A DNA stretch of 64,000 bases from a virus. Positions within the stretch are counted from its first letter, which is position 1, and every line of letters starts with the position of its first letter. Positions 1 through 64,000 of this stretch are shown here, one piece after another. A program made the position numbers and the translations under genes. The DNA lies in the IMG/VR virus record IMGVR_UViG_3300017963_007659, positions 64,001 through 128,000 of that record. One strand, 5' to 3'. Under the pieces are notes generated by a model, which saw nothing but the letters and a program-made list of their open reading frames with translations, was not told the origin of the DNA and searched no databases.

Positions 1-84
1 TTCCTATCGCTCGACCTTCTCCGAGCGCGATTGGACTTCGCAGGAGAGCTGGACTCTGGTCGTCTGGTTCTATAAGGCAGCATA

Positions 85-486
85 ATGACTGACAAAACCT
101 TCAGTGAAGAAGATAGGACACTTCAGCAAGTACGCCGGTTGTCCGATACATTCTTGAAGAGCGGGTTTCTATCTCTTCGGGTCGCTCCTGGAGAAGAGAA
201 GAAGCACTTCACAGATGGAGTGAGTTTGGCTTCCTACGTCCAGATTCTCTCTGGCGCGTTGAAACGGGAAGCAGGAGTCACGACTCTTGAAGGGTACATC
301 GTCCGTCTCATTCCGAACGGCGCTTCCTGGGGTCGAGACGTTCAGGTCTCCTTTGTCCCTCAAGAGGACGAGTCTACAAGAGTCGCGGTCAAAACTCCCG
401 ACAACACCGTCTATCTAGGAGAAGACCCGAACTTCAAGATTCTCCTCGGACAGGTTGTCCAATCTCTCGCCGAGGTTTTGCGCTAA
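85..486 (+). CDS. hypothetical protein
   Basis: 133-aa ORF with an ATG start; no recognisable motif. Confidence 0.6.
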   Translation: MTDKTFSEEDRTLQQVRRLSDTFLKSGFLSLRVAPGEEKKHFTDGVSLASYVQILSGALKREAGVTTLEGYIVRLIPNGASWGRDVQVSFVPQEDESTRVAVKTPDNTVYLGEDPNFKILLGQVVQSLAEVLR

Positions 487-589
487 AAGTGACCTCGATA
501 GTGCATTTCACTCCTTCCTACGCGATCTTACCACCCCTGCGCGGTTATGTTTAGTATAGAGTGACGTCCATTAATAGAACGGTGACACC

Positions 590-3313
590 ATGCGTCGACT
601 GAATTGGGAAGCGCCCCAAAGTCTTGAAGACCTTGAATTTCTGCAAGCTGTCTATACCGAAGAGTTTCTTGAGCGGCTCAGGCTCATCTTCGGAGCCAGT
701 TACTCCTCAGCCTGGTGGGGTGTTGTAGACGATGAGAAACCAGCTTCGGCTCAAGTCTCCGACACCAGACCGCTTGTGGTTCGGGCCAATAGCGCCCAAC
801 CGCTCACCATCGACGTCCTCTCTGGTATCGCGGTCACTCAGACAGGAGAACGCATTGTTCTCACCGCTGCTCAAGCCCAACGTTCTCTAGCGGACACCGG
901 GTCGGGAGCAATCAATGTCGTCTACCTCCGTTCCTTCGAGGAAGCGGACAAGATCAAACTAGACGATTACGACGTCCTGGTACCAAGCCGGTACAACACT
1001 CCAGATGATGAGGATCTCCTTCAAGTAGCAACTCTCTCCGATTGGCTCGCCTTCACATCTGTGGAGCGAGAATCGTTTGTTGCCCTCGCTGTTGTCACAG
1101 TTCAACCCATCTCTACGGGCGGCTACGAGCTGTCTATCGACATGACTCAGAACTCCTACACCTGGAACCGCAAATGGTTCTCTCCGGTTGACATCGCACA
1201 CCGGACACAGGTAGGAACTGGAACTACAACAGAGCACAACCCACACGGTTTGCAAATCAACGATATGGTAGCTGGGGACTTGACGCTCTGGCAGCTCCTC
1301 TTGGACTACGGTGTCGTGGTCGCAGAAGATGAGGACTATGCCAAGGTCCCTGGAGTCGAGTGCGAGCAAATTGTGCTTACCGGAAGCATCGCTATCGATG
1401 TCACAGGAGCTATCACCGGTATCGTCAATTCCTACTACGTCACTCTGCTCTACTACCCCTCGACGATCGTTCGCATCACGGACAATGCGACAGAGCTTGA
1501 AGAGCTAGCAGGCGATGTAGTACCTGGCACACGCATTCTGTACTTCCGTCCCTCGGAGAAGTTCTCCGACGGAACAGCTCCGAACACCAAAGACCTCAAG
1601 ATTCACTATACGTGGGTCCAGACTGGACATCCGGTCATCACCGTTCCACAAAGCAATCTGGAGGTTAGCAACGCCCCTGCCCGCCAAGCGCTCATCGCAG
1701 CAGGGCTCCAGATCACAGATCTCGACGACGAGACCCTGGACTTCGTGGATGCTGGAGGTATTCCAAAGCGCTACCACACCTTCATTGACGCCACCAAGAC
1801 AGTTCGGAAACGTGACCAGGTAGTCTTCTGTACGAAGAAATTAGATGATGTAGGCACCGCTATCGAGCCCTTCGTCATCGCCCCTTGGGGTCCTGGAAAG
1901 CTCAAAGTTGCGCTCACAGGGGCTACTTCTGGTCCTGTCCCCCCGACTTTGATTGTCGAGTTGAAGCTCACAGGCAAGGATGAGTCTGGAGTTACCATCT
2001 CAGAGAACGTTATCTTCGATTTGACGTGGGAAGAGAACCTCCCAGGAGCGGCATCAGAGAATCCCAATCAGTTCCGAGAGACGACTCTCTCCTTCACTGA
2101 GATCACACAATGGCAGGTCGTCAATCGAGTCGCTGATGGACCGAACTCAGCCGTCATGATGTGGATGGAACAGAACCCTGTGACGTCTTCCATCATGGCT
2201 GACGTTCTCCCGTTGTTCGACTGCTTCTGGGATGGGACACAGATCCTTGACCTCGTTGACATGCGCCCTGTCAATACCATCGCTGAAAACCCAACGAAGA
2301 CGCCTCTGTTGGCTGCTGTGGAGGTTCAGAAAGACCTGGCAGGCGAAGTAGCGATCATCTCTGAGGTGGGGACCGTAACTATCAACCCACACCTATACTT
2401 TGAGGACCGACCGCACGGTGTCGAACTGGGAGTATGGGAACAGGGGTTCACCGGGGCACTACTCCAGTCTCAAGCGATCATGATGCGGACAGACCCATCA
2501 CAGACCGCACTCACAAATCTTCGTATTCCTTTGGGACCATCCCTCCCTCCTGTCTGTGAAATTCTTCAGATCAGAGTCCCCTACTGGCTCTATGGTACTG
2601 GAACTGGAACCGCACGCTTCGGTATCAGTCCGTGGGAACAGGACAGTGTGACAGGATTCCGTCTTCCGTTGGCTGTCGGCAATGCCACGGCTGGCCCCAC
2701 CCCAGCTCCAGCTCCTCCCGCGTTTACACCGTGGACTACCCCGGATTATTGGGCTATTATGAACACAGCTCCTGCTGCTGTTGACCAAAATGCCCATGAC
2801 TATTACATTGAGGTATCTTATGTTGCTCTTGGGGTATGGATTCCAGACCTACTCCCTCCGTACATGGCAGCCACAGAGGTCACCTACCAGGAAGACGTTG
2901 TCTCGACTACAGGAGCAGCCTGGACTCTTGGTGGCTACATCGCAGAGGACTTCAGAAGCCCTCTCTGGATGGATGGTACACAGTCGACACTCAGCAAGGA
3001 TGTTGACGGACTAGGTGTCAGAGATACCTATGTTTCTCGACCGATTCCAGTAGAAGGGGAGTCTGGCTCCAATAACAGACTTCGGGTCGTCATCTTTGGG
3101 GCTGACAATGAGGCAAGCATCACATTGGAGTACCGCTATGCGGACTCTACTACAGGAGTTTGGTCCCTCTGGCTTCCTGCACCAGCTCCTGTTGGTCCGC
3201 ACACGATCAATATTCCCACTACAATCAACAAGATTCAGGTGCGGCTGAACCCCGATGGGGATGAAGAAAGCAATGCTCTAGGGATCGGTATCATTCACTG
3301 GAGTCGCCCCTAA
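590..3313 (+). CDS. large virion structural protein (tail/baseplate-associated)
   Basis: 907 aa, T/V/G/D-rich beta-type composition, first of a co-directional run that ends in fibre genes; function inferred from context. Confidence 0.55.
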   Translation: MRRLNWEAPQSLEDLEFLQAVYTEEFLERLRLIFGASYSSAWWGVVDDEKPASAQVSDTRPLVVRANSAQPLTIDVLSGIAVTQTGERIVLTAAQAQRSLADTGSGAINVVYLRSFEEADKIKLDDYDVLVPSRYNTPDDEDLLQVATLSDWLAFTSVERESFVALAVVTVQPISTGGYELSIDMTQNSYTWNRKWFSPVDIAHRTQVGTGTTTEHNPHGLQINDMVAGDLTLWQLLLDYGVVVAEDEDYAKVPGVECEQIVLTGSIAIDVTGAITGIVNSYYVTLLYYPSTIVRITDNATELEELAGDVVPGTRILYFRPSEKFSDGTAPNTKDLKIHYTWVQTGHPVITVPQSNLEVSNAPARQALIAAGLQITDLDDETLDFVDAGGIPKRYHTFIDATKTVRKRDQVVFCTKKLDDVGTAIEPFVIAPWGPGKLKVALTGATSGPVPPTLIVELKLTGKDESGVTISENVIFDLTWEENLPGAASENPNQFRETTLSFTEITQWQVVNRVADGPNSAVMMWMEQNPVTSSIMADVLPLFDCFWDGTQILDLVDMRPVNTIAENPTKTPLLAAVEVQKDLAGEVAIISEVGTVTINPHLYFEDRPHGVELGVWEQGFTGALLQSQAIMMRTDPSQTALTNLRIPLGPSLPPVCEILQIRVPYWLYGTGTGTARFGISPWEQDSVTGFRLPLAVGNATAGPTPAPAPPAFTPWTTPDYWAIMNTAPAAVDQNAHDYYIEVSYVALGVWIPDLLPPYMAATEVTYQEDVVSTTGAAWTLGGYIAEDFRSPLWMDGTQSTLSKDVDGLGVRDTYVSRPIPVEGESGSNNRLRVVIFGADNEASITLEYRYADSTTGVWSLWLPAPAPVGPHTINIPTTINKIQVRLNPDGDEESNALGIGIIHWSRP

Positions 3314-3332
3314 GTAAGCGAGGTTACGCGTT

Positions 3333-4232
3333 ATGGCTCAGACACGCATTTTCAACTACGGAGATACGCTGACCCAAGCCAAGATGAAGACGGCTATGGA
3401 GACGCTGCTTCCAGCCCTCGTCTACGAAGGATACGAGCTTTCTGTTGCTACCGTTTCGTCTGTAGGGGCAGCTCCTGGATCCCTTCTCCTGCCAAACGGA
3501 ATCATCGTGCAGGAGTCAAGCGCTGTCAACATTCCGTTGACCTTCGCTGGAGGAGCCGAAGACTTCACGCTCGTCTGTACTCATGTAGATGAACAGCTCT
3601 TTGGAGGCGCTGGAGCCACCTACAGTGCTGTCTCTGGATTCTTACAGACCTATGCTGACTCCACCATCTTGGGGTGGGTGCACTATCCTGGAGGTGGTGT
3701 TCCTGTCACGGATGACATGATCGTTCCTGCCCCAAGGGGCTCTTTTGACGCCTTTGGAGCTACAGCAGTAGACTTCTCTCCCGTAAAGTTCATGTCCCCT
3801 CTTCAAGCGGTGAAGGTGCTCTCAAATGCTACTTGGATCTCTTCCGAGGCAACCTATTCCGCATTGCCTGTTCCCCACACCAGAGAAGAAATCAACGTCA
3901 TCGCTGGAACTCCGGTACAGCAGACCGCAACCTTCTATTTCTCCCTCCTCTCCAAAGCCAACCCTCCTGTTGCGGTGGTCTTCAGGCACAACACACCAAC
4001 CACCCTTGGGACAGATATCACGGTATCTGTATATGATACGGCAGGGACTCTTGTAGGAACAACCGTCGTGGTGGGAACAGGAGCCTGGGAAGTCACTACT
4101 GTAACTTTGGACACAGCGGGCTTTACGTTCACAGAAGGAGAGACATTCAGTGCTCAGTTGGTAGTTGAAGGGGACGGTGCCGACACTATCCTCCTCGAAT
4201 GGGTGGAGGTGCAGTTTAACCCAACTCCATAG
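3333..4232 (+). CDS. virion structural protein
   Basis: 299 aa, T/V/G-rich, RBS GAGG, follows the 907-aa gene. Confidence 0.5.
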   Translation: MAQTRIFNYGDTLTQAKMKTAMETLLPALVYEGYELSVATVSSVGAAPGSLLLPNGIIVQESSAVNIPLTFAGGAEDFTLVCTHVDEQLFGGAGATYSAVSGFLQTYADSTILGWVHYPGGGVPVTDDMIVPAPRGSFDAFGATAVDFSPVKFMSPLQAVKVLSNATWISSEATYSALPVPHTREEINVIAGTPVQQTATFYFSLLSKANPPVAVVFRHNTPTTLGTDITVSVYDTAGTLVGTTVVVGTGAWEVTTVTLDTAGFTFTEGETFSAQLVVEGDGADTILLEWVEVQFNPTP

Positions 4233-4281
4233 TCCGAACGAAACTTCATTAGATAAACTAAACGTTTTAGGAGCTTTAGAC

Positions 4282-4722
4282 ATGTCTGCGATTACGATCT
4301 GTAAGTTCTACACCAACCCAAACCCTAGCAGCGACAACAAAAACGAAGTCATCAGCCGAACCCTTCAGAAGATCTCGGTCATTGACCGGCGGTGGAAACC
4401 GGACTGCGGCAAGCGGCTGCCTACAGATGGGGAATTCTGGAAGGTGAAAATCGTTCATGAATTCGGGAGAGCGATGAAAGGCTGCTTCCTTGTTCATCCT
4501 CTGCATAAGGTCTACGACAACGAGTTCAGAACGCTGATTCCTGGCACCTACGATATCGAATCCGAAGAGGGATTGGTTGTTATCACCCCTCACAACCCAG
4601 GATACTGGATCTTGCCGATCGAGCATCGTCTCATCTTATTGAAGCGGTACGACGCCTACGCGGTCATTGTAGACCTCCAGCAGTTTGAGGGGGACATCTC
4701 CTCAATACCTACATGTAAGTAG
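4282..4722 (+). CDS. hypothetical protein
   Basis: ATG at 4282 after TAGGAG RBS (MSAITICKFY...). Confidence 0.6.
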   Translation: MSAITICKFYTNPNPSSDNKNEVISRTLQKISVIDRRWKPDCGKRLPTDGEFWKVKIVHEFGRAMKGCFLVHPLHKVYDNEFRTLIPGTYDIESEEGLVVITPHNPGYWILPIEHRLILLKRYDAYAVIVDLQQFEGDISSIPTCK

Positions 4723-4822
4723 CTACAAGAATCCCCCACAGATCTCTCCTCCTCTCCCTCCCTACTTTTTACCTTGACAACGTCTTCAATATATGAGACA
4801 AAGGAAGAGGTTGGAGGGCAGC

Positions 4823-5278
4823 ATGAGTGACAGAGGACAGCTTCCGGCAGACGCAGTGTGGGCTTTCATCTTCGCAGGCAAGGCGATCTTCACTGTTGAA
4901 TCACCCTCTGGTCTCCACAGGACCTTCAAGGTAGTCAAGGTTCAAGGCGAAGGCTACGACAAGCCGATCTGGACGGTGATGGTTCTTGTAGGTCCTGACA
5001 ACAACACCAATTACAGGAACATCGGCTACATCGTTGGAGACCCTTCGGAAAGGCGTGTCTACTTCAAGGGGAACGCCGCCTATGAACCGAACCATTCCCT
5101 TTTGCAGTCCTTCATCTGGGTTCTCCGTCGTGCCGATGTGGCTAACTTCACAGCGAAATTGGGAACCGCCAAGGTGTTCCATGAAGGTCGCTGTGGAAAG
5201 TGCGGACGACGCCTGACTGTCCCTGGAAGCGTGTCTCGCGGTCTCGGTCCTCAATGTGCCCTCTCCCTCCTTCAGTAA
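4823..5278 (+). CDS. DUF6011-like zinc-ribbon protein
   Basis: C-terminal HEGRCGKCGRRLTVPGSVSRGLGPQC matches the recalled DUF6011 pattern CxxCxRxLTxPxSxxxGxGPxC; GGAGG RBS. Confidence 0.7.
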   Translation: MSDRGQLPADAVWAFIFAGKAIFTVESPSGLHRTFKVVKVQGEGYDKPIWTVMVLVGPDNNTNYRNIGYIVGDPSERRVYFKGNAAYEPNHSLLQSFIWVLRRADVANFTAKLGTAKVFHEGRCGKCGRRLTVPGSVSRGLGPQCALSLLQ

Positions 5279-5280
5279 TC

Positions 5281-5291
5281 TAGTCAAAGTA
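5281..5291 (+). promoter_or_regulatory. YAGTCAAAGTA motif (putative phage-specific promoter)
   Basis: TAGTCAAAGTA 19 nt upstream of ATG 5311; one of about 18 copies. Confidence 0.6.
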
Positions 5292-5310
5292 TGGTAGAAA
5301 GGATTCTACC

Positions 5311-5790
5311 ATGAGCACCAAAGGAACAGTCTCGACTGAGATTAAGATCGATTGGGATGTCGATGCCACTATGAAAGGCGACATTCAGAGAGGACTTGAC
5401 GTTCAAGCGCTCTTTCAAGAAGAGGACATCTTAGGAGTCAGCTTTAGCTTGGCATTTCCTCCACTTATCCCTGATAAAGCCATTACAGGACAGGCTCTCC
5501 GAGACTGGAAAAACTCCTGTCTCTACCTCGCGCTCGACAAATCCGCGAATGACACTACAAGAATGGAAGACTTCGAGATTAGCTGGTCCTCTGGGATGGA
5601 GGGTCTTTGTAACCTCACATCTCCCTGCTGTCATGTCTCCCTGTATTCTTCAGACAAAGGGGTAGTGGCTAGCGGTATCCTCTACGCCCACGACGACGCC
5701 TTCGACCTGTATGAGTTCCTTACCAGAATCATCCAGTGTTTCCCTCCCTACCAAGTCAGCCTGGAAGTAGAACCGCTTCGCAGACCCTAA
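5311..5790 (+). CDS. hypothetical protein
   Basis: 159-aa ORF downstream of the conserved motif. Confidence 0.6.
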   Translation: MSTKGTVSTEIKIDWDVDATMKGDIQRGLDVQALFQEEDILGVSFSLAFPPLIPDKAITGQALRDWKNSCLYLALDKSANDTTRMEDFEISWSSGMEGLCNLTSPCCHVSLYSSDKGVVASGILYAHDDAFDLYEFLTRIIQCFPPYQVSLEVEPLRRP

Positions 5791-5836
5791 CTTTTCGCTC
5801 ACAGAGGTTATTTCAGATTGGAGAGCACCAATCTGA

Positions 5837-6373
5837 ATGGCTACCTGCACTTACGACAAAGACTGCTATCTCGTTGTAGAAGTCTACAACCGCACGCTTG
5901 CGAAAGTGCAGTTGGCAGGGAAGTATCTCGCCCCAAAGACGATTACACCCTTCTCTCACTTCATCTTCCAGGAGACACCTGCCTACTGTAATAGGTTGGC
6001 CAAGCTCTTCAAGGAAGGTCGACTCTCAGTTGTTATCAACGATGTCGTCCTCAACTACGAGCAGATTCTCAATCTTTGGGCCTATCCAGATGGTGCAGGA
6101 GGTCCAGCACCTTCTGGGAATCGCTACTACAATCAACCTGTTGTAGGAGTCATAGACGGGGTGAATACGAACTTCACCTCACCGACGAAGTTCATCCACG
6201 CTAACCCAGACACAGAGGTACTTCTCTACAACGGAGTGCGGCTCGAAGAGGGTGCTGGAAACGACTATATCGTCTCCGAGTCAGCTCCAGGAACTGGTTA
6301 TGATTTGATATCTACGAACTTTACACCTAAGACTGGTGACAAGCTGTGGCTTGACTTCACGCCAGCCCCTTAA
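5837..6373 (+). CDS. tail-associated structural protein
   Basis: C-terminal module GVIDGVNTNFT...LLYNGVRLEEG..NDY...P..GDKL..DF, a pattern recalled from phage tail-fibre accessory domains. Confidence 0.55.
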   Translation: MATCTYDKDCYLVVEVYNRTLAKVQLAGKYLAPKTITPFSHFIFQETPAYCNRLAKLFKEGRLSVVINDVVLNYEQILNLWAYPDGAGGPAPSGNRYYNQPVVGVIDGVNTNFTSPTKFIHANPDTEVLLYNGVRLEEGAGNDYIVSESAPGTGYDLISTNFTPKTGDKLWLDFTPAP

Positions 6374-6439
6374 AATGCGAGGGATTGTCCAAGGTTATTC
6401 TTATAATGAACGTGCTTTCGCTTCGTAGAAGGGGCTATA

Positions 6440-7990
6440 ATGGCTAGAACATTCATCCGACAAGACACACAAATCCGAAATTCGGACGTTTACGACGACA
6501 CCGTAGCTGCTGGCGTGACTATGGAGACTGCCCCAACAGAGGTTGAAGCAGATCTCAACGCGATCCGCTCGCAGTTGAAACGCCACACATGGGCAGACGC
6601 GGCTGGAAACTGGTATGATGACAACCAGACAGCGAACGCGAAAAAGAGAGGTATCGCAGCTCTGAACGTCGACCTTGACGACATCGAAGAGAAGCGCCTC
6701 CTCTTCCGTGCGCAGATCCTCACGGACATAGCAGTACCTGCTGCCCAAGCCTACGTAGTCCTCTCGGTCGCTGGCTCTGAAACGCCGTCTCAGGTCGGTG
6801 CTGTCGGTGCGGTCACCACAGAGGGTGCTGTCGTCGCGTTCGACGCTGGCTTCCCTGCTGCGTCTCTTGTAGAGGTAGCAGGCAGTGACGCCCTTCACCC
6901 CAAGAACCTCTTGGAAATTCGAGATGGCACGACAGGAGACCCGATTCTCTCCTCTGGTCGTACTATCTACGGTCTCCTCCAATGCGAAGCGAACGTAGAT
7001 GGGCAGACCTTCAACGATGTCGCTCAGCGTGTCCAGATCTCCTTCGTGCGTAACAACGCCACCGCAGACGACTTGGAGCAGTGCCCTGCTGGCGACATTG
7101 GTGGTCAGACGATCAACTACTCCTACGTCCGACGAGTCGCCTTCGACAACATCCCGGAAGATGCGTACCTCAGCGGAGCCTTCATCGATGACATCGCGGG
7201 AACTACTGCTACTCGTCAGACCGTCTACACCAACCAGGGTGCAACTCCGGTCGACGTGATCACCAACTCTATCCTCGACTTGGAAGGTGCTGGCCTGACA
7301 TGGGTCATCAGAGATGACGCAGAAGCAGTCCTCTTCCAAATCACAGAAGGTTCGGCGGGTGGTTCGAGTGAGGTCACAATCGGTCCCGACACGGACCTCT
7401 ACGACAACGATGCGATTGACGTCGACTTCGCTTCTGGTGTCCAAGTGGCTTCCGGAACGACTCAGATCGACATCGGTGTCAACGCGGGTCGTATCGAGAC
7501 CAACGGTGCAGCCGACCTGATTATCGACGGTACTCAAGAGCTGCGCTTCGACGATGGGAACCGCACAGGTTCAACATGGGCTGCTGACGTCAAGCTGACT
7601 GAGACGACGGCAGAATGGGACGCCTACGAAGTAGCCTTCGGTGGTGAAGTCTCGCTCTTCAACGCCATCGTGCAAGCGTCCAAGACTGGAACGAGACGAA
7701 CCAAGGTCTACGCCAACTGTACATCCACGACAGCCGCGAACAACGACGTTGGTGGTGTTGGTGGTGGCGCAAACCTCGACGCGCAGCTCCCTGACATGTC
7801 GGCAGGTGCCTTCCTGACGGACTATGACACCTATCTGAATGGTGAGCTTCTCCGTCCAGGCGCAGACGCTGCGGCAAACAACGACTACTACCCAGGAACC
7901 TCCTTGGTCAACGGGCAGCTCATGTTTGAGTTCTCCGTAAAGGTCAACGATGTTCTCTGCGTCATCGCCTACGATGCTGATGACGTCTAA
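6440..7990 (+). CDS. virion structural protein (tail/fibre-associated)
   Basis: 516 aa, A/G/D/T-rich; C-terminal YLNGELLRPG...NDYY module resembles the preceding gene. Confidence 0.6.
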   Translation: MARTFIRQDTQIRNSDVYDDTVAAGVTMETAPTEVEADLNAIRSQLKRHTWADAAGNWYDDNQTANAKKRGIAALNVDLDDIEEKRLLFRAQILTDIAVPAAQAYVVLSVAGSETPSQVGAVGAVTTEGAVVAFDAGFPAASLVEVAGSDALHPKNLLEIRDGTTGDPILSSGRTIYGLLQCEANVDGQTFNDVAQRVQISFVRNNATADDLEQCPAGDIGGQTINYSYVRRVAFDNIPEDAYLSGAFIDDIAGTTATRQTVYTNQGATPVDVITNSILDLEGAGLTWVIRDDAEAVLFQITEGSAGGSSEVTIGPDTDLYDNDAIDVDFASGVQVASGTTQIDIGVNAGRIETNGAADLIIDGTQELRFDDGNRTGSTWAADVKLTETTAEWDAYEVAFGGEVSLFNAIVQASKTGTRRTKVYANCTSTTAANNDVGGVGGGANLDAQLPDMSAGAFLTDYDTYLNGELLRPGADAAANNDYYPGTSLVNGQLMFEFSVKVNDVLCVIAYDADDV

Positions 7991-8044
7991 ACTGTAACTT
8001 GAGCTAACTGTTCTTGAGAAACTGTAGTATTTAGGAGAACTTAG

Positions 8045-8818
8045 ATGACTTTAGCTAAAAACAAGATCAAACGTGAAGCCTTCAACGAAATTGGGAATCG
8101 TCTCGACGACCTTCTTGAAGGGTTGAAGGAAGCCAAACTGAAGGCTGAGGGAGCGGCTCTAGCTGTTGGAGGGCTCTCCCCAAAGATTCAGGCTCTTCAT
8201 GAGCACGTAGATAAGGATGTAGACGAAGGGGTCATAAAAGACCTCCAAGTAGCCAAACTTGTCAAGCTGTACATCACACGGTCGATGAACATCTGTGAAG
8301 AGTCAGCTCGGATGGCGCATGACGCGCACGTCAAACTGGAAGCTAAGTCTACAGGAATCAAGGCGAGCATCTTCGAGGTGAAGAAGCTGTTTGACAAGGA
8401 AGAAGCTGCCATACAACAGGCAATCTTCCTAGCCAAATGTGCTGAAGGCGCAGAAGGGGAACAGATTCTTGACCCAACAGCAGCGGAACCTCATCGACGA
8501 CAAACAGGGCAGAGACCCCTCCCTTCTATCAAAGCACGAAGACAGGCTGAAGAAATCAAAGCTCAAACAGAAGAAACTCAAGTACCTGAACTATCTGAGC
8601 CTGAGAACGTCGTGCCAACAGAGGAGAAGGAAGAAGTTCCGGCTCTTCCAACTCCAACTCCACAAGACCCGTTGACAGAGATCAAAGAATCTCAGAGAGC
8701 TGCTGTTCGAGCCGATGGGCGATACCAATGTGGAGGCTGTAAGCGACATTTCAAATCCTGGGATGACCTCATGGAGCACTGCACTCTTGAAGAGCATGTT
8801 CCCAGGTCCCCTGAATGA
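8045..8818 (+). CDS. coiled-coil protein with C-terminal classical C2H2 zinc finger
   Basis: Helical N-terminus, acidic Pro/Glu linker, then YQCGGCKRHFKSWDDLMEHCTLEEH = C-x2-C-x3-F-x5-L-x2-H-x5-H. Confidence 0.7.
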   Translation: MTLAKNKIKREAFNEIGNRLDDLLEGLKEAKLKAEGAALAVGGLSPKIQALHEHVDKDVDEGVIKDLQVAKLVKLYITRSMNICEESARMAHDAHVKLEAKSTGIKASIFEVKKLFDKEEAAIQQAIFLAKCAEGAEGEQILDPTAAEPHRRQTGQRPLPSIKARRQAEEIKAQTEETQVPELSEPENVVPTEEKEEVPALPTPTPQDPLTEIKESQRAAVRADGRYQCGGCKRHFKSWDDLMEHCTLEEHVPRSPE

Positions 8819-8825
8819 TGATTAG

Positions 8826-9698
8826 ATGCCGCGAACGCTCCTAAGACAAGGGCAGCTTCAAGAAGACACCCTTACAGGCGCATCTCTCAACGATTCCGTT
8901 GGTCTTTACGACGAAACAGACACCTACATTGTCGGCGACCAAGTCTACTGGAATCATTACGTCTGGGAATGTGTGACAGCGGTTGGTACTGGAGCCGAAG
9001 AAGGCGACCTCACCAATGCTCCCGACGTATCTGCTAGCTGGCAGCGTGCTCCTCAGCAACCTGCCACCGTCAATACGGCTGCGGACTACGGAGCTGCTGA
9101 AACTTGGCTCTTCGACCACATCGAAGTCGACACCTCTGGCGGGAACCGTACTCTCACTCTACCTGTTCCAGCAACAATAGCTACCTGGCCTGAAGGACGT
9201 AGTTTCTTCATGTACAATACGGCAACGAACAATGCCATTCTGGACCCGAATGGCAACACCATCTCTGGAAGCACCGCGAACCTCACCATTACGACGGAGA
9301 ACGGATGGTTAGAGGTAGTTAAAGTAGATGATGAGCTAGTCCTCCGAAACTTCGGGTCAGGTCTCTCTGGAGACATTCCAGAAACAATCTGGACTCCTGC
9401 AAACAACCAAGCCGTAGCCGCTGACGTAACAGGTCTCGTCTTCAGTTCTGCCATTGTTCGTAGCTTTCGGGCACAAGTCAGTGTGTTCATCGATGCCACT
9501 GTAGATCTTGGAGAGGTATTCAATCTCTACGGGATGCAACGAGGGACTGGTTGGGACATGACTGTCACCTCAACAGGAGACTACTCAAATATCGAATTCA
9601 CCATCACCGCAGCAGGACAAGTCCAGTATACGAGCGCTAACGAAGCGGGCTGGACTTCGTCAACAGGTAGGTTCCGTGCCTGGACCACAAGTGTGTAA
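8826..9698 (+). CDS. tail fibre-related protein
   Basis: Y..GDQVYWN..VWEC carbohydrate-binding-like segment and VDTSGGNRTLTLP fibre-type motif. Confidence 0.55.
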   Translation: MPRTLLRQGQLQEDTLTGASLNDSVGLYDETDTYIVGDQVYWNHYVWECVTAVGTGAEEGDLTNAPDVSASWQRAPQQPATVNTAADYGAAETWLFDHIEVDTSGGNRTLTLPVPATIATWPEGRSFFMYNTATNNAILDPNGNTISGSTANLTITTENGWLEVVKVDDELVLRNFGSGLSGDIPETIWTPANNQAVAADVTGLVFSSAIVRSFRAQVSVFIDATVDLGEVFNLYGMQRGTGWDMTVTSTGDYSNIEFTITAAGQVQYTSANEAGWTSSTGRFRAWTTSV

Positions 9699-9700
9699 TC

Positions 9701-11230
9701 ATGTCTACTTACAAGTTCAGAAATAGCCCTGAGATCCGCACGACAACCGGCTTGGACTTCGGCACACTCGTTCAGCAAGGAAACAGTCTCCTACACACCT
9801 ATGGTACAGCAAACTTATTCCTTGGAACCAATAGTGGGAACTATACCCTAACGGGAACAAACAACGTAGGTCAAGGACGTCAAGTTTGTAGTAACTTAAC
9901 TACAGGGTCCTACAATGTAGGTCTAGGAGACCAGGCACTACAAGAAACGCAGATAGGAACCGGAAATGTAGCGATGGGCGCGTATGCCCTTCAAGGAAAT
10001 TTTATTACCACGCCAACAGGGTCGTACAACGCGGTTGTTGGTACAGAATCTCTTCTTTTCTACACGTCTGCTAGTTATAACACTACGCTCGGATACCGAG
10101 CATTGTGCTACGGAACCACACCAACTGCTTGTGTTGCTATCGGAGGAAATTCAATGCGAGGAGATGGAGTAACTCCTCCGACAGGAAGCAACAATACAGG
10201 CATAGGTGCCGACACTTTATATAATCTGACAACCGGCTCCAAAAATGTAGCAGTAGGCTACTTCGCTATGAGGTCTATAGGAGGCGGCCTAGAAAATGTG
10301 GCAGTAGGTTCCAATGCACTTCAAGATACTACCGGAAATCGAAACGTCGGCGTAGGACAAGAGTCTCTCACCTTCAACCAAGGTGGCGCTCAAAATGTAG
10401 CTATAGGATACGTCTCCTTAGCTAACAACCGTTCTGGGGACGATAACGTAGCTGTAGGATTCGATACCATTCGATATTCACGAACAACAGATGGAAATAC
10501 AGCAGTAGGCACTTCTTCTCTTCGAGGAAATACAGGTACAATCCCCACAGGAGTACGAAACTGCGCTATGGGATTCAGTGCAGCAGAAGACTACACAACA
10601 GCATCAGACATGGTCGCTATCGGTCATAATTCTCTTCTATTGATAAACACTGGTAGTACAAATACGGCACTTGGTTCAGGATCAGGACACGACCTAGTCA
10701 CCGGGTCTGGAAATGTATTTTTAGGGTACCAAGCAGGATATTCTGAGACGGGATCGAACACACTGTATATCTCGAACTCGAATACAGCCACTCCCCTTAT
10801 CTACGGGAACTTCGCTACCCCAGCAGCTACGATCAATGGAGACCTGACAGTAACCGAAGAGTTCATCTTTGAGATGGGCGCAGACAACGCCTCGACAGGA
10901 ACGCTGAATGACGTATCTACAGCAGGTACTTCCTTCATGCGTTTCACGGGGGCTGGGACTGTCTACATCACAGGATTTGCGAATGGTGTAGACGGGAAGA
11001 CTCTAACTATCGTCAATCGCACAGGATATGACCTCACTTTGGAGAATGAGAATGCAGGATCTGTAGCCGCCAACCGTATTATCACAGGGAAGAGTGCCTC
11101 CATGGTCTTATTGAATGGGGCGGCTATTTCTTTACAGTATGATGCTACCACAGCACGTTGGAATGCTTGTGGGGATAGCAGTAGCGGAGAAAACATCAGC
11201 ATGAAGTCTCGAAGCTGGATGGGGTTCTAG
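9701..11230 (+). CDS. tail fibre/adhesin-like protein with N-x-A-x-G beta-roll repeats
   Basis: Many roughly 14-aa repeats (NVAVGxxAL, NTGIG, NTALG), like trimeric-adhesin head repeats; C-terminal ITGFANGVDG...ANRI domain. Confidence 0.7.
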   Translation: MSTYKFRNSPEIRTTTGLDFGTLVQQGNSLLHTYGTANLFLGTNSGNYTLTGTNNVGQGRQVCSNLTTGSYNVGLGDQALQETQIGTGNVAMGAYALQGNFITTPTGSYNAVVGTESLLFYTSASYNTTLGYRALCYGTTPTACVAIGGNSMRGDGVTPPTGSNNTGIGADTLYNLTTGSKNVAVGYFAMRSIGGGLENVAVGSNALQDTTGNRNVGVGQESLTFNQGGAQNVAIGYVSLANNRSGDDNVAVGFDTIRYSRTTDGNTAVGTSSLRGNTGTIPTGVRNCAMGFSAAEDYTTASDMVAIGHNSLLLINTGSTNTALGSGSGHDLVTGSGNVFLGYQAGYSETGSNTLYISNSNTATPLIYGNFATPAATINGDLTVTEEFIFEMGADNASTGTLNDVSTAGTSFMRFTGAGTVYITGFANGVDGKTLTIVNRTGYDLTLENENAGSVAANRIITGKSASMVLLNGAAISLQYDATTARWNACGDSSSGENISMKSRSWMGF

Positions 11231-11231
11231 T

Positions 11232-12065
11232 ATGGTTGCTTGGGTTTTAGGGGCAGTAAATGAATCCCTTGAAGTTGTTCTTGGAGGAGCCGTCACGACG
11301 AACGAGCTTCAATGTGTAGCTCACTACGCTGACGAGACAGGTACAGCGTTCACGGAAGACAGCAATCAAGTCAATACCAGTGGAACAACCCCAGTCACTC
11401 TTGTAGCAGCTCCTGCTGCTAACACACGCCGTCTAATCAGTGATTTTTCCATTCACAATCGTGATACGTCAGACCAGACCATTACCGTGCAACTTAATAT
11501 TGGAGGTACAACCTACATCATCTATAAGTCTGATTTGGTGGTAGATTCTACTCTACGTTTGGACGGAAGTACGATTGGAGGCCAAGCCTTCAGCTCGAAA
11601 TATCCACCCTCAGCTACTGACCCAGCAACTCCCCCTCCTGTTGAAGGAGATATCTACTACAATACTGTACTAGATATGATCATGATGTGGGATGGAACCA
11701 GGTCGAAATGGCTCTCTATAGAGTCGAGTGTCATACAATTTGGTGGAGCAGGAATCACAGCTACTGGGTCATACTACTCAGGAACGGACGGACTAGTACT
11801 CTCCGCTACAAATGGGTACACCGCTCACTTCAATGGAACCATCGTATCATTTGGTTATACTCGTGACGACACAGATGCGATGACCTTCGATATCGTAGAA
11901 AGTGGTACATCTCGTGCTACAGTAGCCTCAGCAGCCGTGGCTGGACAAGCTACCAACCTTGACGGTAACTTCACCCAAGGGGGTGTTCTAGCAGTAACCA
12001 ATCAGGCTGGAGGAAATGCCACAACGAATGCAACTGGTTGGGTACGCGTCAAGTGGAGGATTTAG
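11232..12065 (+). CDS. tail fibre-related structural protein
   Basis: 277 aa, T/G/S-rich; GDIYYNT...WDGTRSKW fibre-joint-like motif. Confidence 0.55.
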   Translation: MVAWVLGAVNESLEVVLGGAVTTNELQCVAHYADETGTAFTEDSNQVNTSGTTPVTLVAAPAANTRRLISDFSIHNRDTSDQTITVQLNIGGTTYIIYKSDLVVDSTLRLDGSTIGGQAFSSKYPPSATDPATPPPVEGDIYYNTVLDMIMMWDGTRSKWLSIESSVIQFGGAGITATGSYYSGTDGLVLSATNGYTAHFNGTIVSFGYTRDDTDAMTFDIVESGTSRATVASAAVAGQATNLDGNFTQGGVLAVTNQAGGNATTNATGWVRVKWRI

Positions 12066-12068
12066 TCA

Positions 12069-14465
12069 ATGGCTACTACAGTAATTGCCAAGAATCAAAC
12101 GGCATTTGATATACCAGTCAAAAGGCTCAAAGCAACCAATGGCGTTATCCCTGGGTCTGGTCAGGAGACCATATCTGACTACAATACGATCCAAGAGATT
12201 CAACGCTCAGATGAGCTATTTACATCTATAAATAGTGGTTCTATCCTCCTGTCTGTAGACGCTATAGACCTAACACAAGCAGAGTCTCTTACCTTTTTGA
12301 ATGAAGGAGAGAAGAACACTGTCACCATAGTTGGTACTGGTACCAGTTTCTTCAAGGAGAAGGTTGGAACGGACATCCGCCTCAAAAGCCTCCTATCGTC
12401 GTCAAGTCTCGTAACACTAACTGGAAATACAAATGATATAGATATTGGTCTTGATAGTTCTGTTGTGCTTGAAAGTGAGCTGGACAACATCCCAGGAGCT
12501 GTCAATGGTGTTGTCCTCCTAGACACATCAGCTGGGACACGCATTTCTTATGCTTCCATAACTCTAGCTCTTGCTGCCGCTTCAGCAGGGGATGTAGTTA
12601 TTTGTGGTCCAGGAACCTACGCAGAGAGCTTCACAGTTCCTGCTGGAGTTACTGTCCTTGGGCAGAGTGGGTCTAGAGTAACAAAGATCACGGGAACCCT
12701 TGCTACAGGGACACGGGTGGCTCTCAATAATGGGGCAGTACTCCGTGGCTTTCAAATAACGCTTCCCACCGATGCAACCTACGCCATTGAATATGCTGGG
12801 GCAGCACCCTCCTTAGCAGTAAGCCGTGACATTGTCTTCATTGGCTCAGGAGGGTCAGGCAAGTGCTATGGACAAACAGGGTCTGGGTCGTCAGAGATCA
12901 TGGATTCCTTTATTCAACAGGGCTCCATGGCGTGTGTCTTTGAAGTTACAAATGGAGAACTGTTTGTAAGGTCTACACTAATATCAAAGTATGTTACTGC
13001 CATAACAGACGCTGTTCTTGTGTCTGGAGGGCTGTTCGCCTTTGATGGGATGGTACTTAGAGGAGCAGGAATTACAGACGGAATTAGCTGTGGAGCAGGA
13101 CAAGTCATAGGTACTGTGGCTGAATTCCAAGACCTCACTGGAAGTGCGCTACACATCACTAGTGGGAGTGCTGACGTGCAAATTCGCAACTTACGTTGCG
13201 CTGGATGCGGACTAGACCTAGAAGTAGATGCTGCTGCCAGTTCCTGTACGGTACACCTCAGTGGCGCTGAGATGCTGGAAGCTAATATCTCTGCGGATGA
13301 CAACTTTCACGCCAACGCAGACCACTTCCTAGCGTTTCAAGATGAGACCATAGGAGATGCTTCCTTTAAAGTATGGGGAAAGCTGAGCGTTGGATCGCAA
13401 AACCACGGCACATATTCCTACTTCGGGCAAGGTGGCCAGAATACTGCTAATATATACTGCTTCAGAAACACAAATCTTGAAATAGGTACATGGTCTGATG
13501 TCACTACCATACTAAAGTCAGAATCTTCGTCCACCACTGCTATATTTACTGGAGTAACCGCAGGAAATTGCTTCTATTTTGGAAATGATCGTCCCTTCAC
13601 TGGTTCCTATCTGAATATAACAACAGCAGGTGTAGCAGGTACTGGGGTGGCTATTTTTGAATATTGGAATGGGTCTGCCTGGACTTCCGCTGCTATAATG
13701 GCTACTGATGATGGAAGTCCTCATAATCAATATGGGTCAAATATAGCTGGAATAGTTGGAGAATACCAGCTACGGGCTGGACCTTTACCTGGATGGACGA
13801 CCAAATCCCTGAATGGAACAACAGCCTATTGGGTACGCTACCGCCTGGTAACAGCATACACATCAAGTCCTATTCTTGAACAGATGAAGGCAACCGTCAA
13901 CTCTATAAGAATAGGACCACATGGATTCCTAGAGTATTTTGGAGAGAGTCGTCCTCGCCGTAGTATGCTTTGGCACCTTGGGCTGCTAGAAGACAGAACA
14001 GGATGGTCCCCGGTAGACGAAAACATTGACTTCTCAACAAATGTTCAAGTAGGGTTAGTCGATAATGAGTTTGCTAATGGTACCATAGATGGTCGAGCTG
14101 GTATTGTTGACATTCCTTTTGGATTGGATACCTCCTACCCCCTTACACTAACTATAAAATGGATGAAAACTGCTGCTGGATCTGGGGATGTTGAGCTGGA
14201 ACTTGCTTACTCGAAAGCAGCGGATGAAAACGTATTCGATGGCACACTATCTGAAACAATCCTCACAGACATCACGAATGTGACGGGCGACGCTCAGTAC
14301 TACTCATACACGACCTCCTTCACCATACCCGTGTATGATATGATACCAGGATATCTTTTGGGTATATCCATTTTTAGGGACGCATCTGGCGGAAACTTGG
14401 ACGACACCTTTGCTGACGGTATAGCATTGCTTTCAACAACACTAAAAGGATACTTCTGGAGCTAA
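12069..14465 (+). CDS. tailspike-like protein with right-handed beta-helix (pectate-lyase-like) region
   Basis: YASITLALAAASAGDVVICGPGTYAESFTVPAGVTVLG is a typical beta-helix cap; 798 aa in the fibre cluster. Confidence 0.65.
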   Translation: MATTVIAKNQTAFDIPVKRLKATNGVIPGSGQETISDYNTIQEIQRSDELFTSINSGSILLSVDAIDLTQAESLTFLNEGEKNTVTIVGTGTSFFKEKVGTDIRLKSLLSSSSLVTLTGNTNDIDIGLDSSVVLESELDNIPGAVNGVVLLDTSAGTRISYASITLALAAASAGDVVICGPGTYAESFTVPAGVTVLGQSGSRVTKITGTLATGTRVALNNGAVLRGFQITLPTDATYAIEYAGAAPSLAVSRDIVFIGSGGSGKCYGQTGSGSSEIMDSFIQQGSMACVFEVTNGELFVRSTLISKYVTAITDAVLVSGGLFAFDGMVLRGAGITDGISCGAGQVIGTVAEFQDLTGSALHITSGSADVQIRNLRCAGCGLDLEVDAAASSCTVHLSGAEMLEANISADDNFHANADHFLAFQDETIGDASFKVWGKLSVGSQNHGTYSYFGQGGQNTANIYCFRNTNLEIGTWSDVTTILKSESSSTTAIFTGVTAGNCFYFGNDRPFTGSYLNITTAGVAGTGVAIFEYWNGSAWTSAAIMATDDGSPHNQYGSNIAGIVGEYQLRAGPLPGWTTKSLNGTTAYWVRYRLVTAYTSSPILEQMKATVNSIRIGPHGFLEYFGESRPRRSMLWHLGLLEDRTGWSPVDENIDFSTNVQVGLVDNEFANGTIDGRAGIVDIPFGLDTSYPLTLTIKWMKTAAGSGDVELELAYSKAADENVFDGTLSETILTDITNVTGDAQYYSYTTSFTIPVYDMIPGYLLGISIFRDASGGNLDDTFADGIALLSTTLKGYFWS

Positions 14466-14467
14466 CT

Positions 14468-15451
14468 ATGACAACAGCCTACCTCGACATAGACAACAAC
14501 GTCATAGGAGTCAGTAGTGTTTTCCGTCCACTGGAGATAGCTCAAGACGTAAATCCTAGTATCGTAACTGTGGTTGAAAATGCCCCAGATAACGTAGTCG
14601 TCAAAGGAAAACGTGGAGCTGTACTGTACCACAAGCTTACAGCAGGTAATGGTACAGATATTTCTCATTATACGGAAGTCACCGATCTCGATGACTACAA
14701 GAATAATCGTATCCAAGAAATCAAGATGAACACGCAAACGTTAGAGAGTCTTGGCTTCCTATATGATGAGAGAACTTTCTCTATGGATACAACCTTTGCT
14801 TTTGTGTATAGCAGCCTACTTCTTCTGGATGAAAAGAAGGCTATAACTTATCCATTTCCAATACAATGCCTGAATAGTACCACCTACTATGTCACGGATA
14901 GAAGTTCCCTACGAGAGTTAGTAGCCTCAACCGCAGCCGCCATCTTAGAACTTCAAGAATCAGAAAGCCAGCTAAAGTTGGATATCCTGGCTGCTTCAAC
15001 CAAAGAAGAGATTGACGGTATAGTTGACAACAGAACACAACTGGGCAGCCCAAATACACAAATCGTCTCTATCGCGGACTTTACTGCTAAGGGCAGCTAC
15101 GAAGCAGAGGACCAACAGCAGACTAGCACGACGTCAAAAGTTCCTCGTGTACGTTTGGTCCTCACTGCCAACGAGGTACAAGAAAACAGCGTATGGGATT
15201 TAGACTGGTCATTCGAGTACCGATCGTCAACCTCTAATGCCACAGCCTATAGCTCCGTAGAGGCTGATGGAAGTGAAATAGCTAGGGACCATACCGACGG
15301 TGAAGAGTGGACGAGCAGTGTTGGGAAAAAAAAGCTTACTTTGACCGAGGGTAGCCACACCTTCAATATCTCTTACTGGTCGAGTTCAAAGAAGTACGCA
15401 GCAACGATCCGGCGCTTACATATCAAACTAACACGGCGGAATGAGGTATAG
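14468..15451 (+). CDS. DUF4376-like tail fibre assembly/chaperone-containing protein
   Basis: LDDYKNNRIQEIK...GFLYDERTFSMD...LKLDILAASTKEEIDGI pattern; follows fibre genes. Confidence 0.55.
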   Translation: MTTAYLDIDNNVIGVSSVFRPLEIAQDVNPSIVTVVENAPDNVVVKGKRGAVLYHKLTAGNGTDISHYTEVTDLDDYKNNRIQEIKMNTQTLESLGFLYDERTFSMDTTFAFVYSSLLLLDEKKAITYPFPIQCLNSTTYYVTDRSSLRELVASTAAAILELQESESQLKLDILAASTKEEIDGIVDNRTQLGSPNTQIVSIADFTAKGSYEAEDQQQTSTTSKVPRVRLVLTANEVQENSVWDLDWSFEYRSSTSNATAYSSVEADGSEIARDHTDGEEWTSSVGKKKLTLTEGSHTFNISYWSSSKKYAATIRRLHIKLTRRNEV

Positions 15452-15453
15452 GC

Positions 15454-16143
15454 ATGGCGTCTACAAATTATCCCAAGAACATCAACGTAGCCAACTTTGC
15501 CAATGGTATTGTAGATGCGGGGCGTCTCAGCTTCGATATTGAAAATTACATCAGGTCTTCGGATCAGCTCTCTATCACTATTGTCCTAGACTCTGTAGAC
15601 ATTGTGGTCAATGAAGAGAGTGATGACATTTGCAATATCTGGTTCAAGGCAGACTTAAGCACTGATGAACAGTCTATGTTGGACGCTATCTGTCTTGCAC
15701 ACACAGGAGACGCTCTTCCAGCAGAGGTCACATCAGTCACCCTTGAGCCTACGGGATCGAATCTCAAAGACCTTCAAGCTGTTGGGGTTAACTTTGAAGC
15801 TGACTTGAATACGTCAACTGAACACCTTGTTGGGTTTGCTGAGACAAGAGAAGTTCAGGGTGTTAGTGTAGAGCTTAAGAATCATATTGCTGGTTTTAAC
15901 AAGGATTCGATGGAGATCGCAATTGTGGCTCCAGATGGGGTAGGAGGATGGGTAGCGGTTCGACATCTTGTTAGAGGAGAGGAGAATTACAAATCTCCTG
16001 TACCACCTTCAGGGATTACACATGTTGTCGCTGAGGGAACAGCAGCCATGCCGACGATGTTGCGAATCCGAGTTATCTACCACTCCACTGCTACCACTGG
16101 GGAAAAGCCCTACATCTATCTCCTATTCCGAACCTGGAAGTAG
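15454..16143 (+). CDS. structural/hypothetical protein
   Basis: 229-aa ORF, co-transcribed with the fibre genes. Confidence 0.55.
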   Translation: MASTNYPKNINVANFANGIVDAGRLSFDIENYIRSSDQLSITIVLDSVDIVVNEESDDICNIWFKADLSTDEQSMLDAICLAHTGDALPAEVTSVTLEPTGSNLKDLQAVGVNFEADLNTSTEHLVGFAETREVQGVSVELKNHIAGFNKDSMEIAIVAPDGVGGWVAVRHLVRGEENYKSPVPPSGITHVVAEGTAAMPTMLRIRVIYHSTATTGEKPYIYLLFRTWK

Positions 16144-16152
16144 AGACATGTC

Positions 16153-16686
16153 ATGGCAGTATACTTATGTTTCGGAAGTCAGCCGTACAACCTGAAGTCC
16201 TGGCTGATCCGGAAGCTCACCAGAGGACCCTATTCACACACCTGGATAGAGTACGACTCGGACACCTGGGGAGCCAAGATGGTTGTTCATGCTCAACCTT
16301 CTGGCATTGTTGTAGAAGCTCCAGAGACGGTTTACGAAGAGTATACCCTCATGAAGAGGTACCAGTGTACCTTCTCCGGAGCGGAGGAAGGGCTGAGGAA
16401 GTGCTACGGTTACATCGGCAAGCCCTATGACTACAAGGTCATCCTGACTCATATGTTCTTGCTGATCCTCTACTACATGGTCCCAATCAAGAAGTTCCGG
16501 GATTGGCTCTGGACGAAGACCGTCACCAACAGCAGTGCCTACTCGTGCTCGGAACTCGGAGCACTTCTCCTCCTGAATTCAGGGTATTTCCCTGCACAGG
16601 ACATGGATCCTGAACTGGTGACTCCAACAGACCTGTCGCAGTTCTGTAGCGAGCGCCCCTTGGACTTTCTACCAGAAAAGGTCTAA
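16153..16686 (+). CDS. permuted papain-like NlpC/P60 amidase (YiiX/YebB-like)
   Basis: IRKLTRGPYSH (His), GKPYDY, then YSCSEL (Cys): His-before-Cys permuted order. Confidence 0.7.
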   Translation: MAVYLCFGSQPYNLKSWLIRKLTRGPYSHTWIEYDSDTWGAKMVVHAQPSGIVVEAPETVYEEYTLMKRYQCTFSGAEEGLRKCYGYIGKPYDYKVILTHMFLLILYYMVPIKKFRDWLWTKTVTNSSAYSCSELGALLLLNSGYFPAQDMDPELVTPTDLSQFCSERPLDFLPEKV

Positions 16687-16689
16687 CTC

Positions 16690-17103
16690 ATGGCATGCTG
16701 CCGTCGATCCCCGAAGAGTACTACAATACTACAGCAAGTAGCTTCTAAACGACGGTCAGTGGGCGTTATAACCCCCAAGCAACCCCTGTTCAAACCTGAC
16801 CGTCGAGTATCCCCTACAGCAATGAAACCCAGCGCTTCAATCCTGTGTAAGCACTTCGAGAAGAAGGGCGCAGAGCTTCTTGTAGATGTGACTCCGGAGC
16901 GGAAGATCCTCTTCCAAGCCTCTGGAAGCACGTTCGATCTAGAGGAGAACATTGAGCTTTATGGATGCACTGGAAAGGTACCTACCTTCGTCAAAGCTAT
17001 CAGGCGCAACCTCAACAAATTGGAGGTAGCCCCTACCTCCAAGAGGATAGCCCTAGGGGAGCTACTCGCTGCTACAATCGAGCTTCTCAAGAAAGAAGCA
17101 TGA
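16690..17103 (+). CDS. hypothetical basic protein
   Basis: 137-aa ORF adjoining the previous gene. Confidence 0.5.
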   Translation: MACCRRSPKSTTILQQVASKRRSVGVITPKQPLFKPDRRVSPTAMKPSASILCKHFEKKGAELLVDVTPERKILFQASGSTFDLEENIELYGCTGKVPTFVKAIRRNLNKLEVAPTSKRIALGELLAATIELLKKEA

Positions 17104-17159
17104 GAAGGGTTATTGTGTTGTAGGATGTAACGTGTCTCTCTTTTTGTCTGGATTTGACT

Positions 17160-17474
17160 ATGAGTAAACCATCTGCGGCTCCCGAACTCGAACCTGTTGA
17201 CACCGTTGAATTCGACCCTTGGGAGAAGGTTCTTGACGCTCTCACGGAGCAACGGCAAGATGTAAAGGACATAAAGAGGCAACTCAAAGTCCTCAACACC
17301 AATGTCGAGCTGGTCAGACAAGCCTACGTCGATGGGGCACGACGACTCACCCTCCTTGAAAACGAGTGCCCCAGACGAAACGGCACTTGTCCCACGAGCA
17401 TGACACCTATCCCTACATTATCCGACACGCTGTCTGATGACACAGAGATGGTTCAGTCAGACCAAGACTCCTGA
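17160..17474 (+). CDS. hypothetical coiled-coil protein
   Basis: Heptad-like LTEQRQDVKDIKRQLKVL. Confidence 0.55.
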   Translation: MSKPSAAPELEPVDTVEFDPWEKVLDALTEQRQDVKDIKRQLKVLNTNVELVRQAYVDGARRLTLLENECPRRNGTCPTSMTPIPTLSDTLSDDTEMVQSDQDS

Positions 17475-17755
17475 TAGTCCGCCTCCTCCATCCTCCTTCT
17501 CGTATTCGGATTGTGTTGTCCGGTATGATGACGCTCGTTCCCGCATCCCAAACAGGAACATGGCTGACTCGTCCTTGCATGGAAGCCTAAGACGACGCTC
17601 TCCAGTAGATATTGATTCTGAACGTAGTTGGTGTACTTGTCGGGTTTCTTCAAGAAGTCAAGTAGATAGTACCCTTGACGCAAACGAACACGATTCTTAG
17701 CTCGCTCATACTGAGCACGACGCCAAGCGCGACCACGAACGGGATAGGAACACAC
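17453..17755 (-). CDS. small basic protein with CSCxxC motif
   Basis: AAGGAGG RBS before GTG; R-rich N-terminus, PCSCLGCGN. Confidence 0.6.
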   Translation of the reverse strand: MCSYPVRGRAWRRAQYERAKNRVRLRQGYYLLDFLKKPDKYTNYVQNQYLLESVVLGFHARTSQPCSCLGCGNERHHTGQHNPNTRRRMEEADYQESWSD

Positions 17756-17779
17756 GATGGAACCTCCTTTAGGCTAGCA

Positions 17780-18037
17780 TCATGTGTCCTCCCTTCGTCG
17801 AGCTTTGAATATTTCCTTCGATGAAATCATCTTCTTGCCATCAGCGGCTTCTATGATGTCCATCGAGGGGTAGAGACCTGCACGCATCAGTGCGATTTCA
17901 GAGGGAGACATCTTGGACAAATCTTCTCCGAACTCCTCTTTGATCTTCTCAACGAAGAAGTTCGTTAGGTCCGCGATGGCTTGCAGGTCATCCGTCACGA
18001 TACTTGTAGATACCCTAAGATAGAACCGGAACTTCAA
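17780..18037 (-). CDS. hypothetical protein
   Basis: 85-aa ORF; start uncertain. Confidence 0.45.
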   Translation of the reverse strand: MKFRFYLRVSTSIVTDDLQAIADLTNFFVEKIKEEFGEDLSKMSPSEIALMRAGLYPSMDIIEAADGKKMISSKEIFKARRREDT

Positions 18038-18266
18038 GAATAGACATGCCTATACAGTGGATATCCCTACCATCCAACTCTACAGTCCTTGGGTCATCCC
18101 CATCGTCAGGATACGCAGACAAAGGCATGTCTTTTAAACGAGGTTTCGGCAACAGTCTCCACCACGCTTCCAGCTTTTCCCTTGACTCCGACACACGGAC
18201 CGGGAAGGTCTGCCTTGGGTAGAAGTCCATCGACTCTCCAGGAATCTCGCCTACAAGTACATACAT
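18015..18266 (-). CDS. hypothetical protein
   Basis: ATG at 18266, just after the stop of the upstream gene. Confidence 0.5.
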   Translation of the reverse strand: MYVLVGEIPGESMDFYPRQTFPVRVSESREKLEAWWRLLPKPRLKDMPLSAYPDDGDDPRTVELDGRDIHCIGMSILEVPVLS

Positions 18267-18276
18267 CCGATAACCC

Positions 18277-18528
18277 CTACAGCCACTCCTCACCGTCTTC
18301 GACAAGCGGCGAGATCTTCCAATCCACAACGACCTCATCGTAGCAAGAGGAGCAGAGGTGTGCTAGATGGACTTCCATGTCCTTTCCGGAATGATAGCCC
18401 CAACTTGCGCGAATCTCGGCGAACTCGAAGTTCATCTTGGCTTCGTCCTCTGTGCTCTTTCCACACTTGTTGCAGATGACGTCAACCACTACGGTCTTCA
18501 AGACTTCGCGATCTTCGGTTTTCTTCAT
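18277..18528 (-). CDS. small zinc-binding phage protein
   Basis: CNKC...WGYHSGKD...HLCSSC; YAGTCAAAG motif 4 nt upstream. Confidence 0.65.
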   Translation of the reverse strand: MKKTEDREVLKTVVVDVICNKCGKSTEDEAKMNFEFAEIRASWGYHSGKDMEVHLAHLCSSCYDEVVVDWKISPLVEDGEEWL

Positions 18529-18551
18529 GGATTTCTTTGACTAGATTTTTG

Positions 18552-18580
18552 TTGACATGGGAGCGAGATTCTTGTAGTGT
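18552..18580 (+). promoter_or_regulatory. sigma70-type early promoter
   Basis: TTGACA-17 nt-TAGTGT with ATTCTTG before the -10; followed by GTTGGTTGGAGGAAAGC-ATG. Confidence 0.8.
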
Positions 18581-18604
18581 GTTCTCAGTTGGTTGGAGGA
18601 AAGC

Positions 18605-18856
18605 ATGGACACCGTCACGACAATCGATGGAACTGAATACCCCTACGAATGCGCCTGTGGCGAGACCTATTCCAACATCGACGCGGCGATCTGCTGCCGT
18701 AAGTGCCGCACCTACACGAATCAGGGCTACTGCGACGAGGTCATCGACCTCCGTCACGGTGGTATCGTCTGGACCTCCAACGTCGTCTACGATTGGGCTT
18801 GGGAACTCTCCGGAGCCCAAGGCAAGTGGCCGACTCTCGCAACCGTGTGGAACTAA
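18605..18856 (+). CDS. small Cys-rich early protein
   Basis: ATG after GGAGG; CACG...CCRKC...C. Confidence 0.7.
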   Translation: MDTVTTIDGTEYPYECACGETYSNIDAAICCRKCRTYTNQGYCDEVIDLRHGGIVWTSNVVYDWAWELSGAQGKWPTLATVWN

Positions 18857-18902
18857 GCGGATCTATACACCAGGAACAGATTCTTGTAGTGTGGAGGACA
18901 GT

Positions 18903-19121
18903 ATGAGCATAGAACGTTACACCGACGCCCCTGAGTGCTACGACGGCTTCGGTACCCAGACGGTTCGCGAGACAGGGCGCTCCACGAAGCGCGGTCCCGT
19001 TCGTGTCGTCTCCCTCGTCCCCCGCCATCAGAACTGGCAGGAGATGCGCTACAGCTCAGGTATGCACCTCTGCATGGACCAAAAGAAGTGGGACGACCTC
19101 AAAGACCTCATCACTGTCTGA
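18903..19121 (+). CDS. small early protein
   Basis: ATG after GGAGG, preceded by a second GATTCTTGTAGTGT element. Confidence 0.65.
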   Translation: MSIERYTDAPECYDGFGTQTVRETGRSTKRGPVRVVSLVPRHQNWQEMRYSSGMHLCMDQKKWDDLKDLITV

Positions 19122-19134
19122 ATAGGAGCATGAC

Positions 19135-19362
19135 ATGGAGAAGCATTACGTTATCGAGGAGCTGGAGAAGAAGTACGCTCCCTTGTGGTGGCACCTACAA
19201 GGATTGACCTACACTGCCTCTGGGTATGGGTCAAAGATCCCTACCGACCACAAGGTGCGGTTGCCTGGAGACTCTCGCTGGCGTCGAGTGTACCATACGA
19301 TCTGGAGCAACAGCGGCACCTCCTGGGTCCAATACAAAGGCGAACGGATTGTAATCCGGTAG
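19135..19362 (+). CDS. small conserved-type phage protein
   Basis: GLTYTASGYGSKIPT...RWRRVY...SNSGT; AGGAG RBS. Confidence 0.7.
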   Translation: MEKHYVIEELEKKYAPLWWHLQGLTYTASGYGSKIPTDHKVRLPGDSRWRRVYHTIWSNSGTSWVQYKGERIVIR

Positions 19363-19372
19363 CGGGTTTTTC

Positions 19373-19401
19373 TTGACAGACTGAAGCGATTCCTGTAATG
19401 T
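19373..19401 (+). promoter_or_regulatory. sigma70-type early promoter
   Basis: TTGACA-17-TAATGT, preceded by GATTCCTG. Confidence 0.7.
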
Positions 19402-19434
19402 AGTCTTTGTCAATTGGAGGACATCATGGGTTGG

Positions 19435-19806
19435 AATGGTCTTCTTGGAAATAACGGTCGCGTCAATCCCTCGGATGAAGAGGTGAAGAGAAACCGCGCC
19501 GCGAAAGCCCGGAAAACGGCTGAGGCTGAAGAGCTGTTCTCTCAGCCCAGACCCGCTACAGATTGGGACCGTATGCTCCAAACGGCAGTGGAAGAAGCTC
19601 AAGTCGATAGCGACTGGCATGAGCCGAAACCTGATCCCACGGACGAAGAGATCGCGGCCCTTCTCGCTTGGTTTGGCTCCCGTGACGAAGGCATGTCCTA
19701 CTTGACGTCATTCCTCGCCGAACGCGGTTGGAATACTCTTGAAGACCTCTGGACGATGCGCGAAGCCCTTCTCATCGTTCAATATCAGTACCTCTCTGGG
19801 AACTAA
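19435..19806 (+). CDS. hypothetical early protein
   Basis: ATG after GGAGG. Confidence 0.65.
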   Translation, partial: NGLLGNNGRVNPSDEEVKRNRAAKARKTAEAEELFSQPRPATDWDRMLQTAVEEAQVDSDWHEPKPDPTDEEIAALLAWFGSRDEGMSYLTSFLAERGWNTLEDLWTMREALLIVQYQYLSGN

Positions 19807-20939
19807 CCAAAGAGCTTCACGTAGGGAAGAATCCCGCTCTCAATCCTCTCCTTCGCTATCTCAGCATACTCAGGGTTCAGTTCTACCCCAATGAAATGCC
19901 GGTCGTTCTTCACGCACACCAAACCAGTCGTTCCTGAGCCGCAGAAGGGGTCCAGGACGGTCGCTGGGACAGGAGTAGTCTCTTCGCACTCACAGGTTCT
20001 CCACGGAGCACCACAGGAGGAACAGACGCCTTCTGAGCTGGTTCCTGCCCGTATCATCGGAGTGATGAGGGCTTCCGGAAAAGTGGCGAAGTGGGAACCC
20101 TTGAAGGGCTGAGGATTGACATGAAACACGTTTGTTGGGTCCTGCTCCTTCAAGAAGTCACCCAGGATATCAGGGTGGTTTTCTGCCAACCACAGAGGAA
20201 GAGCAGTAGAATCCTCCACATGCCAAACGGATCGCCTGTTCCGCTTCTTGTACAGGGTCTCGCACTTCTCCTCGGAGCCAGGACCTCCCTTGCTAATCTG
20301 CTCCTGTCTCTTGAAGTTGTTCCCAGCTGCGTGGTCGGAGACGGCGTCTTCCTTGATCGCTTCGTGGTCGTAGAAGTAGTACCTACTCTTAGAGAACATG
20401 AAAACATTCTCGAAAGACCTTGTACAACGATCTCGAACCGGTTCAGGCATACAAGAACCTCCACGATAGTGAGGACCAGATATGCCTTTTGCCCATATAA
20501 GGTCTTGCCTGAGATAGTAGCCAGCATCCCGTAAGGCAAAAGCAACCTTCCAGGGTATACCTATCAAATCCTTCGGTTTGAGACCAAAGTCCGAGGCATC
20601 TACTTTGGCCCATCGTTTGACAGTCTTTTGTCCCTTCTCGTCACCTTTCCCTTTACGGCTTTCCCAATGCCCATGTCCCTTCGCTTGTGCATAGCTGTCA
20701 CCTAGAACAACAAACAAGGTCCCATCATTCCGGAGGACGCGATGAACTTCCTTGAAGACCTCTACAAGAGTCTGTACGAAAGCCTCTGGAGTGTCCTCCA
20801 GACCTATCTGTCCGTTAATATCGTAATCACGCAGATTCCAATACGGAGGACTCGTCACACAGCAGTGCACAGACTGGTCAGGGATCTCCCGTAGCTTCTC
20901 TTTGGCGTCCCCTACAAGAATCTCGTACCGACTTGTCAT
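19803..20939 (-). CDS. beta-class amino (N4C/N6A) DNA methyltransferase
   Basis: VTSPPY (motif IV) N-terminal, DPFCGSGTTG (motif I) C-terminal; CSSC...CEC insert. Confidence 0.9.
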   Translation of the reverse strand: MTSRYEILVGDAKEKLREIPDQSVHCCVTSPPYWNLRDYDINGQIGLEDTPEAFVQTLVEVFKEVHRVLRNDGTLFVVLGDSYAQAKGHGHWESRKGKGDEKGQKTVKRWAKVDASDFGLKPKDLIGIPWKVAFALRDAGYYLRQDLIWAKGISGPHYRGGSCMPEPVRDRCTRSFENVFMFSKSRYYFYDHEAIKEDAVSDHAAGNNFKRQEQISKGGPGSEEKCETLYKKRNRRSVWHVEDSTALPLWLAENHPDILGDFLKEQDPTNVFHVNPQPFKGSHFATFPEALITPMIRAGTSSEGVCSSCGAPWRTCECEETTPVPATVLDPFCGSGTTGLVCVKNDRHFIGVELNPEYAEIAKERIESGILPYVKLFG

Positions 20940-21190
20940 GGACAAAGGACCACACAGGGACGGGCGTCTTCCCGCATGTCGTCCTCTGTGTAACCTTCCT
21001 CCTCCAGCTCTTCTGTGAGCTTCAGGAAATGAACCGAAATCTCGTAGCCTTCTTTGAGGTAGCCTTGGTCTGTGGATACAGCATACAGCTCCCCGTAGGC
21101 ATTGCCCTCAGCATCAGAAGCAACGAGAACGACTGTGTTCTCATCTACAGTCTGGAGTACTTTGATCAGCTCACCTGCCCGCATTTTCAT
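20936..21190 (-). CDS. hypothetical protein
   Basis: 84-aa ORF, translationally coupled to the methyltransferase (ATGA overlap). Confidence 0.65.
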   Translation of the reverse strand: MKMRAGELIKVLQTVDENTVVLVASDAEGNAYGELYAVSTDQGYLKEGYEISVHFLKLTEELEEEGYTEDDMREDARPCVVLCP

Positions 21191-21267
21191 ACTCTCCCCA
21201 GAGGTCTATCCCAGCTTGTAGACTTCCCCATCCAGCCGGGGGACGCTGACCGAACTCATCAGGCACC

Positions 21268-22194
21268 TCACACCAAGAACTGCCCACAGGCAGCCATGAC
21301 CTCGCTACCTGGAGATGTCTGCACCTTCACCCTCGGAAGCTCCTTCAAGAATAGCTCAGACACCTCATCGAACCGCTGTGATTCAGTGAATGGCGACCCT
21401 GAACACTGGTTGTAGCGGAGCAGCCGCAGCTCCAGGTCTGGACGTTCGGTAAAGAACCTCATGAGCTGCTCTATCTCCTCTGGAGAGTCGTTGATCCCCT
21501 CGAAGAGTAGCAGGTGACAGATGAGGGAGTTAGGCACCTTCCAGGAGCCTCTCAGGCGGTCCAGACGCTCTTGAAACCTGCTTCCATGCTTCCCCATGAG
21601 GAAGCACCTCGTCTCCTCGTTCAGAGACCCCAGAGAGATGAATAGGCGCACCAACGGGCGAGTCCTATCCTGCTCATTCTGGACTTCCGGAATCGTCTGG
21701 ACTTCCTTTACGAGCATGTCCAGGAGGTACTCTGGCATATTCTTGAAGTCGTAGTCAGGGAAGGAGGTGCCGACATCCACACAGTCCAGCCCTGTAGCCT
21801 TCTGGTGGTCTTTGAGGACACTCCGAAGAATCGAGGAAGTGACACAGCAGAGACTGCCTATCTCTGCCAGGGGCTCTCCCATCCCCATCCAAGCCAGCTT
21901 GACCTTCTTCTTCGTGATCGCCCGCCGATAGGTCGTCGCGTAGCTGATAGCATGCGAGAGGTTCTCTTCGATAGTCCACGGTTCGATCCGCTGGTACTTG
22001 CAGCCCTTCGTAGAGAGCATACAGAACTTGCAGTTCATCTTGCAACCGTAGGAGCAGGAGGCGAAGACGCTGTACTTCTCGCTGGCTTCGGATCCGAGAC
22101 CGGAACAGCCACCAACGTCTTTGATAGCCGTCTCTGAGAAGTCAGAGTGAATGAACTTGTAGACGGACCCGTCTTTAGTCGTCTTGACTTCCAT
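21268..22194 (-). CDS. RlmN/Cfr-like class A radical SAM methyltransferase (N-terminally truncated)
   Basis: CKMNCKFC cluster motif, MGMGEPL, LLFEGINDS, C-terminal GSEVMAACGQ; start at 22194 after AGGAG. Confidence 0.85.
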   Translation of the reverse strand: MEVKTTKDGSVYKFIHSDFSETAIKDVGGCSGLGSEASEKYSVFASCSYGCKMNCKFCMLSTKGCKYQRIEPWTIEENLSHAISYATTYRRAITKKKVKLAWMGMGEPLAEIGSLCCVTSSILRSVLKDHQKATGLDCVDVGTSFPDYDFKNMPEYLLDMLVKEVQTIPEVQNEQDRTRPLVRLFISLGSLNEETRCFLMGKHGSRFQERLDRLRGSWKVPNSLICHLLLFEGINDSPEEIEQLMRFFTERPDLELRLLRYNQCSGSPFTESQRFDEVSELFLKELPRVKVQTSPGSEVMAACGQFLV

Positions 22195-22459
22195 TCGTAT
22201 CTCCTTCTGGTGCGTCTGTCGTACATTTCTCACACAGAACAAGTCCCACCACATCTACGTGTTGGTCGATCAGCGTGCCACATCCAAAACACGCGCGGGT
22301 ATGAATGCTTGCTGCCTTCCACGAACAAGACCGGGGACGTTCTAGGGCTCTCTCCTGCTGTAGCTGTCCCAGAAGATACTCAGCATGCTCCTTCGGATTT
22401 CCTGGAGGAAGGTCATAGACAAGGATGTTCAAAAGCTCAAACAGCCGGTCTTCATCCAT
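22175..22459 (-). CDS. hypothetical zinc-ribbon protein
   Basis: CFGC...CEKC. Confidence 0.6.
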   Translation of the reverse strand: MDEDRLFELLNILVYDLPPGNPKEHAEYLLGQLQQERALERPRSCSWKAASIHTRACFGCGTLIDQHVDVVGLVLCEKCTTDAPEGDTNGSQDD

Positions 22460-22746
22460 CAGTCTACGCCCATCTCAGGTTCAAAGACCTCCACTTCCGT
22501 GCAGGGAGGCTCAGGACCCTCATCCACTTCAAGAATCTTCACGATCTCAGCCGTGTAGTTGAGCTTCTCAAAGATGTTCTGCACATCCTTGCGCGCCTTC
22601 AAGAAGCTCTCAGCCTGTTCCTTCGTATCGAACAGGAAAGCGTTCTCCGTGTTGGTCAGCAGAGCGACCGGATACTCCGGATATTCTCCGAGATACCTCA
22701 TGCTCGCTACCGTATTAACAGGATATGTAGCTGAAATTACGAACAT
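22459..22746 (-). CDS. hypothetical protein
   Basis: 95-aa ORF in a tight operon. Confidence 0.6.
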   Translation of the reverse strand: MFVISATYPVNTVASMRYLGEYPEYPVALLTNTENAFLFDTKEQAESFLKARKDVQNIFEKLNYTAEIVKILEVDEGPEPPCTEVEVFEPEMGVD

Positions 22747-22955
22747 TACTTCGCTCCTCTCGTAACTTTCGTTAGGTCTAGGTACTCTCCATCGCGCACC
22801 AGAACGTGTGTGGGGTCGGAGATGACCAACTTTGCTCGGATGTCTCCTTCATGGACGTATTCCGCATAGTAGACTCCATCCTCATACGTCAAGTAGGCGA
22901 AGCCTTGTGCGTTTGGGAGAGTCTCGACGTATAGAACGCATCGCTTTTTTGGCAT
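22746..22955 (-). CDS. hypothetical protein
   Basis: 69-aa ORF in a tight operon. Confidence 0.55.
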   Translation of the reverse strand: MPKKRCVLYVETLPNAQGFAYLTYEDGVYYAEYVHEGDIRAKLVISDPTHVLVRDGEYLDLTKVTRGAK

Positions 22956-23046
22956 TATTTACCTCACAGGCATGAATCGAAGAGAATCGCTCCTACGACT
23001 AGCCCAACAAAGATGACCAGAACCCCGTACTTATCCCACCAAGGCA

Positions 23047-25938
23047 TCAGTTCCACACATGCCCTTCTTGCTTCGGCCAAGCCACCCCGTCCGTGACCTG
23101 CTGCTCCAGCCATCCCCAGATCTCCGTGAACTCTTTCTCAGTGCGGTCAAAGCTCTTGCAGTTGCCATACTTGAAGCCAATATCGAAGTCGACAGCCAAG
23201 GGCACGATCATCTCGATACCGAACATCTCCTTCAAGCATGAAGTATCCATGAAGATACGCTCAGCCGTTTCGATGTACTCACGGAGAGCATCAGCATCGT
23301 AGGGGATCTCCGCTATGATGGAGTCGTGAACCAGGTTGACGATCTTCCAATCCTTGCCCTTCGCTTCGATGTACTGCTGAAGTCGGATACCAGCTATGAG
23401 GTTATAATCCGAGCTGGCAGCCTGGATGGGGGAGTTGCGCGCTTGGCGATTCCCACGTCCCGCGTTGCCTTCAGCGTACTCATGAGCGAGATGGCGACGT
23501 CGACCCATGGGAGAGGTGACATACCCCTTCGTCTGAGCAGCCTTCTCAGCCATAAGCAACCAGGCGTGAACGTCGGGGAACTGTGCGAAGAAGGTGTCCA
23601 GAAGCTCCTGAGCCTTCTCAACCTCAACCCCAAGGTTCTTGGCGAGTGTCTTGACATGCTGCCCGAACATGATCCCGAAGACGATTCTCTTGGCGTCCTG
23701 TCGCTGGACAGACGTCACGTCTTCGATGGGAATCTGATGCATCAGTGCAGCGGTCTGTCTATGCACGTCGCACTCGAATTTGACTCGCTTCTTGTTCTCC
23801 TCTGTTGGATTCGCTATGTACTCAGCCTTGACCTTCTCCATGTTGCGGAAGACCTTGGCGTAGTTCTTATCTTGTGCGATCTGGACAGCCCATCTTACCT
23901 CAGATTGAGCTACGTCCATCTGGACTAGTAGACGCCCATGAGGGACGCAGTACATGTTCTTGACGGCTTTCCTAGCCGCGACTGTAGCAGCGAGACGTCC
24001 CTTCCCTGGAACCTGCTGGAGGTTCACCTGCTCCGAGCTTGTTCTCCCAGAGGTGACACGGCACGAGGTGAAGCTAGAACGCATTCTCCCGTCTGCACAC
24101 TCCCCATCAGGACCTTCCCCATGGATTCGAGCATTGACGCTCTTGGTGTAGCTGGTATCGAGCTTGTAGAGCCCTTTGTACTCGTAAACGAGGTCGACGA
24201 TGTGCTGGGTTGGAGTGACCTCCACGTCCTCTGGGAGGTCGTCGTCACTCTTGTTTCGCTCGAATAGCGCGGTGTTGATCTCTGGCTGCGGGATCTCCGC
24301 TCCTGTGATAGGGTCTATCTTCGGCTTGCTCCATCCCAGAGGCTCAATCTTGAGCACATCGATGAGCAGAGTGATGAGACATTCTTTCTTGTCTATGTCC
24401 AAGACCCAGGGACTACCAAAGAGACCTGCCATCCCCGCAGCCTTGGTCTTCCCAAGGTGGAGAGTATTGGCTTGCTGGACCTCTGGCAAAGAAAACAGCT
24501 CCTCCTTGATCTCTTTCATCCTCTGCTTGATCGGAGACAACTCCCCACAGAGCATACGGAGATGAGGGACGTCAATCTGGAAGCCGTTGCGTTCGATAGA
24601 CTCGAAAGCGCAGATGAGCGGTCCGTGCATGTGCACATTGAAATTCAGGACACGCTCTCTTCCTCCCTCTTCCTTATCAGCTACGTCAAGAAGCGCGCGT
24701 GCCAGCCGATGCGGCACATACCCATCCATCGCACAGTACTCTCGGAAACCGGTATCGAACAGGGAAATCTTATCGAAGTCCTGTCGCTTCTTCTTCATAC
24801 CGGAGTCCTCGAACTTCGTCCATCCGATATAGTCATTGGCTAGCTTCGCCAACGACATGGGCTTGTCACTCTTTGGAATTCGCTTGAGACGCTGCTCGTC
24901 CACGCAGTGCGCTAGGAACATCGTATCCAGCAGAGAGGCGTTCAGCGGCATACGTGCCGTTCCCAGGTCCGGATGGATACAGGTGCGCAGCATAGCCAGG
25001 TCGAACTTGAGGTAGTTCCCTGTGACCCACTGGAAGGCGTCTGTAGGCGTCGTCAGCAGCCGAATGACCTCAGCCTGTACCTGTGGCAGTTCTGTCGGAG
25101 ACCAAGGAGACTCAGGGTGCATGTACGGGATGAGTGTGGTGATCATCCCGTCATTGCAGAACTGAATCATGGACACTTCATTCTTGAAGCGATGAAGTCC
25201 CCCTCTTGTCTCCGTATCGAAGGCGAGAATCCCATCGATAGCAGGAGTCGTCAAGTAGCTATCGACTACCGTCTTGAGCTTCTCCAGCGTATCGACATAG
25301 AAGTAGTGACCGTCTTTGAGCCAATCGACACTCGGGTCTTCGTCTACGAGCTTCTTGGCTGTCTTCAGGACGTTAGTGTACTTCTGTGTCCAGGAAGCTT
25401 TGGCTGTGGGTTCGTGCTGACGAGCGATGAAGGAGGGGTGAACGTTGGCGAGATAGGTGACGCCATCCTTCTCGACGTAGCGACCTTGAGCACGGAGAAC
25501 TCCCGCTGAAGCTAGCTCCGGAGCGAGCGCCTTGATTGCCGTCCCTCCGAGCATCACGACAACCTTCGGCTTATGCCGCTGGATCTCTTCAAGAAGATAG
25601 GGAACGCAGTGTCTCACCTCATCGGGGTTGGGAGTCTGATTACGAAGGGGACGGCACTTACAGACGTTCGCCAGAGCGTAGTCTCCGAGAATACCGGCTT
25701 CCTGCATGCAAGCACGATGAATCTGACCAGAGACCCCGACTAGCGGTCTCCCCCTCGTGCCATCTGGATGCACATAGGCGTCCTCGTCGGCTCCGAGAGC
25801 TTCAGCGACGAAGAAGATGTCTGGTTGCCCTTCGATCTCGGTTGGGCTATACCAGACGATGTTTCCTGTGAACTGAGGGTGGAGTGAGCATCCAGGGCAA
25901 CACACCCGGTCCTGCTCTGCTCTATAGTCGAGACGCAT
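23047..25938 (-). CDS. polA: family A DNA polymerase with N-terminal family-4 uracil-DNA-glycosylase-like (Fe-S) domain and 3'-5' exonuclease
   Basis: UDG: CPGC, AEALGADED, NVCKCRP, HPS. Exo: FDTET, KFD, YCAMD. Pol motifs A (DVAQSEVR), B (RQDAKRIVFGIMFG), C (VHDS). Confidence 0.92.
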   Translation of the reverse strand: MRLDYRAEQDRVCCPGCSLHPQFTGNIVWYSPTEIEGQPDIFFVAEALGADEDAYVHPDGTRGRPLVGVSGQIHRACMQEAGILGDYALANVCKCRPLRNQTPNPDEVRHCVPYLLEEIQRHKPKVVVMLGGTAIKALAPELASAGVLRAQGRYVEKDGVTYLANVHPSFIARQHEPTAKASWTQKYTNVLKTAKKLVDEDPSVDWLKDGHYFYVDTLEKLKTVVDSYLTTPAIDGILAFDTETRGGLHRFKNEVSMIQFCNDGMITTLIPYMHPESPWSPTELPQVQAEVIRLLTTPTDAFQWVTGNYLKFDLAMLRTCIHPDLGTARMPLNASLLDTMFLAHCVDEQRLKRIPKSDKPMSLAKLANDYIGWTKFEDSGMKKKRQDFDKISLFDTGFREYCAMDGYVPHRLARALLDVADKEEGGRERVLNFNVHMHGPLICAFESIERNGFQIDVPHLRMLCGELSPIKQRMKEIKEELFSLPEVQQANTLHLGKTKAAGMAGLFGSPWVLDIDKKECLITLLIDVLKIEPLGWSKPKIDPITGAEIPQPEINTALFERNKSDDDLPEDVEVTPTQHIVDLVYEYKGLYKLDTSYTKSVNARIHGEGPDGECADGRMRSSFTSCRVTSGRTSSEQVNLQQVPGKGRLAATVAARKAVKNMYCVPHGRLLVQMDVAQSEVRWAVQIAQDKNYAKVFRNMEKVKAEYIANPTEENKKRVKFECDVHRQTAALMHQIPIEDVTSVQRQDAKRIVFGIMFGQHVKTLAKNLGVEVEKAQELLDTFFAQFPDVHAWLLMAEKAAQTKGYVTSPMGRRRHLAHEYAEGNAGRGNRQARNSPIQAASSDYNLIAGIRLQQYIEAKGKDWKIVNLVHDSIIAEIPYDADALREYIETAERIFMDTSCLKEMFGIEMIVPLAVDFDIGFKYGNCKSFDRTEKEFTEIWGWLEQQVTDGVAWPKQEGHVWN

Positions 25939-26061
25939 CTACTCTCCTGCTTCCGAAAGTACCAGGGGTTGCTCTGATCTTTGACTGGTCTGGATTGAAG
26001 TTTGGACGACCCAAGGATTCCAGCGCATAGGGTTTTATAACCCAGCGCTAACTACGCGTTT

Positions 26062-26832
26062 TCACTCGGTCACCTTTCCGTGGGCGAAAAGCTGAGGCAT
26101 TCGTTGGGATGATTCCAAGCGCTTTTTCCCGAGAGCGAACACTTCAGGGTCTTTCTCACAGACCCAAAAGCTACGCCCCAAGCTGCGCGCGGCTACCGCT
26201 GTGGTGAACGATCCAGCGAATGGGTCAACAACGAGGTCTCCGGGGTTGGAGTGCGCCTGTAAGATGATCTCATAGAGTTGTGTCGGCTTCTGAGCCGAGA
26301 CGATCTTCTGATGCATGACCTCGGTCACGTCCGTCCACACATTGGAGCGTCTCTTGAAGGTGCTGTGTGGTTTGTACTTCTTGTTCTTGAGCACGTTCTG
26401 CGTCATCTCGGAATGCTGTTCAGTCAGGTAGGGCTTGTTGAAAATCGCAGGCTTCTCCCCGCGCACCAACCAGAGCATCTCCTCTCGGGTGAAGAGGTAG
26501 CGGTCAGCCACTCCGTAGCCGCGACTCTTCTTCCAAGTGATGAAGTCGCGGAGACGCCACTCCTTGAACTCATCCTCGACAGTAGCCGCGAACTTCAAGA
26601 ATGCCCTGTTCTTGTGTGATCCAATCCCGCCCCACATGAGGACCGAACCTCCCTCCAGGACGAAGTTCTGGCACCCTTCCACGAAGTCGTAGAGGAATGT
26701 CAGGAGCTGCTTCTCATCCAGGTTGTCATAGTCATCAGAGACAACTTGCCCATAGGGTGGGTCAGCGATGACGAGGAGCGTCTCAGGAGGGGCCTGCTCG
26801 AAGAAGTCTCCACAGATAGTGGTCTCTGCCAT
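26062..26832 (-). CDS. beta-class amino DNA methyltransferase
   Basis: IADPPY and DPFAGSFTT motifs. Confidence 0.88.
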   Translation of the reverse strand: MAETTICGDFFEQAPPETLLVIADPPYGQVVSDDYDNLDEKQLLTFLYDFVEGCQNFVLEGGSVLMWGGIGSHKNRAFLKFAATVEDEFKEWRLRDFITWKKSRGYGVADRYLFTREEMLWLVRGEKPAIFNKPYLTEQHSEMTQNVLKNKKYKPHSTFKRRSNVWTDVTEVMHQKIVSAQKPTQLYEIILQAHSNPGDLVVDPFAGSFTTAVAARSLGRSFWVCEKDPEVFALGKKRLESSQRMPQLFAHGKVTE

Positions 26833-26853
26833 CGTCTCTCCTAATCGTCTCTC

Positions 26854-27447
26854 CTACAAGAAAAATCGCATCTCTTGGGCGATCGTATCTACCAGTTTCT
26901 TCCCGCGCCTCTGGTTGGTCTCCAGCAATCTCTTCGTGAGACTCCCCAAGCCGTTGACGACCTGATTGTGGGTTCCATCGATCAGGAGAGCACGGTACAT
27001 GACCTCCATGAGGAAGTCGAACCCCACCTCCGTACCCAACCACTGCACCACCGATGCTGCCACCGCCGCATCTCTCTGGCTCTTCGTCTGTGGGATATGG
27101 TCGTGGTCCTCGGAGAGAATGTAGTCCAGCGTTCCGTTCGGGTCTGGGCAGTTCAGGCAAGAGTCATTGCGGTCAGCCCACTCCTCCGCGAAGATCTTCT
27201 CGAAGACATGTCTCTCGACAGCCAGGCGATTGGAGTTGACGCCGACATGTTCGATCTCTTCCGGAAGCAGTGTGTTGCCGAGAACATCGTCTCTGGTATC
27301 ATCGACAATGGTTTGAACGAGCTTCTCAACTTTGACGACAGCTTCCTGCCGACTGAGATTCCCATAAACGTTCTGCTCTGGGTTGCCCTCGCATGCATAG
27401 ACGTACTCATTGATAGCTGCCCAGAGGTCTTCTGTGTTAATGCTCAT
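26854..27447 (-). CDS. hypothetical protein
   Basis: 197 aa; YAGTCAAAGTA 4 nt before the ATG. Confidence 0.65.
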   Translation of the reverse strand: MSINTEDLWAAINEYVYACEGNPEQNVYGNLSRQEAVVKVEKLVQTIVDDTRDDVLGNTLLPEEIEHVGVNSNRLAVERHVFEKIFAEEWADRNDSCLNCPDPNGTLDYILSEDHDHIPQTKSQRDAAVAASVVQWLGTEVGFDFLMEVMYRALLIDGTHNQVVNGLGSLTKRLLETNQRRGKKLVDTIAQEMRFFL

Positions 27448-27459
27448 ACCCTACTTTGA

Positions 27460-28299
27460 CTAGATTTTGAGCGCTATCCGCTTGACGTCTTCCGTCACGT
27501 CCATGTTCTTGTGAGCACAGACATCCGGCTTCGTCAGCCTCTCAACGATGAGGTCAGCGTAGTCCTGCTCAATCTCAGCCCCAATCCAACGACGACCGTA
27601 GGACTCACAGACAACGGCTGTCGTCCCGGAACCCATGAAGGGGTCCACCACCAAGTCTTCAAGATTGGTAGACATTGCTACCACGCGGTCCAGGATCTTC
27701 GTCGAGAGCACATTGGCTCTCCTCTCCATCTGCTTGAACTTCTTGTGTCGCACAGGAGAGATGTCCGTCCACACGTCTTTGAGAGATAGACCATCCGGAT
27801 GAAGCTTGCTCTTGTGCCCACCGTAGTCCTTGACGGTCTCTCCGCACTTGCGACAGACAGGGATGGGTGTGCGGATCTTCTTGAAGGTCTTGGGAGGTCC
27901 CTTGGTGTAGTAGAGCAGGCTGTAGTGGGCCGGATAGAGCCTACCCTTGATAGGCATAACCGTTGTCATCTCGATAGCAATCCAATGCCTGAAGGTTAGC
28001 CTCTTCTTCGAGAGGTAGGCTCCAAGAGGCACATTCCACTTTGGGAGGTTGTAGAGGAAGAAGGACCCTCCAGGCTTCAAGATTCGTACACACTCCTTGA
28101 TCCACTGATGACACCACGTCAGGTACTCCTCCTCTGGAAGAGCGTCGTTCGTCTGCGGTCCGTAGCTCTTTCCAATGTTGAAGGGAGGGTCGGCGAAGAC
28201 AGTATCGACGGAGAAGTCATCGATGGTCGCAAGGACGTCTAGGCAGTCTCCGTGATAGAGCTTACCAAAGGGAGTGGTGTGGTAGGGGTACATGGTCAT
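27460..28299 (-). CDS. beta-class DNA methyltransferase, M.BamHI-like (probably N4-cytosine)
   Basis: FADPPF and DPFMGSGTT; RLYPAHYSLLYY, CxxC-KDYGG, DVWTDISPVRH segments resemble M.BamHI as recalled from memory. Confidence 0.85.
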   Translation of the reverse strand: MTMYPYHTTPFGKLYHGDCLDVLATIDDFSVDTVFADPPFNIGKSYGPQTNDALPEEEYLTWCHQWIKECVRILKPGGSFFLYNLPKWNVPLGAYLSKKRLTFRHWIAIEMTTVMPIKGRLYPAHYSLLYYTKGPPKTFKKIRTPIPVCRKCGETVKDYGGHKSKLHPDGLSLKDVWTDISPVRHKKFKQMERRANVLSTKILDRVVAMSTNLEDLVVDPFMGSGTTAVVCESYGRRWIGAEIEQDYADLIVERLTKPDVCAHKNMDVTEDVKRIALKI

Positions 28300-28550
28300 T
28301 CCTTCAGCACCATATCTCTCGTTAGCTCAACCTCCGACAGATATTTGCGAGCACCTTCGAGCTTCTTTTCAAGCCAGTTGCAATTATACTGCGCTCTCTC
28401 GACAGCTTCCTCTATACTGACTCGTAGTTCCTTTCCCGAGAGTTCGCACTCAAATACAGGCCCCTCAAAGACACGCAGAGGCGTGGTACGCTCCCGCATT
28501 TTAGCTATGGGAATCTCTATCGTGTACAGGTGCTTAAGCTGCTTATTCAT
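28296..28550 (-). CDS. hypothetical protein
   Basis: 84 aa, overlapping stop/start. Confidence 0.55.
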   Translation of the reverse strand: MNKQLKHLYTIEIPIAKMRERTTPLRVFEGPVFECELSGKELRVSIEEAVERAQYNCNWLEKKLEGARKYLSEVELTRDMVLKE

Positions 28551-28863
28551 CCTCTGCCTCTTCGGCTAGCCATCCCTCGATGTCAGTTCGAGCTTGCTCG
28601 ATGCAGCCAGCGACGTTCGTGGACTCCCAATAGTAGCTTCTACTTGGACCGAGGACGTAGCACGCGAGCTTGAGAGTAACGGGCGGTTGGTGGTTCGGAT
28701 CCGTCATCTCGAAGAAGGAGGGGAAGTGCACAGACACAGAGCCTTCGTAGCTCTTGCAGTGACCATCTCCTGCAATGAGAACCGTATGGACAGCATCGTG
28801 CACATAGACGATGAATTCTTGAAGGCTATCCATCCCTACAAACAGGTCTGAGTACTTACCCAT
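28543..28863 (-). CDS. hypothetical protein
   Basis: ATG at 28863 (MGKYSDLF...). Confidence 0.55.
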   Translation of the reverse strand: MGKYSDLFVGMDSLQEFIVYVHDAVHTVLIAGDGHCKSYEGSVSVHFPSFFEMTDPNHQPPVTLKLACYVLGPSRSYYWESTNVAGCIEQARTDIEGWLAEEAEDE

Positions 28864-29215
28864 TGTCTTCCTCTTCTCCCTCCTGGAGGTACTGGTCGAT
28901 CTCCGCTTCCCAGGAAGCGCACGAGTCTGAATGGAAGTTCCTACGAGGTCCTTTCTTCTCCGCAGCTCCGCAGTCACAGTACTTCCGGACCAAGGCGTGA
29001 TACTCCATCCAGGCGCGCTCCTTCTTCACTAGGGTCTCAGCGACGAGCTTTCCGAGATATGCATGCGTCTCAGGGTCATGGAGGTCGATGTTGTTCTCAC
29101 GGTGGTTGAGGATGATGGTCTCGACCTCTTCCCCCTCTAGGACGAGCTTGAGTTCTATCAGCTCCGGTGGAACTTCCAGGTCAGCTATCGTCTGACTCTC
29201 GGTCTTCTTGTTCAT
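28856..29215 (-). CDS. hypothetical protein
   Basis: ATG at 29215; C-terminal CDC...H..SC. Confidence 0.55.
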   Translation of the reverse strand: MNKKTESQTIADLEVPPELIELKLVLEGEEVETIILNHRENNIDLHDPETHAYLGKLVAETLVKKERAWMEYHALVRKYCDCGAAEKKGPRRNFHSDSCASWEAEIDQYLQEGEEEDNG

Positions 29216-29423
29216 CGTACTCGTCCAGTCCTTCTTCAATCACAGCTTGGTCATGGACCCGTCTCCGGAGTCTATGCGTGTGCGCTTTCTTGCTGCTACG
29301 CCAACGAGCTTGGCCCACCTTCCCGCGCTCGAAGCAAGAGGGTACCCAGCCGGTTCTCCACAAAGTTCTCCCGTACATCCGGGAACCGCGCATGGACTGG
29401 TCATTCTTGAAGCGACGTTTCAT
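29181..29423 (-). CDS. small Arg-rich protein
   Basis: ATGA-coupled to the upstream gene. Confidence 0.5.
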   Translation of the reverse strand: MKRRFKNDQSMRGSRMYGRTLWRTGWVPSCFERGKVGQARWRSSKKAHTHRLRRRVHDQAVIEEGLDEYDEQEDRESDDS

Positions 29424-29653
29424 TCCAGCAAATCCTCTCGCATCTTCTCCGCATCGCGAATTAAGTCTGCCTGCACACTGGAGACATAGACAATGGGGTC
29501 CAAACACTCTCCCTTCTTACCTTCTGGGAATTTGACGATGAAGCGAATCTTGAAGTAGTCTCCGTCAAGACAGAGGTATTCGCCCAAGCGCGGCTCCTGT
29601 ACTTTGAGGCTCCATGTGTCTCCGGAGGTGAGGTTGACTACCTCGTACAGCAT
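29420..29653 (-). CDS. hypothetical protein
   Basis: 77 aa in an operon. Confidence 0.55.
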   Translation of the reverse strand: MLYEVVNLTSGDTWSLKVQEPRLGEYLCLDGDYFKIRFIVKFPEGKKGECLDPIVYVSSVQADLIRDAEKMREDLLE

Positions 29654-29964
29654 CAGAGGTACCTCGTCGTTTCTCGAAGGGCTCGTTTTCGAGCTGCTGC
29701 CTCGTCTCTCTTGGTTGCCTCTTTGAGCTTCTCTATGTGCCCTTCAAGAATCGCAATCATGTCAGCCTTGTCGCTACAGCCAGACTCTCCATATTGCTGG
29801 AGAATCAAGCTCACGACGGCTTGCTGGTAGTCATCGTCTCCATGGTAGCAGAGTCGCCCAATGAAGCCGACGATGGCTTGCTGCGAGCAGTCTTCCAGAA
29901 TCCTGTTCGGGATCTCACGAAGGTCGATTCCAACAGACCAACCGAAACTTGACTCCGACATCAT
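29653..29964 (-). CDS. hypothetical protein
   Basis: 103 aa in an operon. Confidence 0.55.
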   Translation of the reverse strand: MMSESSFGWSVGIDLREIPNRILEDCSQQAIVGFIGRLCYHGDDDYQQAVVSLILQQYGESGCSDKADMIAILEGHIEKLKEATKRDEAAARKRALRETTRYL

Positions 29965-29967
29965 ACG

Positions 29968-30366
29968 TCACTTCCCTTTTCTCAGAATGTCGTGTTCGAT
30001 GGCTTCGTACTCATCCTCCGCTGGAGGCTGGAGCATCGCTACCTGAATGTAGAGCTTGCGGATGTTCGCGAGCAGCGTGTAAGGGCTATATTGCGGGTAC
30101 TTCTCTTCCTCAGTGGGAGTTTGATACTCAACCCCTTCGTCGTCCAGGATGTCTTCAAGAATCTCGCTATGATTCTTCAAGACGATCTCAGCGAAGAAGT
30201 TGAAGAGCCGTATAGTGACCTCCCAACTTTGAGCACCCTCGTCGAACCGACGAATGAGTTCAACGAAGTCCTCGGTCTCATACTGGTCCCACAGCATATC
30301 CCACAGCTCTTCACTGTCGATAGTGAACATACCACGCGTCGTCTTCGGAAGTGTTCTCCGTTTCAT
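29968..30366 (-). CDS. hypothetical acidic protein
   Basis: 132 aa in an operon. Confidence 0.6.
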   Translation of the reverse strand: MKRRTLPKTTRGMFTIDSEELWDMLWDQYETEDFVELIRRFDEGAQSWEVTIRLFNFFAEIVLKNHSEILEDILDDEGVEYQTPTEEEKYPQYSPYTLLANIRKLYIQVAMLQPPAEDEYEAIEHDILRKGK

Positions 30367-30374
30367 TGCATCCC

Positions 30375-30803
30375 TCAGTTAATCAGCCCTTGCTTCTTTT
30401 TCTGGGCTATCAGCTTTCGATGGTCAGCGGCTTCTTGCTCCGCTTGCTCCAACTCAAACAGAAAACCCCCTACAGAGTCGAGTATGTAGGACTGCTGCTC
30501 CTCATTCGGAGTAGCATAGACATCAGGACCTTCCATCTTCTTGCACCACCCCACCATCGCGTTCAAGCTGGAAGAAAGACGGAAGAATTCCGTGCTATCA
30601 AATGTCGGCTTCTTCACGAAGGACAGGAGAAGGGTCAAGATCGCCGTCACAAGAACATCGTCCTCGTCACGCGCCTCCAACAGCTCAACTATGGTCTGAA
30701 TGAAGTTGTCCTCGTTGACATCATCAGCAAAGGCACGGATGATCTCTTCAGCATAGACTGTCGCGGGGAGATCTAGCTTGAGGTGCTTGAGGTCCTTCTT
30801 CAT
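30375..30803 (-). CDS. hypothetical protein
   Basis: 142 aa; YAGTCAAAGTA 4 nt before the ATG. Confidence 0.65.
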   Translation of the reverse strand: MKKDLKHLKLDLPATVYAEEIIRAFADDVNEDNFIQTIVELLEARDEDDVLVTAILTLLLSFVKKPTFDSTEFFRLSSSLNAMVGWCKKMEGPDVYATPNEEQQSYILDSVGGFLFELEQAEQEAADHRKLIAQKKKQGLIN

Positions 30804-31228
30804 ACCCTACTTTGACTAGGTTTCTCCGCAGACTGGACAAGAAAGGGCCTCACTTTTAGGCGCTTCCAGATGGTTGGGAATCTTTCCTCAACAAGTTCAA
30901 GCATTTGCTCGAAGGTGCACTCCTGTGCGATGAAGAAGTTCGAGTTGCTGTTGGGACGGTGGTCTCCAGACGTATCCCAGAAGGCAAGACAGGTCCAGAT
31001 AGTGTCACCGCTATTCTTGTAGTGGAGGGCTGCGGCTCCTTCTTTGTATCTGTGGCATTGGTCTGGAGCAAAATTCGCGTCGATATTGTCGAAGGGACCT
31101 ATCCGATTGAACGGAAGAGGGCGCTGATGCTTACACTGACTGACACCAACCTCTTGGTAGTGAGTGCAGTGTCCAGCTTTGTTGTCAGGCCACACACCGA
31201 AGAAGTAGACATCCAGGTCAGTCTTCAT
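30800..31228 (-). CDS. hypothetical phage protein
   Basis: ATG at 31228; WTCLAFWDTSGDHRPNSNSNF. Confidence 0.6.
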   Translation of the reverse strand: MKTDLDVYFFGVWPDNKAGHCTHYQEVGVSQCKHQRPLPFNRIGPFDNIDANFAPDQCHRYKEGAAALHYKNSGDTIWTCLAFWDTSGDHRPNSNSNFFIAQECTFEQMLELVEERFPTIWKRLKVRPFLVQSAEKPSQSRV

Positions 31229-31412
31229 TGTCGTCCAATGTGAGAATGTAATCCCACTCGAAGGGCTTCTCTGCCTCTGTAGCGCACTCAGAGAGGTAGG
31301 CAAAGGCAGACCTACAGCAGTATTCCGTGAAGCGTGTTCCGTCGAGATCTTCACTCTTCACTCGGTAGACAGCCGATCCCTCGCAGCCGCACGAACACCT
31401 TCTCTCAATCAT
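31218..31412 (-). CDS. small Cys-rich protein
   Basis: CSCGC...YCC. Confidence 0.5.
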   Translation of the reverse strand: MIERRCSCGCEGSAVYRVKSEDLDGTRFTEYCCRSAFAYLSECATEAEKPFEWDYILTLDDNED

Positions 31413-31776
31413 CGGAACCTTCCAACTTCCCGCACGAATAGCAGCAGGTTAGCCACCTATGCCCTTCTTTGCGATGGGTACCTGGAGCCCCACACTGCTC
31501 ACAGAGAGTCTTTGAGCGCTCAGAAGCTCTTCTTACAATCATACCAATCTTAGACTGTAAGTCTTTGTCCTCACACTCAAAGTAGATATTCAGGTATCCG
31601 AACTTCTCTTTAACCTGATGGATGGTCACTTTCTCCCCGTTTGAAACAGAGTAGATATCATCCATCGTTCTATAGACGAGGTCTACCCAACCCTCTCCAA
31701 CCTCATTCCAAGTTTTTCCTTCCCATACGATATTCTTGTATCGTTCGGAAATTTCTTGCAAATTATCAGAAATCAT
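31405..31776 (-). CDS. conserved-type phage protein with C-terminal zinc ribbon
   Basis: HQVKEKFGYL motif; CEQCG...CYSC. Confidence 0.65.
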   Translation of the reverse strand: MISDNLQEISERYKNIVWEGKTWNEVGEGWVDLVYRTMDDIYSVSNGEKVTIHQVKEKFGYLNIYFECEDKDLQSKIGMIVRRASERSKTLCEQCGAPGTHRKEGHRWLTCCYSCGKLEGSDD

Positions 31777-31964
31777 CGTTTCACCCTGTCTACAATGTGA
31801 GCCAAATCAAAGAAGGAGGACTTGACCTTCTCTTGATACTCCTCGTTGTAATCTTCCCATCCCCAACATTCTTGGAGCACGGTCTCATAGAGAAGGTCCC
31901 GCGCCTCAGTCAGGAGTTCTGTGGCCTTTTCGATGTTCTCATCAGCCCTTGTCTGCACACTCAT
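31773..31964 (-). CDS. hypothetical protein
   Basis: 63 aa in an operon. Confidence 0.55.
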   Translation of the reverse strand: MSVQTRADENIEKATELLTEARDLLYETVLQECWGWEDYNEEYQEKVKSSFFDLAHIVDRVKR

Positions 31965-31965
31965 C

Positions 31966-33159
31966 TCACGCTCTCTTTCTTCGCTTCTTCCCCTCTTTAG
32001 GCTGCTTCACCGTAGACCAGGGATTCTCGTAGTCGTACTTTTCTCCAAGGATCTTGAGATCATGGAGAAGACCGATCGGAGCGTCGAATCCGCTGAGCCC
32101 CTCTTCAACCAGCTCCATCTGAAGCTCTTCAATCTTCTTGAAGTCAGGATCATGCGGGAGCTTCGAGTTGGCTTCGGCGACGATGATCTCCTTGTCCTTC
32201 TTCTTGGCCCACTCCACCAGCTCTTCGTACTTCATCGCGCCACGGAGGATGCTCAGCAACCACTCTGCTTCAGGACGCTTGACGATGACCCCTTTGCCTT
32301 CCAGAATCTCGATCCCCATATTCATGAGACGACAGAGGTGGAGTGCATTCTTCGTGTCATAGCCGAACTTCGCTTCCAGCTTGGCGCGCTCCGGATGTCG
32401 ATTCTTCTTCCACTCCTGGTAGCCCTGCCACTGCTTCATGGCATTCTTGTAGCGCCTCTCAGCCATGACAGCCTGGATCATCTCCTCGGAGACAGCAGTT
32501 AGGTCTTTGAGGACAGGAGCACAGTTCTCCGGAAGCTGAGCGCTCTGGACCATCCCCGTCCAGTCAATCCCATCCAGCTCATCCTTGGTAGACTGCGAGA
32601 GCTTGGAACCTGCTGCGGTCTGCTCTAGGAGCTGCGTCACAAGCCACATGTACGCGTTCATCTCATCAGCCCCAATCACGGAGCGGTGCTCCGGGAGACC
32701 AAAAGCTGACCGCTGCGGAGGAGCCTTCGGCGGATTCAAGAGATACTTGCGGTGCCGTTCGATCAGCTTGAGCTGTGCGAATGCGTACCCCGAGAAGGAA
32801 TGCCGAGCCTTCAACGTCAAGAAGAGATCGATCTTGCTCCGAATCCTCTCCATGAGGTCATCCATGTAGAGGATGTTCCCATCGTCGATGGCGAACAGCT
32901 CAATGATGTTCGGGTTGCAGGTGGCAGCCAGATTCAAGAACTTGATCACGCCATAAACGACGATATCGTTGACCTTCTTGGCTTCTTTCTTTGGTTCGTA
33001 CTGCTGGAAGCGTTGGTTCCCGTACACGTTCTCACGGTCGAGAAGGCAGATCCCACGAAGGTCGATGTCACTCACGGGAGTAGAGGTGCCGTAGGCGTGC
33101 GACCCAGCACGGACCATGTAGATGAGCTTTCGTTCCCAGACTGGATATTTTCGAGGCAT
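31966..33159 (-). CDS. DNA polymerase beta-superfamily nucleotidyltransferase (PF10127/RlaP-like)
   Basis: GSHAYGTSTPVSDIDLRG; C-terminal YDTKNALHLCRL. Confidence 0.85.
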   Translation of the reverse strand: MPRKYPVWERKLIYMVRAGSHAYGTSTPVSDIDLRGICLLDRENVYGNQRFQQYEPKKEAKKVNDIVVYGVIKFLNLAATCNPNIIELFAIDDGNILYMDDLMERIRSKIDLFLTLKARHSFSGYAFAQLKLIERHRKYLLNPPKAPPQRSAFGLPEHRSVIGADEMNAYMWLVTQLLEQTAAGSKLSQSTKDELDGIDWTGMVQSAQLPENCAPVLKDLTAVSEEMIQAVMAERRYKNAMKQWQGYQEWKKNRHPERAKLEAKFGYDTKNALHLCRLMNMGIEILEGKGVIVKRPEAEWLLSILRGAMKYEELVEWAKKKDKEIIVAEANSKLPHDPDFKKIEELQMELVEEGLSGFDAPIGLLHDLKILGEKYDYENPWSTVKQPKEGKKRRKRA

Positions 33160-33195
33160 GATCTACTTTGACTGAGTTTGTTGGAGGAGGAAAGA

Positions 33196-34173
33196 CTAGG
33201 CGGCTTTCTTGGACGCCTCGGACTTCTTGGCCTTCTTCGGCGCGGCTGCCTTGCGGAGGAAGTCCGCAGCCTTCTTCGCCTTGGAGGCAGCTCGGTTGAA
33301 GATGCGCTTGTCTTTGCTGACAGCCTCGAACCAATTCGCCAAATATTCTGGATGTTGGCACTGCCCGTCAATCTGGAAGTCCGCGCCAACGAACGCTGCG
33401 GTCAGCTCCGCAACCAATTCCTCTTCGGCGTAGGACTTCGAGCCAAAGACGTTGTTGAGCGGTCGGTTGAGGCGGCTCTTATGACCGGTAGCGTGGGCGA
33501 ATTCGTGAATCTGAGTCGCGTAGAAGTCTTCCGAGGACTTGAAGCGGTCAAGCTCGGGAACGCTGATGCGGTCAGTCATGCTGCTGTAGCAAGCGCGGTC
33601 TCCACCGAACTGGAGCTTGAAGCCGCAGCTCTTGTGGACCTTGGACAAGAAGGCTTCGATCTCGTCGTTACGCTCAAGCTGAGTCTTCGTCGCAGCCGGG
33701 AGCAATTTCGTGTACTTCTTGGGGTCGATGGTGGTCTGCTCGACGTTGTAGACGAACTGAACGCCGCGCATCCAGGAAGTGACCGTCTCTTCGTCGCCGT
33801 TATCGTCGAGGACAGGGTTGCCGTCGGAGTCGAGCTTGGTGCGCTCGTTGGGACGGAACCATATGACTGCCCAAGAGTTGTTGTACTCGTCTTCCTGAAC
33901 AACTTCACCGTTGCGCGTCTTGCGACCCTTGACGTGTCCCCCGAGAGCCGTTGCCTGCTTCGCTGTGACCCAGAGAGGCGTATTGTAGCCGAGAGAAGAC
34001 ATGACGGCGCTGAGATACACAGCGTTTCCACCGTTGTATCCACGACCAGTACCTGCGTTCCGCTGATTACCCAACGTTTGCCAGGGCTTGACCCAAGGAG
34101 CAACGCCCTTTTCGAGCTGCTCAAGAATCATCTCAATCTGTTCCGCTTGGGCGTCTCTGCTGCGCTTTTTCAT
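33196..34173 (-). CDS. ardC: ArdC-family antirestriction ssDNA-binding protein with zincin (MPTase) domain
   Basis: PWVKPW, YNGGN, W.T.KQA..LGG.V, GGDRACY, HEFAHATGH..RLNR, YA.EELVAEL. Confidence 0.9.
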   Translation of the reverse strand: MKKRSRDAQAEQIEMILEQLEKGVAPWVKPWQTLGNQRNAGTGRGYNGGNAVYLSAVMSSLGYNTPLWVTAKQATALGGHVKGRKTRNGEVVQEDEYNNSWAVIWFRPNERTKLDSDGNPVLDDNGDEETVTSWMRGVQFVYNVEQTTIDPKKYTKLLPAATKTQLERNDEIEAFLSKVHKSCGFKLQFGGDRACYSSMTDRISVPELDRFKSSEDFYATQIHEFAHATGHKSRLNRPLNNVFGSKSYAEEELVAELTAAFVGADFQIDGQCQHPEYLANWFEAVSKDKRIFNRAASKAKKAADFLRKAAAPKKAKKSEASKKAA

Positions 34174-34197
34174 TCTGTCCTCCAACCAACTAGAAAC

Positions 34198-34226
34198 ACC
34201 CTACAAGAATCCCTTGTTCCTGTCAA
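34198..34226 (-). promoter_or_regulatory. sigma70-type early promoter driving ardC
   Basis: Minus strand TTGACA-17-TAGGGT, GATTCTTG before the -10, then TTGGTTGGAGG RBS. Confidence 0.8.
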
Positions 34227-34305
34227 CACATTTCTTGAAGGTCAGATCTCTTTTCATACTTGAAGGTATCTACCTTCTTAATAGGGGCTGCGGTGGCGAT
34301 TCTGG

Positions 34306-34334
34306 TTGACGGAGCCGCTCCATTCTGGTAGGGT
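34306..34334 (+). promoter_or_regulatory. sigma70-type early promoter
   Basis: TTGACG-17-TAGGGT with ATTCTGG. Confidence 0.75.
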
Positions 34335-34357
34335 GTTTCTATCAGTTGGAGGAAAGC

Positions 34358-34600
34358 ATGGCGAACTATCAGATTTGGATCGGCGCATCCCCATCAGGTC
34401 TTCCCTTGATCGGAGCTGTTGAAGGGGCGAACAACGCAGACGTCCGAGAGCAGGTCTACCCATCGCAGATGCGACATCGCTGCGTAGCGATGGATGGCGA
34501 CAAGATGGTTATCGTCACGCAGACCGAGGCTCGGGAAGGGAACATGGAGGTACTCTCCCACTTCCCCATCGCTGACGGGAGCATGTCTTCTCGACGGTAG
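34358..34600 (+). CDS. small early protein
   Basis: ATG after TTGGAGGAAAGC. Confidence 0.65.
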   Translation: MANYQIWIGASPSGLPLIGAVEGANNADVREQVYPSQMRHRCVAMDGDKMVIVTQTEAREGNMEVLSHFPIADGSMSSRR

Positions 34601-34650
34601 GGAGATAGCCAGGATTTGTCTACTCAGTAGCCCTGGGTAGACGATTCTTG

Positions 34651-34679
34651 TTGACAGGGGTAGGGCATTCTGGTAGTGT
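34651..34679 (+). promoter_or_regulatory. sigma70-type early promoter
   Basis: TTGACA-17-TAGTGT with ATTCTGG. Confidence 0.8.
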
Positions 34680-34703
34680 GGTCTCAGTTGGTTGGAGGAG
34701 AGA

Positions 34704-34928
34704 ATGGATAACGGAAGCATCACGACAACTTGCGGCGAGACCTTCTCATACAGAGATCACACTCGCCTAGCGAGATTGATTCACCTTCGCTTCGGAAAAG
34801 ACATTGAAGCCGGGGCAGCGGCTTGGAGGAGGCTGATGCAGAACAGCACGACAGATGATCAGTTCGAGATGCTGGTCAACATCGGCTATCTCCACGCTCT
34901 GGAAGACAAAGAAGGAGAGCCGTCATGA
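34704..34928 (+). CDS. small early protein
   Basis: ATG after GGAGG. Confidence 0.65.
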   Translation: MDNGSITTTCGETFSYRDHTRLARLIHLRFGKDIEAGAAAWRRLMQNSTTDDQFEMLVNIGYLHALEDKEGEPS

Positions 34929-35200
34929 CATCAATTTTTGACAAGCTGGACGAAGCCGCAGATAGCGCCAGGAGCCTCGGAGAATCCAACGAGAAGATGG
35001 CACGAGGCATTGAATACGCTAGCGATTGCGTGCGTTCCCGCTACAATGAGCTGTGCGCAGTGCTGAGAAAGGCGAAGAAGCGAGCAGAACGCGAACCTCT
35101 GGATGCTCAAGAGAGAGCCCAACAGACCGAAGACTACGGCGTTGTTCTCGGTCTCGAAATGGCTCTCAAGATCTTCGAGGAAGGGGAGAACCATGGATAA
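34925..35200 (+). CDS. small helical protein
   Basis: ATGA-coupled. Confidence 0.6.
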   Translation: MTSIFDKLDEAADSARSLGESNEKMARGIEYASDCVRSRYNELCAVLRKAKKRAEREPLDAQERAQQTEDYGVVLGLEMALKIFEEGENHG

Positions 35201-35399
35201 GACGCAGAAAGTTCAAGACCTTCTCCGTATGGCCAAGAGCACGAGCGGAAACGTGCACGAAGCTCACCTCGCTGCCAAGCGCGCCGTCGAGATTGCCCGT
35301 GAAAACGACCTCGGAGGTCATCTCGTAGCACGTTGCCTCGTTCTCCAAGGCAAGACCCAGCGGCGGCTGGACCGCAGCCAACTCCCCTCCTACGCCTGA
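35193..35399 (+). CDS. DUF2786-like small protein
   Basis: KVQDLLRMAKS..GNVHEAHLAAKRAVEI resembles the recalled DUF2786 pattern. Confidence 0.55.
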   Translation: MDKTQKVQDLLRMAKSTSGNVHEAHLAAKRAVEIARENDLGGHLVARCLVLQGKTQRRLDRSQLPSYA

Positions 35400-35623
35400 C
35401 GCTCTAGACGGACATCATCTTCGTCCAACAGTCCACTATACAAGACATACGGACGCCCTCTACAAGAAGCCATATCTCCCGTCAACGGGAGATGGCTCCA
35501 GGACCCTTTTCCTGTAGCAGCTTCAACCTCAGTCTCTGGAAGAAGCTCTTCCCCACATTCCGGACAGTAGGCTCTATACTCCGGAGTCACTACTGGTCGG
35601 AATCCTACGGCGAAGTGGCTCAT
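35390..35623 (-). CDS. small zinc-ribbon protein
   Basis: ATG 35623 with a motif variant 4 nt upstream; CPEC. Confidence 0.55.
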   Translation of the reverse strand: MSHFAVGFRPVVTPEYRAYCPECGEELLPETEVEAATGKGSWSHLPLTGDMASCRGRPYVLYSGLLDEDDVRLERQA

Positions 35624-35675
35624 ACCAAACTTTGACCAGTTCGTCCGGAAGTTATCTATCTTTGAGGAGATCTCC

Positions 35676-36293
35676 ATGAAGCACCTTCCCGCTGTTCTCT
35701 CCAAGCTTGTCCTTGAAGGACACAGCGACCTCGCCACAGAGCTTCTCTCCTCATCCTCCTGTCCTCTCCGCACCAAAGCCTATGGAGGTCTCCCCTCGTC
35801 TGGAGGCTACGTAGCATGGACGGAGTACGAGATCGGGGCGCAGCGCATCGCTGAAGCCTCACACTGCATCCTCGGCTCCATGGGAGGGGACCACTGGTTT
35901 GAACCTGGTCATATCCGGGATGAGTTGGACCTGATTGAGAGGACCGTCGAAGAATACTCCAAGCGTCTCTACTCAGATCGCCTGCTCAACTACAACGATG
36001 ACGACATCGAATTCGTCGAAGGCTCCGTCAAGAGCATCGGTAAAGCCTCTCCCAAGCTCAGAGCACGAGCACAGAAGCTCAAAGCGGAGGTAGAGAGACA
36101 GGAAGACATCCCACAGAAGGTCAAGACAACAGCGCTCTTGACCTACGATGTCGTCATTGAACTCACGAACGCTATGGAGCACAGTGTACGGAGTTGGCCG
36201 AAGAAGATGGAGAACGCCTTCCAGAATCGCAAACTACGGCAATCAATACGGAACCTTAGACATGCTGTCGATGCTATGGTTCGAGACTCCTAG
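35676..36293 (+). CDS. hypothetical protein
   Basis: 205 aa, GGAG RBS. Confidence 0.6.
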   Translation: MKHLPAVLSKLVLEGHSDLATELLSSSSCPLRTKAYGGLPSSGGYVAWTEYEIGAQRIAEASHCILGSMGGDHWFEPGHIRDELDLIERTVEEYSKRLYSDRLLNYNDDDIEFVEGSVKSIGKASPKLRARAQKLKAEVERQEDIPQKVKTTALLTYDVVIELTNAMEHSVRSWPKKMENAFQNRKLRQSIRNLRHAVDAMVRDS

Positions 36294-36748
36294 TCGTCAC
36301 TCTCTGTATCATCCGAAGCGGGGAAGTGCTTCTGGATGAAGTCCTCCGAGTAGCCGTCTTTCCTCAGATCAGCGACAACCGCTTCATGCTCCCGGAATCT
36401 ATCTCCGTTGTTGTCCACTCCCGTCTGAATTCCACTGTAGGTAGTATAGATACAGGAGATGGGCAAGCCTCCGCCATCGACAGTGAGGAAAGGGTCGATC
36501 AGGATAGCTGCATCGGGGCAGCAGCCACAGGACCGACGTCGAGATACTTGAAGACCCGGATGAGAGGTGATCTCCTTCGTGTAGAAGCGCTCATTCTTCC
36601 AGCGGTCTTCACCTCGCTGGAGGTTCGGATACGTCACAGCCAAGTCTCGTAGCTGCGCGAGCTTCAAGGTCGACTTCTCAATCGACGCCTCCAGGGAGAG
36701 GAGGTGCTTCTGGATCTCGCTCAGCTCTTCTTTCTGATCCTGTTTCAT
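36290..36748 (-). CDS. hypothetical protein
   Basis: 152 aa; RRSCGCCPD. Confidence 0.6.
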   Translation of the reverse strand: MKQDQKEELSEIQKHLLSLEASIEKSTLKLAQLRDLAVTYPNLQRGEDRWKNERFYTKEITSHPGLQVSRRRSCGCCPDAAILIDPFLTVDGGGLPISCIYTTYSGIQTGVDNNGDRFREHEAVVADLRKDGYSEDFIQKHFPASDDTESDD

Positions 36749-37005
36749 ACCACGTTCCGTTGCTTCGAGGGGCGACGTCGTATTCTCTGAGGGCCTTTAG
36801 GTCCACGGGGAACACGGGGAGCTTCCACCCGTCCCAAGAGGTCCGAAGCATTGACCCACAGCTCCTGCTCTCCTGGGATCTGAACGCTGTATCGTAGCTC
36901 TGTTCTCCCCTTCGAGTTGGGCTGTGCCTGTATGGCCAGCAGCACGCCTGTGCCCTTGTTCCGAACACGTACCATGTCTCCAAGCTGATAGTCTCGCACG
37001 GTCAA
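36745..37005 (-). CDS. small SH3/KOW-like protein
   Basis: YQLGDMVRVR...GVLLAI; motif plus GGAGG upstream. Confidence 0.55.
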   Translation of the reverse strand: MTVRDYQLGDMVRVRNKGTGVLLAIQAQPNSKGRTELRYSVQIPGEQELWVNASDLLGRVEAPRVPRGPKGPQRIRRRPSKQRNVV

Positions 37006-37018
37006 ACCTCCATCTCTC

Positions 37019-37046
37019 TACTTTGACTGGATTTCTGGTCAAAGTA
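37019..37046. promoter_or_regulatory. back-to-back inverted pair of the YAGTCAAAGTA motif
   Basis: TACTTTGAC-TGGATTTCTG-GTCAAAGTA between divergent genes. Confidence 0.65.
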
Positions 37047-37172
37047 CAATGCCACTTTTGTTATAGGAGACGGAGGGTGCCCCAAACTATAACAAATGTG
37101 GTAGGTTATTAAGGAAGTAGAAGGGAACCGGACGGATGAGACTCTCCACACGCACACAATCCAAACCAACCC

Positions 37173-37209
37173 CTGAACGCTCAGCAAGACAATTAGCTGA
37201 ACGCTCAGC
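37173..37209. repeat. 13-bp direct repeat with internal dyad
   Basis: CTGAACGCTCAGC at 37173 and 37197; the second copy reads GCTGA-ACGC-TCAGC. Confidence 0.7.
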
Positions 37210-37250
37210 CGTTGGACCCGTTGGATTGTCGTTTGTGTTGGAGAGACCCC

Positions 37251-37661
37251 ATGTGCCGTATCGAAAGACTCGCCGAAATCGCCCACCGGGCAGCCATCCA
37301 GGATACTGACGAGGGCTGCTCTTTCCTCCTTGGAGCTGTCGTAGCCAAGGGCAGCCGCATCCTCGCAACCGGAGCTTGCTCCACGAAGACGGACCCCAAG
37401 AATCCGAAACTGCAAGCGAAGACGGAACGTTGGCAGATCTGCGCGGAGGTGCGCGCGTGCCTCAATGCTCTCAGGGGAACCGCATCCTTGAAGGGCTGCA
37501 CCGTCTACGTCGTGCGTGTTACGAAGACAGGTAGTCAATACATGATGGCACGCCCCTGTGAGCACTGCCAACGATTCTTGAAAGAGAGGCGGGTAAAGCG
37601 GGTCTATTACAGCAACCAACACGGAGAAATAATAAAAATGGATCTTTTTCTTGACCCGTAA
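37251..37661 (+). CDS. zinc-dependent cytidine/deoxycytidylate deaminase family protein
   Basis: GAVV..G..IL..G, CAE (instead of HAE), YVVR, ARPCEHC, VKRVYYS. Confidence 0.85.
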   Translation: MCRIERLAEIAHRAAIQDTDEGCSFLLGAVVAKGSRILATGACSTKTDPKNPKLQAKTERWQICAEVRACLNALRGTASLKGCTVYVVRVTKTGSQYMMARPCEHCQRFLKERRVKRVYYSNQHGEIIKMDLFLDP

Positions 37662-37771
37662 GTCTTCAAGAAGCTTGAGCTATCCAACTCTGACGACTGC
37701 TTGGTGGTCTTAGAGGGGGTTCCGCTACCCGTCTTGAAGTCGCATGTTATTAATTAGCTAGTACATTTCAC

Positions 37772-37820
37772 TTTTAACAAAGAAAAGGGGCCAGCCATTT
37801 TTATTCATGACCAGCCCCTT
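37772..37820 (-). terminator. putative intrinsic terminator on the minus strand
   Basis: Minus strand AAGGGGCTGGTCAT-loop-ATGGCTGGCCCCTT (14 bp with GU pairs), followed by TTCTTTGTT. Confidence 0.55.
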
Positions 37821-37825
37821 GTTAG

Positions 37826-39619
37826 ATGCGCAAGGTTACAGCCCTTCGCACCCTGAACAGGAAAGCAACCTTGACAAACTCTCCCGTCCCTTCTGTGGAT
37901 AATATAACCACGAAAACGAAGCTCAACAGCTCAGAACAGAGCACTCTCATACGAGAGATGGAGCAATGGTTCGATGTCGGAGCGGCGATTCTAGGTGTCC
38001 GAAGGACCAAAGTCCCATGCAAGGGTATCCCTTGGCGCAACCGCTCAGACGGTATTGGCTACACAGAGGAGGAGCTGTTCACTCGTATCCTCCACAACGA
38101 TGCTTCCGGCATAGCCCTCATCTGCGGTCCGACGTCAGGAATCGTAGGGATTGGCTGCGACACCATGGAAGGCGGGGAGCTGCTCCGGTCAGTCCTCCGT
38201 AACGGAGGTATCAACGCCATATCCTACAAGAGTGGGAAGGGTATACACTTCCTCTTCAAGAATACCTCCAGCCTCCCTCACACGTGCGCGAAGATCCTTC
38301 CCACCTACGGAGAGGTCGACATCCGAAGCGCTGACAGAGGCTACCTCATCCTGCCAGGATCGCTTCATCCATCAGGAGCCCTCTACGAATGGCTTGACCC
38401 CCCTCGCTTCAATCACGAAGGCAAGCTCTACCTTCCGGATGTCCCTTCTTGGCTGCTGACAGAGATCTACAACGGGAAGCACAAGAAGAAGATCTACAAG
38501 AATGAGGATGGTGACTACGATGGAGATCACCACTGGTGTAAGGAACACGAATGCAACGACCATCCCTCACTAGACCCAACAGAAGCTCTTCCACCCAGAA
38601 TCCGCAAAGGCTTCTTCATGAAGCTCTTCCGCTTCACCCTACCGAAGCAGCGCTGGGAGAAGTTCACGAAGCACCCCGCAGCCGTCGACTGGATCATCCC
38701 AGGAGAGCCAATACGAGAAGGCGAGCGCTACTACGCTGAGCGCGCTATCGGAGGTCTCGTCGCGACTTGCTACGCCAACACGACCGTCGCCATCCGTCTC
38801 CTGGAGACCTTCCGCTACGTCTACATCCCTACAAGAAGAGACCGCGAAGAGGAGATGGAGATCAACCGCTACGTCGAGAGACTTTGCCGTGAAGCTCAAG
38901 ACTCCCAATCCAATCGTGACTACAAGCATGAACCGCCCGACCCCAAGAAAGACCCCGAAGGATACGACCGATTCTGGTATAATGTTGACCGACGCAACGG
39001 TTATCTGGAGTCACTTGTCGTTGAATTCCATGAGAAGAAGATATGCCACAAACTGTATGGAGAAGCCCTTTCTGCTGAGGATTATGTACGTTTTTTGTTG
39101 TTGACTTTTAGATCCCGCCTCATTTATGTGAGTGTTTGGGGTAATAGCAAGCTCCGTACCATCTATGACTCTCTTCTTCTTCAAGAAGGTACTTCCTCTT
39201 CCTACTACACTCCATCTTCTCCCTCAGCTTCTTCTAACCGTGAGTATGCTACCTACAAGAAACATCAAGAACTCTTTGGTAGTGGTGCCTATGAGAAGCC
39301 TACGGCGAGTATAAGGGACCTTGCTTTGAGGACTACAAGTAAGAAGAAGTCGAGGAGAGAGAAGATACTAGCTAGGCAAGCTACGGAGCTACATAAGGCG
39401 CAGCGTGAGAGGAAGCGAAGATCCACACGACCTCCGAAGTTCCATAGCTCTCCTCCTGGGATGCATCTAGATCCTGGTAGCGTAGAGAAAGCTAGTAAAA
39501 GACACTTAGACATGATTCTTGTAGGGCAAGGTGAACTCACTTCATCTGGAGAGGGAAATGTCGTTGGACAAAGTCAAGTGACTTTATTGGGAGCTGAGAG
39601 CAAAGTCACAGGACTTTGA
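37826..39619 (+). CDS. bifunctional primase/polymerase (Prim-Pol) N-terminal domain protein with PriCT-like region; DxD motif degenerate
   Basis: GIALICGPTSGIVGIGCD, SGKGIHFLF, EVDIRS...LILPGSLHPSGALYEW, I.EGERY; start uncertain (37826 or 37958). Confidence 0.8.
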   Translation: MRKVTALRTLNRKATLTNSPVPSVDNITTKTKLNSSEQSTLIREMEQWFDVGAAILGVRRTKVPCKGIPWRNRSDGIGYTEEELFTRILHNDASGIALICGPTSGIVGIGCDTMEGGELLRSVLRNGGINAISYKSGKGIHFLFKNTSSLPHTCAKILPTYGEVDIRSADRGYLILPGSLHPSGALYEWLDPPRFNHEGKLYLPDVPSWLLTEIYNGKHKKKIYKNEDGDYDGDHHWCKEHECNDHPSLDPTEALPPRIRKGFFMKLFRFTLPKQRWEKFTKHPAAVDWIIPGEPIREGERYYAERAIGGLVATCYANTTVAIRLLETFRYVYIPTRRDREEEMEINRYVERLCREAQDSQSNRDYKHEPPDPKKDPEGYDRFWYNVDRRNGYLESLVVEFHEKKICHKLYGEALSAEDYVRFLLLTFRSRLIYVSVWGNSKLRTIYDSLLLQEGTSSSYYTPSSPSASSNREYATYKKHQELFGSGAYEKPTASIRDLALRTTSKKKSRREKILARQATELHKAQRERKRRSTRPPKFHSSPPGMHLDPGSVEKASKRHLDMILVGQGELTSSGEGNVVGQSQVTLLGAESKVTGL

Positions 39620-39669
39620 AAGTCAACTGACTACGGTACTTGTAGTCAGCTGGCTATGTGAGGATGTAG

Positions 39670-39915
39670 ATGGACCTGGAGATTCTTGTAGTAGGTGGCT
39701 GTGCTTCTGTCCTGGCTATCACGGTCATGATGGTGGTGGTATTGATTCTTGTAGGGCTGTGTCTTCGCACGCTGCGGGAGATCCTGAAGCTGAACGAGCA
39801 GCACTATGGGACGGTGACGCAGTACGAAGACTTGAAGCTGAAGGAGTTCGGCAGCTTCAAGAAAGAGACACTAAACGAGCTAAGCAACATAGACTTCCAC
39901 GTCCGGACGAAGTAG
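39670..39915 (+). CDS. small membrane protein
   Basis: N-terminal hydrophobic run of about 28 aa. Confidence 0.6.
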   Translation: MDLEILVVGGCASVLAITVMMVVVLILVGLCLRTLREILKLNEQHYGTVTQYEDLKLKEFGSFKKETLNELSNIDFHVRTK

Positions 39916-39935
39916 GAGATTCTTGTAGCGGCTGA

Positions 39936-40220
39936 TTACTTCCAGAGTACAGCCATTAGTGTGTTGCCCTTGTGCTGCTCGATACAGAATATAGGCTTGC
40001 AATCACAGGTCTCACACCAGAAGTGTACCAGGATGCCGTTTCGACGCTCACTTGGGTTGTTCCGGATATCCCCGTTCTGAGTGACCTCTGTCTCCTCACC
40101 ATCTTCAGTGGTTACGATGACGTGAACACCTTCTGTGGAGTCTTCGATCGTTCGGTTGAAGACCTCGACTTTGAAGTGGTGGAGATAGTCCCCCTCGCAT
40201 TCTGGGCATTGTAGAAGCAT
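39936..40220 (-). CDS. small zinc-binding phage protein
   Basis: CPEC..YLHH...NPS.RRNG...FWCETC...QHKGNT; ATG after GGAG. Confidence 0.65.
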   Translation of the reverse strand: MLLQCPECEGDYLHHFKVEVFNRTIEDSTEGVHVIVTTEDGEETEVTQNGDIRNNPSERRNGILVHFWCETCDCKPIFCIEQHKGNTLMAVLWK

Positions 40221-40296
40221 CAGTTTCTCCTTCAAGTTTGATTTCTTCAGCTATACTACTTTGACTAAGTTTTCTTGTAGTTAGAGATAACCTCTA

Positions 40297-40542
40297 CTAT
40301 CCGAATCGCAGCGTCTTCGTCGTGTGGTCGAGGACTACACGTCCACCCCATGAGTCCATGTCTTCAAGAGTCGGCTTCGGTGGCACCCGTCGATTCCCCG
40401 CGTTTCTTGGGTCCATCCTGTACGCATCGGAGAACAGGGAGCATACGAGCCCTCCGATATACTCACCTCTGGTGACGGACTTGCTGATCTTCTCACTCAT
40501 TCTTGTAGTAGCCTTTTCAACCTCTGCCTTGCTTCGTTTCAT
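40297..40542 (-). CDS. hypothetical protein
   Basis: ATG after AGGAGG. Confidence 0.55.
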   Translation of the reverse strand: MKRSKAEVEKATTRMSEKISKSVTRGEYIGGLVCSLFSDAYRMDPRNAGNRRVPPKPTLEDMDSWGGRVVLDHTTKTLRFG

Positions 40543-40699
40543 CCTGTCCTCCTGCCTCCCTAATCGCATGACGCACGGAAAAGCGGAAATGTGACAAGAA
40601 AAATTCTTGCCCCACTCTCTACCACGGATCTCTTGAGCGAAGTGTGCGCGAGAAAAGTCAACGAAAGTTAGTCAAGGTAGGGTAAGGAGATCTGAGCCT

Positions 40700-40930
40700 A
40701 TGTCTTTGGATAAGTTCCCCTGCCGTCTGACCAAGTATGGGTTCCGTTGGGGACCTGTAGAGATCGAACGGAGGTACTCCCATCCGAACAAGGGAGCGAA
40801 GAGGGCTGTGTGGATACGCTTGAAGACGGCTCGTCAGGAGCTGACTGTGCACATCACTCCTACTGGTTTCATTCGGATTGGCGATGGGCCTCAGAAGATC
40901 GTCAAGCCCAAGGCTGTACCGAAGAAGTAG
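40700..40930 (+). CDS. hypothetical protein
   Basis: Motif variant TAGTCAAGGTA and AGGAG upstream. Confidence 0.6.
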   Translation: MSLDKFPCRLTKYGFRWGPVEIERRYSHPNKGAKRAVWIRLKTARQELTVHITPTGFIRIGDGPQKIVKPKAVPKK

Positions 40931-40946
40931 AGAAGAGGTTGGTACG

Positions 40947-41312
40947 ATGACAGAAGGATTGTTGCTGGAGGCGCTGGCTTCATATCTTGAGGAGCGCGGT
41001 ATTTTTCATAGCCAGGGTGTCTTTCTGGAGATGATCGATGCGGAGATCGAGCGCGTTCAAAAGTCTTTCAGGATTACTCCTGAAAAGAAGAAGGCAGAGA
41101 AGACGTCTCCGAAGAAGGAGAAGATGACGATTGTGACTCTCGACGGTCGTATCATGAACCCAGGAGAAGACGGAGACTACGTCTTGGATGACGAGGGTGT
41201 GCCACGCTTCAAGAATCAACGCCTCCACTATGACACCGTTGTGCAGGTCATCTGTCCCTCCGAGGATAGCCGTCGTGTCTACATCGGGAATCTTGTAGCG
41301 GAAGAGCCGTAG
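40947..41312 (+). CDS. hypothetical protein
   Basis: ATG 40947 in an operon. Confidence 0.55.
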   Translation: MTEGLLLEALASYLEERGIFHSQGVFLEMIDAEIERVQKSFRITPEKKKAEKTSPKKEKMTIVTLDGRIMNPGEDGDYVLDDEGVPRFKNQRLHYDTVVQVICPSEDSRRVYIGNLVAEEP

Positions 41313-41630
41313 ATGCTAGCCTACAAGCTCTTTCGTGTCCGGAAGAAAGGGACTCTCGGGTCTCTCTTTATCAACAGGCGAGCTGTGCTCCCCTTGGGAC
41401 AGTGGATGGAAGCGGAAGCTCATGAGACCAAAGGCTATGCCTACCGTCCTGGGTGGCACGCTCTGGCGAAGCCTGTAGCGCCTCATCTTAGTCTGAAGGG
41501 AAGAGAGTGGTACCAGGTCGAGATCGACGACTACGAGGAGCACACGCGCCCTGAGAGCCAAGGTGGGAAGTGGTTCGTGGCTCAACGCCTGAAGATCCTT
41601 GGGAAGGTGCCTGATACAGAATTTTCTTGA
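41313..41630 (+). CDS. conserved-type phage protein
   Basis: AYKLFR..K.G.L.SLFIN...KGYAYRPGWH...PHL...RPESQGG.W. Confidence 0.7.
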   Translation: MLAYKLFRVRKKGTLGSLFINRRAVLPLGQWMEAEAHETKGYAYRPGWHALAKPVAPHLSLKGREWYQVEIDDYEEHTRPESQGGKWFVAQRLKILGKVPDTEFS

Positions 41631-41655
41631 CATAGGGGACGGATTCTTGTAGTGT
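41627..41655 (+). promoter_or_regulatory. sigma70-type early promoter
   Basis: TTGACA-17-TAGTGT with GATTCTTG. Confidence 0.8.
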
Positions 41656-41678
41656 GGTTCTAGTTGGAGGGAAGAAAC

Positions 41679-42113
41679 ATGCTCGCACAAGAATTCGAGA
41701 TGACGGTACGCGCAATTCAGACAGGTCAGCTTTCAACTGAAGACCCCAAGACGTGTGCTTGTCGTGGTGGCGGCTGGATTCTCACCGACTTCGATACTTG
41801 GCATGAGTGCCCTCTTCATCACCGCAAGGGCATGGCACACCCCGAAGACTGTTATCCGACTCCGTGGCTTCGAGTCACCGTTGAACACACGGACGGTTCT
41901 CCGTACTCGGGAGTTATTGGCTTCGAGCCTGATGGAGACAGAATTGAGAACAACGGTCCTCTTTACAACCTTCCTGAGACTGAGAAAGACGACCTAGAGA
42001 AGGCTCGTGGCGTAGCTCGTCGTCTCCGTGACCAGATTGGTCGCTACCAGGCTAAGGGCTACATCGCGGCGAAAGACATTCGTGTTCGTCTGGCGCGAGT
42101 GTGGGTCGATTGA
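41679..42113 (+). CDS. early protein with Cys/His cluster
   Basis: CACRGGGW...WHECPLH; GGAGG RBS. Confidence 0.65.
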   Translation: MLAQEFEMTVRAIQTGQLSTEDPKTCACRGGGWILTDFDTWHECPLHHRKGMAHPEDCYPTPWLRVTVEHTDGSPYSGVIGFEPDGDRIENNGPLYNLPETEKDDLEKARGVARRLRDQIGRYQAKGYIAAKDIRVRLARVWVD

Positions 42114-42116
42114 GGG

Positions 42117-42145
42117 TTGACAGGGGTAGGGGATTCTGGTAGTGT
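42117..42145 (+). promoter_or_regulatory. sigma70-type early promoter
   Basis: TTGACA-17-TAGTGT. Confidence 0.8.
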
Positions 42146-42162
42146 GGTTCTAGTTGGAGGGC

Positions 42163-42507
42163 ATGATGGATAACATGGTCAGAAACGAGTACGGAGTCTG
42201 CGAATCGAATCCTCTTCCAGAAGGGTTCCACGACGAAGATTGTGTGGCTATCGTTCCTTGGGACTACGCTGAGCTGGCGAAGGTCACCCGATTCCGCCTC
42301 ATTTCGGACCCTGGATTCCCGATGTGGGACGTGAGCTACTGCATCGGACGTCTCCGCAATGGAGACAAAGTGTACGTTCAGCTTCCCTTCGGTCAGCTCT
42401 CGAAGAGGCGCTGGAAGACCGACTTGATTCATTATGCCAAGGCTGATGGCGTCTACGCCAAGCGGCTGGGCTTCTTCAACGCCGACGTCGTTTCCGCTCT
42501 CATCTGA
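42163..42507 (+). CDS. small early protein
   Basis: ATG after GGAGG; RFRLISDPGFPMWDVSYC. Confidence 0.65.
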   Translation: MMDNMVRNEYGVCESNPLPEGFHDEDCVAIVPWDYAELAKVTRFRLISDPGFPMWDVSYCIGRLRNGDKVYVQLPFGQLSKRRWKTDLIHYAKADGVYAKRLGFFNADVVSALI

Positions 42508-42517
42508 CTCTCTCCTC

Positions 42518-42584
42518 AGAAAGTTGTTGACAGTAGGTAGGGGATTCTGGTAGTGTGATCTCAGTTGGTTGGAGGAAAGCATGT
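42518..42584 (+). repeat. promoter-RBS cassette repeat copy 1 (TTGACA-18-TAGTGT)
   Basis: About 66 bp, near-identical to 42918-42983. Confidence 0.85.
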
Positions 42585-42919
42585 ACCAAGGAAATTCCCA
42601 GTGTCGTTACCAGAAAATGTACCAGGACATGGAAAGCTTCGATGGCAACCTTCGGAATCTCTCACGTCGTGCTCTGGAGATGATCTCTGACCGCCATCCC
42701 GATTGGGAGGCTTGGGCTAAGGCACAGAAGCTTTCTAATGAGGCTATGTCCATAACCTCCAGTCTCGCGGGGATTGTCCTTCATGTCGGGTCTGACGCCA
42801 ATCTTCAATTTGTCTACAGCAGTGTAGATAAGTCGTTCGAGGAATGCTGTGCAATGCAGCGAGAAATCGAAGAGAGTCTGAAGTCATCTGGGCTGCTCTT
42901 GCCTCAAGACCTACCGTAG
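42581..42919 (+). CDS. small early protein
   Basis: ATG at the end of the cassette. Confidence 0.65.
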   Translation: MYQGNSQCRYQKMYQDMESFDGNLRNLSRRALEMISDRHPDWEAWAKAQKLSNEAMSITSSLAGIVLHVGSDANLQFVYSSVDKSFEECCAMQREIEESLKSSGLLLPQDLP

Positions 42920-42983
42920 AAAGTTGTTGACAAGGGTAGGGGATTCTGGTAGTGTGATCTCAGTTGGTTGGAGGAAAGCATGT
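42918..42983 (+). repeat. promoter-RBS cassette repeat copy 2 (TTGACA-17-TAGTGT)
   Basis: AGAAAGTTGTTGACA...GGGATTCTGGTAGTGTGATCTCAGTTGGTTGGAGGAAAGCATGT. Confidence 0.85.
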
Positions 42984-43294
42984 CGAACGAAAGTCTCCTA
43001 GCTCTTCACTACGCGCAGATGGCTCAAGAGATCGAAGACGACCAGGCGAAGATCAGCAAGGATGACTTTGACCTTGTAGTCGACTGCACACACTGGAGTG
43101 GTAAGCGCCGACACAAGCTGTCGGACGAGGACATGTTCCGTGTCTGGACGACGGCTAACGGCTTCGGCAAAGTCACCATCGAATACATCGCGGAGAAGCT
43201 GGAGTGGGACTGGTCGCATATCCGCGACTCAGATTCCACGGCGATTGCTGCGATAGCGACCTATCTGCGGGAGCAGGGATGCGACCGTCTGTAG
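42980..43294 (+). CDS. small early protein
   Basis: ATG at the end of the cassette; WSHIRDS. Confidence 0.65.
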   Translation: MSNESLLALHYAQMAQEIEDDQAKISKDDFDLVVDCTHWSGKRRHKLSDEDMFRVWTTANGFGKVTIEYIAEKLEWDWSHIRDSDSTAIAAIATYLREQGCDRL

Positions 43295-43306
43295 AAAGGA
43301 GATGCC

Positions 43307-43840
43307 TTGAAACCTATTGAGACACTACTGCATTGCACGATGAAGAGGGACTACGTTGTTGGGCTCTCTCGTCAGAAAGTCCATACCGTGTGCCCTGGTA
43401 TTGTCCCCGGCAAGCCGTGGGCGAGTTTGCTAACTGCTGCTCTCCTTTGTGTAGTCTCAGTTTTCCATATCTTCCACATGGTTGCGGAGAATGAAGAAGG
43501 TGCTCTACAAGCCTTGTTCTTGGTAGGTATCATTTCTCTCGCTGCCTTCAATGTTGACTCGTTTTTCCTAGGTCTTCAGTGGAAGCTGCGCGAGAAGGTA
43601 GGAGCCAACGAAACCTGCAAGGTTATCGTGCATTTGGAAGACGGTGACGAGAGGACGTTCTCCTTCAGATCGGAGAACATCTGTGACGTAGCGTATGAGA
43701 ACCTCGCTGATGCGTTCGAGTCACAGTCTGAAGCTCGGAAAGACTATATCGAGTTCGATTACTACTCCTACCTACGAGACCAAGAAGCGGAAGAAGCAGA
43801 AGCGGCTGTGATTGCTGCTCAAGCCAAAGACCCCTCCTGA
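43307..43840 (+). CDS. membrane protein (two predicted TM segments)
   Basis: Hydrophobic stretches ASLLTAALLCVVSVFHIF and ALFLVGIISLAAF. Confidence 0.55.
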   Translation: MKPIETLLHCTMKRDYVVGLSRQKVHTVCPGIVPGKPWASLLTAALLCVVSVFHIFHMVAENEEGALQALFLVGIISLAAFNVDSFFLGLQWKLREKVGANETCKVIVHLEDGDERTFSFRSENICDVAYENLADAFESQSEARKDYIEFDYYSYLRDQEAEEAEAAVIAAQAKDPS

Positions 43841-43873
43841 AAATCTAGTCAAAGTATCCTACAAGGAGTTCCT

Positions 43874-44236
43874 ATGAGCGATGAAAACGACCGAGTGCTG
43901 TACGTTCTGTTGTACAGTGGAGAAGTCACACTGGTATCTCCAGACCGTGAACACACCATAGATGAAGCTAACTTTTCCGTCAACGAAAGGATCGGCGATC
44001 ACTGGCGGCACGACCTTCCCTTGGAGGCCACAGAGAAGCTATGTCGGGAGATAGATGTAGAGGTGCATACGCTCAATGCGGAGAGCCGGATGGAGCTTCC
44101 TTTTCAAGAATGGGTTGACACCTACTACCGCGAGATGAAGGAAAACGAGGGGAAGCAGGAGGAGCGCGACTACAAGCGTTACCTGGAGCTGCATGAGCGA
44201 TTCAAGGCTCGTCGCCGCGCGGAGAAATCGCAGTAA
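43874..44236 (+). CDS. hypothetical protein
   Basis: Motif and AGGAG upstream. Confidence 0.6.
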   Translation: MSDENDRVLYVLLYSGEVTLVSPDREHTIDEANFSVNERIGDHWRHDLPLEATEKLCREIDVEVHTLNAESRMELPFQEWVDTYYREMKENEGKQEERDYKRYLELHERFKARRRAEKSQ

Positions 44237-44284
44237 TACGGGGTTACGTGTAGGTGGGACTCTCACCTTACCAAGGAGCATCGC

Positions 44285-45997
44285 GTGCCCTATCTACCCG
44301 AAGATTTTGAATTTACCGCATGGTCTGATGCTGAGGAATACTACCAGGACCTCGAATCCAGGAAGATCACCAACGTCGACCGTGCAATTCAATGGCTTCA
44401 AGATTGGGGAGAAGTCCGTGAGCATCTGGATTGCTACTACGATGATCTGTACCTCCGTATCCACCTCGATACCACGGACGAGGATGCTAAGAAGGCGTAC
44501 CACACATACAACGAGGACATCTCTCAGAAGGAGTCTGAGTGGAACAACAATCTGTGTAAAAAGCTTCTTGGACTCTCGTTTCTCGCCGACATAGCGAAGA
44601 TACCTGGCTATGACATCATCATTAAGAGCATGCAGGTCGCCGCAGCTCTCTTCAATGAGGAAGCGTTGATCATAGGTGGGGAGGAAGATACCGAAGCCTC
44701 AAAGTCCTCGGAGTTGCATAGCTCGTTGACGCTCCGCTTCAAAGGAAAGGTGCTCACTCTGGACGCTGGGATGTCTCACCTGGACTCCAAGGACCGTTCT
44801 GTTCGTGAAGAGGTTTACAGGAAGGTCGCTGCTGCTCGGAAGAGTGTCCAAGAACCTCTCAACGAGCTGATGACCTCCCTCATCGAAAAGCGTGTCAAGA
44901 TCGCCAAGTTGTGCGGGCACGATGACTACCCTCAGTACAACTTCTTGGATCGACGACGCCTCGACTACGGAAGGGAAGATTGCTACGCCTTCCACGCTGC
45001 GGTGCAGAAAGAGGTCAAGCCTGTCTACAACAAGATCCATGAGTTGAAGCGCCAACGACTTGGGGTAGACACCTTTCGACCATGGGACCTCCACTGTGAT
45101 GCTTATGGTGACGAGAGGATCATCCCCTACAAAGACATCCCAGACCTGTACACGCGCGTCTACCACATGCTGCGAGAGATCGACGAGGAAGCTGCTCGAC
45201 GCTTCGTACAGCTCGAAGCCAATGACAGACTCGACCTGGAGTCTCGCCCCAAGAAAGCCCCTGTAGGCTTCCAGACGACCTCCTTGTCGAAGAAGCTACC
45301 CTTCATCTTCCTGAGTTGCGCTCAAGCCCTGGAGGACCTCTCCTCGGTCGTACATGAGATAGGGCATGCCCTCCACTCCTTCAAGATGTATCCCTTAGAG
45401 GTGTACAACTGGAAGATCCCTACCAGCGAAGTTGACGAGCTGGCTTCTACGACGATGGAGATGCTCGTCCTGGATCATCTGGAGACCTTCTTCGATGGAC
45501 GAGATGACGCCAAGAGGGCAGCCAAACGAATCAAACTTGCCTCCTTGGATGAGATCTGTCGTCTGCTGACGTGGGTATCGTGCATAGACCGCTTCCAATT
45601 CTTCCTGTATGACTTCCCCGACGCTACACCAGAAGACAGAGATGCGAAGTGGATGGACATCATGGACCGGTACGATTCCGATGTCATTCAGTGGGGAGAC
45701 TTGGAGTGGTATAGGAGTCTCCTGTGGCAGAGACAGAGCCACATCTTCGAGAACCCCTTCTACTATATCGAGTACGGGATCTCTCAGCTCGGAGCCCTCT
45801 CCGTCTGGAAGCGCTACAAGAATGACCCAGAAGAGGCGATAGCTTGCTACAAGAAGGCGTTGTCTCTCGGCTACAGTAGAAGCGTCCCGGAAATCTATGC
45901 AACGGCTGGAGCCCCCTTCGACTGGAGCCCCGAGAGGTTCCGCGACCTTATGCAGTTCGTTTTGGATGAGTACAAAGAGACAGCTAAAGGATTGTAA
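44285..45997 (+). CDS. pepF: M3B-family oligoendopeptidase F
   Basis: HEIGHALH, ELASTTME, HIF.NPFYYIEYGISQLGAL, FRPWD, RPKKAPVGF. Confidence 0.9.
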   Translation: MPYLPEDFEFTAWSDAEEYYQDLESRKITNVDRAIQWLQDWGEVREHLDCYYDDLYLRIHLDTTDEDAKKAYHTYNEDISQKESEWNNNLCKKLLGLSFLADIAKIPGYDIIIKSMQVAAALFNEEALIIGGEEDTEASKSSELHSSLTLRFKGKVLTLDAGMSHLDSKDRSVREEVYRKVAAARKSVQEPLNELMTSLIEKRVKIAKLCGHDDYPQYNFLDRRRLDYGREDCYAFHAAVQKEVKPVYNKIHELKRQRLGVDTFRPWDLHCDAYGDERIIPYKDIPDLYTRVYHMLREIDEEAARRFVQLEANDRLDLESRPKKAPVGFQTTSLSKKLPFIFLSCAQALEDLSSVVHEIGHALHSFKMYPLEVYNWKIPTSEVDELASTTMEMLVLDHLETFFDGRDDAKRAAKRIKLASLDEICRLLTWVSCIDRFQFFLYDFPDATPEDRDAKWMDIMDRYDSDVIQWGDLEWYRSLLWQRQSHIFENPFYYIEYGISQLGALSVWKRYKNDPEEAIACYKKALSLGYSRSVPEIYATAGAPFDWSPERFRDLMQFVLDEYKETAKGL

Positions 45998-46000
45998 CTT

Positions 46001-46366
46001 ATGGCTAAAGCTAAGCTCTACAAGAAGAAAGAGACCATCCTACAGAAGAAGATCACACATACCATCCAACTTGATACTGTGATGAATGAACTTGTTCGCC
46101 GTATGAAGGAAGGCAACTTCAAGTTGGAGATAGAGAATACAAAGAAGTCCAGTGGGTCCACGTCCACACTAGACCTCCATCTGTGTATTGGAAGAGACCC
46201 TAATCTTCGGGTGGGTGGTCCTATCGTTCGGCTCACGACGGACTTGAGCGGAGATGACATCGCGAAGCTGCTTGGAACTGAGGAGATCGTCGCCGACTGC
46301 ACGAGTGCTGATGTTCTCTGCGACGATAGGGACATCGTTATCACGAAGCTCGTCAGTGAGGAATGA
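46001..46366 (+). CDS. hypothetical protein
   Basis: 121 aa in an operon. Confidence 0.55.
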   Translation: MAKAKLYKKKETILQKKITHTIQLDTVMNELVRRMKEGNFKLEIENTKKSSGSTSTLDLHLCIGRDPNLRVGGPIVRLTTDLSGDDIAKLLGTEEIVADCTSADVLCDDRDIVITKLVSEE

Positions 46367-46367
46367 C

Positions 46368-47399
46368 ATGAAAGCTCTAGAACGCTATGAAGCTAAACCT
46401 GCTGAGGGAGAGGAAGTCTCCTGTTGCAGTTTTAATGGGATCATGATGGAGGTCTACGACAAGAAGCAGGAGAAGGTCGTGGGGACCTTCCCTTGTGAGG
46501 CGGGCTACGGCACGCACCTCTTCCATCCCTTCAGCCACAAGGGCAAGGACTACGCGCTCTACTCACCGGACCATACTTGTAGCCGAGTGCTGGCTCTTCC
46601 GTCCTGTGAGGATGTGGATGGGGAGATCTCGCATTCGTTGGGCTTCTGTCCGGTGGATTTCTACGTACCGACTCTTGAAGACTTCCCGTACAACAAGTAC
46701 CTTGGGCGTCCAGAGCCAGATGAGTATCCCTTCGGCTTTGTGTCTGGATGCATCTGGGGTGACGACAGGTCATGGAAGCTCCAGTTCGTTGACTTCAAGA
46801 ATCTCGACGAAGGGAAGGTCACGTTCGACGACCGTCTGGGGTACTTCGTTCTCCCGCACCATCTGTCGATCAAGGAAGCCATTGCCGGTATCCAGTACGA
46901 CCCGTCTGGAGAGAAGTACTCCTACATCAGCTTGGCGCAAGGGGTGGAGAAGTGCATCTACGACCAGGAGAAGGCTCCTGCGTACATGCTGGAGTCCAAG
47001 AAGGAGGAGTCGACGATTCTGGTAGAGGTATTTTTCAACTTCAAGAATGGAAACTTCGAGATCTGCAAGTACCTGCTGCCTATTGGTCCTCAGTGGGATG
47101 ATGGGATTCTTGAAGACCTCTACTGTGCCCTCTGTGATGTGCACAAGCTGGAGGATCCTGAGTTCAAGGGACCGCTCTACACCTACGATGAAGAGGATGA
47201 TGAGAATTTCGTGCTGCCTCCTCTCGACGAGGAGCTGAAGCGCTTCCACCATGAGATCTGTCTCGTTACAGGTCAGCACAAACCAGTCAAAGAGAAAGAG
47301 GATCTTGTCTATAATGCGTGGCTTGAGCATCGGGTCAACGTAGACAAAATAGTCAAGTCCCTCAATGCGTTCTACAGTATCGACGTGAACGTTGACTAA
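46368..47399 (+). CDS. hypothetical protein
   Basis: ATG 46368; FCPVDFYVP...GFVSGCIWGDD.SWKLQF. Confidence 0.65.
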   Translation: MKALERYEAKPAEGEEVSCCSFNGIMMEVYDKKQEKVVGTFPCEAGYGTHLFHPFSHKGKDYALYSPDHTCSRVLALPSCEDVDGEISHSLGFCPVDFYVPTLEDFPYNKYLGRPEPDEYPFGFVSGCIWGDDRSWKLQFVDFKNLDEGKVTFDDRLGYFVLPHHLSIKEAIAGIQYDPSGEKYSYISLAQGVEKCIYDQEKAPAYMLESKKEESTILVEVFFNFKNGNFEICKYLLPIGPQWDDGILEDLYCALCDVHKLEDPEFKGPLYTYDEEDDENFVLPPLDEELKRFHHEICLVTGQHKPVKEKEDLVYNAWLEHRVNVDKIVKSLNAFYSIDVNVD

Positions 47400-47528
47400 A
47401 TAAGCAGCAAGAAGCTGAAGAGGTTGAGGACGATGAGTGAAGCGAACTGGACTTACCACTTCGGTGTGCCGATTGAAGTAGAGACAGAGTGAGGGTTATC
47501 TCCACCCATCTGACCAAGGAGTGAAGCT

Positions 47529-47852
47529 ATGGAACAGTTCAAGATCAGTGATTTCTACGATGTCGAGAAGCGGAACGCTATCCTCGCCAATGGTGGTATG
47601 CCTGCCGTGCGTGCCTACCTTGAGAGCGTCCTGGCGCAGATAGAGGATGCGCCGACGCAAGAGGAGCGCGTGGAGCGCTTTGACAAGGTGTTCGGGCACC
47701 TTTTCTCCGCGACTCTTGACCATGAGGTACTCGCAGCCTACGTCCTCCAGAACAATCCCGGCGACATCCATGAAGGAGGTCTCTCCACTAACGTCATCCG
47801 CCTCCTCAAAGAGCTGGACGTCAGGAGAAAGAACGTGCCTTTCGCAGGCTAG
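47529..47852 (+). CDS. hypothetical protein
   Basis: AGGAG RBS. Confidence 0.6.
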   Translation: MEQFKISDFYDVEKRNAILANGGMPAVRAYLESVLAQIEDAPTQEERVERFDKVFGHLFSATLDHEVLAAYVLQNNPGDIHEGGLSTNVIRLLKELDVRRKNVPFAG

Positions 47853-47879
47853 GTTACTGTTGCTGTAACGGAGCTGAGA

Positions 47880-48086
47880 ATGAGTGATATCTGTCCTGCC
47901 TGTGGGAACTACGAGAAACCATCGAACGCCAGAGAGGACCACGTGGGAAGCTTTCTCCAGTGGCTCGACCAGAACGACATCTGCCTTCGTCGTCTAGGTG
48001 ACGAAGAGATTCTGGACAACGATGAGATCCTCCAGCAGCATGTCGATGTGCTGCGAGAAGAAGAGGATGACTCTGGCGAGTGGTAG
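47880..48086 (+). CDS. small zinc-ribbon protein
   Basis: CPAC. Confidence 0.5.
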   Translation: MSDICPACGNYEKPSNAREDHVGSFLQWLDQNDICLRRLGDEEILDNDEILQQHVDVLREEEDDSGEW

Positions 48087-48125
48087 CGGCGTCAGAACTT
48101 CAAACTGAAGCCGTCAAAGAGATGT

Positions 48126-48935
48126 ATGGAAAATGATCCTGTACATCTCAAAGACTTCGTGAAGCGGTGGAAGGACAAGGCTGAGGAGCCCCATCCTTAT
48201 GGGAAGAGCACTCGCACTGTCATGAAGCGGTATGCTTCCTTCCCGGAACTCTACAAGAATGACGATGGTGAGTTCCTTGGTATCATCGACCCGGAGAGCG
48301 GGGAGAAGATCGAAGCTCCCTGGAGTGCCTATCTGCTCGCTCTCATGGAGTACGGCTATAGTCATCTAGACACGGGACGTACATTTCTTTCTGGAGTGAC
48401 AGAGTTCAATCCTCCGGGACCAGGGCCTGCTGGGTTCCCAGAGGCGAAGTCTATTCTTGTAGAGACCTGCAAGCCTCGTTGGGGTGGTGATTACTACTTC
48501 CAGACGCTGAGTTCGACGCTGGAAGGCGAGTACCGTTCTATCAAGGATGATATCTACACGCCTTGTTACATCGCGGCAATGCAGCAAGGAATGAGACTTA
48601 GAGATTGGGACAACGAGGTCAGTGACATCTATCCGGACAGAACTGAAGAAAAGCTGGCTGCTCTCCGGGAGGAGATGGGAGACTTCCCAGAGATGGTTTA
48701 CGAAGGGGACTGGAAGCGAGGCAGCGAGTCGAACCCGATGCGCGGATACAGCGTGTACTACAAGAATGTGCGCTTCGCTGATGAGCTGACCTCCGACCAA
48801 CTTGGTACCTATCAGCACTACCTCTATCTGAACAAGTGCCCTGGCTGGACTGGCGTGTCGATGAACAGGCGTTACGTCACGGAAGACAACGAGAATTCCT
48901 ATACCTTTAGGACGGTCAACGACTCCTCTGGTTGA
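48126..48935 (+). CDS. hypothetical protein
   Basis: 269 aa; degenerate motif 4 nt upstream. Confidence 0.65.
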   Translation: MENDPVHLKDFVKRWKDKAEEPHPYGKSTRTVMKRYASFPELYKNDDGEFLGIIDPESGEKIEAPWSAYLLALMEYGYSHLDTGRTFLSGVTEFNPPGPGPAGFPEAKSILVETCKPRWGGDYYFQTLSSTLEGEYRSIKDDIYTPCYIAAMQQGMRLRDWDNEVSDIYPDRTEEKLAALREEMGDFPEMVYEGDWKRGSESNPMRGYSVYYKNVRFADELTSDQLGTYQHYLYLNKCPGWTGVSMNRRYVTEDNENSYTFRTVNDSSG

Positions 48936-48963
48936 GAGATGCCATCATACTGGCTTAGAGAGT

Positions 48964-49623
48964 ATGAAAGGTTACCTGGATACAACCATGCAGCTTCCTC
49001 ATTTGATCGACGTCAAAACGAAATACTACAAGTATTCCGCACTTGGGGCTTTCGGTAACCAGCTCAACGTCTGGAGGACCGCTGAGGAGTTTGTAGAGAG
49101 CGGCTACGATGGGAACATCGGGCTTCGCTACGCAGGCTCCGGTTCCGGGGCTCCGTGGCTTGGCAATAAAATCCCATCTGACTGTGCGGTGGTCACGCGA
49201 GAGATCTTGGCGGAACAGGAAGGCTACAACAAGGACGACTTCGTGTTCTGTGAGGCTGCTCCAGATCATCTTCTCACGTTCCAAGGGGAAGTCCAGCAAG
49301 CGGTCGGTGGTTTATCCCTTCGCTACACCTACGAGAAGTGCAACATGAGACATGCCTTCAAGATTGAGGAGCTGCATGCCTCTGGTGTAGCCGCGCTCTA
49401 TCTGATGCGGAAGCACCTGTCTCCAGCGAGCTACGACGACTTCCAGATACTCTTTGACTGGTTTCCTGGACACGTCGTCGAGTTCGCTAGCTTCTCTCTT
49501 CCGGTGGGGTGGGCATCTGGGCGCAACACCGTGGTGTGGGAAGTGCGAAAAGATGGGGTACCTCCTGGATGGCATGCGTTGGAGCGGAAGTGCCGTCCTG
49601 GACATAGAGAATGCCACGAATGA
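48964..49623 (+). CDS. hypothetical protein (possible ATP-grasp-like fold)
   Basis: 219 aa; VVEFASF...RNTVVWEVR is only reminiscent of ATP-grasp C-termini. Confidence 0.45.
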   Translation: MKGYLDTTMQLPHLIDVKTKYYKYSALGAFGNQLNVWRTAEEFVESGYDGNIGLRYAGSGSGAPWLGNKIPSDCAVVTREILAEQEGYNKDDFVFCEAAPDHLLTFQGEVQQAVGGLSLRYTYEKCNMRHAFKIEELHASGVAALYLMRKHLSPASYDDFQILFDWFPGHVVEFASFSLPVGWASGRNTVVWEVRKDGVPPGWHALERKCRPGHRECHE

Positions 49624-49640
49624 CGTGGTAAGGAGTTGTC

Positions 49641-50387
49641 ATGCACAGTAAGCTCAAAAAAGGATTGACAATTGGGACGATAGTCTTTGCTGTCGTTCTC
49701 GCTATTGTTGTCGCGGTTCTGCTCATTGTTGGAATCACTGGTCATGATGAAGCAACCTTCATGGAGGTGTGTCGGCACGGAGACCGGGTCCTGTACTTCG
49801 ATCAAGGCATAGAAGGAGAGAGGTCTGATGGCGAAGTCGCATGTGAGAGGACTACAGAACCTCTGTGGACGAAGGCGAGCTTCCCGCTTACCGTCACCGC
49901 GCTATCGCATGACGGCAAGGTACTTCAAAGAGACCACGACGCGTGGCGGGCGATCGACCAAGCCCTGGAAGATGCCAACTCCCAATTTGGATTCCAAGCG
50001 TTTCAAAAGGTGGCACCCGGATCTCCAGCTACCGTCACCATCTTCTGGGGAGTCCCCTACGGAAACGGTCCAGCGGAGCGAGCCGAGGGCTACGTTAGCC
50101 ACTTCTACAACAGGGACGGATCAACAGATCTCGTATCTGGTAATGAGGCATGCGACTCCAACGGGCTATGCGCTCACGTTGGAATACGTGCGATTGCATC
50201 CGAGCGCGTCAGTTACATCGTCTTGGTCCACGAACTTGGGCACGTCCTATTTCTCGGACACGACGACTACACAGCCTCCGTGATGTACCCTCTCTCCTTC
50301 GATGACAGTGAAGACGCTACAATCGTCAACTGGACGCGCTTCGTCGATGGGGATGTCGACGCCATCCAAGAGCGCTTCTCTAACTGA
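49641..50387 (+). CDS. membrane-anchored matrixin (M10-like) zinc metalloprotease
   Basis: N-terminal TM; HELGHVLFLGH plus Met-turn SVMYP. Confidence 0.85.
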   Translation: MHSKLKKGLTIGTIVFAVVLAIVVAVLLIVGITGHDEATFMEVCRHGDRVLYFDQGIEGERSDGEVACERTTEPLWTKASFPLTVTALSHDGKVLQRDHDAWRAIDQALEDANSQFGFQAFQKVAPGSPATVTIFWGVPYGNGPAERAEGYVSHFYNRDGSTDLVSGNEACDSNGLCAHVGIRAIASERVSYIVLVHELGHVLFLGHDDYTASVMYPLSFDDSEDATIVNWTRFVDGDVDAIQERFSN

Positions 50388-50415
50388 CTTCAGATTATTC
50401 TAGTCAAAAGAGTGT

Positions 50416-50994
50416 ATGCGAAAGTATACCTCACGAGATATCGGACGGGTCAAGACTGAAGAAGACCGGTGGTTCTACGCTGCTGGGATACCTCAACAGT
50501 TTTGGGCTGACGACTACGAGCTAGCTCCCTATCCCTTGCTATGCACTCAAGCAGACGGTTCCTTCAAGAATCTCTCCAGTGAGGGACAGCTCAAGCATTA
50601 CAACTGGCTCATGGATGTCGAGAGGCTCCGGACGTCTTCTCTTCTTGCTGTTGTAGGGTCATCTCCTACAGATGCGAAGGCGATGGTCATTGCCTGTCGT
50701 TTTGCAAAGGTAGCGGTTCTCCAGTGGCTTGGTGGCGTGCATGTCTTCGATGTGGCGAGCTACGACGCTCCAACATCCAAAGATCAGGTTGTGGTTATGT
50801 ATAATCTGTCGGCTACCGCCTACACCAATGAAAGGATTATGAAAGTCAAAGACCGCGTTCACGCCTATCAGGATAGAGTGTGTATTCTTGTAGTGGCTGG
50901 GAACCCGCATGAATATGCCACCAAGGTCCTCAATATTCAACCCAACGTCCTGTTTTACTTCGAGGGTAATCTGATGAAGCAGAGAGCGCTGTAG
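50416..50994 (+). CDS. DnaC/IstB-like helicase-loader homologue with degenerate Walker motifs
   Basis: AGIPQQF N-terminal motif; P-loop position reads GSSPTDAK; upstream of DnaB. Confidence 0.45.
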   Translation: MRKYTSRDIGRVKTEEDRWFYAAGIPQQFWADDYELAPYPLLCTQADGSFKNLSSEGQLKHYNWLMDVERLRTSSLLAVVGSSPTDAKAMVIACRFAKVAVLQWLGGVHVFDVASYDAPTSKDQVVVMYNLSATAYTNERIMKVKDRVHAYQDRVCILVVAGNPHEYATKVLNIQPNVLFYFEGNLMKQRAL

Positions 50995-51165
50995 ACCCAT
51001 GAGTAAGTCCAATGATCGCCTCCAAACTACCGAAAACAGACGCTCTAAAGCGTTCCATTGTGGATGTCCCGACCCTCCTCCTGACGTTTGAATCCAAACC
51101 AGTCAAAGAAGGTACGGCAAAGGATCAGCCAGCGTTGCTGCTGACGCCTACTCCACGGAGCGTTA

Positions 51166-52494
51166 ATGAAAAGAAACAAACCTGAAGCGGAGCTGGCAGC
51201 CCTCAAAGCTGCGCTTGATTCCCCGGATGAACGTATTAAAGCTCGACTTCTAGGAGGATTCCGCGACACTATTTTTGGATTTGAAGCCAACAGAGAGATT
51301 CATAAGCGAATACGGTTTCTTGTAGAGAGTGCGAAGCCGATCCCGACTAGCCCAATCATGGCGCAAGACGTCGCTCTGTCCGATGTCGCACGTACCATGA
51401 TCTCTCAGCCTTCCATGACTCCTATCAATACGATGGAGGATGCGGAGGCTTTGCTCGACACACTGCGCACATATGAGAATGGACGTGTCCTCTTCAATAC
51501 TCTCCAGATGACAACGGAGGAAATGGAGAAGGAGACGCCAAGCCTAGATGATGTCGTCACAGCGATGGAGAACACCATCACCGTGGTCCGGTCCAAGGAC
51601 CAGCAGGAGGCTCTATTCCACTTCGGCAAGGGAGACAATACAGAAGAGGTGTTCCAACGCATCATGAACCCAAACCTGCAGCAGGTCTTTGTACCTACTG
51701 GTTTTCGAGGGTTCGACGAGGTAGCTGGTGGACTCGCGCGCTACAACCTCCAGATTGTCGCCTGTCACAGGAAAGGCGGGAAGTCCATACTGTGTCTTAA
51801 CGAAGGGCTGAACATGTATCAGCTCGGTCTGTCTGGCTGTATCATCACTCTGGAGATGGGAGAGGAAGAGTATGGTGGACGCCTCTTGTCCAACATCTCT
51901 GGTATTCCCTACAGCAAGATCCGTCTCAAGAAAACGTCGAGAGCTGAAAGTGCCAGAATTACGCAGGCATACCAGAACTTCGTTCAGCACGGACTGACCA
52001 ACAACTGTAGGCTCACGGTATGGCCAACAATGTCCTTGTCTCTCAGTGAGATTGGACTGCTTCTGAAGCCTTATGGGTTCGACTTCGTTATCATCGATTA
52101 CTTGAATCTTCTCCGGTATGACGGCTCTCCAGATACACCGAAGCATCAGATCCTCAATGACCAAGCTCGTGACTGCAAGCAGCTCACAGGGCTTCTGAAC
52201 TGTCCAGTCATCGCAGCCACACAGACAGACGTCACCAGCGGAAACATTCGCTACTCCAGAGCTATCGAGGAGCATGCGGACTACGTTTGGACGTGGACTT
52301 ATGGAGAGTCCGAGGAAGCTACAGGAGTCGTGGAGATTGGACAGATGGTGTCTCGGCACACGGAGCGCTTCTCCTTCAAGGTTCGGGCAGACTATGAACG
52401 TATGCGGATGACGGACTATGTGGAAATGCCATCTCAACAAGAACAAGTCAATGATACAGAGGCGACCTTGGATTTCATGGATGAGCTGAGGTAG
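51166..52494 (+). CDS. dnaB: DnaB-like replicative helicase
   Basis: VPTGF..FD...GG, ACHRKGGKS, TLEM, IIDYLNLL, ATQ, SRAIEEHAD. Confidence 0.9.
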   Translation: MKRNKPEAELAALKAALDSPDERIKARLLGGFRDTIFGFEANREIHKRIRFLVESAKPIPTSPIMAQDVALSDVARTMISQPSMTPINTMEDAEALLDTLRTYENGRVLFNTLQMTTEEMEKETPSLDDVVTAMENTITVVRSKDQQEALFHFGKGDNTEEVFQRIMNPNLQQVFVPTGFRGFDEVAGGLARYNLQIVACHRKGGKSILCLNEGLNMYQLGLSGCIITLEMGEEEYGGRLLSNISGIPYSKIRLKKTSRAESARITQAYQNFVQHGLTNNCRLTVWPTMSLSLSEIGLLLKPYGFDFVIIDYLNLLRYDGSPDTPKHQILNDQARDCKQLTGLLNCPVIAATQTDVTSGNIRYSRAIEEHADYVWTWTYGESEEATGVVEIGQMVSRHTERFSFKVRADYERMRMTDYVEMPSQQEQVNDTEATLDFMDELR

Positions 52495-52538
52495 CTCAGA
52501 TTTAGGCCCTGACGAAATTTAGGAGCTAAGGAGAAAGC

Positions 52539-53747
52539 ATGCTGGTAGAGACAAAAGCTTCCGACCTGAAGGATAGGATCAAGATGATCTCGAACTCCTT
52601 GGGTCAGAAAGCTGACGGAGAGTGCTTGGTAACGGCGAGCAAGACTGACGGATTGACGCTGGAAGGCTTCAAGGATGGGACATACTTGAAGTGTACGCTC
52701 CCTGCTGAAGTCCATCAGGAAGGTGAGGTAGTCGTCAAATCGGCCTATCTGACGTCTCTTCGTCTCGGAGCCAAGGTACGGCTGACTTTGAACAACAACT
52801 GGCTCGACTTCCAATCCGGCAGTTTCCAGGGTCACGTGGAGACCTCCCAGGATGTTGATCGCTTCAAGGCGTCTCGTCCAGCGGAGATCATCCCCACTCC
52901 CTTCAACTTGGCGGCTGAGGACTTCGTTGAGTGCACGAAGCGCGCGTTCCTTCAACCGACTCTTGTAGGACAGCCCTACGGGATACGCTGTCAGTTGTAC
53001 GGAGACGAGCAGAACGTCGAATCTCCAGTGACGCTGGCTCTGTCCTCCATTGAGTCGAACGTCCGTGCTGTCATCGCGAAGAAGCAGCTCCCAATCGTGC
53101 TTCAGAGGGAGCCAGGTACTTCTCACACGTTCATGGACGTGATGCTTCCTCCCATCCTCTGGAGTATCGTCAGCAAGGTGAAGGGGCCAATCCAGATCGG
53201 AACGGATGGGAAAGTCTTCCATCTGCTGTCGGCTGCTGTCGACCTCTATCAACCTCTTCTTGCATTCGAGGCTCAAGATATCGAGATGTGGATTGAGCAG
53301 CTCCAGAAGCCTCCGTCGGTATTCTCTGGGGAGCTTCATGCTGATGTTCAGACCTTCCTTGGTGGAATCAACCAAGCTACGAGCGTGGTTGTCTCTGTTG
53401 GGGCACCGGTCCAAGAGATCACTCTCGATTGTGTCGCCACTGCTGAGGTCCTGAAGATCGATGTGCGTGCAGCGAGCGGAGAAGCTACGAGTGAGCTTCC
53501 TCTCACTGCGGGACCACAGGGTGAGCTGAAGATGCAGTTGGGAGCCCGTCACATGACAGAAAGCTTGGGGCTGCTGGGAAGTGGTTCCGCAGAGGTGAAA
53601 GTATGGTCGAACCCGGCAGCAGTGTTGGTCTATTCGGGACCGAAACCGGAAGAAATCGCCGCAGAGACAGACCCGGAAAAACAAAATCAATTGCGGGGGC
53701 AGATGCAGACCTACTACATCATCCCGCAGATAGCAAAGGACTCCTGA
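52539..53747 (+). CDS. DNA polymerase III beta sliding clamp-like protein
   Basis: About 400 aa; N-terminal pattern (L...I......LV.A....L.L......LKCTLPAEV..EGEVVV) like DnaN; follows dnaB. Confidence 0.6.
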   Translation: MLVETKASDLKDRIKMISNSLGQKADGECLVTASKTDGLTLEGFKDGTYLKCTLPAEVHQEGEVVVKSAYLTSLRLGAKVRLTLNNNWLDFQSGSFQGHVETSQDVDRFKASRPAEIIPTPFNLAAEDFVECTKRAFLQPTLVGQPYGIRCQLYGDEQNVESPVTLALSSIESNVRAVIAKKQLPIVLQREPGTSHTFMDVMLPPILWSIVSKVKGPIQIGTDGKVFHLLSAAVDLYQPLLAFEAQDIEMWIEQLQKPPSVFSGELHADVQTFLGGINQATSVVVSVGAPVQEITLDCVATAEVLKIDVRAASGEATSELPLTAGPQGELKMQLGARHMTESLGLLGSGSAEVKVWSNPAAVLVYSGPKPEEIAAETDPEKQNQLRGQMQTYYIIPQIAKDS

Positions 53748-54109
53748 GCGTCTTCAAAGACTCTCCTGTAAATCCGAAGAAGATCCAGGTCATCGACGAC
53801 ACCATCGTGCTGATGAAGGGATACGAGCAGCCACAAGGGAAGTCTCTGTCTCTGAATGTGCGGTACGACGATGAGGTGATCACATTCTATTCTGTCACAG
53901 CGTCTCCTAAAGCTCTGGGGTACATCTTGGAGGTGAAGCAACCACGGTGGGGTGAGGTCTACGAAGAGCAGTGGATCTATCTCATGAAGAGTGTCTCAGA
54001 CTTGACGCCACAGACACCGGAGCTGCTGGCGAAAGACAACAGGATGCGCTTGTATCGCTATGGAGATGACTACCTATTCTTCGCTCGTGCTGCCAAACAG
54101 CGCAAGTGA
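53603..54109 (+). CDS. hypothetical protein (true start probably near 53744-53812)
   Basis: Open frame filling the gap after the clamp gene; start unresolved. Confidence 0.45.
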   Translation: MVEPGSSVGLFGTETGRNRRRDRPGKTKSIAGADADLLHHPADSKGLLSVFKDSPVNPKKIQVIDDTIVLMKGYEQPQGKSLSLNVRYDDEVITFYSVTASPKALGYILEVKQPRWGEVYEEQWIYLMKSVSDLTPQTPELLAKDNRMRLYRYGDDYLFFARAAKQRK

Positions 54110-54338
54110 CAGGGATGACTGGCCGACGTTCGAGGCGGTCTCGGAGTCCCCACTCTGGGTGGATGCGAGCTTCATTCCCAACATTGTGTTCATCGTCCGT
54201 CCCACGATCAAATGCCGCCATCCTGTCGTATTAGATGATGGGACGACGGACGCCATCGTCCAGATTATTGGAGAACCTTCACGTGTTGCTCTCTATCTGA
54301 TGCAGAAGATCTCTTTGTGGAGGTCCTCAGCGAGGTAA
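54060..54338 (+). CDS. hypothetical protein
   Basis: 92-aa ORF filling the gap; uncertain. Confidence 0.35.
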   Translation: MEMTTYSSLVLPNSASDRDDWPTFEAVSESPLWVDASFIPNIVFIVRPTIKCRHPVVLDDGTTDAIVQIIGEPSRVALYLMQKISLWRSSAR

Positions 54339-54347
54339 ATGTAAACG

Positions 54348-55001
54348 ATGACAGAGCCGGAAACAACACAGCCTGAGTCTGAGCCAGACGTTCCAGCGGA
54401 ACCTGTTCCTGAACCAGACCCTCCGAAGGAGACTTCTCCAGAAGATAGGGACTGGCTGGCTGTTCCAGCGGATGAGACGTGGGCTGAGTTCGTAGATCGT
54501 ATGCGTCTCGCTCCTCACATCCAACAGGCTAATGGATTAGCGGAGCTGTTCACTCCGGATAAGAGCTTCACCGTTGAGCTACAGCAATACATGAGCGCGA
54601 AGAAGATCGACAAGACAGTGCGGACTGAAGCTGATCTCCCGAAGGTTGTAGCGCTCATCGGTGTCATCCAATCCTATCGAGAGCGGGTCTCGTCAACTCA
54701 GATCGGACTCATGGATATGGCACGGGACCTCAAGCGGGCATGGAAGGAGTGTGAAGCTTGGCTGATGCTCCATCCCTATATGAACAAAAAGAAGGACGGC
54801 GATAGAAAACGGGCAGTCCATTTGATTCTCAAGGAGCTAGTCAACGCCTTGGGAGATGTAGAGCACCTGATCAAGGCGGCTGAGACCGCTACGTGGACCT
54901 TGAAACAGGCTGCGGACTCCTATAGTGAGCAGAAGCAGGGAATCACGACCATGATCTACTCTGGGATGAAAACAGGTGCTACCCCAGAGCATGTGAGGTG
55001 A
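54348..55001 (+). CDS. helical protein, possibly UvsY-like recombination mediator
   Basis: Pro/Glu N-tail, then long amphipathic helices; replication cluster; weak resemblance only. Confidence 0.4.
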   Translation: MTEPETTQPESEPDVPAEPVPEPDPPKETSPEDRDWLAVPADETWAEFVDRMRLAPHIQQANGLAELFTPDKSFTVELQQYMSAKKIDKTVRTEADLPKVVALIGVIQSYRERVSSTQIGLMDMARDLKRAWKECEAWLMLHPYMNKKKDGDRKRAVHLILKELVNALGDVEHLIKAAETATWTLKQAADSYSEQKQGITTMIYSGMKTGATPEHVR

Positions 55002-55002
55002 G

Positions 55003-55596
55003 ATGTCAACTATCCAAGATGAAACTAGAGACGCAGAGGGACAATTCCTTCGCCTGATTGAGCAGCATGAGCAGAAGGTCTTGTCGCTGGTAAACAAAAC
55101 CTCAAAGCAAGATGTTCAAACGCTGGACTGCTCTGAGTGTGGCAAGCCAGTGCTCGCAGCTCCAATCTATCTCAACACAATCCAGTGCTCCTCCTGTACC
55201 CCTCCTATCACCTTGGAGTCGGAGCAGCTCGATTCTCTTCTTCAAGATGCGAGGGAGAACCTGTTTCAGCAGCTTTCTGAGCTGGACGAAGCCTTCTCGG
55301 AGAAGGAGCACGTCAAACTCCGAGACGCAGTGCTCAAAGAGCTGAAGAGCATACAGACTCTTGTAGAAGCAAGCATTGACGCTTCTGAGGCAATGCAGTC
55401 TGGAGATGAAGAAGAAGAGGACACTCTGGAGGTGAAGGAGTTCGATGCGCTGATCAAGAATTTCACAAGGATACGCTCGATTGAGCGGCTGGCACGCGTC
55501 TTTGGAATCAGTCAGGAGGTCACTTCCGATATTCTGAAGACGAAGATTGGGGTACTCTTTGGACCAAAGCCTCCGAAGATTGTAGGACAGAAATGA
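55003..55596 (+). CDS. hypothetical protein with zinc ribbon and coiled coil
   Basis: CSEC...CSSC. Confidence 0.55.
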   Translation: MSTIQDETRDAEGQFLRLIEQHEQKVLSLVNKTSKQDVQTLDCSECGKPVLAAPIYLNTIQCSSCTPPITLESEQLDSLLQDARENLFQQLSELDEAFSEKEHVKLRDAVLKELKSIQTLVEASIDASEAMQSGDEEEEDTLEVKEFDALIKNFTRIRSIERLARVFGISQEVTSDILKTKIGVLFGPKPPKIVGQK

Positions 55597-56192
55597 CCAA
55601 ACCTCTCATCTATGCAGCTTACGACTACTATGAATCTGAGACACAGCCCTCTTGGGTGAGGATACTACAAGAAACGTTCCCAGAGGCGATTCTCTACGAC
55701 CCAGGACAGCCCCTGGCTGAACAAGACCTCAACGAGGACACTCTGGCGGATATCCCCTGTGTAGCCAGTCCAGAAGTTCTCCAGCTTCTACGCTTCCCTC
55801 CACATCTTGCCGCATCGGTGCGAGAGGAGGGAGTGCCGGCAGCTCTCGCTGAGGCACAAAACATGGCCAAGGGAGGCTACGTAGCGTCCATTCTCGCGGT
55901 CAACCATTATCTGTTGGTGAGGTCGTCTCTTGTAGTTGTCGATGGGGACGCAGCCTTTTCTAGCGGTCCCTCTGTCGACCTAGTTCTGGCAACGCAGCTT
56001 GGGATACCTACGGTCTTGGTGTGTAACAGAACGATACAGCCCCCATGGCTGCTCGCCTATGCCGATGTGTCTGTGACGACTCCTAAGCTCGTGAAGCTTG
56101 TCGCTACTGTCCTGCGATTTCAGCAGGAGCCACAAAAGGAGGAGGAGTCGGAAGAGCTTGATACTCCTCCAGAGCAGACTCCAGAGCCTTGA
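55593..56192 (+). CDS. nucleoside 2-deoxyribosyltransferase-like (N-glycosidase fold) protein
   Basis: IYAA..., LYDP, SSLVVVD....SSGPSVDLVLATQLGIPTV resembles the D.VVA.LD...SGT..E.G.A..LGKPV pattern, with E replaced by D. Confidence 0.5.
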   Translation: MTKPLIYAAYDYYESETQPSWVRILQETFPEAILYDPGQPLAEQDLNEDTLADIPCVASPEVLQLLRFPPHLAASVREEGVPAALAEAQNMAKGGYVASILAVNHYLLVRSSLVVVDGDAAFSSGPSVDLVLATQLGIPTVLVCNRTIQPPWLLAYADVSVTTPKLVKLVATVLRFQQEPQKEEESEELDTPPEQTPEP

Positions 56193-56601
56193 AGCCGAAC
56201 TGCTGAATGTTGTATCCCGTGTCTTCAAGAATCTCCCCAGCCACCCGACATGCCCGAAGCTCCGTGACGAAGTAGGCGAGACTCCAGATTCTCACGAGGT
56301 TCGAGTTCAGCTCCTTCATGAAGACGTCTCTCATGTACGTCTCCATGTCTTCGTGCACCCACTCAAGTCGCTCCAACGCATGGAGCGCTCTCCGTGTACA
56401 TGTGATCGGATCTCCAGGTACTGGACGATCGAACCCAGGAGCGGTCAGTGTGTGGAGGACTCCGACCGGGACACTGGTGATGATATCGTTGATGGCGACT
56501 GTAATGTACCCCTCTTTATTAGGGACTTCATCTTGGATGACCGCGTCATTTCCCCACCACGATCCTTCCACGATGTGGACCTTCTTACCTTTTCTTCGCA
56601 T
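56104..56601 (-). CDS. hypothetical protein with N-terminal KOW-like motif
   Basis: RKGKKVHIVEGSWWGNDAVI; GAGGAG RBS; 3' end overlaps the convergent gene. Confidence 0.55.
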   Translation of the reverse strand: MRRKGKKVHIVEGSWWGNDAVIQDEVPNKEGYITVAINDIITSVPVGVLHTLTAPGFDRPVPGDPITCTRRALHALERLEWVHEDMETYMRDVFMKELNSNLVRIWSLAYFVTELRACRVAGEILEDTGYNIQQFGFKALESALEEYQALPTPPPFVAPAEIAGQ

Positions 56602-56649
56602 AGGTATCTCCTCTTCAAGAATCACTCTATCAGAAGACAGATGCGCTTG

Positions 56650-56898
56650 TCAAGAATAATCGTGGAGGATGTCGTTGATTACAGGGAGAAACGTGCTCGG
56701 TAAGGTTCTCGCTAGCGTAGATATAGCTGCGTATCGATTCTGGAAGTGCGTCCACTCTCTGATGTCCAAGGCAAGGATGATGTAGGCTCTGTCTTCTTGC
56801 TCTGGCGTCAGTGGGGTGTCGTCAGTGGAGATCTGTAGCAGCCGCCGTCTGGTCCGCGCTAGAAGGTTCTCTTCTGTGATTTGGTTCTGAACAGTCAC
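56650..56898 (-). CDS. hypothetical protein
   Basis: 82 aa. Confidence 0.5.
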   Translation of the reverse strand: MTVQNQITEENLLARTRRRLLQISTDDTPLTPEQEDRAYIILALDIREWTHFQNRYAAISTLARTLPSTFLPVINDILHDYS

Positions 56899-56901
56899 TT
56901 A

Positions 56902-57090
56902 TCACCAGGTCAGCCAACCCTCCGTTCCGCGAAAGGTTGGGAGAGCCAGGTCATCCAGCTCACCGTCTCGAATTGCTTCCCGAAGAGCTTGCTTTGTAAC
57001 AGCACGTCGTCGTCGGTTCTCTTCGCGACGGATTGGGGTGTCTTCCACTCCATAGGGAGTGTTGCCCTTGCGAGCGCCTTTGTTAGCCAT
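56902..57090 (-). CDS. small basic protein
   Basis: GGAGG RBS; RREENRRRR. Confidence 0.6.
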   Translation of the reverse strand: MANKGARKGNTPYGVEDTPIRREENRRRRAVTKQALREAIRDGELDDLALPTFRGTEGWLTW

Positions 57091-57307
57091 GAATGCCTCC
57101 GTTTAGCTATGCTAAATTGGATGCATGTTTCACCTCCTCCTTGAAGGTACCCGACCTTCGAGTATGTTGTCCCATGTTTTGAGTGAGGTGTCAAGCTATA
57201 TTCCGCCAGAAGTCGCTTTTTGACCCCACTTTTGGCGAGATATAGCGTTTTATAAGTGGCCACAACTCTCTGTCTGCTCTTTAAAAGTAGAGTAGTCAAA
57301 GTATGGT

Positions 57308-57550
57308 ATGGGTAGCACGACGGATGAGCATGGGTATCTGAAGTGTCAGCGGGAGCTAGCTGAGAGTTGGCGTCATATTGCGCTGCGCTACGAGGGATTC
57401 TTGAAGAAAAATGAGATTTGTCTTGTGTGCGGGGATCGCATGAGCAGAACTCCTGTAGGACCTGTGTGCCTTCTAGGACACCTTCCTCCCACTCCCGATG
57501 TTAAGAAGCTTTTGGTGGAATGGGTGAAGAAGGTCTGTTCCAACGAATAG
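57308..57550 (+). CDS. small zinc-binding protein
   Basis: CLVC...VCLLGH; motif 4 nt before the ATG. Confidence 0.6.
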   Translation: MGSTTDEHGYLKCQRELAESWRHIALRYEGFLKKNEICLVCGDRMSRTPVGPVCLLGHLPPTPDVKKLLVEWVKKVCSNE

Positions 57551-57634
57551 TAGTCAAAGTCTTGGGTACGACGAGTAGGTTACGTTAACGTTGCCTACCG
57601 ATTCAGCACAGCAGATCGTGAAGGAAGAGACCGC

Positions 57635-57790
57635 ATGACTCTTGTAGGAAGCCTCGTATTTCTCGCCGTAGCCATTTACTCCAAAACCGTAGCATTAGGT
57701 GCTGTCTTCAAACGCTGTTGTGCCGTGACCATGGACTGTGTTGATATCGCGGTCCATGGGCTCGCTTGGGATTGGGCAGACATCCTGTAA
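57635..57790 (+). CDS. possible 51-aa hydrophobic peptide
   Basis: AAGGAAG then ATG; MTLVGSLVFLAVAIYS...; below the ORF-track cutoff. Confidence 0.35.
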   Translation: MTLVGSLVFLAVAIYSKTVALGAVFKRCCAVTMDCVDIAVHGLAWDWADIL

Positions 57791-57838
57791 CTAGAATCAG
57801 CACGTGGCTCTGTAAGCCAGCGGAAGGATAGGGAAAGA

Positions 57839-60800
57839 ATGCGATATCCGCAGTATCTTGCGTCGAACGAGTTGACTGCGCTCGGACGAAAGACTCTTCT
57901 GGACCGATACGCTCGCAAGGCACCGAAGACGGCACCCGTAGAGCTTGGAGACCTCGTCATCCTTTGCACAGACAAGGAGTCTGGACAGAGGGAGATTGGC
58001 AGCGTCATCGGAGTCAACAACGATGACCGGACCGTCAATATTCGCGCGGAAGATGGGGAAGAGTACACCGTCGATGTGGAGGAGGTAGACAAGCCTCTGG
58101 AGACGGATCCTCAAGATGTGGTCCAGCGTGTCGCTCGCGCCCTATCGAAGGTTGAGGAGAAGCCTCGTCGCTGGGAGAACATCTTCAAGAAGCTGATGGG
58201 CAACTGGAAGTTCGTTCCAGCTGGTCGCATTCTCACCGGAGCAGGTATCCAGCAAGAGACGCCGCTCACCTTCTTCAACTGCAACGTCATCCCAGCTCCC
58301 AAGGATAGCCGAGAAGGGATCATCGACACAGCAAAGATTCTCGCGGAGCTGTTCTCCCGTGGGGCTGGCGTCGGGACCTACCTCTCCTCTCTGCGTCCTC
58401 GCTTCGCCTACGTGAAGGGTGTCAACGGACGCTCTTCCGGGGCTGTGAGCTGGGGGTCTCTGTACTCGCATCTCACGGGGCTCATTGAGCAAGGAGGCTG
58501 CGTCACTGGAGAGACTCTTGTAGCTACGTCTAAGGGTGATTTTCCAATCAAGAATCTTGTAGGAACGACACCAGACGTCTATTCTTATGACTGCTCCACA
58601 GAAAGGACTGTGCTCAAAACAGCGAAGTGGGTGGGTAAGACCGGGGATAGTCAAAGAATCCTACGACTTACGACAACCCAGGGTCTTATTCTTGAAGCTA
58701 CTCCTGACCATCTCATCCTGTGTGCTGACAAAAAGTATCGTCCTCTACAAGAATTGGAGGTAGGGACGGCACTGAATGTCGAGAGTGCTTCTATCCACCA
58801 TGTCCAATCCGTAGAAGACTGTGGGGAAGAAGACGTTTACGATCTCGAAGTCCCTGATACTCACAATTTCTTTGTATTCTCGAAGGGTTGTAAAGAGGGT
58901 GTCTTCATACACAACTCCCGTCGCGGTGCCGCAATGCTCGTTCTACACGTCTGGCACCCGGATGTGTACGAGTTCATTGAGTGCAAGAGGGAGCCCAAAG
59001 CTAAGCAGCTCGCTCTCCTGGCTGACAAGCTCGAATACGGCTTTGGTCTCACGGAGTTCGCTCAAGAAGCCAGAGATCTCGCGGGGCAATGGCCAGCTCA
59101 CATCCAGCACGCCAATCTCTCGGTTGGAATCACAGACGATTTCATGGAAGCTGTTATTCACGATCGGGACTGGCAGCTCGTCTTTCCTGATACGACAGTT
59201 CCGGAGTACACAGAGAAGTGGGATGGGGACCTCAAGAAGTGGCAAGAGGAAGGTCATCCAATCAAAGTCCACAAGGTAGTCAAGGCGCGCGACCTGTGGA
59301 ACAAGCTCATGTACTCCGCGTGGGACTCGGCTGAGCCGGGAGTCATCTACATCGATACGGTCAACAGTGAGAGTACCTCATGGTGGTACTGCAACATGCT
59401 GGCGACGAACCCTTGCGGAGAGCAGCCTCTCCCGAGCTGGTACGGTGTCTGTAACCTTGGAGCAATCAATCTCCCTCGCTTCCTCATGGAGGATCCAGAC
59501 GACCCGAACAAAGTCATCCTTGACAAGGAAGCCTACAAGAATGCGATCCATGTCTCCATGCGCTTCCTGGACAACGTTATCGACACCACTCCCTACTTCT
59601 TCGATGAGCAAGAATACAATGCGAAGCGTGAGCGTCGAGTTGGCTTGAGTCCCTTCATGGGGCTTGCCGAAGCTCTGGTCATTCTTGGTATTCGCTATGG
59701 GTCTGAGGAGGCGGTAGACTTCGTGGAGGAGGCTGGCTTGGTCGCGGCTTCAGAGTCCCTCAGAGCCAGCGTGGACCTCGCAGAAGAGAAGGGCTGCTGT
59801 GATGTGTTGGCTACTCCAGAGGACCGGGAGAAGTTCTTGGAGAGTCTGTATGTGCAACGTATTCTCCGGTATCTGCCTCCAGAGGACAACCAGGACTTGC
59901 AGTCACGGATTCGTGAGCATGGAGCCAGGAACGTGAGCTTCACGACCTCAGCGCCTACCGGGACCATCGGGACCATGGTGGCAACGTCTACCGGAATCGA
60001 GCCCTTCTTTCGTTTCGAGTACCGCCAGAACACCAATCTCGGAACCCATATCAAACGAGAGCGTGTTCTGGATGAATGGTATAGGCAACACGGTGAGAGC
60101 GCTGCTGTTCCGGATTACTTCGTGAGCGCTGGGGAGCTGACTCCAAAAGAGCACCTCGTCATGACTGCTGCGCTCCAGCGGTGGATTGACTCAGGTATCA
60201 GTAAGACCTACAACCTACCACAGGAGTATACACCAGAGGACATCGGAAAGATCTACATGGAGATCTGGAAACGTCGATGTAAGGGAGGCACGGTCTTCCG
60301 TGAAGGGTCTCGTACCGTTCAGGTTCTTGAGAGTCTCGACCCCAAGGAGAAGAAGACGTTCGAGATGAGCTTCCCGGAGAAGACTCCTGGACCGCCGAAG
60401 GGGGACAAGAAAGATGGTTCCACGTGGTCCATCGACTCTCCCTCTGGTACCCTGCACGCTACGTTCAATCAGTATCCGACGCCAGACAACCCCTTCGAGA
60501 CATTCCTGAGAATTGGGAAGGCAGGCTCTGATGTTGGAGCTATGACCGAAGCTTTCGGACGTGTCATCTCCCTCTTCCTCCAGATGAGAGGTCCAATCCG
60601 GCCCACAAGACGCTGTGAGCTTCTTGTCGAGCAGCTTGAGGGGATCGGTGGTCGAGACCAGGTTGGCTTCGGTCCAAATAAGATTCGTTCGATCCCTGAT
60701 GCGATTGCTAAGTCGATAAGTCGACATTTGCAGTCAATAGTAGGTAGGGACGATGACTTGTCATGCTCAGAAGATGAAGAAGAGAAACCAGCTTCAACTC

Positions 60801-60895
60801 ATGGCTTGGATATGTGTCCCGAGTGTGGTAATCTCGGATTGCGGTCGGAGGAAGGGTGCACGAGCTGCGCCTTCTGCGGCTATAGCAAATGCTGA
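57839..60895 (+). CDS. nrdJ: class II (adenosylcobalamin-dependent) ribonucleotide reductase, intein-containing
   Basis: PAGRIL, FFNC, DSREGI, GAGVG, RRGAAM, TNPCGEQPL, CNLG, APTGT, ISKTYN, TSCPD-type C-terminus ending CPEC...C..C; no adjacent nrdB. Confidence 0.92.
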   Translation: MRYPQYLASNELTALGRKTLLDRYARKAPKTAPVELGDLVILCTDKESGQREIGSVIGVNNDDRTVNIRAEDGEEYTVDVEEVDKPLETDPQDVVQRVARALSKVEEKPRRWENIFKKLMGNWKFVPAGRILTGAGIQQETPLTFFNCNVIPAPKDSREGIIDTAKILAELFSRGAGVGTYLSSLRPRFAYVKGVNGRSSGAVSWGSLYSHLTGLIEQGGCVTGETLVATSKGDFPIKNLVGTTPDVYSYDCSTERTVLKTAKWVGKTGDSQRILRLTTTQGLILEATPDHLILCADKKYRPLQELEVGTALNVESASIHHVQSVEDCGEEDVYDLEVPDTHNFFVFSKGCKEGVFIHNSRRGAAMLVLHVWHPDVYEFIECKREPKAKQLALLADKLEYGFGLTEFAQEARDLAGQWPAHIQHANLSVGITDDFMEAVIHDRDWQLVFPDTTVPEYTEKWDGDLKKWQEEGHPIKVHKVVKARDLWNKLMYSAWDSAEPGVIYIDTVNSESTSWWYCNMLATNPCGEQPLPSWYGVCNLGAINLPRFLMEDPDDPNKVILDKEAYKNAIHVSMRFLDNVIDTTPYFFDEQEYNAKRERRVGLSPFMGLAEALVILGIRYGSEEAVDFVEEAGLVAASESLRASVDLAEEKGCCDVLATPEDREKFLESLYVQRILRYLPPEDNQDLQSRIREHGARNVSFTTSAPTGTIGTMVATSTGIEPFFRFEYRQNTNLGTHIKRERVLDEWYRQHGESAAVPDYFVSAGELTPKEHLVMTAALQRWIDSGISKTYNLPQEYTPEDIGKIYMEIWKRRCKGGTVFREGSRTVQVLESLDPKEKKTFEMSFPEKTPGPPKGDKKDGSTWSIDSPSGTLHATFNQYPTPDNPFETFLRIGKAGSDVGAMTEAFGRVISLFLQMRGPIRPTRRCELLVEQLEGIGGRDQVGFGPNKIRSIPDAIAKSISRHLQSIVGRDDDLSCSEDEEEKPASTHGLDMCPECGNLGLRSEEGCTSCAFCGYSKC
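58499..58915 (+). mobile_element. 139-aa mini-intein in NrdJ (no homing endonuclease)
   Basis: QGG|CVTGETLV...ATPDH...VYDLEVPDTHNF...IHN|SRRGA. Confidence 0.92.
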
Positions 60896-60901
60896 GGTGC
60901 T

Positions 60902-61183
60902 ATGAAAGGGAACCGAATGATTCTGACGTCTTACGAATGGGGTGAGCGCATCGACTACTTCATCCAAGAGGTGGAGAGCAATAGCACTCACCCCGTATCG
61001 ATGATGGCTGACCTCGCTTTCTTGTATCGCCACATCGATGGGGAAGTGTTCGAGAGGTCAGAAGAGAACAATGATCGAGTCGACAGGTTGGTGGAGGCGT
61101 GCACGGTTGCAGGCGTCTCCATCGATGGTGTGGCTAAGATTGTGGAACAACAACGGTTTTTTGAAGCTAAGAGGAGAAGCTGA
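60902..61183 (+). CDS. hypothetical protein
   Basis: GAGG RBS. Confidence 0.6.
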   Translation: MKGNRMILTSYEWGERIDYFIQEVESNSTHPVSMMADLAFLYRHIDGEVFERSEENNDRVDRLVEACTVAGVSIDGVAKIVEQQRFFEAKRRS

Positions 61184-61515
61184 TGGGGAAAATAAAGTAC
61201 GGCAACAAGAAAAGTCACGGTGGTGCGATGGCAAAAGCCATGGTCGTTGGGATGGAGAAGAGGCATGCTCACGCGCAGACGGCGAAGCGAAAGAGGATCT
61301 TCAGTAGATTCATGAAGACAGAGAAGGGTCGGCAGGTCGCGGCGCAGATTGAAGCTGGAGCCCTCCCTGCCGAGAGCATCGAAGTCGATGGCAACAACAT
61401 CGAAGTCAAGGCGACCGTCAATCCAGAGGTTGCAGAGGACACTTCCTCCGATGAAGGCTCAGAAAACGAGTCAAAGGATCAGGAGGAGGAAGGCGATGAG
61501 CGAACGGAAGATTGA
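61183..61515 (+). CDS. hypothetical protein (basic N-terminus, acidic C-terminus)
   Basis: AGGAG RBS; coupled. Confidence 0.6.
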   Translation: MGKIKYGNKKSHGGAMAKAMVVGMEKRHAHAQTAKRKRIFSRFMKTEKGRQVAAQIEAGALPAESIEVDGNNIEVKATVNPEVAEDTSSDEGSENESKDQEEEGDERTED

Positions 61516-61828
61516 CTTCGTTGACGGTGATGTCGTGCTGTTCCTGTCTGGAGGCGTGGCGGTTCGCCGAGATGGTGTGGGGATGTATCGGGTGGATATC
61601 CGAGATGAGCCACATACCATCCAAATCTACTACCATGCAGGTGTTGGCTTTATCAACATAAACGATAACAGTCGTGACACAAGGATGCGCCTGCTTCTTC
61701 CGAGGGGGCTTGGGTCCAATCTTGAAGACGATATCGTCAGTGCTATGCTGGAGTTGGAGATCCTCTCTCAGATCAACAGCGACAAGGCTCAGAAGGGCAA
61801 GCTGCCTGACGGTTGGGCGAAGAAATGA
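61496..61828 (+). CDS. hypothetical protein
   Basis: ATG 61496 after GGAGG. Confidence 0.55.
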   Translation: MSERKIDFVDGDVVLFLSGGVAVRRDGVGMYRVDIRDEPHTIQIYYHAGVGFININDNSRDTRMRLLLPRGLGSNLEDDIVSAMLELEILSQINSDKAQKGKLPDGWAKK

Positions 61829-61965
61829 CCTCTTCCAACGAGAAGTCCTATCGTGCCGTTGAGATGGCTAAGGTGTCTGCGCGCTATCGTCTCCGACTCG
61901 TCCGTAAGGTCATTGAAAAGCTAGACAAGAAAGCCTCAAGTAGAACCTCCGTTTCCGCACACTAA
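61825..61965 (+). CDS. 46-aa basic peptide
   Basis: ATGA-coupled to the previous gene. Confidence 0.4.
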   Translation: MTSSNEKSYRAVEMAKVSARYRLRLVRKVIEKLDKKASSRTSVSAH

Positions 61966-62023
61966 CACCTCCTACGTTACTATGCGGTTCCACTGTTATC
62001 GAAATCCAGTCAAAGTACAGTAA

Positions 62024-62515
62024 GTGAGAAGACAGATGGCAAACAAAGAGGAAGAGCTGTACTACATTCAGGACACACGCAGTGTGGTAGGAGACTGCGT
62101 TCTGTGGTGGGGTCCAGACGGCAATGGCTACACCCTCAATATCGAAAGGGCTGGCCTATACACCTACAAGCAGGCGTCGAGCCATCGGGAAACCGACGTT
62201 CCTTGGCCAAAGTCCATGGTCGACAGCCTCATCTCTTCTCATGTGCATATCGACAGCTTGAGAACGGTTCCCACAGTTGAGGTCAAGCGGTGGAAAGGCG
62301 ATTGGTACAAAACCACACACCAGGTCGTCCGGACAACGGAAACGCAGATCCTCATTTCGTGCGGACAGCGAGAGGAGCGCTACAGTCGAAAGACGGGACG
62401 TCGCGTCGGAGCTTCCAAGCAAGGACTCCGGAGCGCGAGACTCCCGCGCATCGAAAAGAGAGAACTCAAGTGGCTTGAGTCGAGGCTCACGAACACGTGG
62501 AACAAAAAACGCTGA
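62024..62515 (+). CDS. conserved-type phage protein
   Basis: YYIQDTR.VVG...LWW...G.GYT......GLYT...TDVPWP; start may be ATG 62036. Confidence 0.65.
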   Translation: MRRQMANKEEELYYIQDTRSVVGDCVLWWGPDGNGYTLNIERAGLYTYKQASSHRETDVPWPKSMVDSLISSHVHIDSLRTVPTVEVKRWKGDWYKTTHQVVRTTETQILISCGQREERYSRKTGRRVGASKQGLRSARLPRIEKRELKWLESRLTNTWNKKR

Positions 62516-62543
62516 AGTTTTGAGAGCAATTCTCAAAGAAAGG

Positions 62544-62554
62544 TAGTCAAAGTA
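62544..62554 (+). promoter_or_regulatory. YAGTCAAAGTA motif upstream of the TnpB-like gene
   Basis: Perfect TAGTCAAAGTA 7 nt before ATG 62562; no Shine-Dalgarno. Confidence 0.65.
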
Positions 62555-62561
62555 TATTGTC

Positions 62562-63743
62562 ATGAAGGTTTATCGCTCGACACGCTGTACCTTGAAGTAC
62601 ACCAATCCACACAAGCTGGACATCTTGTCTGAGATTATAGACGAGTACGGCAGGGTGGTGCGGTTGTACATCGACTTGTTCTGGGAAAAGTCGCGATACC
62701 TTCATAATAATGACCTCTTGAAGCCTGTCATCGAATCAATCCCTCCGACGTGGCTGGGATATAAATTCAAAAGGGACGCGGCTCGTGAGGCTCTGCGAAA
62801 CATCCGGTCTATAACGAATAGACCAGGGACGCCACAAAAGAAGCCGAACTATAAAGGGCGGTCAATGACTCTCCATTTTGACACCGCCTATCTGACGGAC
62901 TCCAAAAAGACAGATTCTTTTGACGCCTGGTTTAGATTGCGTGGAGTTGGGAAGTATTCGGATACAGGAGAGGGGATATGCATCGCTTTTCCTATAAAAT
63001 TCCACAAGCATTTCAATCAATTGAGCGCCAAAGGAAGGCGCGTCAATACTATCCATGTCTATCGGGACTCAGTACAATTCATCTTTGAACTTGAGACCGG
63101 GGAGAAGAGGACCAAGGGCAAGCAGGTCGGAGTCTACACAAATGGGGAGACTCTTGCCACTATCTCCGATGGCACGAAGTACGGTACGGACATCGGACGC
63201 TATGTCGATCGTGTACAAAGATGCGTGCCTGGGTCAAAGGGCCACAGGAAGGCGCAGCGAGCGCTCAAACAGCGTCTGAATGAAGTAGTCAAAGAAATTG
63301 GGCGTAAGCATGTCAAGCTCTTTGTGCTTGAGCGTGCCAAACCCAAGAAGGATGCGATAGGCGGACGTTGCTCGCCAGAAAACAAGCAACGATCTCTCGG
63401 TATCTGGGCATACACCTACTGGTTGGAGAGGTTTCATAGAGAGTGTGAGATGAGACGTTCTCGCTTTCGCTCTACCGCTCCTGTATATACCAAGACGTGT
63501 TGTTCAGCATGTGGAAGTACCGAGAGGAGTAATCTGTCCGGTGAAACGTTCCTGTGTACCACATGTGGTCATAGGAGCAAAGCAGCAGTGAACGTTGCTC
63601 AAAACACTTTGGACAGGTATCTCTCTGGACCCTACGGTGCCAGATTCAAACCCGGACGCTCTGGAAAACGAGGTCAGGGAACGGTATTTGTACAATCGCC
63701 TATCTCTCAAAAACAGGGATCGACGAAAGGACTACAAGAATGA
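62562..63743 (+). CDS. tnpB: TnpB-family RNA-guided protein, predicted nuclease-dead (TldR-like)
   Basis: TnpB architecture (SDGTKYG, CSACG...F.C..CGH zinc finger, N..QN). RuvC-I reads GVYT (D to Y192), RuvC-II E257 kept, RuvC-III reads KAAVN (D to A342). No tnpA in the window. Confidence 0.85.
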   Translation: MKVYRSTRCTLKYTNPHKLDILSEIIDEYGRVVRLYIDLFWEKSRYLHNNDLLKPVIESIPPTWLGYKFKRDAAREALRNIRSITNRPGTPQKKPNYKGRSMTLHFDTAYLTDSKKTDSFDAWFRLRGVGKYSDTGEGICIAFPIKFHKHFNQLSAKGRRVNTIHVYRDSVQFIFELETGEKRTKGKQVGVYTNGETLATISDGTKYGTDIGRYVDRVQRCVPGSKGHRKAQRALKQRLNEVVKEIGRKHVKLFVLERAKPKKDAIGGRCSPENKQRSLGIWAYTYWLERFHRECEMRRSRFRSTAPVYTKTCCSACGSTERSNLSGETFLCTTCGHRSKAAVNVAQNTLDRYLSGPYGARFKPGRSGKRGQGTVFVQSPISQKQGSTKGLQE

Positions 63744-63745
63744 CC
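63540..63745 (+). ncRNA. predicted omegaRNA/guide overlapping the tnpB 3' end (boundaries unknown)
   Basis: By family knowledge, TnpB omegaRNAs overlap the 3' end of the ORF; not directly demonstrable from sequence. Confidence 0.35.
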
Positions 63746-64000
63746 TACTGTTGTCCTCTATGTGACCTGGAGATCACCAAGGACCGTCCGTACTGTAGCA
63801 ACATGTACTGCACCGTCGGCTACTACAACTGTCTATCCATGAACTGTCTATCCATGCCAGATGCTCCAGACATGGAGGATGTCGACAATCCTCTGGATAA
63901 ACGGGAAGCTCTCAATCGAAAGCAGGGTTCCTATTTTGGAGTGGATGCGGCTTCTCAGTGGCTACTGGAGAGAGCAGCATATTCTTTCACGAAGAATCAG
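63740..64000 (+). CDS. Cys-rich hypothetical protein, truncated by the window end
   Basis: ATG overlaps the tnpB stop (ATGA); MTYCCPLCDLEITKDRPYCSNMYC... open to 64000. Confidence 0.55.
   Translation, partial: MTYCCPLCDLEITKDRPYCSNMYCTVGYYNCLSMNCLSMPDAPDMEDVDNPLDKREALNRKQGSYFGVDAASQWLLERAAYSFTKNQ

Follow-up and report, generated by a model that had tools for sequence, protein, structure and literature searches.

The closest characterised relatives of the protein described here are the class-A radical SAM enzymes RlmN and Cfr. RlmN of E. coli is the methyl synthase for m2A2503 in 23S rRNA and m2A37 in tRNA (TIGR00048; PDB 3RFA, 4PL1, 5HR6/5HR7 and 6FZ6), and Cfr produces m8A2503 in 23S rRNA (NF000424/TIGR04432; PDB 9P0P and a cryo-EM complex of the C105A variant with rRNA). 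Glu105 of RlmN deprotonates the methyl-carrier cysteine (PMC9692996), and the loop between this glutamate and strand β1 lines the target base in the RlmN/Cfr enzymes (PMC12887959). In the published structures a second cysteine, C118 in RlmN and C105 in Cfr, is aimed straight at the target carbon and takes its proton. This residue is regarded as indispensable in class-A radical SAM methylases, and its removal traps the enzymes on RNA, with stable protein-RNA cross-links building up in RlmN C118A/S and Cfr C105A/S.

The window analysed here is a stretch of 64,000 nucleotides (positions 64,001 to 128,000) from the 186-kb viral record IMGVR_UViG_3300017963_007659, and it encodes an RlmN/Cfr-like protein of 308 residues, P0002, with the following features.

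21268..22194, minus strand: coding sequence of the RlmN/Cfr-like radical SAM protein P0002, 308 residues, stop codon included
22201..22204, minus strand: Shine-Dalgarno sequence GGAG, 6 nt ahead of the ATG at 22194, which fixes the start at M21 of a 328-residue open reading frame
22132..22134, minus strand: E21, equivalent of RlmN E105, Glu in 163 of 173 family members
22105..22107, minus strand: C30, in the loop that joins E21 to strand β1 and is longer than in RlmN, a candidate finishing residue; a loop cysteine occurs in 103 of 165 members
22063..22065, minus strand: F44, where RlmN and Cfr have the resolving cysteine (C118 and C105); Phe in 139 of the 173 members, Cys in only 3
22054..22056, minus strand: C47, equivalent of RlmN S121, clade-specific, in 21-22 members
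22021..22044, minus strand: C51-x3-C55-x2-C58, the [4Fe-4S] cluster motif, in 171-172 of 173 members
21871..21888, minus strand: M103-G-M-G-E-P108, the SAM-binding motif, with M103 equivalent to RlmN M176 by alignment to RlmN and the family
21403..21405, minus strand: C264, in the family motif LLRYNxC, equivalent of RlmN F314, a candidate finishing residue; Cys in 125 and His in 11 of 165 members
21280..21294, minus strand: A301-A-C303-G-Q305, with C303 as the equivalent of the methyl-carrier cysteine (RlmN C355), in 171 of 173 members

The gene lies within a longer open reading frame of 328 residues (21268..22254, minus strand). The start at 22254 was dropped, since the GGAG, the N-termini of the aligned family members and the public gene calls, which give the 308-residue product, all favour the ATG at 22194. 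A pseudogene or a decaying copy was ruled out as well, as the catalytic motifs of P0002 are all intact and the family has kept its catalytic residues despite identities of just 30-40% among its members. PADLOC defence-system models matched neither P0002 nor P0042.

The affinity of P0002 to RlmN is clear in fold and distant in sequence. Pfam returned only a sub-threshold Radical_SAM match and did not find PF21016, the N-terminal HhH2-type RNA-binding domain. The NCBIfam RlmN model TIGR00048 scores 57.3 bits (E 1e-15), short of its equivalog cut-off of 290, and the Cfr models score about 40 bits against cut-offs of 468-550 (42.4 against 530 and 38 against 550). In a HMMER search of the PDB, RlmN was the best sequence match, and the ungapped alignment to the RlmN C118A structure (4pl1) pairs F44 with residue 118 and C47 with S121, a register with which BLASTP against E. 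coli RlmN agrees. An AlphaFold model of P0002, built with 44 relatives, has a pLDDT of 91, and its best fold match in Foldseek is likewise RlmN (E 3e-15). In the VIA comparison, residues 1-305 of the model superimpose onto RlmN 83-357 with a Z-score of 26.7 and an rmsd of 2.5 Å over 261 residues, followed by Cfr at Z 17.8 and other radical SAM enzymes at no more than 15.8. RlmN residues 1-82 thus have no counterpart in P0002, and in the alignment all phage clades begin about 85 residues later than RlmN.

P0002 and RlmN have in common the fold of the core, the β-extension and the C-terminal loop, as well as the CxxxCxxC motif, MGMGEP with M176, the glutamate E105 and the AACGQ carrier cysteine. 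In contrast, their identity is just 22-23%, RlmN C118 is replaced by Phe, the loop from E105 to strand β1 is 10 residues longer in P0002, and a helical insert of about 30 residues follows T143. The residues that line the base also differ, with RlmN I109, R114, N172, T346 and R347 corresponding to K25, K40, K99, S294 and P295. The median pI of the phage family is 6.7, whereas that of RlmN is 9.0, a value that is the same for the RlmN core alone. Cfr shares the class-A architecture, the C-terminal cysteine loop and the mobile carriage of the gene with P0002, but it is the weaker match, its C105 has no equivalent in P0002, its N-terminal domain is absent there, and P0002 falls outside the Cfr branch.

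The class-A hallmarks listed in the original prediction (E21, CxxxCxxC, MGMGEP and AACGQ) are all present in the numbering of the 308-residue product, and the missing N-terminal extension that it described is borne out by the structural comparison and the domain search. P0002 has the CxxxCxxC motif in the partial TIM barrel of a radical SAM fold, the carrier cysteine C303 and the activating E21, and it lacks the resolving cysteine 7 residues before the cluster motif, where a Phe is found. Its sequence and predicted structure make P0002 a radical SAM enzyme of class A, the RlmN/Cfr type, from which both the N-terminal domain and the canonical resolving cysteine are missing. The gene product is in one piece, with AACGQ within the same open reading frame, and the conservation pattern of the catalytic residues suggests that it is an intact, probably active minimal class-A radical SAM methylase.

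This pattern is evident across the family. Among 173 full-length members the three cluster cysteines and C303 are 99-100% conserved, M103 99%, E21 94% and H16 92%, and the lysines K13, K25, K40 and K99 are each conserved at 94-97%. Position 44, in turn, is Phe in 139 members, Val or Ile in 20 and Cys in only 3. As a control, a cysteine 7 residues before the cluster motif is found in 48 of 49 cellular RlmN-like matches versus 3 of 171 family members. The second cysteine is thus replaced by Phe in a natural family of about 140 clusters, nearly all of which come from phages or giant plasmids, and either the chemistry would be completed by an as yet undescribed route, or the covalent adduct would be the intended product.

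The assignment of Phe44 to the C118 position, with Cys47 three residues further on, had been made in the original prediction and agrees with both the HMMER and the BLASTP alignments. The accompanying suggestion that C47 is the displaced resolving cysteine is not supported in that form across the family, as C47 occurs in just 21-22 of 165-173 members (13%), with about seven gains or losses on the tree, and cysteines elsewhere are far commoner: at position 264 in 125 of 165 members (76%, with His in 11), somewhere in the loop 26-40 in 103 (62%) and at position 101 in 69 (42%). The locations of these sites were assigned by alignment equivalence to published RlmN and Cfr contacts. RlmN 106-117 is the counterpart of the loop 26-40, and RlmN V174 and Cfr S153 are the counterparts of position 101; both sites line the target nucleotide. 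Position 264 matches RlmN F314, directly past strand β6. P0002 itself has C30, C47 and C264 but an alanine at position 101, and its candidate finishing residues would accordingly be those three cysteines. No single second cysteine is conserved across the family. Nevertheless, at least one cysteine among the loop 26-40 and positions 47, 101 and 264 is present in 164 of 165 core members, and the one exception has His264. A calculation from the site frequencies gives 7.6 members expected to be without any such cysteine if the sites were independent, versus the one observed, a comparison that ignores relatedness and concerns sites picked for being rich in cysteine. Independent-pairs tests for compensation between the cysteine sites, on the tree of 165 rows, had too few informative pairs and gave no signal. 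That nearly every member keeps another cysteine around the predicted pocket suggests that a finishing residue may still be under selection.

The relatives of P0002 form a well delimited group. A word-indexed search found about 70 clusters at E values from 1e-103 to 1e-32, followed by a gap to cellular RlmN at 1e-12 or weaker, and a search of 1.8 billion representatives with the family profile gave 140 clusters (50% identity) at E values of 1e-30 or below. P0002 is the first row of the family alignment A1 and matches the profile by construction; it has the family-invariant residues K13, H16, E21, K25, K40, S46, S48, K99, H227, R257, R260, N262, K290, Q292 and C303. The original prediction had named poor conservation among related phages, or a position inside ordinary host RlmN, as grounds for abandoning it, and neither is what was found. 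In an unrooted tree from a quick LG+G4 search that also covers RlmN, Cfr and further phage proteins, P0002 and the gene_104 product (BBK09218.1) of Klebsiella phage 05F01, the one cultured carrier identified, are among 58 rows that make up one side of a branch with SH-aLRT support of 99, and RlmN and Cfr make up another side, also with 99. On this tree the core family is a clade separate from RlmN/Cfr and sister to them, and the capture of a host RlmN by a phage was ruled out by this placement together with the scores far under the cut-offs.

The family is found mainly on large phages and on some megaplasmid-like contigs. The nearest Atlas clusters are 75-89% viral, and the loci found comprise 27 viral and 121 metagenomic ones, many of them on contigs of 100-540 kb. 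A scan of 185,579 species genomes with peptide patterns confirmed just three loci, a lower bound for this kind of search, and two of them are MAG contigs with 35% identity. One lineage resides on contigs of 0.4-1.5 Mb, where the gene adjoins TrfA and ParM-like genes in a neighbourhood that differs at each locus; these contigs look like megaplasmids. Literature searches on phage RlmN-like enzymes, on C2- or C8-methyladenine in phage DNA and within a comparative review of jumbo phages found no paper on the P0002 family.

In the window, the P0002 gene is part of a co-directional, tightly packed run on the minus strand. The following genes are located in this run or upstream of it.

33196-34185: ArdC-like/zincin protein, further upstream, near the RlaP gene
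31966..33159, minus strand: RlaP-family RNA-repair nucleotidyltransferase, 9.8 kb upstream of the P0002 gene
27460-28299, minus strand: DNA methyltransferase, in or just upstream of the run
between 27460-28299 and 26062-26832, the two methyltransferases: open reading frame of 197 residues
26062-26832, minus strand: DNA methyltransferase, upstream of PolA
23047..25938, minus strand: PolA, a DNA polymerase of family A whose N-terminus carries a UDG domain, in the same block upstream of the P0002 gene
between PolA and the P0002 gene: three small open reading frames
between the P0002 gene and the methyltransferase at 19803..20945: open reading frame of 84 residues
19803..20945, minus strand: N6/N4 DNA methyltransferase, two genes downstream of P0002 in the same transcription block

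A phage-specific motif, AGTCAAAGTA, which has 22 copies versus 3.3 expected, is located on the minus strand at 27452, with a further copy that has a single mismatch at 18533, and no terminator was predicted on the minus strand between 18000 and 27600. Neither tRNA genes nor YqeY are present anywhere in the 186-kb record, which does have an RNA-ligase-family gene outside the window. The operon with a DNA methyltransferase and the nearby DNA polymerase of the original prediction are thus seen in the window, but the arrangement does not extend to the nearest relatives. The gene is retained, together with the genes downstream of it, in the closest syntenic phages, L002 and L044 (53-54% identity), and no recognisable methyltransferase or PolA adjoins it in either of them, so the link to the methyltransferase is not conserved.

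For a wider comparison, 115 loci were grouped at 55% identity into 37 lineages, of which 28 have usable flanks. All-against-all clustering of the neighbours revealed no partner gene conserved across lineages, and in one lineage, L006, every locus has another neighbourhood. At least one RNA-related neighbour (a tRNA, a YqeY-like gene, RlaP or an RNA ligase) is present in 13 of the 28 lineages. In ten lineages tRNA genes are found inside the flanks, and in four (L025, L010, L021 and L052) it sits within a tRNA array, with tRNAs 11-900 nt away. The only five tRNA genes of a 234-kb phage span 6 kb that enclose the gene, and in phages of 363 kb and 141 kb the gene is inside the main tRNA cluster. 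Among 10 whole records, for which the share of each genome within 7 kb of a tRNA is estimated at about 20%, the gene is outside the tRNA cluster in five. RNA-repair genes recur as well. An RNA ligase follows the gene in L026 and L028, and RlaP starts 24 nt past the gene in L047 and is 2-6 kb away in L010, L011 and L118. In L011 the gene is preceded, at a distance of 9-75 nt, by a YqeY-like gene, and such a gene is also nearby in L107, L092, L115, L036 and Klebsiella phage 05F01; a predicted complex between this neighbour and the enzyme, for the L011 pair, scored 0.00, 0.47 and 0.00, values that speak neither for nor against binding. A DNA methyltransferase was found within 7 kb in 4 of the 28 lineages by a strict search, and in 7 of about 18 by a looser search combined with Pfam. 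Elsewhere, DNA polymerases, ribonucleotide reductases and nucleotide-metabolism genes are frequent neighbours. Across the family as a whole, the neighbourhoods point to tRNA and RNA repair more than to DNA.

By homology with RlmN and Cfr, a first SAM molecule would methylate C303, and a second SAM would give a 5′-deoxyadenosyl radical that converts S-methyl-C303 into a methylene radical. This radical would add to an sp2 carbon of a flipped-out base to give an enzyme-substrate adduct, and the proton abstraction that frees the methylated product would then have to use a non-canonical residue, the candidates being C264, C30 and C47. The base may well belong to RNA, where an adenine of a tRNA, within the anticodon loop or close to it, would be the likeliest target. 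Homology and the recurring context of tRNA and RNA-repair genes favour a tRNA target, which we put tentatively at a little under an even chance, and in this phage the absence of tRNA genes from the record suggests that a host tRNA would be meant. The ribose contacts of Cfr, S103 and S153, align with Ser/Asn42 and Ser/Cys101 of the family, which also counts for an RNA substrate. The modification could serve phage translation, or could protect or re-modify tRNA alongside the RNA-repair enzymes. In bacterial Pnkp/Hen1 RNA repair, Hen1 methylates the repaired junction, and a mark on the anticodon loop would be analogous. A more specific proposal, rather unlikely as a whole, is that the stripped-down enzyme completes the class-A reaction without the canonical cysteine, or leaves it unfinished by design, and, together with RlaP and RNA ligase, puts a C-methyl mark on adenines of the anticodon loop, which would shield host or phage tRNAs from the anticodon nucleases of the host.

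Several observations weigh against a tRNA substrate. The tRNA regions of large phages gather accessory genes, and context is not function; the domain by which RlmN and Cfr grasp L-shaped RNA is gone and the pI of the family is lower than that of RlmN; and the immediate neighbours here are DNA enzymes, with neither tRNA nor YqeY. The last point leads to the possibility that DNA, or a dNTP before its incorporation, is C-methylated, for example to m2dA or m8dA, and that with the neighbouring orphan methyltransferases this guards the phage DNA from restriction. The gene lies together with three N6/N4 DNA methyltransferases, PolA-UDG and the ArdC-like protein in a single co-directional block; in other lineages it adjoins DNA polymerases, ribonucleotide reductases, dUTPase or UDG, or is near plasmid replication genes; and methyltransferases recur within 7 kb in the lineages counted above. 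The loss of the domain that reads RNA shape and the lower pI would fit a changed substrate. The literature search also turned up a publication on the hypermodification of thymidine in phages (PMC8989533). Such a DNA target nevertheless seems to us a minority prospect, as the methyltransferase adjacency is gone in the closest syntenic phages, early phage genes generally reside in replication and nucleotide modules, and C2- or C8-methyladenine in phage DNA did not come up in the literature search; we also know of no class-A enzyme that acts on DNA. The nucleotide-metabolism neighbours, among them NrdD, ribonucleotide reductase, dUTPase, MazG, NT5C and NUDIX, could instead point to a small molecule, such as a nucleotide, an NAD-related metabolite or a cofactor, in place of a polymer. 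The invariant K25, K40, K99, R183, R257, R260 and K290 could bind phosphates, the structural neighbours in the Atlas include RlmN-like proteins fused to NUDIX, and the lost nucleic-acid-binding domain and near-neutral pI would be in keeping with such a substrate. A small molecule is still very unlikely, as it leaves the tRNA and RNA-repair neighbours unexplained, and R257 and position 101 align with Cfr N288 and S153, both of which contact the backbone of a polymeric substrate.

The same divergence that sets P0002 apart from RlmN and Cfr makes methylation of 23S rRNA at or near A2503, with an altered host ribosome or antibiotic tolerance of the carrier as the outcome, quite improbable. The closest characterised relatives do act on A2503, and Cfr genes also move on mobile elements. 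However, the scores are far under the cut-offs (57 against 290 for RlmN, 42 against 530 for Cfr), P0002 is outside the RlmN and Cfr clade, the N-terminal domain that anchors the rRNA helices H90-H92 is absent, and the base-lining residues are replaced, as described above. The Phe at position 44 raises one further possibility, namely that the enzyme is a natural single-turnover cross-linker, in which the methylene adduct is the end product and the protein stays covalently attached to a nucleic acid of host or phage, akin to the cross-links built up by the cysteine variants of RlmN and Cfr. This appears the least probable of the readings and would in our view be quite surprising, since nearly every member keeps another cysteine, or in one case a histidine, around the predicted pocket, and no associated protease or release factor was seen in the conserved neighbourhoods. 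A tRNA substrate is thus the reading preferred here. Identifying the substrate would give phage biology a new nucleic-acid modification, possibly a tRNA mark tied to RNA repair and counter-defence, or the first C-methylated purine in DNA. The candidate finishing residues offer an experimental handle, as enzymes mutated at these positions should trap the substrate covalently and allow its direct identification.

Other phage clades also have short RlmN-like proteins. The protein of phrog_27142 (Pseudomonas phage Psa21 gp398, D6) and a radical SAM protein of phage 201phi2-1 are, like P0002, without the N-terminal domain. The Psa21 protein has a Tyr at the C118 position and groups with P0261, outside the core family. 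Proteins of such clades are about 23% identical to P0002, and structural matches from a viral library have TM-scores of 0.69-0.72. Two small clades, P0255/P0256 and P0261 with Psa21, lie between the core family and RlmN and Cfr on the tree, and P0255/P0256, unlike the core family, still have a cysteine at position 44. In the distant Psa21 clade the gene is located beside four tRNA genes and RtcB.

Three distinct N6/N4-type DNA methyltransferases are clustered in an 8.5-kb part of the window, and no restriction partner for them was seen. Together with the ArdC-like/zincin protein, they give this stretch the appearance of an anti-restriction region. The genes considered here are the following:

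19803-20945, minus strand: N6/N4-type DNA methyltransferase
23047-25938, minus strand: family A DNA polymerase with an N-terminal uracil-DNA-glycosylase (UDG)-superfamily domain (PF03167)
26062-26832, minus strand: N6/N4-type DNA methyltransferase
27460-28299, minus strand: N6/N4-type DNA methyltransferase
31966-33159, minus strand: RlaP-family nucleotidyltransferase
33196-34185: ArdC-like/zincin protein
G000:C1:143890-144381 (phage record, outside the window), plus strand: RNA-ligase-family gene

The UDG-superfamily domain spans residues 36-181 of the polymerase (E 2e-19), while the L010 lineage of the radical SAM family has, instead of the fused domain, a separate free-standing UDG of 189 aa close to the radical SAM gene. 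The RlaP-family and RNA-ligase-family genes together make up an RNA-repair kit of the phage; no tRNA genes were found in the record that carries them, which is 186,314 bp long and labeled in IMG/VR as a provirus with an estimated completeness of 50%. The motif AGTCAAAGTA, with at most one mismatch, occurs at 22 sites in the window versus 3.3 expected, for example at 27452 (-), 18533 (-), 5282 (+) and 62545 (+). Most of the sites lie directly upstream of genes, and the motif probably serves as a promoter or start signal specific to the phage.

Among the relatives, one lineage is represented by L129 and L130, on contigs of 410 kb and 46 kb, and by the L085 copy, on a contig of 1.46 Mb. The family gene of this lineage has genes for TrfA and ParM-like (ALP) proteins in its vicinity, with flagellin and a C39-peptidase ABC exporter also encoded nearby, which suggests that the carriers are megaplasmid-like elements and not phages. 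In L006 the neighbours of the family gene are the Wadjet genes JetB/C/D, NERD and another radical SAM gene, which matches the viperin model weakly. The Atlas structural neighbours of the protein (P0002) include cellular RlmN-like proteins fused to NUDIX domains in Myxococcota, as well as Bacillota RlmN-like proteins fused to a cytidine/tRNA-adenosine-deaminase-type domain. A tmRNA gene was predicted by ARAGORN at L021:9534-9929, within a phage tRNA array that also contains the radical SAM gene.

Follow-up and report, generated by a model that had tools for sequence, protein, structure and literature searches.

The DNA analyzed here (the window) is a 64,000-nt stretch, G000:64001-128000, of a 186,314-base IMG/VR virus record that occurs in sediment and seawater metagenomes and whose completeness is estimated at 50%. 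The carrier is a large marine-sediment phage. Near the right end of the window lies a tnpB gene, in a block of small ORFs without known function that is flanked by a class II ribonucleotide reductase and a conserved 338-aa gene. The gene immediately upstream encodes an unrelated phage protein (phrog_2457) and not a serine-recombinase tnpA. The features of the locus, in window coordinates, are as follows.

62544..62554, plus strand: promoter-like motif YAGTCAAAGTA, perfect copy, ending 7 nt before the ATG
62562..63743, plus strand: predicted nuclease-dead TnpB (P0001), 393 aa, ORF uninterrupted by a stop
63135..63137, plus strand: RuvC-I position, Tyr192 (codon TAC) for an invariant Asp, by alignment to relatives
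63330..63332, plus strand: RuvC-II Glu257, kept, by alignment
63501..63566, plus strand: zinc finger C314/C317/C332/C335, all four Cys kept, by alignment
63585..63587, plus strand: RuvC-III position, Ala342 (codon GCA) for an invariant Asp, by alignment
63365..63684, plus strand: putative ωRNA scaffold, about 320 nt, wholly in coding sequence, 5′ boundary approximate
63366-63391, plus strand: helix H1 of the consensus structure
63394-63402/63518-63526, plus strand: helix H2 of the consensus structure
63452-63462, plus strand: helix H3 of the consensus structure
63527-63536/63614-63623, plus strand: helix H4 of the consensus structure
63624-63644, plus strand: helix H5 of the consensus structure
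63651-63679, plus strand: variable hairpin of the consensus structure
63680-63684, plus strand: terminal AACGG, the conserved scaffold end
63685..63704, plus strand: predicted guide slot, the first 16-20 nt past the scaffold, where conservation ends in relatives
63740..64000, continuing to G000 128087, plus strand: next gene, a 115-aa Cys-rich ORFan whose ATG overlaps the TnpB stop

An earlier sequence-only reading had described the gene as an intact 393-aa TnpB homologue, and the uninterrupted ORF and matches to the TnpB profiles PF07282 (E=3e-5) and NF040570 (E=2e-9) agree with this. Residues 1-360 are predicted to fold as TnpB/Cas12f (pLDDT 82; matches to Cas12f/TnpB at Z 13-18, rmsd 13-19 Å), and residues 364-393 are predicted to form a disordered read-through over the RNA 3′ end and guide. 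The same reading had assigned Tyr192, Glu257 and Ala342 to the catalytic triad and had seen a retained zinc finger; the alignment to relatives for which it had called confirmed the residue equivalence, and all four Cys are present. The three triad columns are D/E/D in 27/27 first-found homologues, and both Asp columns are invariant across the 53 members of a non-redundant relative set. Each neighborhood is also altered, with G194N and I195G at RuvC-I and D339S and N340K at RuvC-III. At tnpB, two independent assemblies (L001 and L002) are base-for-base identical, and the contigs of two runs show no variants there, which rules out assembly error as the source of the substitutions. [quoted passage not shown] Outside the triad, five conserved basic residues are lost from the lid (267-276), a region of low model confidence, which may weaken R-loop binding; positions 105 and 107, which by presumed positional equivalence probably read the target-adjacent motif, differ from those of the intact clade. 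This kind of TnpB occurs once in the record. The absence of tnpA, noted earlier for the window, extends to the whole 186-kb record (∼50% complete), in which neither a resolvase-type (PF00239) nor a Y1 (PF01797) transposase was found.

The perfect phage motif 7 nt upstream of the gene and the overlap of its stop with the next ATG, both reported previously, were reproduced, the latter at 63740-63743. At one mismatch or fewer the motif occurs 21 times in the window against 1.55 expected, and since all 14 exact copies in the genome lie just upstream of a same-strand start codon, it behaves as a phage promoter element. The mRNA is probably near-leaderless, since the gene lacks a Shine-Dalgarno sequence. 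This promoter indicates how the gene may be expressed, and not an action of the protein on the phage program. Profile searches of the record gave no match to sigma-70 region 2 or Terminase_6N, and no RNA datasets were found among the listed sequencing runs with the locus. The 7-bp inverted repeat at 62519-62537, between the upstream stop and the motif, is a possible operator, or else what remains of a left end.

Four-fold synonymous identity to relatives is 0.16-0.22 (saturated) over aa 1-250 and 0.46-0.71 over aa 251-363, and the same pattern is seen among the relatives themselves. This confinement of synonymous conservation to aa 251-363 places the ∼320-nt scaffold inside the gene, a feature absent from the earlier reading of the window. 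In all relatives a conserved AACGG and the T that follows it mark the limit of conservation, and the window has both at 63680-63685. A consensus structure was computed from 23 relatives with the window sequence excluded. The window preserves 73 of its 90 pairs (relatives break 2-19); of the 19 pairs in which both bases have changed, 16 remain able to pair (binomial p=0.0004). Three compensated pairs are private to the window (0/38 relatives), and two of these keep the base pair while altering conserved arginines (R276Q and R325L); two mismatches in H4 are also private. Many of the compensations are common to relatives and may predate the catalytic loss. The pattern suggests that RNA structure stayed under selection after the nuclease lobe had relaxed, although for a singleton the timing of the RNA changes relative to the Asp losses is an inference.

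The minimum-energy fold of the window sequence shows the same helices, with a folding energy z of -4.6 against dinucleotide shuffles. Because regions nearer the 5′ end of the gene likewise fold more stably than their synonymous shuffles, folding energy alone is unspecific and the RNA claim stands on covariation. The H3 loop is complementary to the terminal AACG (by eye, unscored), consistent with a pseudoknot before the guide; in a competing fold, the 5′ strand of H4 can instead be occupied by the first 13 nt around the guide start. An eroded closing stem was considered and ruled out, the strand in question pairing in H4 with its change compensated. The right-end motif persists as part of the RNA, such that the ωRNA overlaps the tnpB 3′ end and ends at GG. 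The scaffold had no match in Rfam.

The relatives of the protein form a clade of IS607-linked TnpBs (intact members P0002-P0060 and L003-L058), many on large viral contigs, with 33-45% identity to the window protein. The nearest proteins are 43-45% identical and have an intact triad. An IS607-type recombinase lies directly upstream of tnpB in L008, L012, L027, L044 and L050, identified in L008 by profile (185.7 bits on NF033518) and in the other four by motif. In a quick IQ-TREE run the window TnpB was nested within the intact clade, with a terminal branch longer than any other (2.34 versus a median of 0.44) and of unsure placement inside the clade. Nesting in an otherwise DED-intact clade makes the catalytic loss the protein's own event. 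The earlier reading had proposed a check for orthologues and synteny. No orthologue was found among ∼15 billion proteins, a set in which close relatives of the phage are not sampled, and neither an orthologue nor a close phage was found in IMG/VR, metagenomes or cultured phages. The 90% cluster of the protein has one member, and the next match among 50% representatives is 43% identical. Related phage contigs were recovered through the 338-aa neighbor (70-80% identity), and in four of them the syntenic site is empty of TnpB. Literature searches found no published description of this clade or gene.

Many intact clade members are solo (L013, L015, L017, L029, L035, L037, L038, L042 and others). 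Their similarity ends within ∼20 nt of the ATG, neither a left end nor tnpA is visible, and they occupy varied phage sites; such members may spread by homing. After the element end in L021 (∼4135 onward), the right end appears by eye to give an in-frame start to a deformylase-like gene downstream.

Whether the gene is retained or decaying was addressed through positions conserved in at least 90% of relatives. The window protein has lost five of nine such positions in the RuvC pocket versus five of 42 elsewhere (Fisher p=0.009). Among intact relatives, 48 of 53 lose no pocket position, pocket losses ranging from 0 to 2 and losses elsewhere from 0 to 7. Of the 26 conserved positions that precede residue 256 and belong to neither the pocket nor the RNA overlap, 25 are retained and only N34 is lost; four of the five non-pocket losses fall in the lid and zinc-finger lobe. 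The changes in eight pocket codons require at least 15 base changes, indicating a long unconstrained period there. In simulations of neutral decay starting from intact relatives, with indels left out, the observed combination (an open frame, at least five pocket losses and at most five other losses) arose in 1 of 56,000 runs. The pocket windows were drawn with the alignment already in view and the gene was picked for being dead and intact; despite both selection effects, neutral decay of the whole gene remains a poor fit. The earlier claim that this is not a decaying insertion sequence is thus upheld by the pocket-specific losses and the simulation.

The guide slot may begin at 63686, because the T after AACGG is invariant. 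Near-identical element pairs (L003/L005 and L016/L020) diverge at the guide start. The search for a guide target covered both strands, in both registers, of the record and of ∼29 kb of flanking sequence taken from other assemblies (together ∼215 kb of phage DNA). No target rose above chance; the best off-site match had 3 mismatches in 16, similar to shuffled guides. Public scans gave ten exact 16-mers in viral contigs and two exact 19-mers in genomes, without a shared flanking motif and in numbers no higher than rough chance estimates. As a positive control, the same approach was applied to a second TnpB, intact and from a different family, that lies 1.5 kb downstream and beyond the end of the window (G000 129218-130411; L081:1719-2912). 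This element interrupts the 338-aa gene close to its end, is absent in the related phage L060, and has as its right flank a recoded copy of the 3′ end of that gene. Its guide target was found in the native allele at G000 129070, with 4 mismatches in 20.

Two candidate explanations of the guide were tried within the phage. Identification of the guide with the word at 63731-63741, which matches early promoters, was ruled out, the word lying 46 nt beyond the scaffold end and belonging to a dispersed 134-copy 10-mer that is present in related phages without the gene at the site. If U-G wobble and a one-base shift of the adjacent motif are allowed, the first five bases of the guide fit the late promoter motif; with no clear enrichment beyond the motif and an estimated even chance of some such fit, this is a weak lead. 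Neither the dispersed 10-mer nor the three promoter classes account for the guide. The 10-mer itself, CTWCAAGAAT, occurs in 65 and 69 copies on the two strands versus 8.5 and 13.5 expected, without flank conservation. It overlaps the -10 element of sigma70-type promoters, is also found in L060, L062 and L063, has a copy at 63732-63741, and resembles a protein-binding site.

Taken together, these findings are read, at slightly better than even probability, as an independently tamed, TldR-like RNA-guided DNA binder. The sequence-only reading had proposed a domesticated factor wired into phage regulation. The domestication half of that proposal is consistent with a nuclease-dead, non-decaying protein whose catalytic loss is its own event, whose scaffold is kept and whose gene stands behind a phage motif; the regulatory half is not yet supported, no guide target having been found in the phage DNA searched. 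In this scenario an IS607-type TnpB element would have entered the phage, lost tnpA and come under a phage promoter, after which selection was relaxed on the RuvC pocket but persisted on the body of the protein and on the ωRNA within the gene. The gene would be transcribed from the phage motif within the phage program, and the protein would bind the structured RNA that the last third of its mRNA forms. Since RuvC normally carries out 5′ trimming, and in AmaTnpB ωRNA trimming requires an intact RuvC (PMC10278001), the ωRNA would be left unprocessed and used untrimmed, or be cut by other RNases. The 16-20 nt past the scaffold could then guide the protein to a motif-flanked DNA site, which it would occupy but leave uncut, most likely obstructing transcription in the TldR fashion; the target would probably lie in the host, a competing element or the unsequenced part of the phage. 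A bolder version, which is unlikely, is a one-transcript regulator: the mRNA would serve as both message and guide RNA, loaded by the dead TnpB without RuvC trimming, and the complex would silence or occupy a locus of the host or of a competitor, or else numerous short sites made up of motif plus seed, in the middle phase of infection.

Somewhat unlikely, and the best of the alternatives, is that the ribonucleoprotein is kept for something other than one long guide match. It might regulate the downstream gene, to which it is translationally coupled, through binding to its own mRNA, recognize a short motif and seed at many sites, or serve as a decoy for active elements belonging to this clade. 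A conserved scaffold for which no target was found would suit such roles, as would an RNA and guide lying wholly in a frame that stays open as far as the next ATG, and the missing basic residues of the lid. Another point in favor comes from the same two samples, where a 65,328-bp contig in runs X1 and X2 carries a clade relative with intact RuvC-III motif and scaffold, at ∼2x depth. Direct support is absent, however, for any of these roles; the late promoter motif and the dispersed 10-mer, which might have served as short-seed sites, are both at chance level, and the conserved N-terminal REC/WED positions fit DNA binding.

Less probable again is a neutralized selfish element, from which selection removed cutting and of which the rest persists passively or only for downstream coupling. 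The protein is a singleton on the longest terminal branch, its gene lies in a variable ORFan block absent from related phages, and H4 carries its two private mismatches; the choice of a dead, intact gene and of post-alignment pocket windows also leans this way. Against it, the pocket-specific changes are multi-base and 25 of 26 N-terminal conserved positions are kept, the RNA compensations are private and the simulation disfavors neutral decay; moreover, upkeep of an open frame would leave the conserved residues unexplained. A rearranged active site that still nicks DNA or trims RNA through E257 and a new E196 is very improbable: E196 is unusual (most relatives have N or K in this column) and rearranged RuvC sites occur in other TnpB clades (PMC10278001, PMC10691335), but both Asp are gone, with Tyr at RuvC-I and no acidic substitute in RuvC-III, and G194, S311, N340 and R325 are also lost.

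The RNA-guided binder favored here resembles known systems in several respects. Inactive TnpBs have been exapted repeatedly (PMC10691335), and TldRs associated with fliC, oppF and csrA have been described (10.1101/2023.11.30.569447; PMC13622181). As in TldRs, the window protein has lost two RuvC acidic residues with the fold (predicted) kept, and its locus retains a guide-RNA scaffold without a transposase; like the fliC clade, it is phage-borne. It probably works like a TldR. The window gene differs in its separate origin from an IS607-linked clade, in its full zinc finger, and in an RNA and guide that lie entirely in coding sequence, whereas fliC and oppF gRNAs are described downstream of the gene. 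No conserved partner gene, orthologues or promoter target were found for it, and because these, together with repression, are the marks of a TldR clade, the protein is not filed as a TldR member. IS607-family TnpB-ωRNA systems (ISFba1, PMC11061315, and the intact clade) share the RNA scaffold and AACGG end, whereas the window copy is without D192, D342 and tnpA, has a phage promoter and altered positions 105 and 107, and reads through its own RNA. RNA-guided binding without cleavage is a theme in common with sigma-associated dCas12f, Cas12m and Cas12k (PMC10691335), but the window gene has no CRISPR array, sigma factor or transposon machinery as a partner.

If RNA-guided DNA binding is correct, the locus would add a further independent domestication of TnpB, one of IS607-side origin that took place in a large phage and is seen early in the process, its guide RNA as yet contained in the coding sequence, and would provide a compact natural programmable binder with a core of ∼360 aa. 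Its value is limited by its being a singleton with no target found, on a theme already published. RNA structure here appears to outweigh protein conservation once catalysis is dropped, which raises the question of how a dead TnpB obtains its ωRNA.

Several other features of the phage were observed. The class II ribonucleotide reductase at window 57839-60895 has an intein-like insert and a TSCPD domain; its relative in L060 has an intein at another position, with a weak HNH match. A phage peptide-chain release factor in L084 (5236-5929) was called as pieces of 37 and 189 aa and is possibly a frameshifted RF2-like gene. Finally, G000 ∼3900-29000 holds a long tandem series of ORFs that resemble one another, are 220-260 aa long and in several cases have putative N-terminal motifs of a glycine-rich, kinase-like kind.
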